In this document: positions 1-44,567 of the stretch, piece by piece
How positions within the stretch are numbered: the stretch's first letter is position 1
How the letters are laid out: every line of letters begins with the position of its first letter
DNA from: Candidatus Mailhella excrementigallinarum
Lineage (GTDB): Bacteria > Desulfobacterota > Desulfovibrionia > Desulfovibrionales > Desulfovibrionaceae
NCBI GenBank assembly: GCA_019113085.1
Contig: DXIB01000239.1
Span: 1-44,567, forward strand
Direction of reading: 5' to 3'
DNA length: 44,567 nucleotides
Notes under the pieces: model-generated
Databases searched by the model: none
What the model was told of the DNA's origin: nothing
What the model saw: only the letters and a program-made list of their open reading frames with translations
Made by a program: the position numbers and the translations under genes

Positions 1-2189
1 AGGCATTGAGCCAGAACAAATCCAGTGCCTGCAAAGCCAATGGCTGAACCGCCGGCAAGAAACTGGACGGAGCCTTCTGAATAGCCTCCAGCGATATTAA
101 TGCCCCAGCTGACGACTACCCATGTGCCGCCTTCAGGCAGAGTTCCACTGCCATAAGGCAGAAGATACACCTGTCCCACGCCAGCAGCCTTCGGCATGGG
201 GGCGAAATTACCACCGAGGATTTCAAACCAATCTCGCCATTCTTGTCTTTGACCGGCAGGCCGTGCTGCTGTACCACCACGCCAGAAGAGTTTCCCGGCG
301 GAAATAGCATAGAAAAAGGCGTGCGCAACTCTCATTGTCGAGTTAGCATCACCGTATGTACGCATTTCGCGCAAGCTGTAAACGCCTTCACCATCAGCGG
401 GGGCATTTGTCCATTGACTGGCATAATAGTCCCCTGCCACTACCAGATCTTCGAGGTTCGTTCCGTATGCACAATTACTCGCGCCCAATACAAGGTTAGT
501 TGAATCAGTGCGCTCCCACGAGAGATCAAAACTACCGGCAGTAAGCGTGTTGAACGCCGCATTCAGCCCCAGAACACGCAACGCCTGCTGACTGGGGTCA
601 ACAGCCTGCGGCGCGGGCACCAGCCCGGCTGTGCCCGGCGCGGACTCTGTGGGCGGAGTGAAGACCGATGCGGCCAACCCACTGCCATAAGTGCCGTCCC
701 CCTTTAAATACTTATCTTTTTCTTCCACAGTCGCCGGAGGCACAAGCCCGGCAGTTCCCGGCTCAGTGGCAGTCGCGCCTTCATATTCGGGCACAGAAAG
801 CATTCCGTTGGTGACGCGTATGCCGTCACCTATATTTGTATCTGCAATGATTTCCCGCCATGTACCCCATTCACCACTTGTACCCTGATGGCGCACCCAT
901 ATTTTTGATGCAGCACCGAACACCATAAAGGTCTGCCGGTATCTGACAACCGATGAGATGCCGGTAGCGGAACTCATGGCCTCAACCATCAGCATACCAT
1001 CATTTGATGTTGTGCCGGTGGTGAACAATAAAATGGGAGGAGCGTTCAGCGTTGTTTCCTTGTGTACCGCCACATGGTAGCGGCCAAGGATCGTGGCAGC
1101 ATCGAAATCCGCAAGCGGCGTATTAAAATATCCGGGATACCACGGCAAAAGCTCGTCCACGATATATCCCCGCGCACTCGCCAGATCAGTCGGATCTCCG
1201 CCGATGGCGATATCCTGCGCCACCAGCTTGCCGGATTCATCCTTTACGATAGTCACCTCATCCGGCGCACCGGTAGCCGCAATGTCTGTCTGCATGTCTT
1301 CCAGTGCAGCATACACACCGCCGGAAGCAACCGGATTGCCACTGCCCTTGACAGGTGCAGGATCTATTTCCTGCACCACGCCGAGATTGTCCCACTGTGT
1401 GCCAGTCCATGCGTAATTGGCTCCGGTGGAGGTGATGTTATACACATCGCCTTCCGCCGCATCCGTGGGCAGATCCTCCACCGTCGCCACACTGCCACGA
1501 TAACGGTATATCCTGTCGACCAGGATTGACGGGTAGGGCAGGTCATTCCAATGGGTCACACCGTCCCCGGTCTTCCACAGCAGCTTGCCCTCCGGAGTGC
1601 GTTCGTATCCGCTTTCGCCGTCCTCAAGCACGGGATTCGCCGTGGCCCACTGTGCAGAAGTGCCGATGCGGGCAACCTGCCGAATAATGGTCCTGTCTCC
1701 CGGTTCATCCAGTGCCGGATTACCGCCGTAAATAATGCTCAGACCCTCATCCGAAGGATCACCGCCATAGATGATGTCAATGGCAGGAGCCAGACCGCGC
1801 TCCCCTTGTATGCCCTGCTTGCCCTGCGGGATGCCGAACTCGAATTCTCCCGTGCCTGCGTTGTAATAGACCGTGGCCGGATGGTCGGGCGGCAGGGTCT
1901 CCGCGCTGGCGGTCATGGCCTTCAGCTCGTCGATTTTGGCCTGTATCTTGGCTGCCAATGCGCCGATTTCCGCCTTGGCCTCGTTGATTTCCTCTTCGGC
2001 AGCCTGACTCGACCTCTCATCAATCTGGCGCACCAGATTGCGCAGGGTCGGCACTTCCCTGCCGCCAAGTATCACCGTCTCGAACTCGCCGCCGTTGACC
2101 CACTTGTCCAGCCTGGCCGCATCCACAGGAATCTGAAAAATACTTTCAAGGACTTCTTCAAGCTTTCCGCAGTCAATTCCCGAACTCAT
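1..2189 (-). CDS. Tail fibre / receptor-binding protein, partial (no stop inside the window)
   Basis: Not in the ORF track. Manual translation from ATG 2189 (MSSGIDCGKLEEV...) stays open to base 1. Contains a short collagen-like GIPQGKQGIQGERG, a WATANPVLEDGESGYE...KTGDGVTHWNDLPY phage fibre shoulder motif and LPEGGTW near the edge; last gene of the tail operon. Confidence 0.85.
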   Translation of the reverse strand, partial: MSSGIDCGKLEEVLESIFQIPVDAARLDKWVNGGEFETVILGGREVPTLRNLVRQIDERSSQAAEEEINEAKAEIGALAAKIQAKIDELKAMTASAETLPPDHPATVYYNAGTGEFEFGIPQGKQGIQGERGLAPAIDIIYGGDPSDEGLSIIYGGNPALDEPGDRTIIRQVARIGTSAQWATANPVLEDGESGYERTPEGKLLWKTGDGVTHWNDLPYPSILVDRIYRYRGSVATVEDLPTDAAEGDVYNITSTGANYAWTGTQWDNLGVVQEIDPAPVKGSGNPVASGGVYAALEDMQTDIAATGAPDEVTIVKDESGKLVAQDIAIGGDPTDLASARGYIVDELLPWYPGYFNTPLADFDAATILGRYHVAVHKETTLNAPPILLFTTGTTSNDGMLMVEAMSSATGISSVVRYRQTFMVFGAASKIWVRHQGTSGEWGTWREIIADTNIGDGIRVTNGMLSVPEYEGATATEPGTAGLVPPATVEEKDKYLKGDGTYGSGLAASVFTPPTESAPGTAGLVPAPQAVDPSQQALRVLGLNAAFNTLTAGSFDLSWERTDSTNLVLGASNCAYGTNLEDLVVAGDYYASQWTNAPADGEGVYSLREMRTYGDANSTMRVAHAFFYAISAGKLFWRGGTAARPAGQRQEWRDWFEILGGNFAPMPKAAGVGQVYLLPYGSGTLPEGGTWVVVSWGINIAGGYSEGSVQFLAGGSAIGFAGTGFVLAQC

Positions 2190-3081
2190 ACAGCACCTTC
2201 TTTTGCTTGCACGCCGCCGGTATCCAGAAATCCGGAACCGAAATGTCAATGTTGCCCAGAATCTCGTCGAACGTCTTCTGCCATTCCATGAAATCTTCCG
2301 GCGGACGGCATATCAGCAGTTCGGTAATCCACGGGCACATGGGGTTTTCCCGCCGCCACACGTCCAGCTCGAGCGTCACGCGCATGTGCAGCCCGGCGAA
2401 GGGTTCAACCTTCGGCATGCTTTTCAGCCGCGCCGTGTGCATGTCGATGTGTCCCGCCGACTGGAGCGGCATGAGAAACCAGCGCGTGCCCCGTTTCAGG
2501 TCATGCCGCACAAAACGCCGCAGGCCCGCCACTTCCTCCCGCGTCATGATGACCGCGCACTGAAAAGCCGTTTCGTCCGTGCGGTACTCCACACGCCGCA
2601 GATTGCCGACTTCCATCTGCGCCGATGCCCGGCGGTCATACGGCGAATAGGAGTAGCCGTCCTGAAGAGGCAGAGGGAACTCATCCGGCCACGCGGGCAG
2701 TTCTTCCAGGCCCGGCGCTTCGTCCGGCCCGTCGTCTACCTCCAGTTTCAGCGCGGCATACGTGTACTGACACCCCACAAGGTTGCCGAGTGAGGGGCGC
2801 TCCCGCATCCGTACCTTGTGCCATGTCACTTCCCGCCCGGAGAGCAGCGGCATTTCAAACCATTCCGCGCCCTGCCGCAGCAGTTCCTGCTCCAGACTTT
2901 CCAGCCATGCCGTCTGCACCTGATCCAGCAGGAGGGAACATTCAATATTGCCTTCCTCCATGCCGAACTCGTCAACCAGTTCGCCGAACACCCCGAAATC
3001 CGGCTTTGTGCGCCGATCTTCCGTCTGCGCCGCATAGCCGTCCTTCTGCGGCACGGGCATCCATTCAGGCCACCTACGCAT
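2173..3081 (-). CDS. Minor tail protein (gpM/distal-tail-like, two tandem similar domains)
   Basis: Two internal repeats starting WPEWMPVPQKDGY and WPDEFPLPLQDGY, each with a G..WF.MPL motif; overlaps neighbours in the tail operon. Confidence 0.7.
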   Translation of the reverse strand: MRRWPEWMPVPQKDGYAAQTEDRRTKPDFGVFGELVDEFGMEEGNIECSLLLDQVQTAWLESLEQELLRQGAEWFEMPLLSGREVTWHKVRMRERPSLGNLVGCQYTYAALKLEVDDGPDEAPGLEELPAWPDEFPLPLQDGYSYSPYDRRASAQMEVGNLRRVEYRTDETAFQCAVIMTREEVAGLRRFVRHDLKRGTRWFLMPLQSAGHIDMHTARLKSMPKVEPFAGLHMRVTLELDVWRRENPMCPWITELLICRPPEDFMEWQKTFDEILGNIDISVPDFWIPAACKQKKVLYEFGN

Positions 3082-6000
3082 TGCCGCCGTCCGCTGCTGT
3101 GGTCGTCACGGGCAGCACGCCGCTGAAATTCAGGGCGGCGTAGGACGCGGGCACATCGTCGAACCACGCATCCTTGCCCGCGAGCCGGAAATAATAGGTT
3201 GTCTCCGGCGTCAGCCCGGAAAGGGTATAGGGCAGGGCGCTGATGATCTGCATGCCCGTCACCGATGACGCGTCGAAGTCCGGCGTCGCGCCCTGAAGCA
3301 GCACATAGCCCGTGACGCCGTCCTGCCCGATTGGGGCCGGGCCGGTCACGCTGTTGAGCGTGATGCTGTCCGCTCCCACGCTGATATCCGCAGCCGTTAC
3401 CGCCGCCGGAGCAGCCGCCTCGGCGGATGCCGTCACCACCGGACCCGGCCCTGCGGCATTCCGCGCCCAGACTTCCGCGCTCATCTTGCGCCACGGGCCG
3501 CCCGGCGCCGCCGCATCCTCCGGCGTCAGCTCGTATTCCAGTGCCTCCGTGCCCGTAACAGCGGCGACCTTGACGGAGTCGGCCAGAACATTGAGACTGT
3601 ATTCCGTGGCCCCGGCAACCGCCTGCCACTCAACGCCGAACGTCGCCCCGTCGAACCGGGCCGCCGCCGTTGTCGCCGCCGGCTTGCTGACCCGCGTATC
3701 CCCTGCCCACACGGCCCACGGGCTCTGCATGTCGTCGCGCACGGCGGCAACGCGCAGCCAGACAGGGCCGCGCGAAACGGCAACGCTGGCCCGGTTGATA
3801 TTCATGCGGCCCACACGCAGCCACGCTTCCCCGTCCGTGCCGGTTTCCACCTCGTAGGCGTCCGCGCCCGTCACGGTCAGCCATGAGGCTTCCAGAACCG
3901 GCGATGCGGCCGTGCCGCCCACGGCCACGGTCAGACGCTGCGGCGCGGCCAGACTGTCCACCGTGGGCAACTGCCCGCGCCCTTCCCATGCCGGTACGGG
4001 CAGTTCATCGTATCCGTAGACGCGCTCGTCATCGTTGACCAGACTGACCGTGTACGTCCACAAGTCGGAAGGCACCACGCTCTGTACCAGCATGCGCCGG
4101 GCAAACTCCCGCGACTGCTGGAGCGTCCACAGCGTGGGCAGAGATTCCTCTCCGGCGGTCAGCCAGTTCCACGGAGCGTCCGCGTCCTCCAGCAGCAGCG
4201 CCGCATATTCCCCGGCGTCGAGCGTCACCTCATACGCGCCGCCGTCGCCGTGCCATGCGGCCAGTCTGCACGGACCCCATGCCGTGCCGTCCGGCCGGGA
4301 CAGGGCAAGATACAGGTCGCCCTTTTCCGGGATATCCCCCGTATCCCGGCGCAGGGTGAGCGCAAGACCTGCCTCGTCCCATGCGTCCACCTTGCCCGAC
4401 GCGGTATTTCTCAGGCGGGGATGCGATACCGTCACCACGTCGCCCCGGTTCATCAGCCGCCCCAGCCCCTCAACCTGACATTCCACGCCGATGCGCCGCC
4501 AGCGGTTGCGCGCCGCATAACCTACAGCAACACGGAACGCATGTTCCCGGCCGGTGATGCCGAGCATTTCCAGACTGGTTTCCTCCCGGCTTTCGCTCTC
4601 CGGCAGAACCGCCTTCACGTCCCGCTGCTGGAAGCCGTAAGCCGCGTCCAGGTAATTCATGACCACATCATCCGGCGTGGAACTTGACCATGTGTTCCAG
4701 GTCAGCTTGAAACTGCCCCGCCGGATGTTGCGCGGGGTGAGCATGTAACGCACCGGACGGCCCGCGCAGTCCTCCACAAAGGACAAGACCGAACCTTCCA
4801 GCCTCGGCACGCACAGCATGGGCTGGCACATTTCGGTGATCAACTGCCAGACCGTATAGGCCCCGTCGATATAGGCGTCATAATGCCAGCCGCGTGCCTG
4901 CAAACGCTCGTCAATGGCCCACAGCGCGTCAAGATCAAGCTCCCGGTCGCTCAGACCGCCGCCCCATGACGCCTTGCATACCGCGCTGACGGCGGCGGCC
5001 CATGAACGCGTGGCCGTTTCTCCGCTCCATGTCCGTGTCGCGCGGTCATAGAGCGGGAGCCTGCGCGTGCAGATCAGACTGAGCTTGCTGCTTGCGCTGT
5101 TGCTCAGGGTGTTTGTGGCCCGAATCTTGATAGCCACGGCGGAAACGCCATAGCTCAGGCTTCCCGGCAGCATGGCCCGCATGGCCTGCCACTGGATGCT
5201 GTCCATGGTGCGTCCGTTGACGGCGCTGTCCGAAGTACGCGCCAGCCTCACCTCATAACGGCCCTGCGCCACATCGCACAGCAGCGTGCGCCGCTGCGGG
5301 GTGAGCGTCGCCCCCTTGAACGTCTCCGTCCGCAGCACGGCCCACTCGCTCAGGGCCGCACCCATATCGTCAATGAGCCGGTATTCCGCCCTGATATCAA
5401 TGCTGTATTCCTGCAAGTTCGCGTTATCGTCGTAACGCCCGATGCCCTGCGGCAGCACGATGTCGAGCTGGATCTGGTTCGTCACCGTGCCCGGCGGGTT
5501 GGCGACATACGGCCCGATTTCGCCGTTATATTCCTCCTCGTTCGGGCCGTAGAGTTCCTGCCCGGACACTTCCGCAGAGGTAATCACGTTGTCCGGAAAC
5601 AGCGTCACCGGACTGCCCGCAGGCACAAACTCCACCTGCACATTGTCGTATGCCGAGTCCACGCCGCCGGAAGCGCGCCAGAACACCGTATCCCCGAAGC
5701 TCATGCTTTCCACATCGTAGTTTCCCCGGCCCAGCGCGTACACGAAATAGCCGTACTGCTCGTTTTCGATGTACTGCACCCAGGGCGTGGCGATGTAGTC
5801 CGGGGTGATTTGCATGCGTCCGAAGCCTTCCGGCTCCGGCTGATACAGGCGGGCCTGATTGCCCGATGAGTTGATGTTGTAGGTGGGGGACGCCGTGGCC
5901 GCGTCATAGGCCCCGGACAGGCCGGACGGCACGCCGGAAAAGCCGCCCAGCGCCCCCACAATCGCCGTCGCCCCCAGCATGATCGCGCCGTTGACAAGGC

Positions 6001-6364
6001 CCATGGTCAAACCATACGCGAAGGTATCCTTGGCGAACTCCAAACCCAATGCCAAAGCGCCGCCGGGGTTCCATGCCATGACAGCAATCGAAACGACAGC
6101 CAGAATCGCCGTGAGCGGATTGCTCCCGCCCCCGCCGCCCATGGGCAGTTCCACGAAAATCACAATCGCATGCGGCGCGACGGGCACACTCCAGCCGTCA
6201 TTTTCGCGCAGAACAGGCTGCCCGCCCGCAACGGCAATGGTCGGAGCCAGAAATTCCTCGCTCTCCGGATGCAGCAGGCCGGCCAAATCGCGCAGGGCAA
6301 GCGGCCCTTCCGCCGTCACCCGCCGCCGGATCTGTCCACCGCAAATCAGTACAGCCTCAGGCAT
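3074..6364 (-). CDS. Tail tip / host-specificity protein (TipJ/gpJ-like) with C-terminal FnIII-like domains
   Basis: 1096 aa; GNQARLYQPEPEGFGR, GRYEVRLAR, and FnIII-like end LSGLTPETTYYFRLAG; follows the NlpC/P60 gene. Confidence 0.9.
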   Translation of the reverse strand: MPEAVLICGGQIRRRVTAEGPLALRDLAGLLHPESEEFLAPTIAVAGGQPVLRENDGWSVPVAPHAIVIFVELPMGGGGGSNPLTAILAVVSIAVMAWNPGGALALGLEFAKDTFAYGLTMGLVNGAIMLGATAIVGALGGFSGVPSGLSGAYDAATASPTYNINSSGNQARLYQPEPEGFGRMQITPDYIATPWVQYIENEQYGYFVYALGRGNYDVESMSFGDTVFWRASGGVDSAYDNVQVEFVPAGSPVTLFPDNVITSAEVSGQELYGPNEEEYNGEIGPYVANPPGTVTNQIQLDIVLPQGIGRYDDNANLQEYSIDIRAEYRLIDDMGAALSEWAVLRTETFKGATLTPQRRTLLCDVAQGRYEVRLARTSDSAVNGRTMDSIQWQAMRAMLPGSLSYGVSAVAIKIRATNTLSNSASSKLSLICTRRLPLYDRATRTWSGETATRSWAAAVSAVCKASWGGGLSDRELDLDALWAIDERLQARGWHYDAYIDGAYTVWQLITEMCQPMLCVPRLEGSVLSFVEDCAGRPVRYMLTPRNIRRGSFKLTWNTWSSSTPDDVVMNYLDAAYGFQQRDVKAVLPESESREETSLEMLGITGREHAFRVAVGYAARNRWRRIGVECQVEGLGRLMNRGDVVTVSHPRLRNTASGKVDAWDEAGLALTLRRDTGDIPEKGDLYLALSRPDGTAWGPCRLAAWHGDGGAYEVTLDAGEYAALLLEDADAPWNWLTAGEESLPTLWTLQQSREFARRMLVQSVVPSDLWTYTVSLVNDDERVYGYDELPVPAWEGRGQLPTVDSLAAPQRLTVAVGGTAASPVLEASWLTVTGADAYEVETGTDGEAWLRVGRMNINRASVAVSRGPVWLRVAAVRDDMQSPWAVWAGDTRVSKPAATTAAARFDGATFGVEWQAVAGATEYSLNVLADSVKVAAVTGTEALEYELTPEDAAAPGGPWRKMSAEVWARNAAGPGPVVTASAEAAAPAAVTAADISVGADSITLNSVTGPAPIGQDGVTGYVLLQGATPDFDASSVTGMQIISALPYTLSGLTPETTYYFRLAGKDAWFDDVPASYAALNFSGVLPVTTTAADGGNA

Positions 6365-6821
6365 GCAGCCACCCCCGTTCCGTCAGCGCGGCGTCCATGC
6401 GTTCGTGCCGGTACCAGCGCAGAGAGCGATAGCCGGAGGCCAGCAGTTCGCCCGGGCCGGACAGATGCACGCCCACGCGCTGCTGACAGTGCAGGATCAG
6501 CAGACCGTCCGCCGTCATGCAGGCGATGCCGCAATGATCCTCGTAGCGATTACGACTCAGGAACACGGAATCGAACTCGCGCGGAGCCTCCCCGTCCGGC
6601 AGGGGCCGCAGGCCGTAGAAGCCCGGAAGCATGCTGTCGATGCAGTCTTTCAGCACGCGGGCATCCGGCGCGGGCACGGGCGGCGTCTCGATGCCCAGCA
6701 GGTCAAGATGCACGGCGCGCAGAAGTTCCCCGCAGGTATAACTCTCCGGCGGATTCGGCACGCCCGCCCAGGGCTTGCCCAGATAGCGCAGATGCCAGTT
6801 TTCCGGTGATGTTACGCGCAT
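6357..6821 (-). CDS. Tail tip NlpC/P60-family protein (gpK-like)
   Basis: YLGKPW...SYTCGEL...HCGI...ILHC pattern; position between gpL-like and gpJ-like genes. Confidence 0.82.
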   Translation of the reverse strand: MRVTSPENWHLRYLGKPWAGVPNPPESYTCGELLRAVHLDLLGIETPPVPAPDARVLKDCIDSMLPGFYGLRPLPDGEAPREFDSVFLSRNRYEDHCGIACMTADGLLILHCQQRVGVHLSGPGELLASGYRSLRWYRHERMDAALTERGWLHA

Positions 6822-6830
6822 GCCGCCCCC

Positions 6831-7373
6831 TCATCCCCTCACCAGCGCCGGATACCTGCCCGGCGTGTACAGCCGCCCGAACGGCAGATTAATCCAGTCC
6901 AGCACCGTGCCCGTGGCCGTCAGATCGCCCGTGGCCGCGTCAAGATACGGTGAGCCGATATGTATGCCCGGCCATGCCTCCGCCGGGCCTTCCTCCTCCC
7001 GCCCGAGAACATAGCCGCGATATATGGCCGTGATGCTTCCCCCGCCCAGCGCCGCCGCCTCAAGGTCTTCATCGAAATAATCCCCCACGCCGCAAATGCG
7101 CAGGTTCACTTCGCCGGGCGTGTTCTCGCTCTTTTCCGGCAGGGAAATGTCAAAGGGCAGGCCGATGAATTCCGCCAGCGCGCCGGGGTCATACGCCGCG
7201 TCGTCCTCCAGGCGCAGCATGAAGCGGCGCGGCTCCGGCTCCAGCGGCCAGCGCGCCACCCGCGCGGGCTGCGTGAACGATTTGTGATTCAGTTCCAGGG
7301 TGTGCAGCATCTGCACTTCCACAGGGGCGGAAGCGTAGGCTTCCGCAACGGCTTTTTGCAGAAGGTCGTTCAT
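6831..7373 (-). CDS. Minor tail protein (DUF1833/gpL-like)
   Basis: EAYASAP...HTLELNH...FIGLPFDISLP...YTPGRYPAL; directly after the tape measure gene. Confidence 0.8.
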   Translation of the reverse strand: MNDLLQKAVAEAYASAPVEVQMLHTLELNHKSFTQPARVARWPLEPEPRRFMLRLEDDAAYDPGALAEFIGLPFDISLPEKSENTPGEVNLRICGVGDYFDEDLEAAALGGGSITAIYRGYVLGREEEGPAEAWPGIHIGSPYLDAATGDLTATGTVLDWINLPFGRLYTPGRYPALVRG

Positions 7374-10300
7374 GACTTGCCCCGTCCTCTGTACAGCCGT
7401 CCGGCCCTGCTCAGGCCGCGCGTGCGGTCAAGATGATTGGCAAAACGGCTGCGTCCGGCATTGTCGCGCTGCACCATGCCCGCTTCCACCTGATCCAGCA
7501 CGACCTCGATGTTCAGGCCGCCCTGGCCGTCCGGTGCGGCCGTGGTCTGCGCCTGAACCTGCTGCCCCGTGTTGTTGATGACGTTGACCGTCACCTCCGG
7601 CGTGGGCATGGGAAAATCAGGCGTGTAGCTCCGCACGCCCAGCGTGCCGTCCGGCCCGCGCGTGAGCGGCATGACGGCTTCCGGCCCGGCTTCGCCCATC
7701 AGCCCCGCGCCCTTGCGGAACGCGGTCAGATGCTCATTGAAGTCAAAGGTAGTCGGAGAACTGACGACCGAGCCGGAGTAATCGGATATGCTGCCGCCGG
7801 ATACGACGCCGCCCATGGCCATTTTTACCCAGCCCATGGAAGCGGTAGGCGAGAAATCACTTGAAGCCAGACCGCCGCTCACACTCATGCTTACGGCTGA
7901 ACCTCCTCCGAACATGCCGGTAATCGCCCGCACCAACGGCGCCACCACCATGGCCTGATAGGCGATGCGCACCAGATCCCGGATCATGGAATCCGCAAGA
8001 TCAGAAAAGCTCAGCTTGCCCGTGGTCGTGAACTCGACAAGGGCATCTTCCAGAGAGGAAAGGCTGGTCTGCGTAAAGCTCTCGAACTGCCGCCCCATGT
8101 TCGTGGCGTCCGCGTAATAGCTCTTCATGGCCCGCTTCGCGCCGTCCCATCCTTCCGTACCGGCTTCAAGGCGCAGGAGTTCCCGCATCTGATCCAGATA
8201 TTCCCGAGGGATATCCGCGTTCTTCCATTCCTCCATCTGGCGGTCGATAAGCTGATTCGCGTATTCCAGACTCAGATTGTACTGCCCGGACTTCTCCGCA
8301 AGCTGCTGATAGAAATCCAGCCGCAGATCGGAATTTTCCCTGGCTTTCCGCTCCGCTTCGGCCCTGTCCTCTTCCGCCCAGCTTTCACGCCGCGCGGCGG
8401 CAACTTCCTCGATTTTTTTCTTGTATTGAGGATACAGATCGATCTGTTCCTCAACCCATCGCTTGAGTTCCCAGTCCCGGAATTCGGCATCCGTGGATTT
8501 CAGTTTTTCCAGTTCCCTGTTGTATCCTTCCAGCGCCTTCAGCGCCGCCTCTGCCCTGCGCTGGGCCTCCGTCTTGCCGGCGCCGCCCGTTTTCCCCGCG
8601 TCCACCTGCGCGAAACGCTTCTGGTATTCATCCGCCGCGCGCATCAGACGTTCATAGGTTTCCCACTGGCCCATGCCCGCGGCCACCGCCGCGGTGGACT
8701 GGATGAGAGCCAGCGCGACTTCCCGCTGTGTCCGCTCGAATGCCGCGCTGGTTTCCTTTGCCAGCGCAGTGTTCGCCGTGTACCTGTCCAGCCAGGAGAT
8801 GGCGTCAGAGGCGCTGGTCACGAACTGCCCGCCCGCCTTGTCCAGCGCGGCAAGCTCACGGCTGAAACGGTTGGTGGAGTCTGCGGAAGATTCTGTCGCA
8901 TCCCTTGTTTTTGATATTTGGGACTGGTATTCTTCCCATTTGATTTTTAAAGATATAAGTGCGTCTAAAACTTGTGAAACATCCTTGAATTCCAGTGCCT
9001 TTTCCTTTTCAACCGCATATGCCTGCAAGTCATCCTTCAGCATTTTGAGCTGCTCTGACGTTGCATTGACAAAGTTCTTTGGCAATAAGATTTCCGTCAT
9101 CTTATCCAGTCGAGCAGCATCCTCAAGGCTGGTCCAGAAATCAGAAAAAGCCGCTCTTATTCGTGAAGCTGCTCCTCCTTCCAAAAAATTTCCTGAAAGC
9201 TGTTCTTCAATCTGCTGTTTAAGGTTTATACCTTCAAGCTCAAAGGAATTCTTGTTCATTTCATTGAGCTTGTCGGCGTATTCTTTCAGGGCATCGCCAG
9301 CTTCTCTGGTGTTCGCACTCACCAAACGCAAAGCATCAGCATGCTCTCTGGCATATTTTTCTGCGACAGCTTCCTGCATGGACAAGTAACTTACACTTCC
9401 AACAGCAGCGGTAAATGCCGCGCCCCATGGCCCGCCGAATATGCCGAGAAGGCTGCTGAATGCGCTCCGCACTCCAAGACCGGCTTTTTTGAGCATTTCC
9501 AGAGATGTGGCGGCAGCGATATGACTGCCTGAGAGTTTTTTTTCAGCCGCATTGAGCTGATTGTCCAAAGTGAGCAGACGCGCCCGGACATTTGCAAGAA
9601 CCTGTTCGGCACGGGCCGCATTCTCTGTTCCGGCGAGTCGAGCAGCCAGTGCAGCAGCCCGTTTTTCGTTCTGCACAAGCGCCAGCTTTTCCCGCTCAAG
9701 ACGGATTATTTCCGCGTCCGCCGCCTCGCGGGCGGCAAGCGTGAGATTTTTCAGCCCGGCAACAACATTTTTCCTGATGCCTTCACCCTGCGCCAGAGAA
9801 GTGTTCATGAGCTTGTGCTGGGCAATAAAGGCGGCCAGCGCGGGGACACTTGCCTTCAGCGCCGTGTCGTATTCCTCCACGCCTGCGGTCATGCTTTCCA
9901 CCGCGCCGCGCACAGTCTGGAGCGAAGATGCCGCAATGTCCGAATCCATGAAGCTGGCTTTGAAGTCTTCCCAGGATGACGTCAGTCTGTTGAGTTCGCC
10001 CTGTACGCCGTTGGCCGCGTTTATCGCCGCTTCGCCGAAATCCTTATGAAGTATGGTTCCGACCTGGCTCAGGACGTCGATGCTCACTTCGCCGCGTTCC
10101 AGCATCTTGTCCAGTACGCTGGTTTCGACTCCTAATGCCTGCGCGAAGATCTGAACCGCCTTGGGCAGGGCTTCGCCGAGCTGCTGGCGCAGTTCTTCCG
10201 CAGATATCTTGCCCTTGGAAATCATTTGCTGAATAGCCAGCAGAACCCGATTATACTGTTCAGTTGTCAAGCCCAGAGCTGTTGATGCCTCGGTGAACCC

Positions 10301-10693
10301 CTCAAAGATTCTTTCCGCGTCGCCCTCAAGCTGCGTGCCCTTGGTCGCCGCAAAGAAGCCCTTGGCCGCTTCCGCTGTCTGGTAGAAATTCTGCCCGAGC
10401 CTGTCGCTCACCTCGCGCAGGTAATCCAGACGCGCCGCGCCCCTGGCGGAACTGCCCTCGATGGTGCTGAACGCCTTGTTCAGCCGGTCAAGGTTCAGCG
10501 CCGCGTCAAGGCTGGCCTTGCCGAAAACGGTAAAGCTCCCCACCGTGGCGGAAAGGCCGAAAAAGCGCGTCAGCGAACCGGCAAGCTCCTGCACTCCCTC
10601 GCGCAGAGCCGCCGCGCTGCGTTCGGCGGACTTGAAAGCTTTGCTTGCATTGTCCTGCCCATTGATGATAATCTTCGTCTGCAGTTGACTCAT
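7370..10693 (-). CDS. Tail tape measure protein
   Basis: ~1107 aa Ala-rich helical protein; QMISKGKISAEELRQQLGEALP tape-measure motif and lambda-type C-terminus GLMGEAGPEAVMPL; start refined to ATG 10693 (MSQLQTKIII). Confidence 0.95.
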   Translation of the reverse strand: MSQLQTKIIINGQDNASKAFKSAERSAAALREGVQELAGSLTRFFGLSATVGSFTVFGKASLDAALNLDRLNKAFSTIEGSSARGAARLDYLREVSDRLGQNFYQTAEAAKGFFAATKGTQLEGDAERIFEGFTEASTALGLTTEQYNRVLLAIQQMISKGKISAEELRQQLGEALPKAVQIFAQALGVETSVLDKMLERGEVSIDVLSQVGTILHKDFGEAAINAANGVQGELNRLTSSWEDFKASFMDSDIAASSLQTVRGAVESMTAGVEEYDTALKASVPALAAFIAQHKLMNTSLAQGEGIRKNVVAGLKNLTLAAREAADAEIIRLEREKLALVQNEKRAAALAARLAGTENAARAEQVLANVRARLLTLDNQLNAAEKKLSGSHIAAATSLEMLKKAGLGVRSAFSSLLGIFGGPWGAAFTAAVGSVSYLSMQEAVAEKYAREHADALRLVSANTREAGDALKEYADKLNEMNKNSFELEGINLKQQIEEQLSGNFLEGGAASRIRAAFSDFWTSLEDAARLDKMTEILLPKNFVNATSEQLKMLKDDLQAYAVEKEKALEFKDVSQVLDALISLKIKWEEYQSQISKTRDATESSADSTNRFSRELAALDKAGGQFVTSASDAISWLDRYTANTALAKETSAAFERTQREVALALIQSTAAVAAGMGQWETYERLMRAADEYQKRFAQVDAGKTGGAGKTEAQRRAEAALKALEGYNRELEKLKSTDAEFRDWELKRWVEEQIDLYPQYKKKIEEVAAARRESWAEEDRAEAERKARENSDLRLDFYQQLAEKSGQYNLSLEYANQLIDRQMEEWKNADIPREYLDQMRELLRLEAGTEGWDGAKRAMKSYYADATNMGRQFESFTQTSLSSLEDALVEFTTTGKLSFSDLADSMIRDLVRIAYQAMVVAPLVRAITGMFGGGSAVSMSVSGGLASSDFSPTASMGWVKMAMGGVVSGGSISDYSGSVVSSPTTFDFNEHLTAFRKGAGLMGEAGPEAVMPLTRGPDGTLGVRSYTPDFPMPTPEVTVNVINNTGQQVQAQTTAAPDGQGGLNIEVVLDQVEAGMVQRDNAGRSRFANHLDRTRGLSRAGRLYRGRGKS

Positions 10694-10734
10694 ATGGCCC
10701 CCTGTGCGTGTTGATGTTTTTTTTCTTTTCCCAT

Positions 10735-10776
10735 CATGCCACAGGGGGTCATTTTTGGCTACAACAATATGAATTT
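10735..10776 (-). promoter_or_regulatory. Putative late promoter, copy 2 (upstream of tape measure gene)
   Basis: Minus strand TAGCCAAAAAT-N6-CTGTGGCATG, shared with 26990-27031; TGGCATGAT resembles an extended -10. Confidence 0.65.
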
Positions 10777-10885
10777 TTAATATATCAAACACCATAAAAT
10801 GAGATAACCATGAACATAATGGAAACCCTTGCCGGAGAAATATTTTTAACCTATTATTAGCCTAAAGCTGAAAAAGGATGACAAT

Positions 10886-11029
10886 GTGGTTAAACGTGCG
10901 GCTGATATCCTCGAAAAATTCGCCGTAGGTTCGCTTTTGGTCGGACTTTATCAGGAAAAAATGTTTGCTGTTTTCCTGGCTTTCGCTGGAATTATCGCAT
11001 GCTTTTATCTGACAGGGAGGATGAAATGA
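10886..11029 (+). CDS. Small two-TM membrane protein (47 aa)
   Basis: Manual translation from GTG: MVKRAADILEKFAVGSLLVGLYQEKMFAVFLAFAGIIACFYLTGRMK; purine-rich AAGGA upstream; start uncertain. Confidence 0.55.
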   Translation: MVKRAADILEKFAVGSLLVGLYQEKMFAVFLAFAGIIACFYLTGRMK

Positions 11030-11115
11030 GCGGAAATACCCTGTGGATACTGGCCGCTCTTTTTATGGCCGGAGTATTTGTATTCGGCCTGTACATGAGC
11101 CGCCGCAAGACATGA
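11026..11115 (+). CDS. Small single-TM peptide (29 aa)
   Basis: MSGNTLWILAALFMAGVFVFGLYMSRRKT; GGGAGG RBS; ATGA overlap with the previous ORF. Confidence 0.6.
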   Translation: MSGNTLWILAALFMAGVFVFGLYMSRRKT

Positions 11116-11126
11116 TGAAAAACAAA

Positions 11127-11163
11127 AGCCCCCGCCCGGCGGATCAAACACCGGGCGGGGGCT
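11127..11163 (-). terminator. Intrinsic terminator after hicB (between convergent genes)
   Basis: 13-bp inverted repeat AGCCCCCGCCCGG/CCGGGCGGGGGCT followed by a T-rich tract on the minus strand. Confidence 0.85.
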
Positions 11164-11187
11164 GAAAACAGCAAGACGGAAAGCGCG

Positions 11188-11598
11188 TTACGCCAGCGCC
11201 ATGCTGGCTATATAGCCGGAGCGGGTCATGCCTGCCCTTTCCGCCTTGCGATCCAGCGCGGTCAGGGCGTTGCGCGGCATGGAAATCGTTACCTTTACCG
11301 GCGTTCTGTCCATGTCGGGCGCATGCACCATCTGGTACAGCGTATCAGGGGGAGTTTCCCAGCCCATTTCCCTGTCTTCCCGCTCCACCTTTTCGCGCAC
11401 ACGCGGCAGGGGAGTCGGATCGGGAATGGGGCGGCCTTCCCGGGCGTATTCCTCAAGGGAAATCCGTATGGCGTCCTCCGCCATTTCCATGGCTTCTTCC
11501 AGAGAATCGCCCTGCGTGGCCACTTCGGGAATATCCGGAACGCGCACTATATATCCGCCGTTTTTTTCCGGTTCAAATGCAACACCATAATATCTCAT
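11188..11598 (-). CDS. hicB: HicB-family antitoxin with C-terminal RHH domain
   Basis: YIVRVPDIPEVATQGDSLEEAMEMAEDAI motif; C-terminal VKVTISMPRNALTALDRKAERAGMTRSGYI; start refined to ATG 11598. Confidence 0.93.
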   Translation of the reverse strand: MRYYGVAFEPEKNGGYIVRVPDIPEVATQGDSLEEAMEMAEDAIRISLEEYAREGRPIPDPTPLPRVREKVEREDREMGWETPPDTLYQMVHAPDMDRTPVKVTISMPRNALTALDRKAERAGMTRSGYIASMALA

Positions 11599-11629
11599 AG
11601 GCGCTCCATCGGGGGGCCTCCCCCATGTT

Positions 11630-11809
11630 TTACAGAATCCGTATTCCTGTCTGTCTTTCGATGACCTTGACCATCCTGTCGTCAATCTCGTTATGCCGTC
11701 CCACAACGGTGACATAACGCCCGTCTTTCAGAATCCGGGTATGATTTCCGCCCTCCGCAAAGGTGAAACCGGCATCCCGGAGTTTTTTCAGGATATCCTT
11801 TCGTTTCAT
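11630..11809 (-). CDS. hicA: HicA-family mRNA interferase toxin (59 aa)
   Basis: Below the ORF-track cutoff; manual translation MKRKDILKKLRDAGFTFAEGGNHTRILKDGRYVTVVGRHNEIDDRMVKVIERQTGIRIL; GGAGG RBS; upstream of hicB. Confidence 0.92.
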   Translation of the reverse strand: MKRKDILKKLRDAGFTFAEGGNHTRILKDGRYVTVVGRHNEIDDRMVKVIERQTGIRIL

Positions 11810-11838
11810 CCCGCCTCCATGGGATATATAATTATGTA

Positions 11839-11873
11839 TTTTTTACATAATGTCCACTTTTTTATGTAAAAAA
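11839..11873. promoter_or_regulatory. Inverted repeat upstream of hicA, probable HicB operator
   Basis: TTTTTTACATAA-N11-TTATGTAAAAAA perfect 12-bp inverted repeat in the promoter region. Confidence 0.6.
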
Positions 11874-11887
11874 TCATAATTTCTTTT

Positions 11888-12136
11888 TTACAATACCTTT
11901 TCCTCGCCTGCGCGGTTCTGGCCGCACAGTTCCGCATACATCCGCGCGGCCACGGTCTTCCCTTCCGGGTCCAGCCGGGCGAAGTCAATGGCCGCCTGCA
12001 GAAAACGGGCGCGCAGCTTGACGCTCATGCGCCGGTGTTCGCGCAGGGTTTCCATCATCAGGGCCACGGCCCGGGCGTTCTGTTCCTTCATGGCCTCAGC
12101 CGACAGGGCGGATTCGTCCATATTACTGCGCGACAT
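11888..12136 (-). CDS. Small antirepressor-related protein
   Basis: GGAGG RBS before ATG 12136; RRMSVKLRARFLQAAIDFAR resembles RRMSPKMRDKALCYAVQMAK in the BRO protein at 16371-17165. Confidence 0.6.
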   Translation of the reverse strand: MSRSNMDESALSAEAMKEQNARAVALMMETLREHRRMSVKLRARFLQAAIDFARLDPEGKTVAARMYAELCGQNRAGEEKVL

Positions 12137-12362
12137 GTTCGGCCTCCCGTGGCTGCGCGCCGGCATGCGCCAGCATTTCACTCAGGGCGCGCATCTGCGC
12201 GTCAAGCTCCTTCGCCAGCGTGGCCGCTCCGGCCAGATCCCCCAGGTCCAGCTCCTCAAGGTCGCGGTCATTCAGAAAATGGTTCAACACCCGGATCTTG
12301 TCGGCTATGGGGTAGTATTGCGGCAGGAAATCATACATGGAACAGGGCATGGAATCGGACAT
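12123..12362 (-). CDS. Small protein whose RBS is targeted by the adjacent C4-like RNA (icd/kil-like position)
   Basis: 79 aa ORF; GAGGTG RBS overlaps the CACACGAG target; overlaps the next gene. Confidence 0.7.
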   Translation of the reverse strand: MSDSMPCSMYDFLPQYYPIADKIRVLNHFLNDRDLEELDLGDLAGAATLAKELDAQMRALSEMLAHAGAQPREAEHVAQ

Positions 12363-12398
12363 GGGGCACCTCGTGTGTTTGGGAAATTAAAATAAAAA

Positions 12399-12466
12399 GG
12401 CAGAACAACGCTCCCCGGTCACACGAGACCGCCGGGGCCTCACGGACACCCGGACGTTGTTCTGCC
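12399..12466 (-). ncRNA. C4/CI-like antisense RNA, unit B1 (cognate)
   Basis: 12-bp closing stem GGCAGAACAACG/CGTTGTTCTGCC, hairpin CGGTC-TCGTGT-GACCG; CTCGTGTG is complementary to CACACGAG upstream (12559-12566) and downstream (12370-12377). Confidence 0.8.
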
Positions 12467-12580
12467 AATATGAACCCGCCTGAAAGGGCGGAAAGTGGCA
12501 GATACGAAAAACGCCGCGATTCACTCCAGCTTGGGGCTGGCGAAGGCTCCGGCAGAGCCTCGTGTGTTCAGGGAACTTTA

Positions 12581-12608
12581 GGATTAACCGGAATATTCAC
12601 CTTGTCAA
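12581..12608 (-). promoter_or_regulatory. Putative sigma70 promoter for unit B1
   Basis: Perfect TTGACA (12608-12603), weak -10 TAATCC at 16-bp spacing. Confidence 0.5.
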
Positions 12609-12614
12609 GCAGGA

Positions 12615-13262
12615 TTAAAATGAACTGAGTTTTTTCAGTTCCCCTTGAAGGTGTTGTATTTTCTCTTTTTTCTTTATCAATTCATATGCTTCAATAATTA
12701 TTTCTGGCACATCTTTTGTTTGATATGCTGTCCCTGCACAAGAAATCATGAGCATGCCATGACCGCTGGTTGCTTCCTGAATAGATATATTGCATCCGAC
12801 AACAAAATTCGCACCCTTTTTAAGGCATTCAAATTTTGTATCAAGGATAGCACCTTTTTCTCCTTCTCGTATTTTTTCTTGATAAGTATGAGATTTTTCA
12901 CCAAAAAAATCAGTCCATGCCGATACTATTTCAGTCAGCGGTTCGGTACCTATCACTGCATGACCAGAAACAATTCCTTTAAATATTCCATCCCAAGAAA
13001 CAGGAGGAGGTGTTGTCAATAACTCAATATATTCCAATGCACTTTTTACTTTGTGTTTTAACATATCAGAAATTTCTTCTATTTCTTGACTCATTTTTTT
13101 ATTTTCTTCTTTTACATATTCATCCATACATTTTTGACACCACCCAGACGCATCAATCCCCTGCTTTCCCCAAAACTCTCTCTGGCCAGACATAGCAAGA
13201 GATGTTCCCAAGATGCCACCTATCTTTTTTCCACAAATAGAACAATTCACAGCATCAGCCAT
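12615..13262 (-). CDS. YbjQ/UPF0145-like domain protein with N-terminal zinc-binding motif
   Basis: CSICGKKI...CQKC, then GIVSGHAVIG...TDFFGEKSHTYQEKI...GANFVVG...MLMISCAGTA; AT-rich moron. Confidence 0.75.
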   Translation of the reverse strand: MADAVNCSICGKKIGGILGTSLAMSGQREFWGKQGIDASGWCQKCMDEYVKEENKKMSQEIEEISDMLKHKVKSALEYIELLTTPPPVSWDGIFKGIVSGHAVIGTEPLTEIVSAWTDFFGEKSHTYQEKIREGEKGAILDTKFECLKKGANFVVGCNISIQEATSGHGMLMISCAGTAYQTKDVPEIIIEAYELIKKKEKIQHLQGELKKLSSF

Positions 13263-13372
13263 AACCACCTCCATATTAAGTGGTCATTATCGTTAACCAA
13301 TGCTGTCTGCAAGACATGAGGGATAAACTTTATTTCGTTGATTTTGTTATGCACGTTGGCTGGACGCAAAAA

Positions 13373-13449
13373 AGGCCGGGAGCTCAAAACCGTCGTAGAA
13401 CGGCGGGCCTATTTCCCCGAAGGGTCTTGTATTAGCCCACTCCCGGCCT
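13373..13449 (-). ncRNA. C4/CI-like antisense RNA, unit A1 (orphan)
   Basis: Closing stem AGGCCGGGAG/CTCCCGGCCT, inner GGGC..CCC-TTCG-GGG..GCCC arm; guides TCTACGA and GTTTTGA complementary to upstream TCGTAGA (13519-13525) and TCAAAAC (13530-13536). Confidence 0.78.
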
Positions 13450-13551
13450 GAAAGTCGAAAAAACACCTTTGCATGTGCAAAGGGCACAAAAAACGCCACG
13501 CTGCGGGGTTGGCTGCCGTCTACGAAGGAGTTTTGAAGCTCCGTGGGATGG

Positions 13552-13580
13552 AGTAGAGCCAAAAAATACGGATCTGTCAA
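13552..13580 (-). promoter_or_regulatory. Putative sigma70 promoter for unit A1
   Basis: TTGACA-N17-TCTACT immediately upstream of the target boxes. Confidence 0.65.
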
Positions 13581-13737
13581 CTGCTCGGGCTTGCACTCAG
13601 AATAATTTAGAAATAGGTTTACTCAAGAAGTAACCATTTAATTTTTAAGGAGAAGATATGAGAAAATCATATTATCTTGACAACTAAAGCAGAGCGCAAA
13701 AGTAAAGAATATGCTTTTTACCAAGTGGGAGAGATTT

Positions 13738-14307
13738 ATGTGCAGACGTCTTTCAGTCATAATTATACTATCTTTTGCAATTTTGATTCACTTTCCTAAG
13801 TCTGCTGTAGCTGAAGGATTTGGAAAAATCGAATGGGGCATGTCCAAAGAGCAGGTAGAAAATCTAATAAATAGCAATCTTGAAAATTCATCATTCAAAA
13901 TATCACATTTTATTTTATATATGGATCAAATAAAAGTTCCATCTGAATATGTAAGTTATTCCTCAAAATTCAAGATATTTAACGTTGAATTTGATGCTGT
14001 TTTTTCATTTGACAATGCTCAACATCTCAAACAAATTGTATTATATCAAGAAAAACTTGGAGACGTAACAGTAATAACTAATGGTGGAGATTTGAATAAA
14101 AAATTTGAGAGTTATTTTACAAGACAATATGGAAAAATATATAAATCAAATTCGCTAAGATTTGATTTTATGCAATACTTAGATTTTCAATGGATGGGAA
14201 ATGAAACTTTTGTACATATGGTTGAACTTATTGATTTAAAGCCAAGTCAATCACAATATAAGCATGCAATCGAAATTATGATACGACAAGAAGATTCTCC
14301 ATTTTAA
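13738..14307 (+). CDS. Exported/periplasmic protein of unknown function (moron)
   Basis: Signal peptide MCRRLSVIIILSFAILIHFPKSAVA followed by EGFGKIEWGMSKEQV; very AT-rich; GGGAGA upstream. Confidence 0.75.
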   Translation: MCRRLSVIIILSFAILIHFPKSAVAEGFGKIEWGMSKEQVENLINSNLENSSFKISHFILYMDQIKVPSEYVSYSSKFKIFNVEFDAVFSFDNAQHLKQIVLYQEKLGDVTVITNGGDLNKKFESYFTRQYGKIYKSNSLRFDFMQYLDFQWMGNETFVHMVELIDLKPSQSQYKHAIEIMIRQEDSPF

Positions 14308-14359
14308 ACCATAAAGAGGGCAATGAAGGATTTCAGTACGCGCTGGCCGGACGCAAAAA

Positions 14360-14427
14360 GGCGGAACAACGCTCCCCGGTCCCCAGAGACCGCCGGGGCC
14401 TCACGGACACCCGGACGTTGTTCCGCC
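14360..14427 (-). ncRNA. C4/CI-like antisense RNA, unit B2 (orphan)
   Basis: Same scaffold as B1 with a compensatory stem change; guide CTCTGGGG complementary to upstream CCCCAGAG (14520-14527) and GGAGC to GCTCC (14530-14534). Confidence 0.8.
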
Positions 14428-14515
14428 AATATGCACCCGCCTGAAAGGGCGGAAAGTGGCAGATACGAAAAGCGCCGCGATTCACTCCAGCTTGGGGCTG
14501 GCGAAGGCTCCGGCA
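14360..14515. repeat. 156-bp direct repeat of 12399-12554
   Basis: Manual alignment gives 7 mismatches and no gaps. Confidence 0.95.
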
Positions 14516-14547
14516 ATGCCTCTGGGGTTGGAGCTTAAAAACAAAAA

Positions 14548-14627
14548 ACTCCGGGTGCTAGAAACGGCCAAACGAACCGCGGGCTATTTCCCCATAGAGG
14601 GTTTTATATTTCGCCCACACCCGGAGT
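14548..14627 (-). ncRNA. C4/CI-like antisense RNA, unit A2 (orphan, in tandem with B2)
   Basis: Closing stem ACTCCGGGTG/CACCCGGAGT, same inner arm layout as A1; guides CGTTTGG and GTTTCTAG complementary to upstream CCAAACG (14703-14709) and CTAGAAAC (14718-14725). Confidence 0.78.
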
Positions 14628-14792
14628 ATACACTCCACATATTGCCCTATGACCGACACATTCGGCGGACATAAAAAATCCACGGATTCAGGCGTGCCCC
14701 TGCGTTTGGTTCTAGCTGTTTCTAGTAGCTGTAGCCAAATTGGCGGATAAGTGAAAAAAATTCAAGAGGGGAGACTCAAAAAATTTTCTTTA

Positions 14793-15656
14793 TTAAAAAT
14801 ATGCTGTCAATATAACTTCTTTTGTTTTTTTGTTACAAAATAAGACAGCTTTTAGTTTAGTTACAATGCATTTATGTGTTATATTACAAGCATAAAAATT
14901 CCCCATCTTTGGACTCATGAAATCATTTGCTTCATAGATATATGGCAAATTATCATCGCCATAAAGTGTAACAACAAAAAATACTTCAAGATTTTTTTTC
15001 AATTGCCTCGCTTGATCTGGTGATACATTTTCTAGTACAATATTATCTATAAAAAGATTAGTTTTATTTATAAAAAATATTCCATACTCTATACCAGTTT
15101 CTTTTGTGTAACTTTGTCCCATACCAAACGAATTATATCCTACATTTCTTGAAAATTTCGTATTTGATATAATTAGAACAGAGTTTCCCCACACCTTATT
15201 GAACGATGGTCCTTCACCTATATGTGGATATAAAGTCAATTTCTTTGTGTCAGCATTGTAATTTATCTCGGGATAATATGTGTTTGCATGTGTTTTATAG
15301 GGAACAGCTTTAAATATAAGATATTCTTTGTTTTGCATTATTTTTTCAATTATAGGTTTAAAGTTATCCATAAAATCACTAGTTGGTGTAAATTCATCTT
15401 TTTTATTTAGCGATAATGCACTATATATTTTTTTTATATCATCATATTTTGAAGGATAACTATATACAACTTCATTTTTAGTATGAACTTCTGCAATTTC
15501 TGGACTATTATTGGACACATTTAAAGATTTACTTGTTTCAGAATTAAAAATATCATTTATCCTATTAGAATAACTCCAACTATTTTTTTGTACTTCACAT
15601 CCCGCCCCCAGAGCCATGACCAGTGCCACCGTAGCCAGCAAAAGCGACTTTCTCAT
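14793..15656 (-). CDS. Lipoprotein of unknown function (moron; superinfection-exclusion candidate)
   Basis: MRKSLLLATVALVMALGAGC lipobox; GGAGG RBS; very AT-rich body. Confidence 0.8.
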   Translation of the reverse strand: MRKSLLLATVALVMALGAGCEVQKNSWSYSNRINDIFNSETSKSLNVSNNSPEIAEVHTKNEVVYSYPSKYDDIKKIYSALSLNKKDEFTPTSDFMDNFKPIIEKIMQNKEYLIFKAVPYKTHANTYYPEINYNADTKKLTLYPHIGEGPSFNKVWGNSVLIISNTKFSRNVGYNSFGMGQSYTKETGIEYGIFFINKTNLFIDNIVLENVSPDQARQLKKNLEVFFVVTLYGDDNLPYIYEANDFMSPKMGNFYACNITHKCIVTKLKAVLFCNKKTKEVILTAYF

Positions 15657-15840
15657 AAAGGCAAACCTCCGTTTTCGCCTTGTAGCGTTAACGGAGGCCT
15701 TCACGCAAGGGTGTCCGCTTGCGGCAGAGGTGGCACATCTAAAAATAAACATATTATCAGCAGGTTATGGCAAACGGTTGAATATGATCAATTTTTAGGA
15801 TAATATTATCTTCATAATAAAGGTATAAAAAGGAGATGAC

Positions 15841-16026
15841 ATGAAAAAAGTTGTCACAAAAAGCATCGCCTTTTTTTTCGCCTTGGGATGCATGATTTCG
15901 TTTTTTCCCCGCTCCACAAGCGCCCGTGACGCTCTGATGAAGCCCTGTTCAGATGACACAGGCATAGCGCGGCATTTCAGCGCGGCATGGAAGCACATTT
16001 CCCGCGCTGTGGAATCCCATGGATAA
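15841..16026 (+). CDS. Small hypothetical protein with hydrophobic N-terminus
   Basis: 61 aa; AAGGAG RBS. Confidence 0.5.
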   Translation: MKKVVTKSIAFFFALGCMISFFPRSTSARDALMKPCSDDTGIARHFSAAWKHISRAVESHG

Positions 16027-16062
16027 GTCCCGCCCCAAAAGAGGAATAAAAAGGAGGCCATA

Positions 16063-16233
16063 ATGGCTCTGCCCATTTTTCCGACTCCCACACTCACCGG
16101 AAATGACGCAAAGCGTTTTATAAAACGGATGATGGACAAGAAACAGAGACCTGTTCCGGTTTCTGTCGATCTCGCCAAAGTTCGTGAAGCGGTTTTGCAG
16201 GTGAAAAGTGAAAAGAAACAACTTTCAAATTGA
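16063..16233 (+). CDS. Small putative antitoxin-like protein (56 aa)
   Basis: AAGGAGG RBS; MALPIFPTPTLTGNDAKRFIKRM... resembles, from recall only, short genes that precede GNAT toxins. Confidence 0.6.
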   Translation: MALPIFPTPTLTGNDAKRFIKRMMDKKQRPVPVSVDLAKVREAVLQVKSEKKQLSN

Positions 16234-16312
16234 AGGTTTCAAACTCTGCCCCGTGCTGGATTTTTCAATCTTCGCGGGGTGTTCTGTTTTTGCTGGCGAC
16301 AAAGATATAACT
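16208..16312 (+). pseudogene. Possible truncated GNAT-toxin 5' end
   Basis: Overlaps the antitoxin-like gene; ...FAGDKDITE resembles F.CGD.DL.E starts and then runs into a hairpin and the convergent BRO gene. Confidence 0.3.
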
Positions 16313-16345
16313 GAAGCCCCCGGCCATGAGGTCGGGGGCTTCAGT
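16310..16345. terminator. Hairpin terminator after the BRO gene, possibly bidirectional
   Basis: ACTGAAGCCCCCGGCC-ATGA-GGTCGGGGGCTTCAGT. Confidence 0.75.
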
Positions 16346-16370
16346 GTTCAGGGAGCATATCTTCCGCGCT

Positions 16371-17165
16371 TCACGCGGCAAAAAGCGGCGAGCGCCAGCG
16401 GACGAGGTAATAAATCTTGTTTGAGATATGGACGGGGAAATTGCGGCGCATCATCTTGCCGAAGGCTGTGAGCGTGATAGAAGGCACGTTTTCCCGCTCG
16501 GCCCACTCAAGATATGCGGTATAAAGTTTGATGCACTGAATGCCGGAACTTCTGCGCGCTTCCTCCAGATATTCACGCGCCCAGGATTCAGCCTTTTCCA
16601 GCGGGGAGTCGTCGTGAAGAGGAGTAAATTCCGGGCCGGAAATGTAATAGCAGAATTCCAGAAAATAGCGTTTCACATCCGCGCCGTAACGGCCCTTGGC
16701 CATTTGCACGGCATAGCACAGCGCCTTGTCGCGCATCTTGGGTGACATACGACGCATAATCTGTTCCAGTTCTTCGTTGTTCATGCCGGAAAGAGAAATA
16801 TTGTCGTTTCCTCCAATATTCTTTTTTCCTCCGGGCATCTTGTAGCAACCGTTCTTACGGAGTGAGGGCAGCACATCTCCGGCCAGCCATTTTTGAAAAG
16901 GCAGAGCGGCGGTTTTGTCGCTCCGGCCCAAAAAGAAATACAACCCCTGTTCGGAAAGAGTCAGCATTTCCTGTGTGCCAGAGGGGGTCACAACGGATGT
17001 GATCCCCCGCCATTCTTCCGGAACATGTGCAATACGGCTTGAACCATTCCATTCATAACCTAAAGCCAAAGCCACATCCTTCGCCACGAACCACGGGTTC
17101 CCGTTCTCGTCAAGAGCCACGCGCACCCTGTTGCCTTCAAACAGATACGGCATAATCTGAGACAT
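16371..17165 (-). CDS. BRO-N domain antirepressor-like protein with C-terminal primase-type winged-helix
   Basis: FEGNRVRV...PWFVAKDVALALGY...LSEQGLYFFLGRSDK..ALPFQKWLAGDVLPSLRKNG; start refined to ATG 17165 with GGAGG RBS. Confidence 0.9.
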   Translation of the reverse strand: MSQIMPYLFEGNRVRVALDENGNPWFVAKDVALALGYEWNGSSRIAHVPEEWRGITSVVTPSGTQEMLTLSEQGLYFFLGRSDKTAALPFQKWLAGDVLPSLRKNGCYKMPGGKKNIGGNDNISLSGMNNEELEQIMRRMSPKMRDKALCYAVQMAKGRYGADVKRYFLEFCYYISGPEFTPLHDDSPLEKAESWAREYLEEARRSSGIQCIKLYTAYLEWAERENVPSITLTAFGKMMRRNFPVHISNKIYYLVRWRSPLFAA

Positions 17166-17176
17166 TTTCCCTCCGT

Positions 17177-17542
17177 TCATCTCATCCGCGCCTTGCGCTG
17201 TTCCGTCTCCTGCTCCCGGCGGGAGGCTTCCAGCGTCCAGTGTTCCAGCCACATCAGGTGCCCGAATATCCGTTCGTCGATCCTGATGCCCAGCCAGCCC
17301 GCCGCCACCTGCACGGCGTTGTAATCCAGACCCAGCGGCCCCAGGCCCGCGCGCCACTGGGTCCGGCAGCCCAGCCACAGCCTGCGGGTTGTCCACAGGC
17401 CGGGCACAAGCCGGGGCTGGCGCTTGTCGCAGCCCCGGCAGTCCACCTTCTGATTTCGTCTCTGGCGGCGCTCTACGCAGCCGGCGCAGTATTTCGCGCG
17501 CCCCGCGTCGTGGAGCCAGCGCCACCAGATTTCGAGTTTTTT
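17177..17542 (-). CDS. Tail assembly chaperone gpT-like segment (DUF1799-like), reached by -1 frameshift
   Basis: TQWRAGLGPLGLDYNAV motif; frame is open from the slippery site (KLEIWWRWLH...). Confidence 0.8.
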   Translation of the reverse strand, partial: KKLEIWWRWLHDAGRAKYCAGCVERRQRRNQKVDCRGCDKRQPRLVPGLWTTRRLWLGCRTQWRAGLGPLGLDYNAVQVAAGWLGIRIDERIFGHLMWLEHWTLEASRREQETEQRKARMR

Positions 17543-17847
17543 GTTTCCAGCTCCTCCGAACCGAGGGCATCAATGCGCCGGGCCAGCGCCACGGCGTCGG
17601 CGCTGGTCATCAGTTCCTGCTTTGAGGGGTCGCGCAGGCAGGCGGCGATCTTGTTCTTCCGGGCGCGCCATTCCTGCGCCGTCACGGAGAGTTCGATCTG
17701 CGCGCGTTCTTCGTCCGAAGCGTTGGTAAGTTTTTCCAGCGCATCCACGCGGGCATCCATTTCCTCGCGGAATTCCGGCCAGCTCTGGGCGCGCACTTCC
17801 ACCCGCAGGCCGGAGGGCAGTTCCACCATGTGATACTGAGTAGGCAT
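17473..17847 (-). CDS. Tail assembly chaperone (gpG-like)
   Basis: Follows the tail tube gene; ends ...ETKN at an A AAA AAC slippery heptamer. Confidence 0.8.
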   Translation of the reverse strand: MPTQYHMVELPSGLRVEVRAQSWPEFREEMDARVDALEKLTNASDEERAQIELSVTAQEWRARKNKIAACLRDPSKQELMTSADAVALARRIDALGSEELETKNSKSGGAGSTTRGARNTAPAA

Positions 17848-17856
17848 GACAACTCC

Positions 17857-19308
17857 TTACGCGTATTCCGCTATGCGGTTGATCAGGGTAAAGCCCAGCA
17901 CGGATTCCCCCTTGTCCACAAAGGCCATGGCCGTGACATCCTGCATCAACCCCTCCTTGCCGCTGATGGCCGCGCCGGGGGTATCGAGCACGCATTCCGG
18001 CATGTCCACGGCAAAGGCGTCGCCTTCCAGCCCCGCGCCGTAGATGCGCACGGGAACGGTGGTGTCCGCGTCAGCGATATCCTGCAGGGCATCGCTCTCA
18101 AGATAGGCGCTCATGGACAGGGAAACTTCCGGGTCGCCCTCGGGCATGCGGGTATACTGCAGCCGGTCACCGATGGCGTTTTGCGGCGTAATCCCGAAAC
18201 TGGCCGAAAAACTGGCCGTGGCCACGTCGCCCCGGCGCACGCCGTTGATGAACAGCGAGAGATCGGGCTTGTCGATGAACACCTGCGGCAGTTCCACCGG
18301 ATCGGCGTCCAGCGCGGAGGAACTGCCGGTTTCACCGCCCGAGGCCACGTCGATGGTCAGCAGAAACTCGCCGTCGCCGCCGGCATCAAAGGAGATGCCG
18401 TTGACCTTGCAGTAGCTGTAGCGCCGATACGGCGAACTGGCCGCGTCGGCATCGAAATCGAAGAACTTTTCCCATGTCTGGGTAGGCTGGCGCTTGGGAA
18501 GCTGCCACTCGTGGCGGTAAAAGACCGGCACGGCCAGCCCGGCGTCAAAGGTTTCCGCTGTATAGGCCGCGGTGATGACGATTTCCGCCGCGCCCACGGA
18601 ATCGATCACATGCTCGCCGTCGTAGTTGGTCGTGCCGGAAATGGTGACGCTGTCCCCCGGGCGGAACACATGCGGCACGCCGGAGGCCAGATCCTGCGGT
18701 AGCCAGATTTCACTGCCGCCGGGCAGCAGGGGCAGCGCCACCTTGCCGTCTCCCCTGTCCACGGCATCACCCCGGATATCGCAGGCGCGGCCCCGCGTCG
18801 CGTGGGCGTCGGAGGGCGTTTCCGCCACAAAGGGCGCGGTGAAGACAAGGGCGTCCGCGCCGCTGCCCTTGGCCAGCACATAGGTGCCGTCATAGTTGGT
18901 TGTGCCGTACACGCTGATCAGATCCCCCGGCACAAAGGGCGAATTTTCCGCGGCCAGCGTAACCGTACCGTCCTTGTTGTCCTTGACCGCCCCGGCGGAA
19001 AGGGCAAGGGGCGTTTCCTTCGTGGCTGCGGTGGTTCCGCACATGGCCCGGAAAATCAGCCCCATGTGCGGGGAACTGGCGCCCATGGCAACCTGCCCGC
19101 TGGGCGAAGGCAGGCCCCGGAACGGCTTGCCCGCGCCGCGCTTGCCGGTGATGACGCTGCGCTGGTTTTTCGAGGTGCCGGTTTGCAGACTCTCGTTGGC
19201 AATGGGGATGACATAGCCCGTTCTGACCGGCTGGCCCGGGCAAACCTCGTTGTACAGCACAAGGCGGCTCGAACCGCCCGTGACCTGCGTGAATTGGCCG
19301 CAGTGCAT
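17857..19308 (-). CDS. Major tail tube protein with two inserted beta-rich repeats
   Basis: Position before chaperones; repeats GDLISVYGTTNYDG and GDSVTISGTTNYDG; C-terminal TPGAAISGKEGLMQ. Confidence 0.8.
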   Translation of the reverse strand: MHCGQFTQVTGGSSRLVLYNEVCPGQPVRTGYVIPIANESLQTGTSKNQRSVITGKRGAGKPFRGLPSPSGQVAMGASSPHMGLIFRAMCGTTAATKETPLALSAGAVKDNKDGTVTLAAENSPFVPGDLISVYGTTNYDGTYVLAKGSGADALVFTAPFVAETPSDAHATRGRACDIRGDAVDRGDGKVALPLLPGGSEIWLPQDLASGVPHVFRPGDSVTISGTTNYDGEHVIDSVGAAEIVITAAYTAETFDAGLAVPVFYRHEWQLPKRQPTQTWEKFFDFDADAASSPYRRYSYCKVNGISFDAGGDGEFLLTIDVASGGETGSSSALDADPVELPQVFIDKPDLSLFINGVRRGDVATASFSASFGITPQNAIGDRLQYTRMPEGDPEVSLSMSAYLESDALQDIADADTTVPVRIYGAGLEGDAFAVDMPECVLDTPGAAISGKEGLMQDVTAMAFVDKGESVLGFTLINRIAEYA

Positions 19309-19316
19309 ATGACCTC

Positions 19317-19787
19317 CTACAGGCTGCGGCGCGAGCCGATGGGCCGCTGCTCGCGCACGGTGAAATCAAGGGAAAGCTGGAGCAGCGGGTACGCCTCCAG
19401 AACAATGTCCGACTGCCCCTCCACAGGACGGTAGCAGGGCAGGGCGGCCAGCACGCGCAGAATGTGCGTCTGAAACGCCTCAACCAGATGCAGGCCGTCC
19501 ATGACTTCGAGATTCTCCACACGGATGAATCCGTCCCGGCGCAGGCCCAGCACCATGCCCACCTTGTGCGGCAGGCTGTAATCCGACTCCGCCGCGCCTG
19601 TTCCCTCGGGGATGATGGCGATAAAGGGCGCATCGCGCTCCGAAGGGGGGCGGCGGAAATTTATGCCGACGCTGATGAGCGGCGCTCGGCCGAACTGTTT
19701 TTCTGACCAGTCTTTCAGTGATGCGTCGGCGCGCAGGGCGGTCGCCCAGGTAAGGGCAATGCTGTAGGGGGTAAGTCGGGGAATCAT
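19317..19787 (-). CDS. Putative tail terminator / tail completion protein
   Basis: Size and position directly upstream of the tail tube gene. Confidence 0.55.
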   Translation of the reverse strand: MIPRLTPYSIALTWATALRADASLKDWSEKQFGRAPLISVGINFRRPPSERDAPFIAIIPEGTGAAESDYSLPHKVGMVLGLRRDGFIRVENLEVMDGLHLVEAFQTHILRVLAALPCYRPVEGQSDIVLEAYPLLQLSLDFTVREQRPIGSRRSL

Positions 19788-20560
19788 GTTTTTCCTCTCG
19801 TGAGTAGCTGGTGCATCTTTTGCATGATATACTCACGCATATAGGGCTGCTCGGCGCGAAAAACGGGGTAGACCAGCGGGCGTTTGGGCTGGCGTATGAC
19901 TTGCTTGTCGGAAAGCGGGATGCCCGCCGCCCAGAACATGCGGCGCATTTTGGGCGTGATTTTCTGTGTGCCGCGGTAGACAAAGCTCCCCACTTCGCCG
20001 CGCTGACCGCCCTGAACTGCCGCCAGATACATGGCCGGACTTTTGGCCACAGCTCCGATTTCCACGGAAAGATCTTTTGTGCGCCGGTAACGTATGGCGT
20101 TGATCAGCCGTCCGCCCATGGCTGTTTTCCCGCGCGCGCCGGAACCGCCCTTCCAGCGGTTCATCATGTTTTCTCTGCCGTACACGTTCACGCCCAGCAG
20201 ACGCTTTTTCAGCTTCAGTTTTTCGTAATTCCTGCCGTAGGCTCCGCCGCGTGCCCAGTCCAGACGGCGCATGCGGTGCATGTCGGAAAGCTCCTGCCAT
20301 CTCGTGCCGGGAACCTTGCCGCTGCGCATGGCGGTCTTCATCTCGCCGCGCAGATGCCAGGAAAGACTCAGAATGGCGGAACGGAACGTTTTCGGGAAAC
20401 GCTTCATCAGACGGTTCAGTTCCGGCGTGGCTTCGTCGATGACGAGCACGGTCTTGCCCGTGCCTCCCAGCCCGAAACGGTCATAGAGGGAACCGGAACC
20501 ATCCGGACTTCCGAACGAATAAAACCCCTCCGGCGCGTTCTCCCATTTCCTGCTTGCCAT
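19784..20560 (-). CDS. Virion morphogenesis / tail completion protein (basic, gpZ-like position)
   Basis: Arg/Lys-rich; ITPKMRRMF...PKRPLVYPVF; position between adaptor and terminator. Confidence 0.6.
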   Translation of the reverse strand: MASRKWENAPEGFYSFGSPDGSGSLYDRFGLGGTGKTVLVIDEATPELNRLMKRFPKTFRSAILSLSWHLRGEMKTAMRSGKVPGTRWQELSDMHRMRRLDWARGGAYGRNYEKLKLKKRLLGVNVYGRENMMNRWKGGSGARGKTAMGGRLINAIRYRRTKDLSVEIGAVAKSPAMYLAAVQGGQRGEVGSFVYRGTQKITPKMRRMFWAAGIPLSDKQVIRQPKRPLVYPVFRAEQPYMREYIMQKMHQLLTRGKT

Positions 20561-20561
20561 A

Positions 20562-20945
20562 CTATCCTCCCCCGCTTGTCCCCCTGCTCATATTCTGCTC
20601 GGAGCGGCAGAGCATGCGCCGCCCGAAGGTCTGCCCCCGCTCGCGCAGGGGCAGTGAATATTCGATGCGCCATACCCGGGAGTCCGAGTCCAGAAAGCAG
20701 GTTTCACCGTCCGTGATTTCCGGCAGATCGTCGGCCATGGCATAGGCCACGGCGTAGCGCGCACCGTCCGGCATGACGCGTCCCTCGGCCCATGCGGGCA
20801 CGGAAGAGCCGTGGTCATGCACGAACAGCAGGGCGCGGGGATAGCCGCCATGATCCATATCCAGCGGCATGACGGGGGAGTCGGTGAAAACGGCCTCTTC
20901 CCCCACGTCCGCGATGATGGCGGCCAGCCCCGCGGCGGCGCTCAC
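20562..20945 (-). CDS. Putative head-tail adaptor / head closure protein
   Basis: 127 aa; synteny upstream of the tail genes. Confidence 0.55.
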   Translation of the reverse strand: MSAAAGLAAIIADVGEEAVFTDSPVMPLDMDHGGYPRALLFVHDHGSSVPAWAEGRVMPDGARYAVAYAMADDLPEITDGETCFLDSDSRVWRIEYSLPLRERGQTFGRRMLCRSEQNMSRGTSGGG

Positions 20946-21115
20946 ACGCTGCTCCCTTCAAAGTAATCCGCGGGATCGCGGGCGGCGGCAAGCTTGGCTT
21001 CAAGCTCTTCCGCCGTGATTTCCTCGGTCTCAAGCGTATTGATAATGGCCCGCACGGCGGGGATGCCGTATTTCAGGGCCAGTTCCAGCACCCATTCAAT
21101 GGTTTCTATCTTCAT
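20942..21115 (-). CDS. Small protein at the end of the lysis cassette (57 aa)
   Basis: Manual translation MKIETIEWVLELALKYGIPAVRAIINTLETEEITAEELEAKLAAARDPADYFEGSSV; fills the gap exactly, with a GTGA overlap. Confidence 0.7.
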   Translation of the reverse strand: MKIETIEWVLELALKYGIPAVRAIINTLETEEITAEELEAKLAAARDPADYFEGSSV

Positions 21116-21118
21116 GCG

Positions 21119-21532
21119 CTACTCCAGGGCCGGCGTCCTGCTTTCCCAGCCCATGATGTTTTCCACGTCCAGTTTCAGAGCGGCCGCCAGCGTCAGCAGT
21201 TCATTCAGGCGTCCCCTGATCGCTTCAAGCTGCTTCAGCACGTCGCCCCTGTTCTCTTCGCTCTGCGCGTCCACATAGACGATGAGCGCGTTCATTCCCA
21301 TCCGCCACGCATCGATGTACATCTGCCCGGCGTCGATCACCCTGTCGCGTCCGGCATTGTCCAGCCTGCCGCTTTTGTGGGCATCCGCCGCCACCTTCAT
21401 GGCCGCGTCGTAGGCGGTATATGAGATATCCAGCGTCTGCGCGGCGCGCAGCGCGAATTCCCTGCCGTCACAGGCCGTGAGCGGCAGGCACAGCATCAGC
21501 GCGGCGCTCAGGGCCACAAGAAAACGTCTCAT
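21119..21532 (-). CDS. Lipoprotein in the lysis cassette (spanin-like candidate)
   Basis: MRRFLVALSAALMLCLPLTAC lipobox; directly after the endolysin. Confidence 0.65.
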   Translation of the reverse strand: MRRFLVALSAALMLCLPLTACDGREFALRAAQTLDISYTAYDAAMKVAADAHKSGRLDNAGRDRVIDAGQMYIDAWRMGMNALIVYVDAQSEENRGDVLKQLEAIRGRLNELLTLAAALKLDVENIMGWESRTPALE

Positions 21533-21543
21533 GAAAACCTCAA

Positions 21544-22104
21544 TTAAAGCTTGAAAGGTTCGGGGCATGTGCCGCCCAGTTCCCTGAGCACCTTGGCCGG
21601 ATATGCAGGATTGCTCACATGCTTGAGACCCTGCACGGCGCCCATGCCGCCGTTGTAGGCGGCGCAGGTTTCATACCAGCCATAGCTCTTGGCAAAGCAG
21701 CGCCGGGCCAGTGAGGCCAGGTGCAGGCAGCCGTATTCAAGGCCGATTTCCGGCTGGCAGAGGCGGGACAGGTACGGTTCCTTGCAGCCGTATTCCCGCG
21801 CCACCGCGCCCATGACCTGCATCAGACCCCAGCTTGCCCGCTGGCCCCACCATTCCTGATCGCTGTCTCCGGCCAGAGCCGTGAACCCGGTGGGCGGCAC
21901 GGCGGATGCAACTTCCCGCGCGGACATCTCGCGGAAGGGACGGCCCGCGCGGGCGTCAACCACATAGCGGTATCCGGGTTCGGGATTCCATGCCCATGTG
22001 TTCCCGCCGCTTTCCACCGCAACAATCGCCGCGACGAGCCCGGCAGGCAGAGCATGCTTTCTGGCCGCGTCGCGGATCTGTTTGTCAAATGTTCCCGTTG
22101 TCAT
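21544..22104 (-). CDS. Endolysin, lytic transglycosylase (SLT domain)
   Basis: AAIVAVESGG, SWGLMQVMG and AAYNGG motifs. Confidence 0.92.
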   Translation of the reverse strand: MTTGTFDKQIRDAARKHALPAGLVAAIVAVESGGNTWAWNPEPGYRYVVDARAGRPFREMSAREVASAVPPTGFTALAGDSDQEWWGQRASWGLMQVMGAVAREYGCKEPYLSRLCQPEIGLEYGCLHLASLARRCFAKSYGWYETCAAYNGGMGAVQGLKHVSNPAYPAKVLRELGGTCPEPFKL

Positions 22105-22585
22105 TGCAGCCCTCCCGGCTGTTGGCGCATACGCCGTTTTTACAGTTGATTTCCGGGCATTTGTCGTTGCGCCATGGACAGAGCCGCACATGCTCGTCCT
22201 GCTGTTCGGGCGTCATCATGCTTTTCAGTTCATCAGGCTTGCGGAAATTGACCACGGAAAGCCCCTGCATCCTGCGGATCAGCATGTCGAAAAGTTTCTG
22301 CCCCATGCCGCCGCCCACAAATCCGGCCAGCAGCGTCATTTCCGGCGTAACGTCCGGCATCTGCCCGGCTACAAGGGCCGCCACGCAGCCTGCCGTGCCG
22401 CTCACCATGGCGGCCACAAACAATGCTCCGGCCCGCTGCCGCCAGTTGCGTTCGTAGTAACTTCGGCCCATGTAGCGCACCACGCCCACCGTCGCGCCGA
22501 CAACGAACAGCGGCAGCAGGGATATGAGCAGCGCCCAGTACGGGCCGGAACGCTCCATGCCCTGGCGTATATAATCCTGTTCCAT
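22085..22585 (-). CDS. Putative holin
   Basis: Three hydrophobic segments, GFVGGGMG; immediately upstream of the endolysin. Confidence 0.75.
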   Translation of the reverse strand: MEQDYIRQGMERSGPYWALLISLLPLFVVGATVGVVRYMGRSYYERNWRQRAGALFVAAMVSGTAGCVAALVAGQMPDVTPEMTLLAGFVGGGMGQKLFDMLIRRMQGLSVVNFRKPDELKSMMTPEQQDEHVRLCPWRNDKCPEINCKNGVCANSREGCNDNGNI

Positions 22586-22671
22586 GACACCCCTTATGGC
22601 TGTCAGCCTGTATGTGGACTTTCCGAACGATGCACGTTCCCCCCGGAAAGTCCCGGCGAAACAGGGGGGAA

Positions 22672-23001
22672 TCATCCCAGCAGCACCTCGATTTCCGTGG
22701 CGGATGACGCCGCGTCATAAGCGGCGATGCCCGCCGGGGTATTGGATGATGCCGTTTCCGTAATCTTGCCGTCAGAAGTCAGATACAGCGGCGTGCCGCG
22801 CGTGACTTCACCGGAAAGCGTACAGGGCAGAACCCACACGCCGGCCAGTTGGATCACGTCTTCGCCGCCTGCCGGGATATCGTTGACCGCCACGCCGATC
22901 CGGGTTGTCCCGAACGCCACGGGGGTTCCGGCAGGGATGACGCTGCCTGTCGAGTTCTTGTACAGCAGCCGCTTGCCCGGCTGGCGATAGTTCTGGGCCA
23001 T
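22672..23001 (-). CDS. Capsid cement/decoration protein (DUF2190-like)
   Basis: MAQNYRQPG...IGVAVNDIPAG...GVWVLP...AGIA; follows the capsid gene. Confidence 0.85.
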   Translation of the reverse strand: MAQNYRQPGKRLLYKNSTGSVIPAGTPVAFGTTRIGVAVNDIPAGGEDVIQLAGVWVLPCTLSGEVTRGTPLYLTSDGKITETASSNTPAGIAAYDAASSATEIEVLLG

Positions 23002-23011
23002 GATGCGCTCC

Positions 23012-25132
23012 TTACGATTTGACGACGCCGGGGTTCTTCAGGGCGCCGCGATAGTCAACCCATCCCGCGCCCATGACCATCCGCACCTTGTAGCTGATGG
23101 CATCCACGCGGAATTCCTCGTGTTCAATGATGTCAGGGGTCTGTTTGCCGTCCAGGAAAGCCACGTCCATGGTGTTGATCAGCGCCGGATCGGCCAGCAG
23201 GAACCACGGTGCGGGCTGGCCTGATGCTGGCTCCAGACGCGGCTCGACCACCAGTTGAAGCCCGGCGTCCTGCCATACGTTGTAGGTGCCGCTGTTCATC
23301 TGGGCCACGGGCATGGCCGTGCTGTTGAGCAGCAGTAGGGCCTGCGTGCGCAGGCTGGGCGGCACGAGAAGGATGCGGGGGGTGATATCCAGGAAGTCCC
23401 CGTCCGGGCCGCGCTGCGTGGTCATCATCTGCCATGCTGCGTCAAGGCTGTCCCCATCGAGCGCCGTGCCCGTGGAAACCAGATTGCCGTGCCTGGCCGA
23501 AAAGACGTTCTGCCCGTCGCTCATCTTCGGGTTGGCCAGCAGCAGGTCATAGACCAGCGATGCCTGCTTGCGCGCGGCAATGGCCCCGAAATAGCGGGGC
23601 AGACGGGCAAACGCGTTCAGATCATCGTTGACCAGCATCTCCCATGACAGATCGAAAATCTTGCCGTACTTGCGCACGGAATAGCTTTCCATGCTGTCGG
23701 CATAGGACCCGTTGCGGTATTCCTCATTTTCCCGCACCAGCTCCAGTTCGCCCAGGGCGGAGAACTGTACGCCGTATACCTGCCGGAAGTCCGCCACGGA
23801 AACGGTGTTGGTCCATGTCGGCCATGTGGGGCGCTGAGCCTGATAGGCCTTGAGCAGCGTCTTGTTCGCCACATCAAGGAAAATGGCCTTGAAATCGCTC
23901 GTGCTGGATGCCAGCCGGGCGGAAAAGATGCTTCTGGCCACTTCATCCTTGCTCATACGGACGGAATTGCAGCCCGCGCGTTCCAGGCAGAGCCGGGCAA
24001 GCTGCTGCGGTCCCATGTGGGCAAACTCTTCCGCGCCGGGCACGGCTTTGCCCTGTTCCGGCCTTTCTCCCAGCTGGAGAGCCAGACCCGCCGCGGCCAT
24101 GCGCCGGAACTTGTCGCCCTCGCTTTCGCCCTCGGCCAGACTCATGCGGTTGATGCGGCCGTTTCCCCTGGCCAGCTCTTCCAGAACCACCTGCCGGGCC
24201 TTGTCCAGCGTGGCTCCTTCCCGACAGAGACGAGCGGACAGTTCCGCGCCCAGCCCCATGCTGTACACCAGGTCATTGATTTCGGCAGTGCGCCTGCGCT
24301 CCCCGGCCAGTGCCGCCCGGACAGCGGCGGACAGGTCCTTGCCTTCATCGCCGCCGTCTTCTCCGTCGCCGCCGTCACCGGAATCACTCGACGACGCGCT
24401 TTCGGCATTCCCGCTGCCCTTGCTGTCGCTCTTGTCGTCCCCGGCGTCATCGCCTTTCTTTTTGTTCCTGTCCTCCGCCATCTGCGCCAGATGGCGCGCG
24501 GCAAACTCCTGCATTTCCTCGTCACTGGCCTCGGGCGGCATGCCCAGGCCTGTCAGGATATCACGCAAATTCATGCTTCCGCTCCCGGTTTGCGAGGCCA
24601 GAGCTCTGGCCTCCGTGTTCTTGTCCGCGCCGAGGGAGACGAAAGAAACTTCGCGCACCTCGGATTCCAGCCATATGTCAAGCGGGCCTTCCAGTTCCCG
24701 TCCGTTGACCGTCTGCTTTTTGCCGCGTTCCAGACGCAGCACCTTCAGCGGATCAACCCCGATGCTGGCCTCCCATGGGTATCCTTCACGGGCCAGCGCC
24801 AGGGCTTCCCTGCCGTCCGGCGTCGCGCCGGAAAAATTGCCCTCGACGTGAAACCCGTTCTCGTCCACGCGCCATGCTTCGGCCATGCCCACGATGCGAT
24901 CTCGCTCATGCTCGCGCAGCACGGGGAATCGCGGCTTGGCCGTCATGCCGGAAAGCGAGATGACAAAACGCCAGCCGTAAAATTCCACCGGCGCTCCGGA
25001 ATAACCCAGAATGGAGAAACGGGCGGGCGCCGTCGCGCCGTCACTTCCCGCCCCGTCCGCCAGCAGAGCCACAGGCGCGGAAAGTTTCGCGCCGCGCCGG
25101 TCGTTTTCAGCGAGATCCGCGGTTCTCTTCAT
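23012..25132 (-). CDS. Fused prohead protease-scaffold-major capsid protein
   Basis: N-terminal protease motifs (LREHERDRIVG, WEASIG, EVSFVSLGAD), acidic linker, capsid region STSDF...YGKIFDLSWEMLVNDDL...DYRG. Confidence 0.92.
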   Translation of the reverse strand: MKRTADLAENDRRGAKLSAPVALLADGAGSDGATAPARFSILGYSGAPVEFYGWRFVISLSGMTAKPRFPVLREHERDRIVGMAEAWRVDENGFHVEGNFSGATPDGREALALAREGYPWEASIGVDPLKVLRLERGKKQTVNGRELEGPLDIWLESEVREVSFVSLGADKNTEARALASQTGSGSMNLRDILTGLGMPPEASDEEMQEFAARHLAQMAEDRNKKKGDDAGDDKSDSKGSGNAESASSSDSGDGGDGEDGGDEGKDLSAAVRAALAGERRRTAEINDLVYSMGLGAELSARLCREGATLDKARQVVLEELARGNGRINRMSLAEGESEGDKFRRMAAAGLALQLGERPEQGKAVPGAEEFAHMGPQQLARLCLERAGCNSVRMSKDEVARSIFSARLASSTSDFKAIFLDVANKTLLKAYQAQRPTWPTWTNTVSVADFRQVYGVQFSALGELELVRENEEYRNGSYADSMESYSVRKYGKIFDLSWEMLVNDDLNAFARLPRYFGAIAARKQASLVYDLLLANPKMSDGQNVFSARHGNLVSTGTALDGDSLDAAWQMMTTQRGPDGDFLDITPRILLVPPSLRTQALLLLNSTAMPVAQMNSGTYNVWQDAGLQLVVEPRLEPASGQPAPWFLLADPALINTMDVAFLDGKQTPDIIEHEEFRVDAISYKVRMVMGAGWVDYRGALKNPGVVKS

Positions 25133-26711
25133 TGTCGTCCTCCTGTATGATTTCCCCGCTTCCGCCGTCCACGTCCGCGCTCAGTCCGGCCTCTTCCAGC
25201 ATCTGTTTTTCCTCGGCCAGAGCGGTCACGGTTTCGCCGAAATCGCGGCCTTCTTCGGCGCACAGCTCACGGCGGCTGATGATGCCCAGCTTGACGCGGG
25301 TCTGCGCGGCATTGGCGTCCTTGACCGGATCGACCCAGCTCCAGCCCGGCATCTGCCAGACCACGGGCACGCGCTCTTCCGGCCCCAGCCCGAATGCCTT
25401 GCGCCACATGACAAAACGCCGCCATATGGGCGTCATGAGCTTGCGGGCCAGAAAAATCTGCTGCATGCGGTAGCCGCGCCGCTCTTCAAGCACCGCCTGG
25501 CGGGCGGCGGAATAGCTGGCGTCGGAGTAGTCATTGCCGAAACTTTCGTAGCTCATGGCCATGCCTGAACTTGCTCCGCGCAGGCTGGTCTTGGTGTAAT
25601 CCGTGTAGTTGTTGGCCGGGCGCCTGTTTTCCACGATCTGGATTTCCTTGCCCGGGGGCAGTTCGTCGATCCGGCCGGACGAAATGAAGGTATCCATGGA
25701 AAGCGCCCGCCCCGCTGTGGTCTGCCCTCCGGCCAGAGGAGCGGGATTCAGGGGCGCGCCGGAAAGGCTGTTGCCCATGCTTCCCGCGCCGAATTCGCCT
25801 GAATCCTTGAGGAATATGGCGAATGCCGCTGCCAGCCGGGCCGCTATCTGTTCGGAGGTCTGGTATTCGTCAAAGTTGTGCATGCCCATGATCACGGCAT
25901 GCATCCAGCTTACCGGCAGAGTCTGTCCGATGCGATCCGGCTGCATGACCAGACGGCAGTCTTCCGCTTTCAGACGCAGGGTACGCCCTGCGCCGAAAGC
26001 GGGATGCACCGCAGGATCTCGTGTCCAGCCTTCGTCCAGCACGCCGCCGTACAGCGATTCCTCGAAAATATGCCACGCCAGCAGATTCCCCCTGCTGTCA
26101 TATTCCGCGCCGTAGCGGGCGATATTGCCGTTCGGCTGCGGGCCGTGAACGCTCATGTCCAGGGCGTCCATATCCAGCAGTTCCACGCCCAGAGGTACAA
26201 GGCCGTCCTTCTGAAAACGCGGTACGGCATAAAAATGCAGAAAAAAGCCGCCATCGAGCCACAGATGGCGCAGGGCCAGCTGCTGAATCAGCCATATGTC
26301 GTTTTCTTCGGCCCAGTCCTTCCAGTCGTTCTCCAGCGCCCCGCATGCCGCGCAGTCCCGGGCGCCCGTCGCGTCGCGGTGCTGTGCCTGCGGCGTCAGA
26401 CCGCTGTACACCACGTTGGCCACAATCTTGCGCAGCGCGCCTGAAATATTGCCGTTGTCGCGCGCCATGGCCCGGGCCCGGGCGCGGATGATGCGCGCGT
26501 CACGCGCCAGCATGGGGTCTGCCTTGCCGTCACGCGGCAGCCAGCGCCCGTTGGGGCCGTCCCGCCGGGCCGCGTCGTATCCGATCAGACCGGCTGCCAG
26601 CCGGGCATGGCCGGCCAGATAGCGCCCTGCCGCTGCCGGGCTGATGAACGACAGAGGCAGGGCGATAGCGCGGGCCAGAGCCATGCGGAGGGAAGTCTCC
26701 GGCCCGGCCAT
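25107..26711 (-). CDS. Portal protein, lambda family
   Basis: IRARARAMARDN, SYSAARQAVLE, WSWVDPVKD motifs. Confidence 0.95.
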   Translation of the reverse strand: MAGPETSLRMALARAIALPLSFISPAAAGRYLAGHARLAAGLIGYDAARRDGPNGRWLPRDGKADPMLARDARIIRARARAMARDNGNISGALRKIVANVVYSGLTPQAQHRDATGARDCAACGALENDWKDWAEENDIWLIQQLALRHLWLDGGFFLHFYAVPRFQKDGLVPLGVELLDMDALDMSVHGPQPNGNIARYGAEYDSRGNLLAWHIFEESLYGGVLDEGWTRDPAVHPAFGAGRTLRLKAEDCRLVMQPDRIGQTLPVSWMHAVIMGMHNFDEYQTSEQIAARLAAAFAIFLKDSGEFGAGSMGNSLSGAPLNPAPLAGGQTTAGRALSMDTFISSGRIDELPPGKEIQIVENRRPANNYTDYTKTSLRGASSGMAMSYESFGNDYSDASYSAARQAVLEERRGYRMQQIFLARKLMTPIWRRFVMWRKAFGLGPEERVPVVWQMPGWSWVDPVKDANAAQTRVKLGIISRRELCAEEGRDFGETVTALAEEKQMLEEAGLSADVDGGSGEIIQEDDNEENRGSR

Positions 26712-26950
26712 CAGAACACCACCTGCGTTGACCGGATGCCGCCATAGCCGGCGCCGGAGGAGGTCTGGGCCACGCGGGCGGAAAGCGCAGCTTCCATGCG
26801 GCGCAGCTGGTCAAGATTGGCCAGCGTATAGACCACGCCGTCAATGGTGAAGCTCTGGTGTCCGGTGGTGACTCGATATATGGCGTCCCGTACCGCAGCC
26901 AGCAGTTCGGCGTCAGTACGGGACGATGGAGTGGTGGTAAGCTGTGTCAT
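26711..26950 (-). CDS. Head-tail joining protein (gpW-like)
   Basis: AI..VTTGHQSFTIDGVVYTLANLDQLR; directly upstream of portal. Confidence 0.8.
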   Translation of the reverse strand: MTQLTTTPSSRTDAELLAAVRDAIYRVTTGHQSFTIDGVVYTLANLDQLRRMEAALSARVAQTSSGAGYGGIRSTQVVF

Positions 26951-26989
26951 GCGGCCCTCGGCATGATGGTAAAATGCCTTTTGCCTCAC

Positions 26990-27031
26990 CATGCCACAGT
27001 TACTTATTTTTGGCTATAAAAATGTAAATTT
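26990..27031 (-). promoter_or_regulatory. Putative late promoter, copy 1 (upstream of head operon)
   Basis: Minus strand TAGCCAAAAAT-N6-CTGTGGCATG, shared with 10735-10776. Confidence 0.65.
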
Positions 27032-27128
27032 CAGATATACTGTATATTCATAATTACCTTATAGTCTCCCCCTCCGGATAAAAAAGCAAAATGTGAAAGA
27101 TTTGAGACTTGTTCCGGAAATAGGGCCG

Positions 27129-27731
27129 TCAGCCCCCATGGGAGGTCTCCACGTGCCTGAATGTTATAGCCCATACCCAGGGGTTCTCGTTCCAGCCAAG
27201 GCCGCGTTCGGCATAGATATCGTTCCACATGTCGCGGAATACTGTTTTTGGAGAAAGGCCATATGTCCCCATAATGGGATCGACAACGCCTTCTTTGATC
27301 GCTTCATCTGCCGTGATGTCCTGCACCCGTTCCACGTTGATGTCGGTGATTTCCAGCCTAATACGAGAGAGATAGCGCGGCATGTGAATAGAAGGCGTCC
27401 ATTTTTGGCGTTCACCGCTCACATCCTCAGGATTATCACCCTCGTCCGCGCGGTAGGCCACGCCGAAGTATGGCGGTTCCCCCAGAGCAAAAGTCTCCCG
27501 GACCCACAACCGGTCTCCGGGCTGGCCGCAGGGACAACGGAATATATGAGCGGGTAATTCCGCTCCACATGCCCAGAAGTGAACCTGACCATCATGAATT
27601 TCACGCCGCAAGCCGTCGAACGCATCAGGATAGACAGGAATGGGCTTCACCGGCCGCCGCGTCTGCGTCTTTTCCCCGCGCAAAATGGCCCGCACCATGT
27701 CGCCGTTGAAGAGTATGGGGCGTTCAGTCAT
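27129..27731 (-). CDS. Phage ASCH/PUA-like conserved protein
   Basis: ERPILFNGDMVRAILRGEKTQTRR, GDRLWVRETF, WTPSIHMPR, NPWVWAITF. Confidence 0.8.
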   Translation of the reverse strand: MTERPILFNGDMVRAILRGEKTQTRRPVKPIPVYPDAFDGLRREIHDGQVHFWACGAELPAHIFRCPCGQPGDRLWVRETFALGEPPYFGVAYRADEGDNPEDVSGERQKWTPSIHMPRYLSRIRLEITDINVERVQDITADEAIKEGVVDPIMGTYGLSPKTVFRDMWNDIYAERGLGWNENPWVWAITFRHVETSHGG

Positions 27732-28395
27732 GGTTCGCCTCCACAGCTTTGCGTGCTGCTTCGCGCCAGCATTTCCGGCAATCATAGTCATACGGACATG
27801 CATCGCAGTAAAAACCTCCCCTCATTTCCCTGAGAGGATGGTATTCTGCTTCTGGTTTCTTCCAGCAATTTTCAGCCAGCCAGTCCGCTTCTTTTTCAAG
27901 ACGTTCCAGCGTGGCTTTTACAGCTTGGTCGGCCTCGTCACAGTCGTCGACGTGCCCGGAGCCTCCGCACCAAGGACAGTTCAGGTGATCAAACATGGCG
28001 CACGCTTCTTCCTCGGTCATGCGGGTGTGGCCGGGCAACGGAGACGGGATTTCACCGCCCCATGCGAGTGCTGCGGTTTGGTATGCCTCCTGAACCATGC
28101 CGCGCTGGATTCCCACGCTCTTCCTGAGCTTTTCGTTTTCCGTCCGCAGGCGCAGGATTTCATCGATATCGGCCATGACCACATCGGGAGAGTTGGCGGC
28201 GATGTGGGCGAAGTTGTAACAGGTTGTAGGATAGCTTACTCCGATAGGTTCAGCTGCTATATAGCCCATGCTTGCGATTATGGTTTCTTGCTTTAGGAAA
28301 ACAGAGGTTCCCGGCTTCCACGGCCCCGGCGTCGCCTTCTCGGCAAGCGCCCGGCGGGCAAGCAGGGATTCGGTTGTGCGGTCATTCTTCATCAT
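27724..28395 (-). CDS. Ead/Ea22-like phage protein
   Basis: LAEKATPGPW...HIAANSP.V...IDEI motif plus Cys clusters. Confidence 0.7.
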   Translation of the reverse strand: MMKNDRTTESLLARRALAEKATPGPWKPGTSVFLKQETIIASMGYIAAEPIGVSYPTTCYNFAHIAANSPDVVMADIDEILRLRTENEKLRKSVGIQRGMVQEAYQTAALAWGGEIPSPLPGHTRMTEEEACAMFDHLNCPWCGGSGHVDDCDEADQAVKATLERLEKEADWLAENCWKKPEAEYHPLREMRGGFYCDACPYDYDCRKCWREAARKAVEANHD

Positions 28396-28406
28396 ATCTT
28401 TTACTC

Positions 28407-28661
28407 CTAATCCTCTGGCGTTCCCTTATCTTTCTGGACGCAGGTCACTGCATCAAACCCTGCCTTGAAAACCTTCACCTCACCGGCATGCCCGCATTTG
28501 GGGCATGTAAAAACATCCCTCCCCGGCAACATGAGTGATAATGCCAGTAAAGGCATGGCCAGCACCAACCACACCGATGCCCCGTGCCACACAAGCCAGC
28601 CAATCCAGCCGACACAAGCGATAGCGGCAAGGTCGATAACAAGACAAAACAGGTATGGCAT
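28407..28661 (-). CDS. Small membrane protein with CPKC zinc-ribbon motif
   Basis: Two hydrophobic helices followed by FTCPKCGH; TAATG overlap with the upstream gene. Confidence 0.6.
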   Translation of the reverse strand: MPYLFCLVIDLAAIACVGWIGWLVWHGASVWLVLAMPLLALSLMLPGRDVFTCPKCGHAGEVKVFKAGFDAVTCVQKDKGTPED

Positions 28662-28996
28662 TACTCCTCCGGCTCCGGGATAGGCCCGGCCCATTCTCTG
28701 TAGGGCTGAGGTTCATACTCTGTCATATCGCAACCCACATCCACGATATGGATTCTCTTTCCATAATCGCGTACCCAGTACCATCCCGGCTCTTTCGGCG
28801 GCTCCTTCGACCAGCGCAGGCGGCGCGGAAGGGCGTTCCATGCTTTTATGGCTTTATCAGGGGACAGGAGTCGCGTCCCCCGCATAAAACAGTCCCAGCA
28901 CCCAACCTGATAAAAACCATCCTTCACAGGGTATACTTCTAAAGTATCCCCAGGCGTCCCACACAGCGGGCACGGCTTCAGCTTTTCAGACGACAT
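28661..28996 (-). CDS. Lar-family restriction alleviation-like protein
   Basis: LKPCPLCG...VGCWDC...AIKAWN motif; start refined to ATG 28996. Confidence 0.75.
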   Translation of the reverse strand: MSSEKLKPCPLCGTPGDTLEVYPVKDGFYQVGCWDCFMRGTRLLSPDKAIKAWNALPRRLRWSKEPPKEPGWYWVRDYGKRIHIVDVGCDMTEYEPQPYREWAGPIPEPEE

Positions 28997-29012
28997 GCTT
29001 TCTCTCCTTGAA

Positions 29013-29573
29013 TTACGGATTGACCGAGAAGAACGCCTTGGCAAAACCTTTCGGCGTTTCACTCCGGATATTTTTGGTTGCCATGCTTTTGCCACCATAT
29101 TTTGCCCACATTTTACTACCTTCGGTCGGAGTAACAGCCTGTATCCTGCCCACAAGCAAGGGCAACGGAGGTGTAAAACTGCCCCAGAGGCATGTCCGCT
29201 TGGTGTACGGATCGCCATAATCGCACGGCTGAAAGTACATGCGAGGTCTGCCCAGATAGCGCACGAGCTTGCCCACGGGATTTTCCAGTGCCCACCATAC
29301 AGGACGACATGCCCATATCAGACGGATACAGGCATCCACAACGCTCAACGCCTCGCGCATGTCGTCATCACTCCGTTTCCATCTGGCCCCGGAAGAGGCA
29401 AAACAGGTGCAGGGAGGGGCGGCGAGAATGCCATGCACGTTGTCCATGCGCTTCAGCAGCCTCACATCGCGACCGTCTGTCTGAATGTCTATCCGGATTA
29501 CGTCATAGCCCGCCTCTTCATAAGGTTGACTCCATGTGCCGGAATAGTCGCAGAGAGACAGGATACGGCGCAT
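29013..29573 (-). CDS. Short DNA cytosine methyltransferase-like protein
   Basis: ILSLCDYSG, AAPPCT (PC motif) and LENPVG (EN motif); no long target-recognition domain. Confidence 0.78.
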   Translation of the reverse strand: MRRILSLCDYSGTWSQPYEEAGYDVIRIDIQTDGRDVRLLKRMDNVHGILAAPPCTCFASSGARWKRSDDDMREALSVVDACIRLIWACRPVWWALENPVGKLVRYLGRPRMYFQPCDYGDPYTKRTCLWGSFTPPLPLLVGRIQAVTPTEGSKMWAKYGGKSMATKNIRSETPKGFAKAFFSVNP

Positions 29574-29621
29574 GTTTTCACCCCTCCTCGCGCGTTGTGT
29601 CTGGTCACGCTTGATCTGGAA

Positions 29622-31499
29622 TTATCCAAACAAACCCTGTCCATTGAACATGCCGTTGACGCGCACTTCCGGAGTTTCCGCTGTTCCCGCCGTCAGCTGG
29701 GCAAGGCTCGGCTTCCACTGCCACCATGCCATGGCGGCATGCAGCACCAGGCAGTCCAGATAATGGTTATCCCTGAATTTCTTCCAGCTTTCGCTGCCGT
29801 CTTTGCCCTGCACCAGTCGCTCGGATGCGATCTGCTTCAGATAGCCTTCATCGGTCTGCCCGTGGAAGGTGATGGGCTCATCTTCGCAGCCCTCTTCGAG
29901 CGCCCAGAAGGCGTAGCGCTTGAACGAATCCGTATCGATGAAATGCAAATTGAAGCCGCTGCGGATTTTGCGCCCGTCCGGGAGCTGGTCCTTGGAACGG
30001 CGGTCCACCAGCTGTCCCGGCGTCTTGCGGCTCATGCCCTTGGTTCCGAACACCACTCCCGGCCGCTGGCGCAGCAGCCACTCATAGGCCTGCATGGTCC
30101 GGGTGTCCTCATAGGGCTTGTCCCTGCCGCCGCCGGTATCCAGCGCCGCGCGCCACGGTGCCATGACGCGCCCGTCCTGTCTGGCATAGCGCGAGTCAAA
30201 CACCACCTGCGTCACCTCCTCCCAGCGTTCCACGCGGCCATAGTCCAGGATATGCAGCCGCGTGGGCGAAAGGCCATGCGCGGCAACAGACCAGTAAAAA
30301 TGGTCCAGCTGCACGTCGATGGCGCAGGTGACGGCCAGCGCCCAGTCCGGCACGATGCCCTGCGGCAACTCGGCATTGATGCGCCGGGCAAGACGCTGAT
30401 GATCCATTTCCACCTGCACGAACCTGTACGGCTTGGCGCAACGGTTATTGTCAAAGAGCTGGAGCAGACGCGGATTGCCCTGGGCCTCGAACCAGTCCGC
30501 CAGCACGTCGCTCATGCTCACCAGCGGGCTTTCCCACGAGCGAAAATGGTACGCCACAATGGTCGCGCCGTGATAATCGTCAGGCGTTGGTACTTCGCCG
30601 TCGGGCGTCATATCGTCCGCCCAGTGCCCGGCCCGGATGGCCGCGTTGCGCATGTGGTCGTTCCAGAGATAGCCGCAGGCCTCGCACTTGTAGCGCGCCA
30701 GCTTTTCCTGCCGGATGCGCTTGGAGTCGTGCGTGCCGTCAATGGCCACGATATTGTCATGCTCCATGATCTGGGCCTTGCCGCAGGCCGGACACACCGC
30801 CACATAGCGCATCCACGCCTGCGCCTGCCGCTTGGCGTCCGTCCAGGTCACACTCTGCTCTTCCGTGCCCTTCGGGCGGCAAGCGATGAATATTTTTGAT
30901 AGCTCCAGCGCGTGATAAGCGTCGGCTCGCTCCTGCATGGTGTTCAACGCCGCCGGATCAGCGTAGGCGTCAGGTTCATCGGCCAGGACATAGGGCATTG
31001 GCTTTGACCGCATACTGCCTTCACTGCCCGCCCACATGCCCATGATACGGCTTCCGTCCGCCAGCAGTATTTCACGGCTCTGGAGCGCGTTCGGATCGGG
31101 CAGCAGCATCTTCTTCAAGGCGGGATTTGCCTGAAAATACTTGTGCAGCTTGGCCTGGAACGTCGCTTCCACAGCCTCCTTGTCCGGCATGCCGATGCCC
31201 CAGTTGTCCGGTCGTGAGTGCTGGGCGGAAAAAAAACAGATAAAACAGATTGTGGTCTTCCCGCTCTGCGATGGGGCCAGGAAATACAGCTTGCGCACAT
31301 GCGGATCGTCAAACGCTTTCATGATGCCGCGCGCGTGCGGCGTGGTGTCCGGACTCCACAGATGGCCGCGCAGAGGGCCTTCCGTCATGCGGATATTTTT
31401 GGTGGCCCAGTCCCATGTATTCTGCCGCGGCCGCGCCCGGAACGCCCTGCATTCAACCTCGACAAACGTAATCGGCGGGATGTTTGGATTATGCGACAT
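29622..31499 (-). CDS. Terminase large subunit (lambda gpA family)
   Basis: Walker A PSQSGKT, Walker B VLADEPD, CPACG zinc site, AIDVQ, NHYLDC. Confidence 0.95.
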   Translation of the reverse strand: MSHNPNIPPITFVEVECRAFRARPRQNTWDWATKNIRMTEGPLRGHLWSPDTTPHARGIMKAFDDPHVRKLYFLAPSQSGKTTICFICFFSAQHSRPDNWGIGMPDKEAVEATFQAKLHKYFQANPALKKMLLPDPNALQSREILLADGSRIMGMWAGSEGSMRSKPMPYVLADEPDAYADPAALNTMQERADAYHALELSKIFIACRPKGTEEQSVTWTDAKRQAQAWMRYVAVCPACGKAQIMEHDNIVAIDGTHDSKRIRQEKLARYKCEACGYLWNDHMRNAAIRAGHWADDMTPDGEVPTPDDYHGATIVAYHFRSWESPLVSMSDVLADWFEAQGNPRLLQLFDNNRCAKPYRFVQVEMDHQRLARRINAELPQGIVPDWALAVTCAIDVQLDHFYWSVAAHGLSPTRLHILDYGRVERWEEVTQVVFDSRYARQDGRVMAPWRAALDTGGGRDKPYEDTRTMQAYEWLLRQRPGVVFGTKGMSRKTPGQLVDRRSKDQLPDGRKIRSGFNLHFIDTDSFKRYAFWALEEGCEDEPITFHGQTDEGYLKQIASERLVQGKDGSESWKKFRDNHYLDCLVLHAAMAWWQWKPSLAQLTAGTAETPEVRVNGMFNGQGLFG

Positions 31500-32196
31500 T
31501 GCCGGCCTCCATTTCACCCGTTACAGGCTCTTCATCTTGTGTCTGGTACTTTTTCCATGCATTTTCCATGTCTTCGGTCCACCATGCGCCCGTAGAGTAG
31601 GGGTCAAGAAAGGCATCGATGCGTTCCGCCCAGAACCGCGGGAAAGCTGATGCCCGGGACAGAGCAAAATCAACGATCACTGCGGCAGCCCTGTCCTGTG
31701 CCTCTCCTTCCAGTCCTATGCGCCGCGCAAGTTCTTTCGCTTCGCGCAGATGCCCGCCGAAAATGCCGGCCACCGCTTCGGCCTGTTCCAGCCCAAAGCG
31801 TTCCAGCCCCAGCCGGAACGCCTTTGCCCGTTCGCCCAGTTCGGCCTCAACTGTGGCGGTTTCCGTGAGCATTCCGCGTTCACGCTCGTATTTCAGCTTC
31901 GCCTGTTTCGCCTGTATTTCCAGCAGTTCGGCCTGACTGTTCAATTTGCGGTCTGCCGCGCCGCCCTCGCTCTCTTCCGGCAGTATGGGACGATCCATAC
32001 TTTCACCCTCAACTATGCGCCGGGAAAGATATGCCTGCGCAAATTTCAGCGCCGCGGCCTGTGTCCAGCCTCCGCCGCGTCTCTTTGTCAGTTCGTTCCG
32101 GCTTTCGGCAGCCTGCAGACGTTTGTATGAACAGGAATATCCCTGTTCTTTCAGGTAGTTCCAGACCTGATTGAGATTTCCCAGTATCTCGGACAT
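31489..32196 (-). CDS. Putative terminase small subunit
   Basis: Directly upstream of terL; HTH-like N-terminus and coiled coil AKLKYERERGML. Confidence 0.7.
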   Translation of the reverse strand: MSEILGNLNQVWNYLKEQGYSCSYKRLQAAESRNELTKRRGGGWTQAAALKFAQAYLSRRIVEGESMDRPILPEESEGGAADRKLNSQAELLEIQAKQAKLKYERERGMLTETATVEAELGERAKAFRLGLERFGLEQAEAVAGIFGGHLREAKELARRIGLEGEAQDRAAAVIVDFALSRASAFPRFWAERIDAFLDPYSTGAWWTEDMENAWKKYQTQDEEPVTGEMEAGNVA

Positions 32197-32199
32197 GAA

Positions 32200-32418
32200 C
32201 TACTCCATCAGCATTTCAAGAAATTGCGGTTTGAACTTCCGGCAGCGCGCCAGCAGCTCGCTACGCTGTCCGGCAGGCACCTTCCTGATGCCGTGAAGCA
32301 CAACCTTTGGATTCCCCCACTGATCCCGGCCCAGGGTCTGATGTATGCCCAGTGCATACAGATCGCCCACCAGCGTGACAAACGGCTCATCGTAGATCCA
32401 TCGCTTGTATTTTTTCAT
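32200..32418 (-). CDS. Small hypothetical protein
   Basis: 72 aa, TGATG-coupled to the primase gene. Confidence 0.65.
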   Translation of the reverse strand: MKKYKRWIYDEPFVTLVGDLYALGIHQTLGRDQWGNPKVVLHGIRKVPAGQRSELLARCRKFKPQFLEMLME

Positions 32419-33635
32419 CAGAATTGCTCCACATCATTGGCCACATGCCGGGCGTGTTCTTCGCACAGATTTACCATGGCATCCGGCAGGGCCGAGGAAA
32501 GCCACTCCCATGCGCTGATTCCGCTTCCCCATATGTTCCCCGCATCCTTGCCGATGCAGGAGGGGATCGGCCAGCGGATCACCCCCTTCATGTCCCGTTC
32601 CCATACAAATCTGGCGTTGTCGCCCCAGTGGCCCTGGGCGGCGCATGCTCCGGCCACGTCACCGTCCAGAGCGTTGATGACCAGTTCGGCGCCCGCAAGC
32701 AGAGTAAACGCCGGAGCATCCGGCGCCAGACGCGCCGTGCCCACTGCCATGGCTCCTACGCCATACTGCGCCAGTTCCTGCCACAGCAGCATTCCGTCAC
32801 GCTCGGTTTCAACAACAACCCATATGCGGGCATCCGCCGCGCCCCACACGCCGTAACAGTTCGGCGAACCGCCCTTGATGGCCTTGTATCTGGGGTCGCC
32901 TTCTCCGGGATTTTCCAGGCGTATCTTAGCACGCAGCAGCTTATCACCCCGAAAAACAGGGAACACGAACCCGACAGGCAGATGGATACATCTGGGACGC
33001 CCCTTGGAGTTCAGTTCGTCCGGAAGCCCCCACCCTTTCTGTGCGCGAAACTCTTCCTGCGGGTTCCAGCCTATGCGCAGACGCCCGGCCGTGTCGCCGC
33101 GGATTCCCCAGCGGCGGTAAAGTTCCTTTTTCAGCGATTCATCACCCTGTAAGACGCCGACGCTTTCCATGACGAACTTTGTAGCGTGTTCCCGCCACGT
33201 TTCAGAGGGCATGATGATGCTCTGGGCGTTCCATGACCCTTTCTCCTGTACCTCTTCCCTGCCGCTCATGCCGCAGGGCGTTCCGTCTCCGGGGCGCGAA
33301 GCGCCAACCGGCGATTTTTCACTTTTTCCGCCCGGCCGGCGCAACTTCTCGGGTGCATACTCGGCCCAGAATGCCCTGAATGCCTCCGGATCGTCTGTCG
33401 CATACCCCCTGGCAATGGCGTAGATGTCAATCAGGTCGCCATGCTGCTGACAGCCGTAGCAGTAGCCCAGATCTTCCTCGGCGTTGTACCAGAACGCTCC
33501 TCCCGGCGTGGATTCCTTGTGAAAAGGACAGTGCGCGCCGATCTTCGTCTCATTACGGTCATCACAGCCCTCAAGCAGCTGCCGTGCGATGGATTCGCGT
33601 TCATACAAGCTCAATCTTTCAAGTGCAGCACCCAT
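32418..33635 (-). CDS. CHC2 zinc-finger / Toprim DNA primase-like protein
   Basis: HCPFHKESTP...CYGC; VVVETERDG; ALDGDVAG; GKDAG. Confidence 0.85.
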   Translation of the reverse strand: MGAALERLSLYERESIARQLLEGCDDRNETKIGAHCPFHKESTPGGAFWYNAEEDLGYCYGCQQHGDLIDIYAIARGYATDDPEAFRAFWAEYAPEKLRRPGGKSEKSPVGASRPGDGTPCGMSGREEVQEKGSWNAQSIIMPSETWREHATKFVMESVGVLQGDESLKKELYRRWGIRGDTAGRLRIGWNPQEEFRAQKGWGLPDELNSKGRPRCIHLPVGFVFPVFRGDKLLRAKIRLENPGEGDPRYKAIKGGSPNCYGVWGAADARIWVVVETERDGMLLWQELAQYGVGAMAVGTARLAPDAPAFTLLAGAELVINALDGDVAGACAAQGHWGDNARFVWERDMKGVIRWPIPSCIGKDAGNIWGSGISAWEWLSSALPDAMVNLCEEHARHVANDVEQF

Positions 33636-33645
33636 AAGCCCCCCC

Positions 33646-33920
33646 TAGAGATACCTTGAGACACTTGGAGACACTTTAAATTTATATAAAAAACTAATGA
33701 AATCATATAAAAAGAGATACCATAGACACTTTTCACTATAAAATGGATGACGAAAAATTATCATACCTATTTCGAAATTATTAAATCCGCCTTGTATTAC
33801 GCGCGCACGCCCGAAAAGTGTCTCAAGTATCTCATGATGACATTTGTCCCTAGAGCCACAATCTTTTCCGCCCGCGACCCTTGAAGAAAAGACTCTCTCA
33901 AGAGTCTCAACGTGTCTCTT
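33646..33920. repeat. Putative replication origin: convergent GAGA(C/T)AC iterons around an AT-rich core
   Basis: Forward copies at 33648, 33658, 33668, 33714, 33723 (variant); reverse copies at 33818, 33827, 33902 (variant), 33912. Confidence 0.7.
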
Positions 33921-33931
33921 TCTATGTGCAA

Positions 33932-35764
33932 TCATGAGATATTTTCCCATTCTGACTTAAGTGTGAGCCCAGAATAATAGATCCTGTTTCGTGATATGCG
34001 ACGATATCTTTTTTGCAGTTCCGTCCCGAAACGGGTCAGACTCATAAGTCTACTTTCAGGTGTTCCCAACTCTTCCATGCAGTATTTCTTGAAAGCCGCA
34101 TACAGGTATTTTGCCTGCGTTTCCTCGTCAGGAGCCTCATTGCAGCAGGCGTCAAGGAACTGTTTGAGCAAATCCTGCTCGTCAAAATATTCCTTCGTGA
34201 ACTGAGAGACGGATGAAGGCGTGGAATAGTGCGTATTCCGCAGAAATTTCCAGGCGCAGCGCAATACCCATGCAAAGATGGCCGGGCCTTCTCTCTGCTG
34301 TATAATCCTGGCTTCCTGCTGATCCATGGCCGGATAGATGAAACGCTTTGGATCGGCTTCCTCCTGCCGGGTGAACTTCGCCATGAACGGGATAACCTTC
34401 AGCCGCAGCTGAAAGCCCGGATCGTAACCTGTGAGCTTGGGGATCGTATTGGTATGTAGCCAGAGCTTGACCTTGCTCTGTATAATTTTGCTGTCCATGT
34501 ACATCCCGCGGGCACGTACATCATCACCGCCAGTGATTGCCTTGATTTTTTCGATGCTGAACCGGGCTTTCTCGCCGGCTTCCGAGGCCAGGCCCATACG
34601 CAGGCCGTCAAGGACCATCATGTCTGGGTCCGGCCCCTTGCCGTCGCGCCCGTCATCCAGCAGCACATCCACCTTGATCGTCGTGGCGTAGTCGCCTACT
34701 ACAGATTTAATTGTGTTGAAGGTAAACGACTTGCCGTTGTCTGCCTGTGGGCCGTAGGCTACCCATATGTCCTTGTTGTACCGCTCGCCGGTGACGGAAT
34801 ACCCGACAATATGCTCAAAATATGTCACAAGCTCCTCATCTCCGCAGAAAATCTTGCGCAGATGTGACTCCCACCAGTTTGAGTATGTTCCCAGACCGAC
34901 ATAGGGCATGGGGCTGGCCTTGCGGAGATAATGACCGGGTGTCGAGCGAAAAAGCCTGCCGGTCTCCAGATCCACAAGTCCGTCTGCACAGGCCATCAGA
35001 AGCGGGTGCTGTTCCCATTCCTTGCCTGATATGCCAAGTGAGCCCTTACCCGTTGATGCAACCTTGAGAACATTCATAGCCCGGGTTCTGCCCCGCAGTT
35101 TGCGGGCCCGCTCCTGCAGGCGCTTTTTCTTCGCTCCTAGAGTTCCCGTCAGACGGGCGAGTTCTTTCTTTGCCTTGTCCAGCTCCCATCCCAGACTGAC
35201 GAGCTTCTCATCCTCTCTGTTCTGTCGTGCCGCATCCTGTTCGGCTTCCAGTTGTGCCAGTTTGGCTTCCGCCTTGATCTGTTCGTCTGCAAGCTGTTCC
35301 GCCAGCTTGTCGGCTGCGGCATCATACAGCTTGGCCAGTTCATCCATGGGCAGTTTTTCGGCCTGGGCTATACTGTCTTCTTCCCAAATTACTCCATTAA
35401 AATGCATCCATTTCTGTATGGTATGGTCAAAGACGAATTGACCGGCCTGTCTGGTTTGCAGCAGTTCTCCATCGCCCTGTTCATTGCGATCTTCATAACG
35501 CAGCATATCGGGCACTTCTGGCGCTGGAGCCGGCTTTTCCGGCGCCATATTCTTCCACAGGGCAAACCTGTGCGGTGTTTCTAACTCATGATTCAGACGC
35601 GGATTTTTGAACTTGGCATCCTGTTCAAGTTCTTTCTGCCACGTCATGCGCCTTTCCTCTTCAACTTGCGCCAGAATCACTTCTCGCAGCTTCGCGCGCA
35701 GTTTGGCCTTACCTTCCGGCGTTTTGTCTGCCCCCAGATCTTTCCAGTTGACATTTTCATTCAT
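33932..35764 (-). CDS. P4-family / D5-like SF3 primase-helicase
   Basis: D5_N-like region (NEQGDG, GLVDLETG), Walker A GPQADNGKS, KAITGGD...ARG, C-terminal winged helix. Confidence 0.92.
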   Translation of the reverse strand: MNENVNWKDLGADKTPEGKAKLRAKLREVILAQVEEERRMTWQKELEQDAKFKNPRLNHELETPHRFALWKNMAPEKPAPAPEVPDMLRYEDRNEQGDGELLQTRQAGQFVFDHTIQKWMHFNGVIWEEDSIAQAEKLPMDELAKLYDAAADKLAEQLADEQIKAEAKLAQLEAEQDAARQNREDEKLVSLGWELDKAKKELARLTGTLGAKKKRLQERARKLRGRTRAMNVLKVASTGKGSLGISGKEWEQHPLLMACADGLVDLETGRLFRSTPGHYLRKASPMPYVGLGTYSNWWESHLRKIFCGDEELVTYFEHIVGYSVTGERYNKDIWVAYGPQADNGKSFTFNTIKSVVGDYATTIKVDVLLDDGRDGKGPDPDMMVLDGLRMGLASEAGEKARFSIEKIKAITGGDDVRARGMYMDSKIIQSKVKLWLHTNTIPKLTGYDPGFQLRLKVIPFMAKFTRQEEADPKRFIYPAMDQQEARIIQQREGPAIFAWVLRCAWKFLRNTHYSTPSSVSQFTKEYFDEQDLLKQFLDACCNEAPDEETQAKYLYAAFKKYCMEELGTPESRLMSLTRFGTELQKRYRRISRNRIYYSGLTLKSEWENIS

Positions 35765-36078
35765 ACGACCCCCGACTCTGCTGCTTCTGCCCGCATTCTG
35801 AGTACGGCTTTTGGCATAACCTTTTAGCCTTACTCATGATTTTGCTTTTTTGCCTTTTATGATTTTTCACCCTCTGCATATCCAATGCGCTGTTTTAGAC
35901 CCCTGCGTTACAGCGCATCAGGAGGACCCGCAGGACGATAGTCATGCGATTAGATAGTTTGGAGCATTTTTATAAAGGAGGGAGGAGGGGAGGAGGCGGG
36001 GGAAATGCCGCCTGCACAGAGTATTTCCTGATCGGATGCATCCGCGTTGCGGATGCATCAAAAATGATGCCTTAAAAA

Positions 36079-36102
36079 GGTGTACACAATCGGTGTACAC
36101 AA
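36079..36102. repeat. Direct repeat GGTGTACACAA x2, probable integrase arm-type sites
   Basis: 11-bp direct repeat about 85 bp from the att core. Confidence 0.6.
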
Positions 36103-36183
36103 AAACTCCTGCGTATAGGCGCATATCTATGCCCTCAAATGCAGGCAGAGCCAAGGAAAATGAAGTATGGCAGGCGATGTCAA

Positions 36184-36231
36184 ACGGCTTTCACGCCGTC
36201 AACGGGGGTTCGAATCCCCCTGGGGACGCCA
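36184..36231 (+). other. att site: 3' fragment of tRNA-Glu(TTC), not an intact tRNA
   Basis: CTTTCAC anticodon loop, GGTTCGAATCC T-arm and GGGGACGCCA end present; no 5' GTCCCC acceptor strand or D-arm upstream. Confidence 0.88.
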
Positions 36232-36240
36232 AATGAAATC

Positions 36241-36271
36241 AAAGGGTTGCATAAAAATGCAGCCCTTTTTT
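36241..36271 (+). terminator. Intrinsic terminator after the tRNA fragment
   Basis: AAAGGGTTGCAT-AAAA-ATGCAGCCCTTTTTT. Confidence 0.75.
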
Positions 36272-36276
36272 CGTAT

Positions 36277-36308
36277 GTGGGGCAAATTTGCCCCACGCTC
36301 TGCCCCAC
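36277..36308. repeat. TGCCCCAC x3 (one inverted), probable arm sites of a second, older element
   Basis: GTGGGGCAAATTTGCCCCAC palindrome plus a direct copy at 36301. Confidence 0.55.
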
Positions 36309-36399
36309 AAATTTGGAAAATTTTGATAATTGTGTAGGATACAATTTATGGGTATCCTCTTTATCGCCAAAACTAACTCCTAAGATTCAAAGGAAAAAC

Positions 36400-37149
36400 A
36401 TGCCACCGATCAAAAAGATGAGTGTGGAAGATGTCCTCACCATTCGTAGGCTTTTGAGTTCCTGTGAGCTAGCTGAAAGAGATTCTTTTGGCATGATTGA
36501 ACCCCTTAACCGTGGGAAACTTGAATCAGCTGTTGCTCGTCAAATGACGGGACATGGTGAAATATTCAAATACGATACAGTTGAAGCGGTTGGGGCAACT
36601 CTATTTTATGGTATTGTCATGAGTCATGCTTTTGAAAATGGAAATAAGCGTACTGGGCTGATTACATTACTTATATTTTTGGACCAAAATCAGAGTATGC
36701 TTGTTGAAGTTGACGAAGATGAACTTTATCAATTTACACGTTCTGTCGCAGCACATGAAATTGCTCTACCTGATGGACTAGAACGAAACAGCGACTCCGA
36801 GGTTGAATCAATCACTCGATGGATTGAACAGCATTCACGCACAAAAATTCTTGGCGACCGCGCAATAAAATTCCCTGAACTAAGAGTAATCTTGGAAGCT
36901 TTCGGATGTACCTTCGAATCACCAAAGAAAAATTTTATCAAGATTCGCCGGAGACCTTATATGACGAATATTGGATACCCTAGACAGGATTTTGAGTTGT
37001 CCATTGACACTATTAAAAAAATACGGAAAGATTTACATTTGTCAGAGATAGATGGTGTGGACTCATCTGGTTTTTATGACTACGCAGCTGGTGTTACTAC
37101 TTTTGTGAATACGCATAGAAACTTGCTGAAAAGGTTGGCTGCACTATAG
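36400..37149 (+). CDS. Fic/Doc-family protein with C-terminal extension
   Basis: LESAVAR and HAFENGNKRTG Doc-type motif; start refined to ATG 36400. Confidence 0.9.
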   Translation: MPPIKKMSVEDVLTIRRLLSSCELAERDSFGMIEPLNRGKLESAVARQMTGHGEIFKYDTVEAVGATLFYGIVMSHAFENGNKRTGLITLLIFLDQNQSMLVEVDEDELYQFTRSVAAHEIALPDGLERNSDSEVESITRWIEQHSRTKILGDRAIKFPELRVILEAFGCTFESPKKNFIKIRRRPYMTNIGYPRQDFELSIDTIKKIRKDLHLSEIDGVDSSGFYDYAAGVTTFVNTHRNLLKRLAAL

Positions 37150-37177
37150 TCGGCAACAGACTGAATTGATTAAACTT

Positions 37178-37771
37178 TTCGTGCAACTGGAAAAACTGTC
37201 GGTGTGCATCGTAATACTGCCGCCTCATATTTTATGCGGCTTCGACGTTTGATTGCCCACATTTACCCTGTTATCGGCTGTCAGGAGAGATTGAAGCCGA
37301 TGAAAGCTACTTCGACAGAGTCAGAAAAGGGAAACGAGGGCGAGGCGTTGCCGGAAAGATTGCTGTTTTGGGCCTGCTAAAACAAAATGCCAGAGTCTAT
37401 ACAGCGATAATTTCCAACGCCCGGACAGAAACGCTGCTGCCTATTATCAAGGAATAGGTGATCCGAACAGTATTGTTTATACGGATACCTATCCAGCCTA
37501 TAATGCACTGGATGTCAGTGAGTTTCACCATCATCGGATAAACCATTCCCATCAATTTTTTGAATAAACGAATTATATTAATGTGATAAAAAATTTTTGG
37601 AATCAGACCGAGCGGCATCTACTGCGCTATAACGGTGTCAAGCCGGAATATTTTATTGGTTTTTTAAGGAATGTGAATGACGCTTCAATGAGGGCAACCA
37701 TAAGCAGCTTTTCATAAAGCTAAATTTTTGGGTAACACAGGCAAAACACTAGCTTTAGCTAGGATAGCCCC
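37178..37771 (+). pseudogene. IS1595-family (IS1016-like) transposase remnant with right inverted repeat
   Basis: Frameshifted fragments VGVHRNTAASYFMRLRRLI, GEIEADESYF, KGKRGRG, SIVYTD, FWNQ; ends with ...TAGGATAGCCCC (GGGGCT end). Confidence 0.85.
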
Positions 37772-37789
37772 TTTAATAATTTCAAATTA

Positions 37790-38401
37790 TTAAAAAATGC
37801 CGAGTTGTGTGATGTGCCGCAAAAAATATTTCACAGAGCTGAGAGATTTGAGCGGAAATTCAGCTTTCCCTGTCGCGTCCTGGACGTGTTTGAACATACT
37901 CACCCAAGGCAAGACGAATTTCTTCCATCGCCCAGCCTTCCAGATCAAAGGGAGTGTTGTTTTTGGTTTTTTGGGATGTATGAAGCGCGTTCCGAACAGC
38001 GGGCTTGAGTTCCGGGAAAGCTTCGAGTTCTCGCAAAAATTCTTCCTGAATTTTGGTACGGGTGTACTTTGTTCCAGGCTTGGCCTCGGCAATGATTGGA
38101 GTTTTGCGGCCTGTCTGATAATAAGCAAACCGATAACTCCGCAAAAAGTTCCAATAAAAATAAGCTTGAGGAAAAACATTCCCTCACGTGATTCAATGAG
38201 AATGGTAAAAGCATTGACAACCTGCTCAGAAATAGAGCCTTGTGCATTTACTTCATGGACGATATTCAGAAAAGTTTTTTTGTCCAACCAATCGAGAATA
38301 AGTGCTGTAACAGTAATACTGATAATGTATGTACAAAATACAATACATTTTTGTGCTATACCACGCTGAAAAATAGTTAGCCTTGTTGATGAAGGGAGCA
38401 T
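37790..38401 (-). CDS. Hypothetical membrane protein, probably chimeric or degraded
   Basis: Two TM segments in the AT-rich 5' half; the 3' half reads more protein-like in another frame (37860-38144). Confidence 0.4.
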   Translation of the reverse strand: MLPSSTRLTIFQRGIAQKCIVFCTYIISITVTALILDWLDKKTFLNIVHEVNAQGSISEQVVNAFTILIESREGMFFLKLIFIGTFCGVIGLLIIRQAAKLQSLPRPSLEQSTPVPKFRKNFCENSKLSRNSSPLFGTRFIHPKKPKTTLPLIWKAGRWKKFVLPWVSMFKHVQDATGKAEFPLKSLSSVKYFLRHITQLGIF

Positions 38402-38410
38402 AAGTTATTC

Positions 38411-38690
38411 CTATTTATCTGTATCCATTTCTTTTTCAATCTCTTCAACGCTGGGCAGACTTGTTTTGAGTTCTTCAGGGATGGCCCGTGTCAGAGCGTA
38501 TTCTGAAACAGCCAAATGGCACGGGACCAACCATGCTCTATGGCTTGCAGGCCGTACCAGAGGCGCTCGTTTTCCGTATAATTTGTAGGGATAGGGGCAT
38601 TTTTTACCATGCTCTGCTCCAGAATCAATTTTGCAGCAACTTGCTGCAAAATTGTAAAATTGTCGTGCAGGGTTTCAATTATCGTTCTGG
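38411..38690 (-). pseudogene. YhcG/DUF1016-like remnant with internal deletion
   Basis: N-terminal-type LQQVAAKL...ERLWY..QAIEHGWSR joined out of frame to C-terminal-type VSEYALTRAIPEELKTSLPSVEEIE. Confidence 0.7.
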
Positions 38691-38760
38691 GCAGGGAAAT
38701 GGCACCTGCCCGGAACTGACCAGCCACGCGGCAAAGAAATGACTCAGGCGATTATCAGGT

Positions 38761-39786
38761 TCACCTTGACCGGTGAGCATTGTCGTTGGCGATTCTTCTT
38801 CCCGCCGCTGTCAATCTGTATCGTTGCAAGGGGCTACGGGGAGCATCCGGTTTCGTTCTCTCAACAAGAGCGGCTTCCAGAGCGGGTGACAGATAATTTT
38901 TGCGAAACGTAGGGGCGTGACGCAGCCCCAGTTCGGTCATCAGTTCCGTCGCGCTCTTTTCTCCTTGTCCAAGGACATCCAGCAAACGTCGTACTTGATC
39001 GCTTACTTGGTCGTCTACTTGATCGCTTCGGATATCGGCCACGGCATCGCCCAGGGCTGTGAGCATAAACTCCACAAAGACTGTTGCTTCTCCCTGAGCG
39101 TCGGCACGGCCGAGGCTGTCATAATATTCGGCTTGCCGGTTGCGGACAATGGTTTCCACCGGCAAGTAGGCGAAGAGGGAATTCCATTTGCTGAGGATAA
39201 GCGTCTGCCAAAGACGCCCCATTCGACCATTCCCGTCCGCAAACGGATGGATGAATTCAAATTCGTAGTGAAAGACACAACTTGAAACCAGTGGATGCTC
39301 GTCCGTCTTTTCCAGCCAGCCAAGAAGTTTTTTCAGGTGTTCATGCACCAGGTGTGCGGGCGGGGCCATGTGTACGACCCTGTTGCCCTGAAAAACGCCT
39401 ACGCCGCCAGTGCGGAGACTGCCGGGCTTTTCCACAAGATCGCGCATGAGTATCGCGTGAGCCGACAGCATGTCATCCAGTTTGTGCGGCTGCCATGTAT
39501 CCAGTTTTTCGTAGGCGGACACAGCGCCGTGGACTTCCTGAATGTCACGGGGCGGACCTATGACTGCTTTTCCGTTAATGATGTCGGTCACCTGTTCCAG
39601 ACTGAGCGTATTGTTTTCAATGGCGAGAGAGGCATGGATGGTACGAATGCGATTTTCCCGCCGCAGATGCGGAGACAGAAGCTCCACGGCAAGTCCCCTG
39701 ACGGCGGCAAGTGCGGCAAGCTGTTCACTGATGCCTGCCACACGCTTGAGAATGGCGCTGGTGATGGTGTATGGCGGATACGTCAT
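38761..39786 (-). CDS. Fic-family protein with C-terminal HTH
   Basis: Canonical HPFADGNGRMGR; TIHASLAIENN; C-terminal YLSPALEAALVERTKPDAPRSPLQRYRLT. Confidence 0.93.
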   Translation of the reverse strand: MTYPPYTITSAILKRVAGISEQLAALAAVRGLAVELLSPHLRRENRIRTIHASLAIENNTLSLEQVTDIINGKAVIGPPRDIQEVHGAVSAYEKLDTWQPHKLDDMLSAHAILMRDLVEKPGSLRTGGVGVFQGNRVVHMAPPAHLVHEHLKKLLGWLEKTDEHPLVSSCVFHYEFEFIHPFADGNGRMGRLWQTLILSKWNSLFAYLPVETIVRNRQAEYYDSLGRADAQGEATVFVEFMLTALGDAVADIRSDQVDDQVSDQVRRLLDVLGQGEKSATELMTELGLRHAPTFRKNYLSPALEAALVERTKPDAPRSPLQRYRLTAAGRRIANDNAHRSR

Positions 39787-39877
39787 GCGGCGTATTCCTC
39801 CCTGTTCAGATAAATATCAAGGCAAGTTACAGCAAGGTGCATTTGATGCGGGTACAGGAGTTGGTTGCAAGGATGGT

Positions 39878-40340
39878 TCATGCGTCCTTTTCCCGGACAG
39901 ACCGTTTCGTTCTACGTATCTTTAGCGTATCCGGCTCGTCTTGAGAAGACGGCGCTTCGGGAGTGTTTTGTATAGCCCCAAACAGGACGCCTGCCACACC
40001 GGAAGCCTTTTTCAACGCGTCATCATGCAAATGAGCGTAGCGTTGGGTCATCTGCGGACTGGAATGAGTCAGCAATTTTGTAGCTCGTACATGGAAACCT
40101 GCCCGGAACTGGCCAGCCACGAGGCAAAGGAATGGCGCAGGCTATGCAGAGGACGGAACGATTCGGGCAATCCGGCCTTCTCTTTCACACGTCTGAGCAT
40201 ATCCGTAATATTGCCCCTCGGCTTGTCGTCATATCCACCGGGAAAAACGTAGGGGCTTTTGGTCTGCGGCAGGGCAGCCAGGATAGCCCGTGCCTGCTCA
40301 TTCATGGGGATGGTTTCCGTTTTGCCTTTCTTGGCGACCG
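39878..40340 (-). pseudogene. Tyrosine integrase C-terminal remnant (5'-truncated, frameshifted)
   Basis: HSLRHSFASWLASSG in one frame, LLTHSSPQMTQRYAH in another. Confidence 0.88.
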
Positions 40341-40854
40341 TACCGCATGTTCAACGCTGACAGTTTGGGATTTTCCCTGGGAGGCTGAGAGGATTGAAGC
40401 TTTCATGCGAGACGCCTCCGCTTGTCGTCGGCCTCGGCATCATTATAAGAGTGATCTGCCTTGAGCCGGTTTACGCGTTCTGCTACACGGAAAGGGCATT
40501 TTTGGATGCGCCGGAATCCGCAGCAGAGCATGCTGGCGAATCAGAATTCAGGTCGAGTGTACCGCACTCGGCCTTTTTCATTCTCCCAATCACGGCCGAC
40601 TCCCCAGCCGCGGGCCTGCTCGCAGAATCTCCTGCCAGCACGGGCAGAGTGACAATGCTTATTGTCACAGCGGCATCTCTGCGGCTGTACCGTCCCTGAG
40701 CCCACGCTGCGAACCTTTTCCCCGTATGCCATTTCCCCCTCGACCTCTGTTCGCAACTCTGGCAATCTTGCTCTCCTCACGGGACATGAAATACGGTTCC
40801 GCGCGAACAGAGCATCTCTTCCCGCTGTCCAGACAGCCATCCAAGCAGCATATC

Positions 40855-41259
40855 ATGAAGGCTTCCCATCTCTTCTTATTATCGCTTATCCTGCCTCTTT
40901 CCTCCTGCGGTTTCATAGCTCCGCAGCAAATCCTGCCCACCCTGCTGTCCATGTATACTCCGAAAAAAATAAACAAGGTCGGCATGTATTATACAGAAGC
41001 ATCATTAATTGAAGGAAAGACACAGAAAACATATGTTGTGGAAACTCTTGGACTTCCTGACTCTTCATTGACAAACCGCAGCTATTCATTTGTTAAATAC
41101 AATTATTCCTCCAGACCTGTTCATATCAAGGCAAAAATCCGCGTAGTCCGGAGAGACGGCTCAGACATGGAACTTGTTGTGGGAAACGGGGAAAGGTATT
41201 CTTCCGTCACCATCTATTTTGACGGCAGAAATATCATAAAAACAATACAAATAGAATAA
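40855..41259 (+). CDS. Lipoprotein (BamE/SmpA-like fold possible)
   Basis: MKASHLFLLSLILPLSSC lipobox; GKTQKTYVVETLGLPD; VTIYFDG. Confidence 0.65.
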   Translation: MKASHLFLLSLILPLSSCGFIAPQQILPTLLSMYTPKKINKVGMYYTEASLIEGKTQKTYVVETLGLPDSSLTNRSYSFVKYNYSSRPVHIKAKIRVVRRDGSDMELVVGNGERYSSVTIYFDGRNIIKTIQIE

Positions 41260-41316
41260 ATTTTGACTTCATACCGTTTCTGCATCTGCTCTGACGACAT
41301 CAGTACATGACGAAAA

Positions 41317-41967
41317 TCATATCTTGTCGGGGGAGTTGTCCCGGCTGGCCCACAGATACCAGCAGGCCACCGAGCAGAACGGTGACCAGATTTCCCTGAA
41401 ATCCGCAATCCGGGCATCCTCCCCGTACAGTTCCCTTACCGCGTTGTTCAAGCCCTGATCCCCCAGCGGAAGCACATCGGCACGCGCGAGAGAAAAAATC
41501 AGAAACATTTCCGCTGTCCAGCGTCCTATACCCCTGACGCTGACCAGCGACTTGATCACGGCTTCATCATCAAGTTTCCGGAACGCGCGAAAGTTCACTT
41601 CTCCCGCAAGCACTGCCCGTGACAACGCCCTGACGTACTCTGCCTTCCTGGTGGAAAGACCAGCCGCGCGCAGCGCGCTTTCTCCACAGGCCAGCAGCCG
41701 TTCGGGAGATATTCCCCCTGCGGCGAGCGTACATTTTTCAAAAATGGAACGGGCAGCTCCGGCTGAAACCTGCTGCCCCACAACGGCGCGTACCAGATGG
41801 ACAAAGGGTTCCGCCCGTTCCCCTCCAAGGGAACACGGGCCATGCAGACGAATCAGACGCCGCATGACAGGGTCGGCCTTCCGCAGATGACTCGCTGCGC
41901 GTCTGCACGCTGTCATGCTGAGCGTCGCGGGATGGGGAAAACATGCCATGCGCACCTCCTGCGGCAT
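41317..41967 (-). CDS. alkA: DNA-3-methyladenine glycosylase II family (HhH-GPD)
   Basis: VVGQQVS, LRAAGLSTRKAEY, VRGIGRWTAEMFLIF, DVLPLGD. Confidence 0.9.
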   Translation of the reverse strand: MPQEVRMACFPHPATLSMTACRRAASHLRKADPVMRRLIRLHGPCSLGGERAEPFVHLVRAVVGQQVSAGAARSIFEKCTLAAGGISPERLLACGESALRAAGLSTRKAEYVRALSRAVLAGEVNFRAFRKLDDEAVIKSLVSVRGIGRWTAEMFLIFSLARADVLPLGDQGLNNAVRELYGEDARIADFREIWSPFCSVACWYLWASRDNSPDKI

Positions 41968-42095
41968 TCAGCATTCCGCCCGAAAATCGGCCTGCCCCGG
42001 CATTGACATTCTCGCGGCGAGCATCAAGGATACAGCCCAATCTGCACAAGAACTTCTGAGGTTCGATATACCGCAGAAGCCCCCGGAGGGAAACC

Positions 42096-42317
42096 ATGGA
42101 TACAGGGAAACGTCTTGCACGTCTTGAGGAGCAGCTCTACTTTCAGGAACATGCGATTCAGGAACTGAACGACGCGCTTCTGGCCCAGCAGAGACAGATG
42201 GATGCCATGGAACACGCGCTGAAGATCATGGCGGAACGAGAGCAGAAACTTCTGGACATGCTGGCGGACAGGCCGGAAAATGCCATGCCTCCACACTACA
42301 TGCCGGAACGATACTGA
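42096..42317 (+). CDS. slyX: SlyX family protein
   Basis: RLARLEEQLYFQEHAIQELNDAL...PPHY. Confidence 0.92.
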   Translation: MDTGKRLARLEEQLYFQEHAIQELNDALLAQQRQMDAMEHALKIMAEREQKLLDMLADRPENAMPPHYMPERY

Positions 42318-42322
42318 ACAGG

Positions 42323-43228
42323 CTATACTGTCCCGCGCGTATCCTGTCCGTTTTTTTCCCCCTTTGTTCGCAGGCTGCTGATCAGCACCCCCGCGATAAC
42401 CAGCGCGCCGCCGCACAGCGCAAGCGCGGGCAGCCGCTCTCCCGCAAGGCGTCCGAACACGCCGCCCCAGACCGGCTCACAGGAGTAGATCAGCGTGGCC
42501 CGGGTGGGGCTGACGCGTCTCTGCGCCCAGTTGATCACACTCTGGATCAGCGCGCTGGCCAGGCCCAGTCCGCAGGCGGCGCATACGACGATCCAGGAAA
42601 ATCCGGGAACCTGCTCTCCCGTCACGGGCATAAGAGCAAAGCTCAGAAGAGAGGCCACCGTCACCTGCACCAGCGTGATGCGCCGCGCGTTCACTTCGGG
42701 CGCAACCAGACCGATAAGAATAATCTCCGCCGCAATAGCCAGAGCCCCCAGTGCGGTGAGAATCTCCCCCCGGCCGAACCCGGCCGAAACGCCGTCCGGT
42801 CCGGAGAGCAGGATCAACCCGGGAAAGGCCAGAGCGATGCCTGTCCAGGCCATGCGCCCCGGGGCCTGCCGCATCACGATCCATTGCAGCAGCGGCACCA
42901 GGGGTACATAAAACGCGGTAATGAAGGCCGACTTGCTGGCGGTGATGGTTTGCAGACCGCAAGTTTGAAGCGCATACCCCGCGAATATGGAAACGCCTAT
43001 GCCCGCTCCCGCCAGCAGCTCACGCCGGGTGAACCCGCGCAATACGGGAAGAGAAAGCGCCAGTACCACAAATGCGGCGCTGGCGAAACGAATCCCCACA
43101 AAAAACAGCGGTCCTGTTTCCTCAAGGGCGCAACGAATGATCAGAAAGGTCGCTCCCCAGATCATGGTAATGAACAGGAGAGCCGATTCTTCCACATTTA
43201 AACGCAGAGGCGCGCGGTTTCGCTTCAT
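42323..43228 (-). CDS. DMT/EamA-family transporter
   Basis: IWGATF, GIRF, GLQTITASKSAFIT, SCEPVWG; about 10 TM segments. Confidence 0.92.
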   Translation of the reverse strand: MKRNRAPLRLNVEESALLFITMIWGATFLIIRCALEETGPLFFVGIRFASAAFVVLALSLPVLRGFTRRELLAGAGIGVSIFAGYALQTCGLQTITASKSAFITAFYVPLVPLLQWIVMRQAPGRMAWTGIALAFPGLILLSGPDGVSAGFGRGEILTALGALAIAAEIILIGLVAPEVNARRITLVQVTVASLLSFALMPVTGEQVPGFSWIVVCAACGLGLASALIQSVINWAQRRVSPTRATLIYSCEPVWGGVFGRLAGERLPALALCGGALVIAGVLISSLRTKGEKNGQDTRGTV

Positions 43229-43433
43229 GTCATTCTCTGTCCTGCTTTCATAGAGCAGACTGACTTCAGGATTATATGGACAGGACACACTGTTCCAGCT
43301 CACAGCCTTCACGCCTGGAACCGGAGATGTGCGCCGGGGAAGCCACATGCGGATGAGGAGAGCGGAGGTGATTCTCGCTTCACTCGGCTCCGTGAGCAGT
43401 TTTTAAAGTTAAATTGCTCCAGCCGCCGCAGTC

Positions 43434-44195
43434 TCACGGGAAAAAACGGTATGTCAGCGTCGCAAGCAGCAGCGTCAGGGTCACATACAGCAGAGCGCGC
43501 ACCGCTCGTGCGCCTGCTCGGATGGCCAGCCGCACGCCGATCTGATTTCCAGCGATATTGCATATCGCGCAGGGAATGCCCAGCGCATACAGCACCACCC
43601 CCCCCGAGGCAAAAGTCAAAAGCGCCCCCGCATTGGATGCAAGGTTAAACACCTTGGCTGTGGCCGAAGCCCGCACAAGCCCCATATGCAGCAGTATATG
43701 CTGGGCAATGATGAAGAAACTGCCGGTACCCGGGCCGAAGAAACCGTCATAGGCGCCGATGACGAACCCCATGATCAGCACTCTGGGCCACAGACCATGC
43801 TCCGGCAGATCGCCCTCACGGGTATAGGATCGCCCGGAAAACAGGGAGAGCAGCAGCCCGGCAGGAAGCAGAAAGACCAGTATTCTGCCCATAAGAACGC
43901 TTTCCACCTGCATGGCCAGCCAGGATCCGGATACGGCGCCGAAAAATGCGGAAGCAAATCCCGCCGGAGCTATGCGCGTCACCACAAGATGATGGCGGGC
44001 AAAACTCCACAGTGCGGTCAGGGAACCGAGTGTGGTGGCAAACTTGCCTGAACCGAGCGCCATATGCGGCGGAACCCCGGCCAGCAGCAGGGCGGGCATG
44101 CTGATCAGACCTCCGCCTCCTGCCACGGCATCGACAAAACCCGCGATCAAAAAGGCGAAAGCGCAAAAAAGAATGACGGAAAGGGAAAGTTCCAT
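43434..44195 (-). CDS. TSUP (TauE/SafE) family transporter
   Basis: AGFVDAVAGGGGLIS and GAYDGFFGPGTGSF motifs. Confidence 0.93.
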   Translation of the reverse strand: MELSLSVILFCAFAFLIAGFVDAVAGGGGLISMPALLLAGVPPHMALGSGKFATTLGSLTALWSFARHHLVVTRIAPAGFASAFFGAVSGSWLAMQVESVLMGRILVFLLPAGLLLSLFSGRSYTREGDLPEHGLWPRVLIMGFVIGAYDGFFGPGTGSFFIIAQHILLHMGLVRASATAKVFNLASNAGALLTFASGGVVLYALGIPCAICNIAGNQIGVRLAIRAGARAVRALLYVTLTLLLATLTYRFFP

Positions 44196-44567
44196 ACCGG
44201 GCCTGTGAAAACAGAAAAAGTATGAGTGCAGCGGAAGGCCCACGCAATGCCCTCTTTTACAGCCCGCGTCAAGACGGATGGGATGAGCCGATTGCGCCCG
44301 CCGTTCGCGGCATCCCGATCATGCCTTGCCGTGCAAACAATATTCGGGCATGAAACCCCGCGGCGGTACGGGCGGCAGTATATACCGGCGCAGAGGCAAG
44401 CCCGTGCCCCCTTCTCGGAAAAAAGGAGACAGACATGACCGGCGTCACTGTTCCCGGTTCCGCTGGAGCGTTTTGCTTTCGAAAATATCTGTCGGCCAGA
44501 CCCCATGTTCTGCCCCGCAGGCTTCACGCCACCGCCGGGGCTTTACGCCGCAAGTGAATTGCGGATG

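Follow-up and report, generated by a model that had tools for sequence, protein, structure and literature searches.

Four short RNA units, each exposing two guides, were found on the minus strand in a variable patch of a tailed prophage. One of them, B1, is a complete switch in front of an operon, and the other three, A1, B2 and A2, stand as spares with guides of other specificity. It is probable that the spares have been retained as cross-phage guides, originating from related phages whose operons they would silence in trans. From their sequences, they appear to be control heads, either complete or trimmed, that recombination brought in, and not the spacer-like acquisitions of an immunity library that an earlier note on this DNA had proposed.

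Locus and Layout of the RNA Units

The window (the whole 44,567-nt stretch analysed) is contig C30 of a host genome that is 87% complete, and it carries the terminase, portal, head protease, tape measure and primase genes of a tailed prophage. As dsrA in the host genome scored above the family cut-off, the host is taken to be a sulfite reducer, probably related to the Desulfovibrionaceae of the gut.

The RNA patch is flanked on one side by a Bro-N antirepressor gene (16371-17216) and on the other by a hicAB pair (11188-11809), the latter coming after the B1-gated operon. The Bro-N gene is located directly behind tail chaperone genes and has no RNA head of its own. In the sister prophage G016, a different hicAB allele was observed at this place, together with a second HicA/HicB-like pair upstream, read by eye (L031:8545-9183 and 10971-11244). 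Elsewhere in the window, at 36139-37149 on the plus strand, a gene with a Doc-like (Fic) domain was recognised by PHROG (E 1.7e-18).

All four units described in the earlier note were confirmed, and their coordinates were fixed as listed in Table 1. Its further observations also held: the guides of B1, A1, B2 and A2 are each complementary to the unit's own upstream box pair, and only B1 has a second pair on the ribosome-binding site of a gene, such a pair being absent from A1, A2 and B2. Summed guide duplex energies, which are predictions, were lowest for the cognate boxes in all four RNAs.

Table 1. Features of the RNA patch, with positions in the window.
Feature	Position	Strand	Remarks
Second 79-aa ORF of the operon	11888..12127	-	no Pfam or PHROG family
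79-aa ORF gated by B1, helical	12123..12362	-	no Pfam or PHROG family
B1 downstream box pair	12370..12385	-	overlaps GAGG ribosome-binding site; gene start 12362
B1 RNA, scaffold B, live head	12394..12468	-	guides CTCGTGTG 12420-12427, GGGAG 12411-12415
B1 upstream box pair	12559..12575	-	TTCCC ... CACACGAG; complement of B1 guides
B1 promoter-like element (putative, from sequence)	12580..12608	-	TTGACA-17 nt-AATCCT
Cargo gene, YbjQ domain	12615..13274	-	36% GC; Pfam PF01906, E 1.6e-12
A1 RNA, sRNA-Xcc1 member, spare	13366..13448	-	guides TCTACGA 13393-13399, GTTTTGA 13384-13390
A1 promoter-like element and upstream boxes	13519..13580	-	TTGACA 13575-13580; TCAAAAC 13530-13536; TCGTAGA 13519-13525
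Cargo gene converging on B2	13711..14307	+	29% GC; weak Pfam PF22300, below cut-off
B2 RNA, scaffold B, spare	14355..14429	-	guides CTCTGGGG 14381-14388, GGGAGC 14371-14376
B2 upstream boxes	14520..14534	-	GCTCC ... CCCCAGAG; abut A2 T-run; no promoter of their own
A2 RNA, divergent sRNA-Xcc1 relative, spare	14541..14626	-	guides CGTTTGG 14568-14574, GTTTCTAG 14558-14565
A2 upstream boxes	14703..14725	-	CTAGAAAC 14718-14725; CCAAACG 14703-14709; upstream just a weak TTGAAT
Cargo gene, lipoprotein-like signal (by eye)	14793..15752	-	31% GC; no Pfam, PHROG or PADLOC family

The units had been described as an array, but they are not compactly arranged: AT-rich cargo genes (29-36% GC versus 53-57%) sit between B1, A1 and the B2-A2 pair. 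The T-rich runs said to end each leader were present inside the leaders, but not always at their end. No contig from eight public runs bridges A2 to B2, so this junction is given by the present assembly alone.

When each RNA was folded against 200 shuffles, the z values were -4.75, -3.23, -4.50 and -3.17 for B1, A1, B2 and A2, respectively, and for each unit at most one shuffle in 200 was as stable as the native sequence. A -35-like pentamer at the distance seen in B1 was present in 135 of 145 homologous units, compared with 28.6 expected from shuffles. A2 and B2 are among the 10 units without this conserved element, and the B2 RNA could arise only by read-through from A2. The consensus promoter scan did not flag the B1 promoter-like element, and the promoter and terminator scan of the locus remained at chance level.

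No regular repeats and no repeat-spacer layout were found at the locus. PADLOC returned no defence-system match for the five neighbouring ORFs, and no dedicated effector gene was found among them.

B1 Unit and Its Operon

B1 and B2 differ at 12 of 175 positions. Five of the differences lie inside the RNA, three of them in the guide loop and two forming a compensatory change of an A-U to a G-C pair, and three further differences are the matching changes in the upstream box.

No recognisable antirepressor was detected by Pfam or PHROG in the B1-gated operon. For the first 79-aa ORF, atlas look-alikes were Derepression, DUF1484 and XAC0095, at 0.84, which are to be read as leads only. The second showed a faint likeness to the middle of the prophage Bro-N protein (BLASTP E 0.008, 14 of 39 positions identical) and no match to another Bro-N protein.

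Scaffolds and Rfam Assignment

All 4227 Rfam families were scanned over 11500-16500 at E values up to 5. A1 was identified as sRNA-Xcc1 (RF02221) with 66.4 bits, above the gathering threshold of 53, and A2 aligned to the same family over its full length with 47.6 bits (E 1.9e-6), below that threshold. Neither B1 nor B2 fitted any family, RF02221 included, at E up to 5, and the B units of L155-L157 gave no RF02221 match at E up to 0.05. Scaffold B is a scaffold not listed in Rfam.

The comparison with the C4 family that had been suggested earlier gave no match to C4 (RF01695), nor to isrK (RF01394), over the same interval and E range. The description of the units as C4/CI-like was borne out for the two-box logic, which is documented by covariation, but not for C4 family membership, scaffold A being sRNA-Xcc1 and scaffold B having no Rfam family. 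Compensatory pairing was seen at 8 of 18 pairs in scaffold A (26 sequences) and at 11 of 27 pairs in scaffold B (10 sequences), both counts being inflated by relatedness.

A third sRNA-Xcc1-like RNA, of another subgroup and with its own unrelated key, was found in the host genome at C22:11360-11449 (L174). Its downstream match falls just inside the start of the next gene.

Guide-Box Covariation in Related Genomes

Models built from relatives were run on 34 genus and 151 family genomes. Matches of the A and B models were obtained in 19 and 9 of the genus genomes and in 42 and 18 of the family genomes, respectively. The 178 unique hits yielded 171 units, hits that were below 25 bits or too short and two weak L124 hits being dropped.

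The typical unit consists of a promoter, a box pair, a leader, the RNA, a T-run, a box pair on GAGG and the start codon, in this order. An upstream box pair of at least 11 nt was present in 104 of 121 A and 42 of 47 B units, compared with 9.9% and 9.5% with swapped flanks. Among units having a ribosome site, a match of at least 7 nt (one G-U allowed) was found in 89 of 113 A and 34 of 42 B units, compared with 6.3% and 4.4% after swapping; as the units are kin, all these counts overstate independence. Guide-target covariation across homologues, raised in the earlier note, was confirmed, with boxes far above swapped flanks and spares that stay matched to their boxes. The live units were diverse in their keys, with 110 distinct a-boxes among 130.

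The first ORF was of the antirepressor type (Rha, Bro-N, P22_AR_N, ORF6N, AntA, ANT or KilA-N) in 47 of 118 cases. The other 71 first ORFs had no antirepressor domain and were mostly short, with no named function. Second ORFs (n = 50) included 11 Bro-N and 5 primase genes, the latter matching the gene order of P4. The sequences show each unit to be the control head of a family preceding antirepressor-type or primase operons, in which the guide and both box pairs change together.

Two kinds of deviating heads were noted. In the mosaic heads L004/L181 and L006, the guide fits one of the two box pairs and not the other; in one head this is the upstream pair, in the other the ribosome-site pair, which suggests crossovers inside the unit, or misassembly. 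In an A-head subgroup (L062, L070, L172, L178 and L195), the upstream boxes are matched and the shared ribosome-site region is unmatched; one head of this subgroup leads a CI-type helix-turn-helix gene.

Live and Spare Units in Sister Prophages

The flanks of the G016 sister prophage are 92-99% identical to the window. There, the 79-aa gene is intact and is headed by the B2 guide, whose upstream box is perfect and whose ribosome-site match extends over 6 nt. Further upstream lies a leaderless RNA with the A1 guide, followed by no more than the initial 15 codons of this 79-aa gene.

The operon is headed by a different A guide in the public runs X8 and X10, where the change of guide is accompanied by changes in both its upstream and its ribosome-site boxes. 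In the B2 slot, these runs have the B1 guide, which no target follows, and the A1 RNA is kept upstream without its boxes. The same order was found in runs X3 and X7, giving four studies altogether. Since the B1 guide sits in this type of sister as a spare, the spare matches the live target of the window.

A RNAs with other guides were present in the B2 slot in X1, X17 and X2, so that the RNA type in a given slot differs between sisters; cargo genes were also reordered at the RNA copies. All layouts from these runs are contig readings, with no contig spanning the whole stretch or joining A2 to B2.

The earlier claim that the orphan units carry foreign specificities stood in that such guides are live in other phages, but the matching was weak: 5 of 17 spares matched live targets elsewhere, compared with 2.0 expected, and the match of A2 to a foreign target was at chance level. 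A1 and B2 failed this test, the perfect target of A1 heading a truncated gene in G016 and the live target of B2 pairing over 6 nt. Because of shared origin, matches between spares and foreign targets are expected with or without a benefit.

Among 9589 start regions of the host genome (87% complete), A1 and A2 had no hits, B2 had 12 compared with 10.4 expected, and B1 had 5 compared with 9.0. No target of a spare beyond chance was thus detected in these regions.

Recurrence of Stacked Units

A first survey revealed 15 other clusters of two or three RNAs, one of which consisted of two complete operons. Upstream heads often lead a stub of the downstream head's gene, cut after 11-40 codons. In five arrangements (L155 with L329, L156, L324 with L325, L326, and L328; 5 of 8 metagenome hits), extra B RNAs were located right behind the cognate RNA, without leader or boxes. 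In L155, L326 and L329, the extra guide fits the ribosome-site box that is live in L157 and L333, and some extra RNAs have damaged arms (L156).

Two of the extra B RNAs were of unusual form. At L325:2031-2179, two guide modules lie within one outer stem. At L328:1934-2014, a long loop is complementary to the common b-box and the spacer, not to the a-box, and this RNA is possibly a broad-range guide.

Three annotated 381-nt repeats precede the Bro-N gene of the Xylella phage Xfas53, and each contains an RF02221 RNA whose guide and boxes are specific to it, giving three keys. Look-alike viral records contained 6, 5, 3 and 2 units. Of the 19 units in the Xfas53-type arrays, 18 match a 7-nt upstream box, and a ribosome-site box (6-7 nt) was likewise matched by 18; 11 keys were distinguished, and one spare is the live key of three other arrays.

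Identical neighbours were absent from 14 and from 32 pairs, which argues against plain duplication. When units were shuffled among arrays, however, the mean was 2.1 and 0/32 did not reach significance (P 0.07), and identical copies are collapsed in short-read assemblies. A 380-nt tandem pattern, searched with a single spacing, occurred at 53 genome loci, of which only 2 held the RNA. At these 2 loci, tandem units with different guides were present in Haematospirillum (three, L295) and, outside Proteobacteria, in Schaalia (two, L296).

When A RNAs joined directly to each other were sought with a pattern, 28 viral hits were returned with no A RNA among them, and the metagenome scan with the B leader gave no hit. 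In Acinetobacter phage 4316 (L263:2501-2584, OM334891), an unannotated sRNA-Xcc1 of 79.7 bits with matching boxes was found before a KilA-N gene.

Proposed Mechanism and Alternative Explanations

By analogy with P1 C4 and P4 CI, a short RNA would be cut from the leader transcript. It would bind the ribosome-site boxes, blocking translation, and the upstream boxes, limiting its own synthesis. For the spares, a new head may have taken over the operon, with the displaced RNA staying upstream; the lysogen that keeps it would then also silence incoming or co-resident phages still using the old key. Crossovers between RNA copies would shuffle the intervening cargo genes as well. An anti-phage role of the spares is plausible.

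The same loci could have accumulated as recombination debris, with heads swapped often, displaced ones lingering without benefit and any effects in trans being incidental. The stubs of 11-40 codons left behind upstream heads, the lack of a -35 element in A2 and B2, the damaged arms of extra RNAs such as L156 and the weak cross-match enrichment (5 of 17 against 2.0) would all fit. However, deletions have repeatedly taken the leader, boxes and gene and spared the whole RNA (G016, X8 and X10), whole RNAs of another lineage are inserted inside leaders, and stacks reach up to 5-6 units. Of the Xylella Temecula1 copies, moreover, four of five were reported in vesicle RNA and all in cells (PMC12189769), and such passive lingering is considered rather unlikely.

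A moron-shuffling platform, in which the spare heads would serve the cargo genes as promoters, terminators or recombination handles and would not be kept for their guides, is improbable: neither the Xfas53-type arrays nor the RNA-only inserts contain cargo, the guides and boxes of the spares remain matched, and the RNA type of a slot changes between sisters. This stands against the position of A1, which precedes the co-oriented YbjQ gene, the end of B2 facing a convergent gene, and the reordering of cargo at RNA copies in sister phages. A role of the RNAs as antitoxins of small toxic peptides (addiction modules) or as IsrK-like activators, with spares neutralising or triggering genes of other elements, was also considered, given that many heads lead small ORFs (71 of 118 first ORFs without an antirepressor domain), that sRNA-Xcc1 precedes symE in Xanthomonas integrons (bioRxiv 2025.06.18.660453) and that IsrK activates in trans (PMC4825925). 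Yet the pairing of the a-guide covers the GAGG site itself, as would be expected of a blocking RNA, and the small ORFs matched no toxin family in Pfam, PHROG or PADLOC; this role is highly improbable.

If the spares are indeed retained as cross-phage guides, prophage immunity would gain a layer that consists of RNA only and has several specificities, and the diversity of keys among live units would be accounted for. An Rfam family regarded as a virulence RNA would obtain a new reading, and an unlisted scaffold would be added. Natural guide-target pairs would be ready for a swap test, and it could be predicted which prophages block which.

A wider generalisation, for which we see about equal grounds for and against, would be that temperate phages keep expandable, protein-free two-box RNA libraries as a heritable record of their rivals' antirepressor keys. 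Recombination would have assembled these libraries in bacterial groups far apart from one another, using several unrelated scaffolds. Both the Xfas53 repeats and the sRNA cluster of Xylella read as 'virulence' RNAs would then be libraries of this kind, and the scaffolds compact programmable translation repressors. No description of multi-key stacks, or of sRNA-Xcc1 as a two-box switch, was found in a literature search conducted mostly at listing level and, beyond that, on freely accessible papers.

Comparison with Known Systems

The founder of sRNA-Xcc1 is a discrete 88-nt RNA, established by Northern blotting and RACE (PMC2996969). A five-copy cluster lies among antirepressor-annotated ORFs in Xylella Temecula1 (PMC12189769, supplement 4), and one copy precedes an ORF6N gene (bioRxiv 2020.03.17.996009). 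In the available parts of this literature, the RNA is treated as a virulence or vesicle RNA, with guides, boxes and immunity unmentioned, whereas here it appears as a switch with a variable key.

With CRISPR, the locus shares the presence of several guides of foreign origin that vary between close relatives. In contrast, the additions here would be captured RNA genes, brought in by recombination, and no repeat-spacer layout, effector or adaptation protein was seen nearby.

The layout of P4 CI resembles that of the family units, and IsrK of Gifsy-1 activates rather than represses (PMC4825925). In P4 CI (seqA/seqC) and IsrK, as in the present units, the RNA is embedded in a leader, and its targets lie on either side of it. 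Unlike here, those systems carry one RNA per operon, IsrK activates its own operon, and no Rfam match to them was obtained.

In P1 and P7, heteroimmunity is set by the C4 sequence, with the P1 order c4-icd-ant (PMC12197685). In the immI system (C4, icd, ant; RF01695) as in the present family, the short RNA is structured and exposes two guides, one box pair precedes it and another covers the ribosome site, and antirepressor-type genes lie downstream. The differences are the missing match to the C4 model, the two other scaffolds, the four keys in one locus, three of them without a gene, and the window's operon, in which icd and ant are not recognisable. The stacks may be described as C4-type immunity in a variant form, in which one scaffold is unlisted and for which there is population evidence of key exchange.

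Follow-up and report, generated by a model that had tools for sequence, protein, structure and literature searches.

Layout of the cassette

The window (the whole 44,567 nt stretch of Candidatus Mailhella excrementigallinarum DNA that was analysed, GCA_019113085.1 DXIB01000239.1:1-44567) is a lambdoid prophage that carries genes for terminase, portal, head and tail. A cassette, flanked by a Bro-N antirepressor gene on one side and by hicAB and the tape measure gene on the other, contains RNA units, B1, B2 and those surrounding them, that are read from the minus strand (Table 1). In order of transcription the stack is A2, B2, cargo, A1, cargo, B1, ORF1, ORF2, so that two units of the sRNA-Xcc1 type (A1 and A2) are interleaved with the B units and flank B2. 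A weak promoter-like site in front of A2 is the likely start of an A2-B2 co-transcript. ORF1 and ORF2 probably form one operon. Searches of PHROG and Pfam assigned neither to a family, and the Atlas leads for ORF1 stayed below 0.9. ORF1 has just 14 close homologues; none was found in the viral contigs searched, and among the 33 other genomes of the genus G016 alone carries a relative.

Several other genes of the window were noted. The hicAB pair (11188-11809, minus strand) follows ORF2 and has a promoter-like site at 11828-11856; hicB also lies downstream of B units at two other loci (L013 and L053). The Bro-N gene (16371-17573, minus strand) sits upstream of the cassette, right behind the tail-chaperone region, and a scan of the window detected neither a B nor an Xcc1 unit before it. 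Upstream of the cassette, at 17177-17847 (minus strand), lie two ORFs that resemble tail-chaperone genes and use different frames, which we take to be a possible programmed frameshift pair. A Doc-like toxin gene (36139-37149, plus strand) lies on the opposite strand, upstream of primase genes.

Table 1. Features of the cassette, in window coordinates.
Feature	Position	Strand	Details
ORF2, 82 aa	11888..12136	-	overlaps the end of ORF1; no family
ORF1, 79 aa	12123..12362	-	first gene behind B1; no PHROG or Pfam family
B1 downstream bipartite box	12367..12385	-	parts 12370-12377 and 12381-12385; on Shine-Dalgarno site 12367-12372 of ORF1
B1 guide RNA core	12399..12466	-	three-way junction; loop 12421-12426; constant segment 12411-12416
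B1 leader	12507..12559	-	terminator-like stem ending in U-run 12507-12512, overlapped by a predicted anti-terminator hairpin, 12545-12559 (modelled)
B1 upstream bipartite box	12559..12575	-	constant part 12571-12575; variable part 12559-12566
B1 promoter-like site	12581..12608	-	TTGACA, 16 nt, TAATCC; from sequence
YbjQ-domain cargo gene	12615..13274	-	between A1 and B1; Pfam PF01906, E 1.6e-12
A1, sRNA-Xcc1-family guide	13366..13448	-	RF02221, 66.4 bits; orphan here, without downstream box
A1 upstream bipartite box and promoter-like site	13519..13580	-	box 13519-13525 and 13530-13536; promoter-like site 13550-13580
Cargo gene, 198 aa	13711..14307	+	NGO_1070-like match weak, below cut-off
B2 guide RNA core, orphan	14360..14427	-	loop 14382-14387; constant segment 14372-14377
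B2 leader and upstream box	14468..14534	-	directly after A2; box 14520-14527 and 14530-14534
A2, second sRNA-Xcc1-like guide, orphan	14541..14626	-	RF02221, 47.6 bits, E 1.2e-6, below gathering score
A2 upstream bipartite box and weak promoter-like site	14703..14765	-	box 14703-14709 and 14718-14725; promoter-like site 14737-14765

B1 and B2 are one scaffold with two loops

An earlier note on this DNA counted 7 differences over the 156 positions of the segments 12399-12554 and 14360-14515, and the count is correct. The changes are 12402/14363 A>G, 12421 A>C, 12423 A>C, 12424 C>A, 12463/14424 T>C, 12473 A>C and 12511 A>G. That note also correctly placed three of the differences in the 6 nt hairpin loop (minus strand TCGTGT in B1, TCTGGG in B2), found them mirrored in the upstream box, and recognised 12402/12463 as one compensated pair of the closing stem, A-U in B1 and G-C in B2. 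The mirror positions in the box are 12562, 12563 and 12565. On the minus strand of the window CACACGAG occurs at 12559 and 12370 and nowhere else, and CCCCAGAG at 14520 and nowhere else; a plus-strand copy of CCCCAGAG at 15606 was read as chance. Both cores fold far better than shuffled sequences (z = -4.9 and -5.2, 0/200). A plus-strand reading of the units was rejected: the promoter, the Shine-Dalgarno site, the gene and the Xcc1 matches are all on the minus strand.

Two features go beyond that description. B1 has two boxes, the second of which overlies the ribosome-binding site (RBS) of the next gene, and a constant guide segment, GGGGAG (12411-12416 and 14372-14377), is complementary to a stretch just 5′ of each box. 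In the energy model the upstream box of the B1 unit forms a duplex of -28.9 kcal/mol with the B1 guide vs -17.6 kcal/mol with B2, and the corresponding values for the B1 RBS box are -20.9 and -10.1 kcal/mol. The B1 promoter-like site was not reported by a consensus promoter scan; a TTGAC-like element 40-43 nt before the box recurs in 62 of 73 leaders. For B2, the window sequence contains no promoter of its own, no downstream box and no gene behind it. The minimum-energy fold of isolated B2 is predicted to bury the loop, lying 8.1 kcal/mol below the open fold, with an unpaired probability of at most 0.13 for the loop bases. The loop is predicted not to be open in 18 of 81 family loops, and in G016 the sole B guide of the ORF1 operon has the B2-type loop despite this predicted burial. 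Loop and upstream box can pair with each other in the full-length fold. The central hairpin of the leader (12531-12536 in the window, and homologous leaders) often has a CCC-containing loop, which could pair with the constant G-run of the guide.

A structured RNA family in Desulfovibrionaceae

B units match no Rfam family, either at the gathering score or at E up to 10, and B1 has no match among GenBank phages. Further units were collected by scaffold motifs only, from relatives, viral contigs, genomes and metagenomes (120 of about 340 metagenome stretches). The genome search, run with a loose pattern, covered 7 of 64 parts; chance matches made up the majority of the 120 loci listed, and only loci that parsed as units were kept. 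A second viral pattern listed 120 loci, and the covariance model, applied to 100 of these, gave 11 matches. The named records with true units are titled Mailhella, Desulfovibrio or Desulfovibrionaceae. The covariance model finds units in 16 of 150 other genomes of the family. In 150 genomes of the phylum it gives only five weak matches (E 1.6e-6 to 2.6e-4), and these, from other families, were set aside, having no clear box match. One genome (G204) contains six B units with five different loops (L177, L189, L195-L198).

An alignment of 55 sequences fits a three-way junction, with 96.6% of its cells paired vs 31-58% in slid controls, a comparison that favours the junction since the structure was drawn from the same 55 sequences. 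Changes on both sides are seen in 12 of 20 stem pairs, variants in the middle of P2 also compensate, and G-U pairs are tolerated. RNAalifold reproduces P1, P3 and the P2 tip but pairs the invariant junction differently; the bases there, being invariant, do not decide between the two foldings.

Loops covary with two target boxes

In total 156 units were parsed, and one chance unit (L143) was dropped before counting. Full flanks were available for 142 lead units. In 117 of them the loop matches both own boxes over at least 6 nt, the two boxes lying on the same strand within about 140 nt; in 14 it matches the upstream box only, in 5 the downstream box only and in 6 neither. With one unit per distinct loop, 66 of 80 match both own boxes, against 2.7 on average and 10 at most in 10,000 permutations; the two search ranges for the boxes were set after inspecting the unit layout and were identical for real and permuted pairs. 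Loops in the homologues thus do not change independently of their targets. When the own loop was compared with that of the unit most similar in leader and scaffold, it matched the boxes better in 76 cases, with 2 ties and 2 losses (n = 80). Together with the box covariation over 80 loops, this control supports the proposal in the earlier note that the loop is a programmable specificity determinant. Two copies alone would be compatible with a one-off coincidence, which the homologue set excludes. Among 18 further model matches, two of which repeat counted units, 17 fit their upstream box over 7 nt or more, and 17 their downstream box.

The pairing is bipartite. In 64 of 66 units both boxes are preceded, within 9 nt on the 5′ side, by a YCCY motif, to which the constant GGGGAG segment is complementary; the background value is 16%. 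In four divergent loci (L181-L184), the constant segment and the part of the box that faces it change together, as read by eye. Folding of the leaders gave a terminator-like structure in 41 of 72 when the box was blocked, in 10 of 72 when it was free and in 12 of 72 when the block ended 4 nt short; 31 of 73 leaders are modelled without such a fold in either state. Five loci (L336, L358, L369, L411 and L427) have two boxes of different specificity types and may be recombinants or assembly chimeras.

Flanking sequence was sufficient at 50 loci. Of these, 21 carry a gene of the antirepressor families (Bro-N, Rha, P22_AR_N or AntA) within 1.5 kb and 8 a primase-type gene, such a gene often being the first behind the guide. 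An antirepressor or replication gene within 1.5 kb is thereby found in 29 of 50 relatives, while ORF1 and ORF2 of the window belong to no family. Two or more loops occur in 13 of 42 clusters of first genes, and one cluster has 13 loops.

Sister prophages and orphan guides

A sister prophage in G016 (contig C56) is 90-99% identical to the window over more than 27 kb. There, ORF1 stands behind a B2-type guide with B2-type boxes, and the modelled duplex of the RBS box is -20.5 kcal/mol with B2 vs -12.2 kcal/mol with B1. Further upstream come an A1-type Xcc1 unit, an RBS box that matches it and a stretch of about 14 ORF1 codons, followed by a new promoter. This sequence arrangement suggests that a B module was inserted in front of ORF1. 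The A1 RNA of G016 still scores 64.9 bits next to this gene remnant. The two sisters also have in common a 128 nt piece with a signal-peptide-like start (window 15597-15724; G016:C56 56778-56905), the rest of that cargo gene differing between them.

In a contig from run X7, the unit immediately preceding ORF1 is of the Xcc1 type, and its loop (13395, 13396) has changed together with its upstream box (13522, 13523) and its RBS box. A copy of A1 without substitutions and a B-type orphan unit are present further upstream. Because none of the 24 differences listed for this B unit, out of 25, falls in the loop or box, we infer from the difference counts, and not from a direct reading of the loop, that it would carry the B1 key. 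The order of modules differs among the window, G016 and X7, and A1 is kept as an orphan in all three. Each of these sequences was assembled across repeats that are nearly identical, and may be chimeric. The B1-A1 layout is confirmed by run X1 (1670 nt, 5 differences); the A2-B2 junction is present in the window's assembly alone.

Stacking is also seen within single loci. Eight tandem extra guides, which come from related contigs and represent 4 loop types, were compared with boxes in the collection. None matches its own boxes, 7 of 8 (3 of the 4 loop types) match boxes of other loci, against about 8% under the null, and for 5 of the 8 a matched locus shares the first gene. Leaderless tandem arrays, in which 2-3 B guides follow each other about 80 nt apart, occur at L032, L034, L045, L047, L343, L378, L426, L427 and L442. 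The extra guides in leaderless arrays retain paired closing stems that differ from that of the lead guide.

Comparison with known antisense RNAs

The C4 antisense RNA of phages P1 and P7 (Rfam RF01695) controls icd-ant. In the available text of PMC5320573, PMC12197685 and PMC8198154, C4 is described as three helices with two single-stranded pairing segments and a target over the ribosome-binding site. Its structure, processing and P1/P7 specificity are already set out in those parts, a variable segment determining specificity such that P1 and P7 differ by 4 nt in the RNA plus the targets. The B family resembles C4 in being a three-helix RNA closed by a long stem, and C4 and the CI RNA of phage P4 in having two single-stranded segments complementary to a two-part target. 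Upstream and RBS targets as in C4/CI are present for B1 and for the same 117 of 142 lead units, but B2 has the upstream one only. Antirepressor-family genes behind many B relatives may be a further likeness to C4. RF01695 itself gave no match for B units at E up to 10; none of 101 genomes of the family exceeded its cut-off, and the genome of the window had no match. Unlike C4, the B family has about 80 specificities and sister-specific orphan guides stacked upstream, and the first gene in the window belongs to no known family.

For P4 CI, the portions available of PMC4825925 and PMC3632133 report targets upstream and downstream of the RNA (seqA and seqC), the upstream leader being linked to termination. 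IsrK is a homologue of seqA, and the isrK model of Rfam did not match B units. Some B relatives resemble P4 in having primase genes behind the guide. Unlike the P4 satellite, the window is a full lambdoid prophage, and termination is here a modelled property.

sRNA-Xcc1 shares with B the order promoter, box, RNA, box, and one such unit takes the place of B before ORF1 in X7. B1 and B2 do not match RF02221, the sRNA-Xcc1 model, whose cut-off A1 exceeds and A2 does not reach. In Xcc1 both pairing segments vary, whereas in the B family one is nearly constant. Of 29 Xcc1 units, taken from 30 genome loci out of 77 matches (L449-L478) and including A1 and A2 of the window, 27 have a loop that matches the upstream box (permutation mean 5.1), 20 a loop that matches the RBS box (2.6), and 27 a bulge that matches the upstream box (4.5). 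In the accessible sections of PMC12189769, 10.1101/2025.06.18.660453 and 10.1101/2020.03.17.996009, Xcc1 is treated as a virulence-linked or unexplained sRNA, with no such mechanism.

Defence in trans by spare C4-like RNAs has been raised as a possibility for Salmonella lambdoid prophages and Acinetobacter Group 1 sRNAs (PMC3632133 and PMC5320573, in the text available). Those proposals, as far as that text goes, name no matched target phage; here the exact target operon of B2 is found in a sister prophage and, again unlike those proposals, a further sister (X7) appears to hold the B1-type key of the window. The portions available of PMC2864571 and PMC7067206 yielded nothing on the B-unit family, and the supplements of PMC2864571 may bear on C4-like motifs. 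In the literature searched, mostly outside subscription journals, we found no report of the B-unit family or of stacked sister-specific guides. Reprogramming of a loop together with its target is known from P1/P7; what is new is the B family, its many specificities and the retained sister-specific guides.

Proposed mechanism and alternatives

Our main reading, to which we assign a probability of about 0.75, is that B1 and B2 are specificity variants of one antisense RNA of the C4/CI type, B1 silencing ORF1/ORF2 and the orphan B2 silencing the same genes in a sister phage. B1 very probably functions in this way, while for the predicted action of B2 in trans we see about an even chance. The earlier interpretation is upheld in substance and needs extending in three respects: the control would be of a known type, C4/CI; the pairing is bipartite; and B2 would be an orphan matching a sister phage, not a second working switch. 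Its claim that the units are functional RNAs gains from covariation in the stem (12 of 20 pairs) and between loop and boxes, which is what points to function, although the B2 loop is predicted to be buried.

The key events would be as follows. A transcript would start at the upstream box, as the conserved TTGAC-like site suggests. The three-way junction of about 70 nt would be released as a stable RNA, by analogy with C4/CI through RNase P. The variable loop and the constant GGGGAG, complementary to the two-part boxes and covarying with them, would bind these boxes. Pairing with the downstream box, which overlaps the Shine-Dalgarno site of the first gene, would repress its translation, and pairing with the upstream box may favour the terminator-like leader fold, as modelled. 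Whole modules of promoter, box and guide appear to be replaced in front of the gene while earlier guides stay upstream, the pattern seen in the three sister assemblies. The retained guides would then silence the operon of an incoming sister that is still without its own guide. A broader proposal, which we hold tentatively and put somewhat short of even odds, is that the cassette works as an RNA memory of rival phages that needs no protein: older guides would stay upstream and expressed, and the stack, built from two interchangeable scaffolds (the B family and sRNA-Xcc1) with dozens of specificities, would silence the lysis-decision operon of sisters.

The main challenge to these proposals accepts B1 as described and takes B2 and the other orphans for inert leftovers of recombination between repeated modules, with no protection in trans. 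We consider this possible, though less likely than not. B2 has neither its own promoter nor a downstream gene and is predicted to have a buried loop; several units are chimeras of box and loop; the module order varies among the window, G016 and X7 in the way expected of homologous recombination; and a leftover would match a sister simply by having come from one. Against inert leftovers, however, the leaderless extra guides keep paired closing stems unlike that of the lead guide, and the A1 orphan is kept in the window, G016 and X7, at 64.9 bits in G016 beside a gene of which only about 14 codons remain. The same extra guides make it unlikely that pairing is purely in cis, with loop and box forming an attenuator inside one transcript and no free RNA acting in trans: all 8 lack a target in cis and yet have kept their structure, and a closed stem with a U-run mirrors the processed, trans-acting C4 and CI RNAs (PMC5320573 and PMC4825925, in the parts available). 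A cis attenuator would account for the proximity of the two boxes in most lead units and for the full-length fold in which the upstream box can pair with the loop.

Co-option of the orphan guides to regulate host or other phage genes, as proposed for Acinetobacter C4-like RNAs in the available part of PMC5320573, seems highly improbable. Nineteen B2-type two-part patterns do occur in the genome, one of them at window position 15600 (plus strand) before a short ORF, but the B2 pattern is C-rich and short, its 8-mer alone being found 4 times on the plus strand. The patterns of A1 and A2 have no match outside their own units in this genome, which is 87% complete, and B2 has its exact match in the same operon of a sister phage. 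We give least credence, close to none, to the repeats being cassette recombination sites that act as DNA, with covariation arising from pairing of single strands. Modules and cargo genes are indeed shuffled between sisters, and sRNA-Xcc1 occurs in integron cassettes (10.1101/2025.06.18.660453, in its accessible part); yet the downstream box overlies a Shine-Dalgarno site, the stems tolerate G-U pairs, and there is a promoter-like site before the box, all of which speak against action as DNA.

On the reading of B1 and B2 as C4/CI-like specificity variants, the family extends a type of control whose specificity is known from very few phages, the B scaffold occurring with about 80 loop sequences. 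Up to 13 loops before one first-gene family would give a small programmable RNA repressor a natural code table, together with a ready set of orthogonal guide-target pairs. If the orphans act in trans, stacking of RNAs would give prophages multi-specific protection against close relatives, and the pair formed by the window and G016 makes action in trans testable by one reporter. The same layout offers a candidate mechanism for sRNA-Xcc1.

Two minor observations concern the distribution of the Xcc1 scaffold. The genome of the window contains a third sRNA-Xcc1-like unit (G000:C22:11362-11451, 46.1 bits), and one other genome, G072, combines ten Xcc1 matches with two B units.
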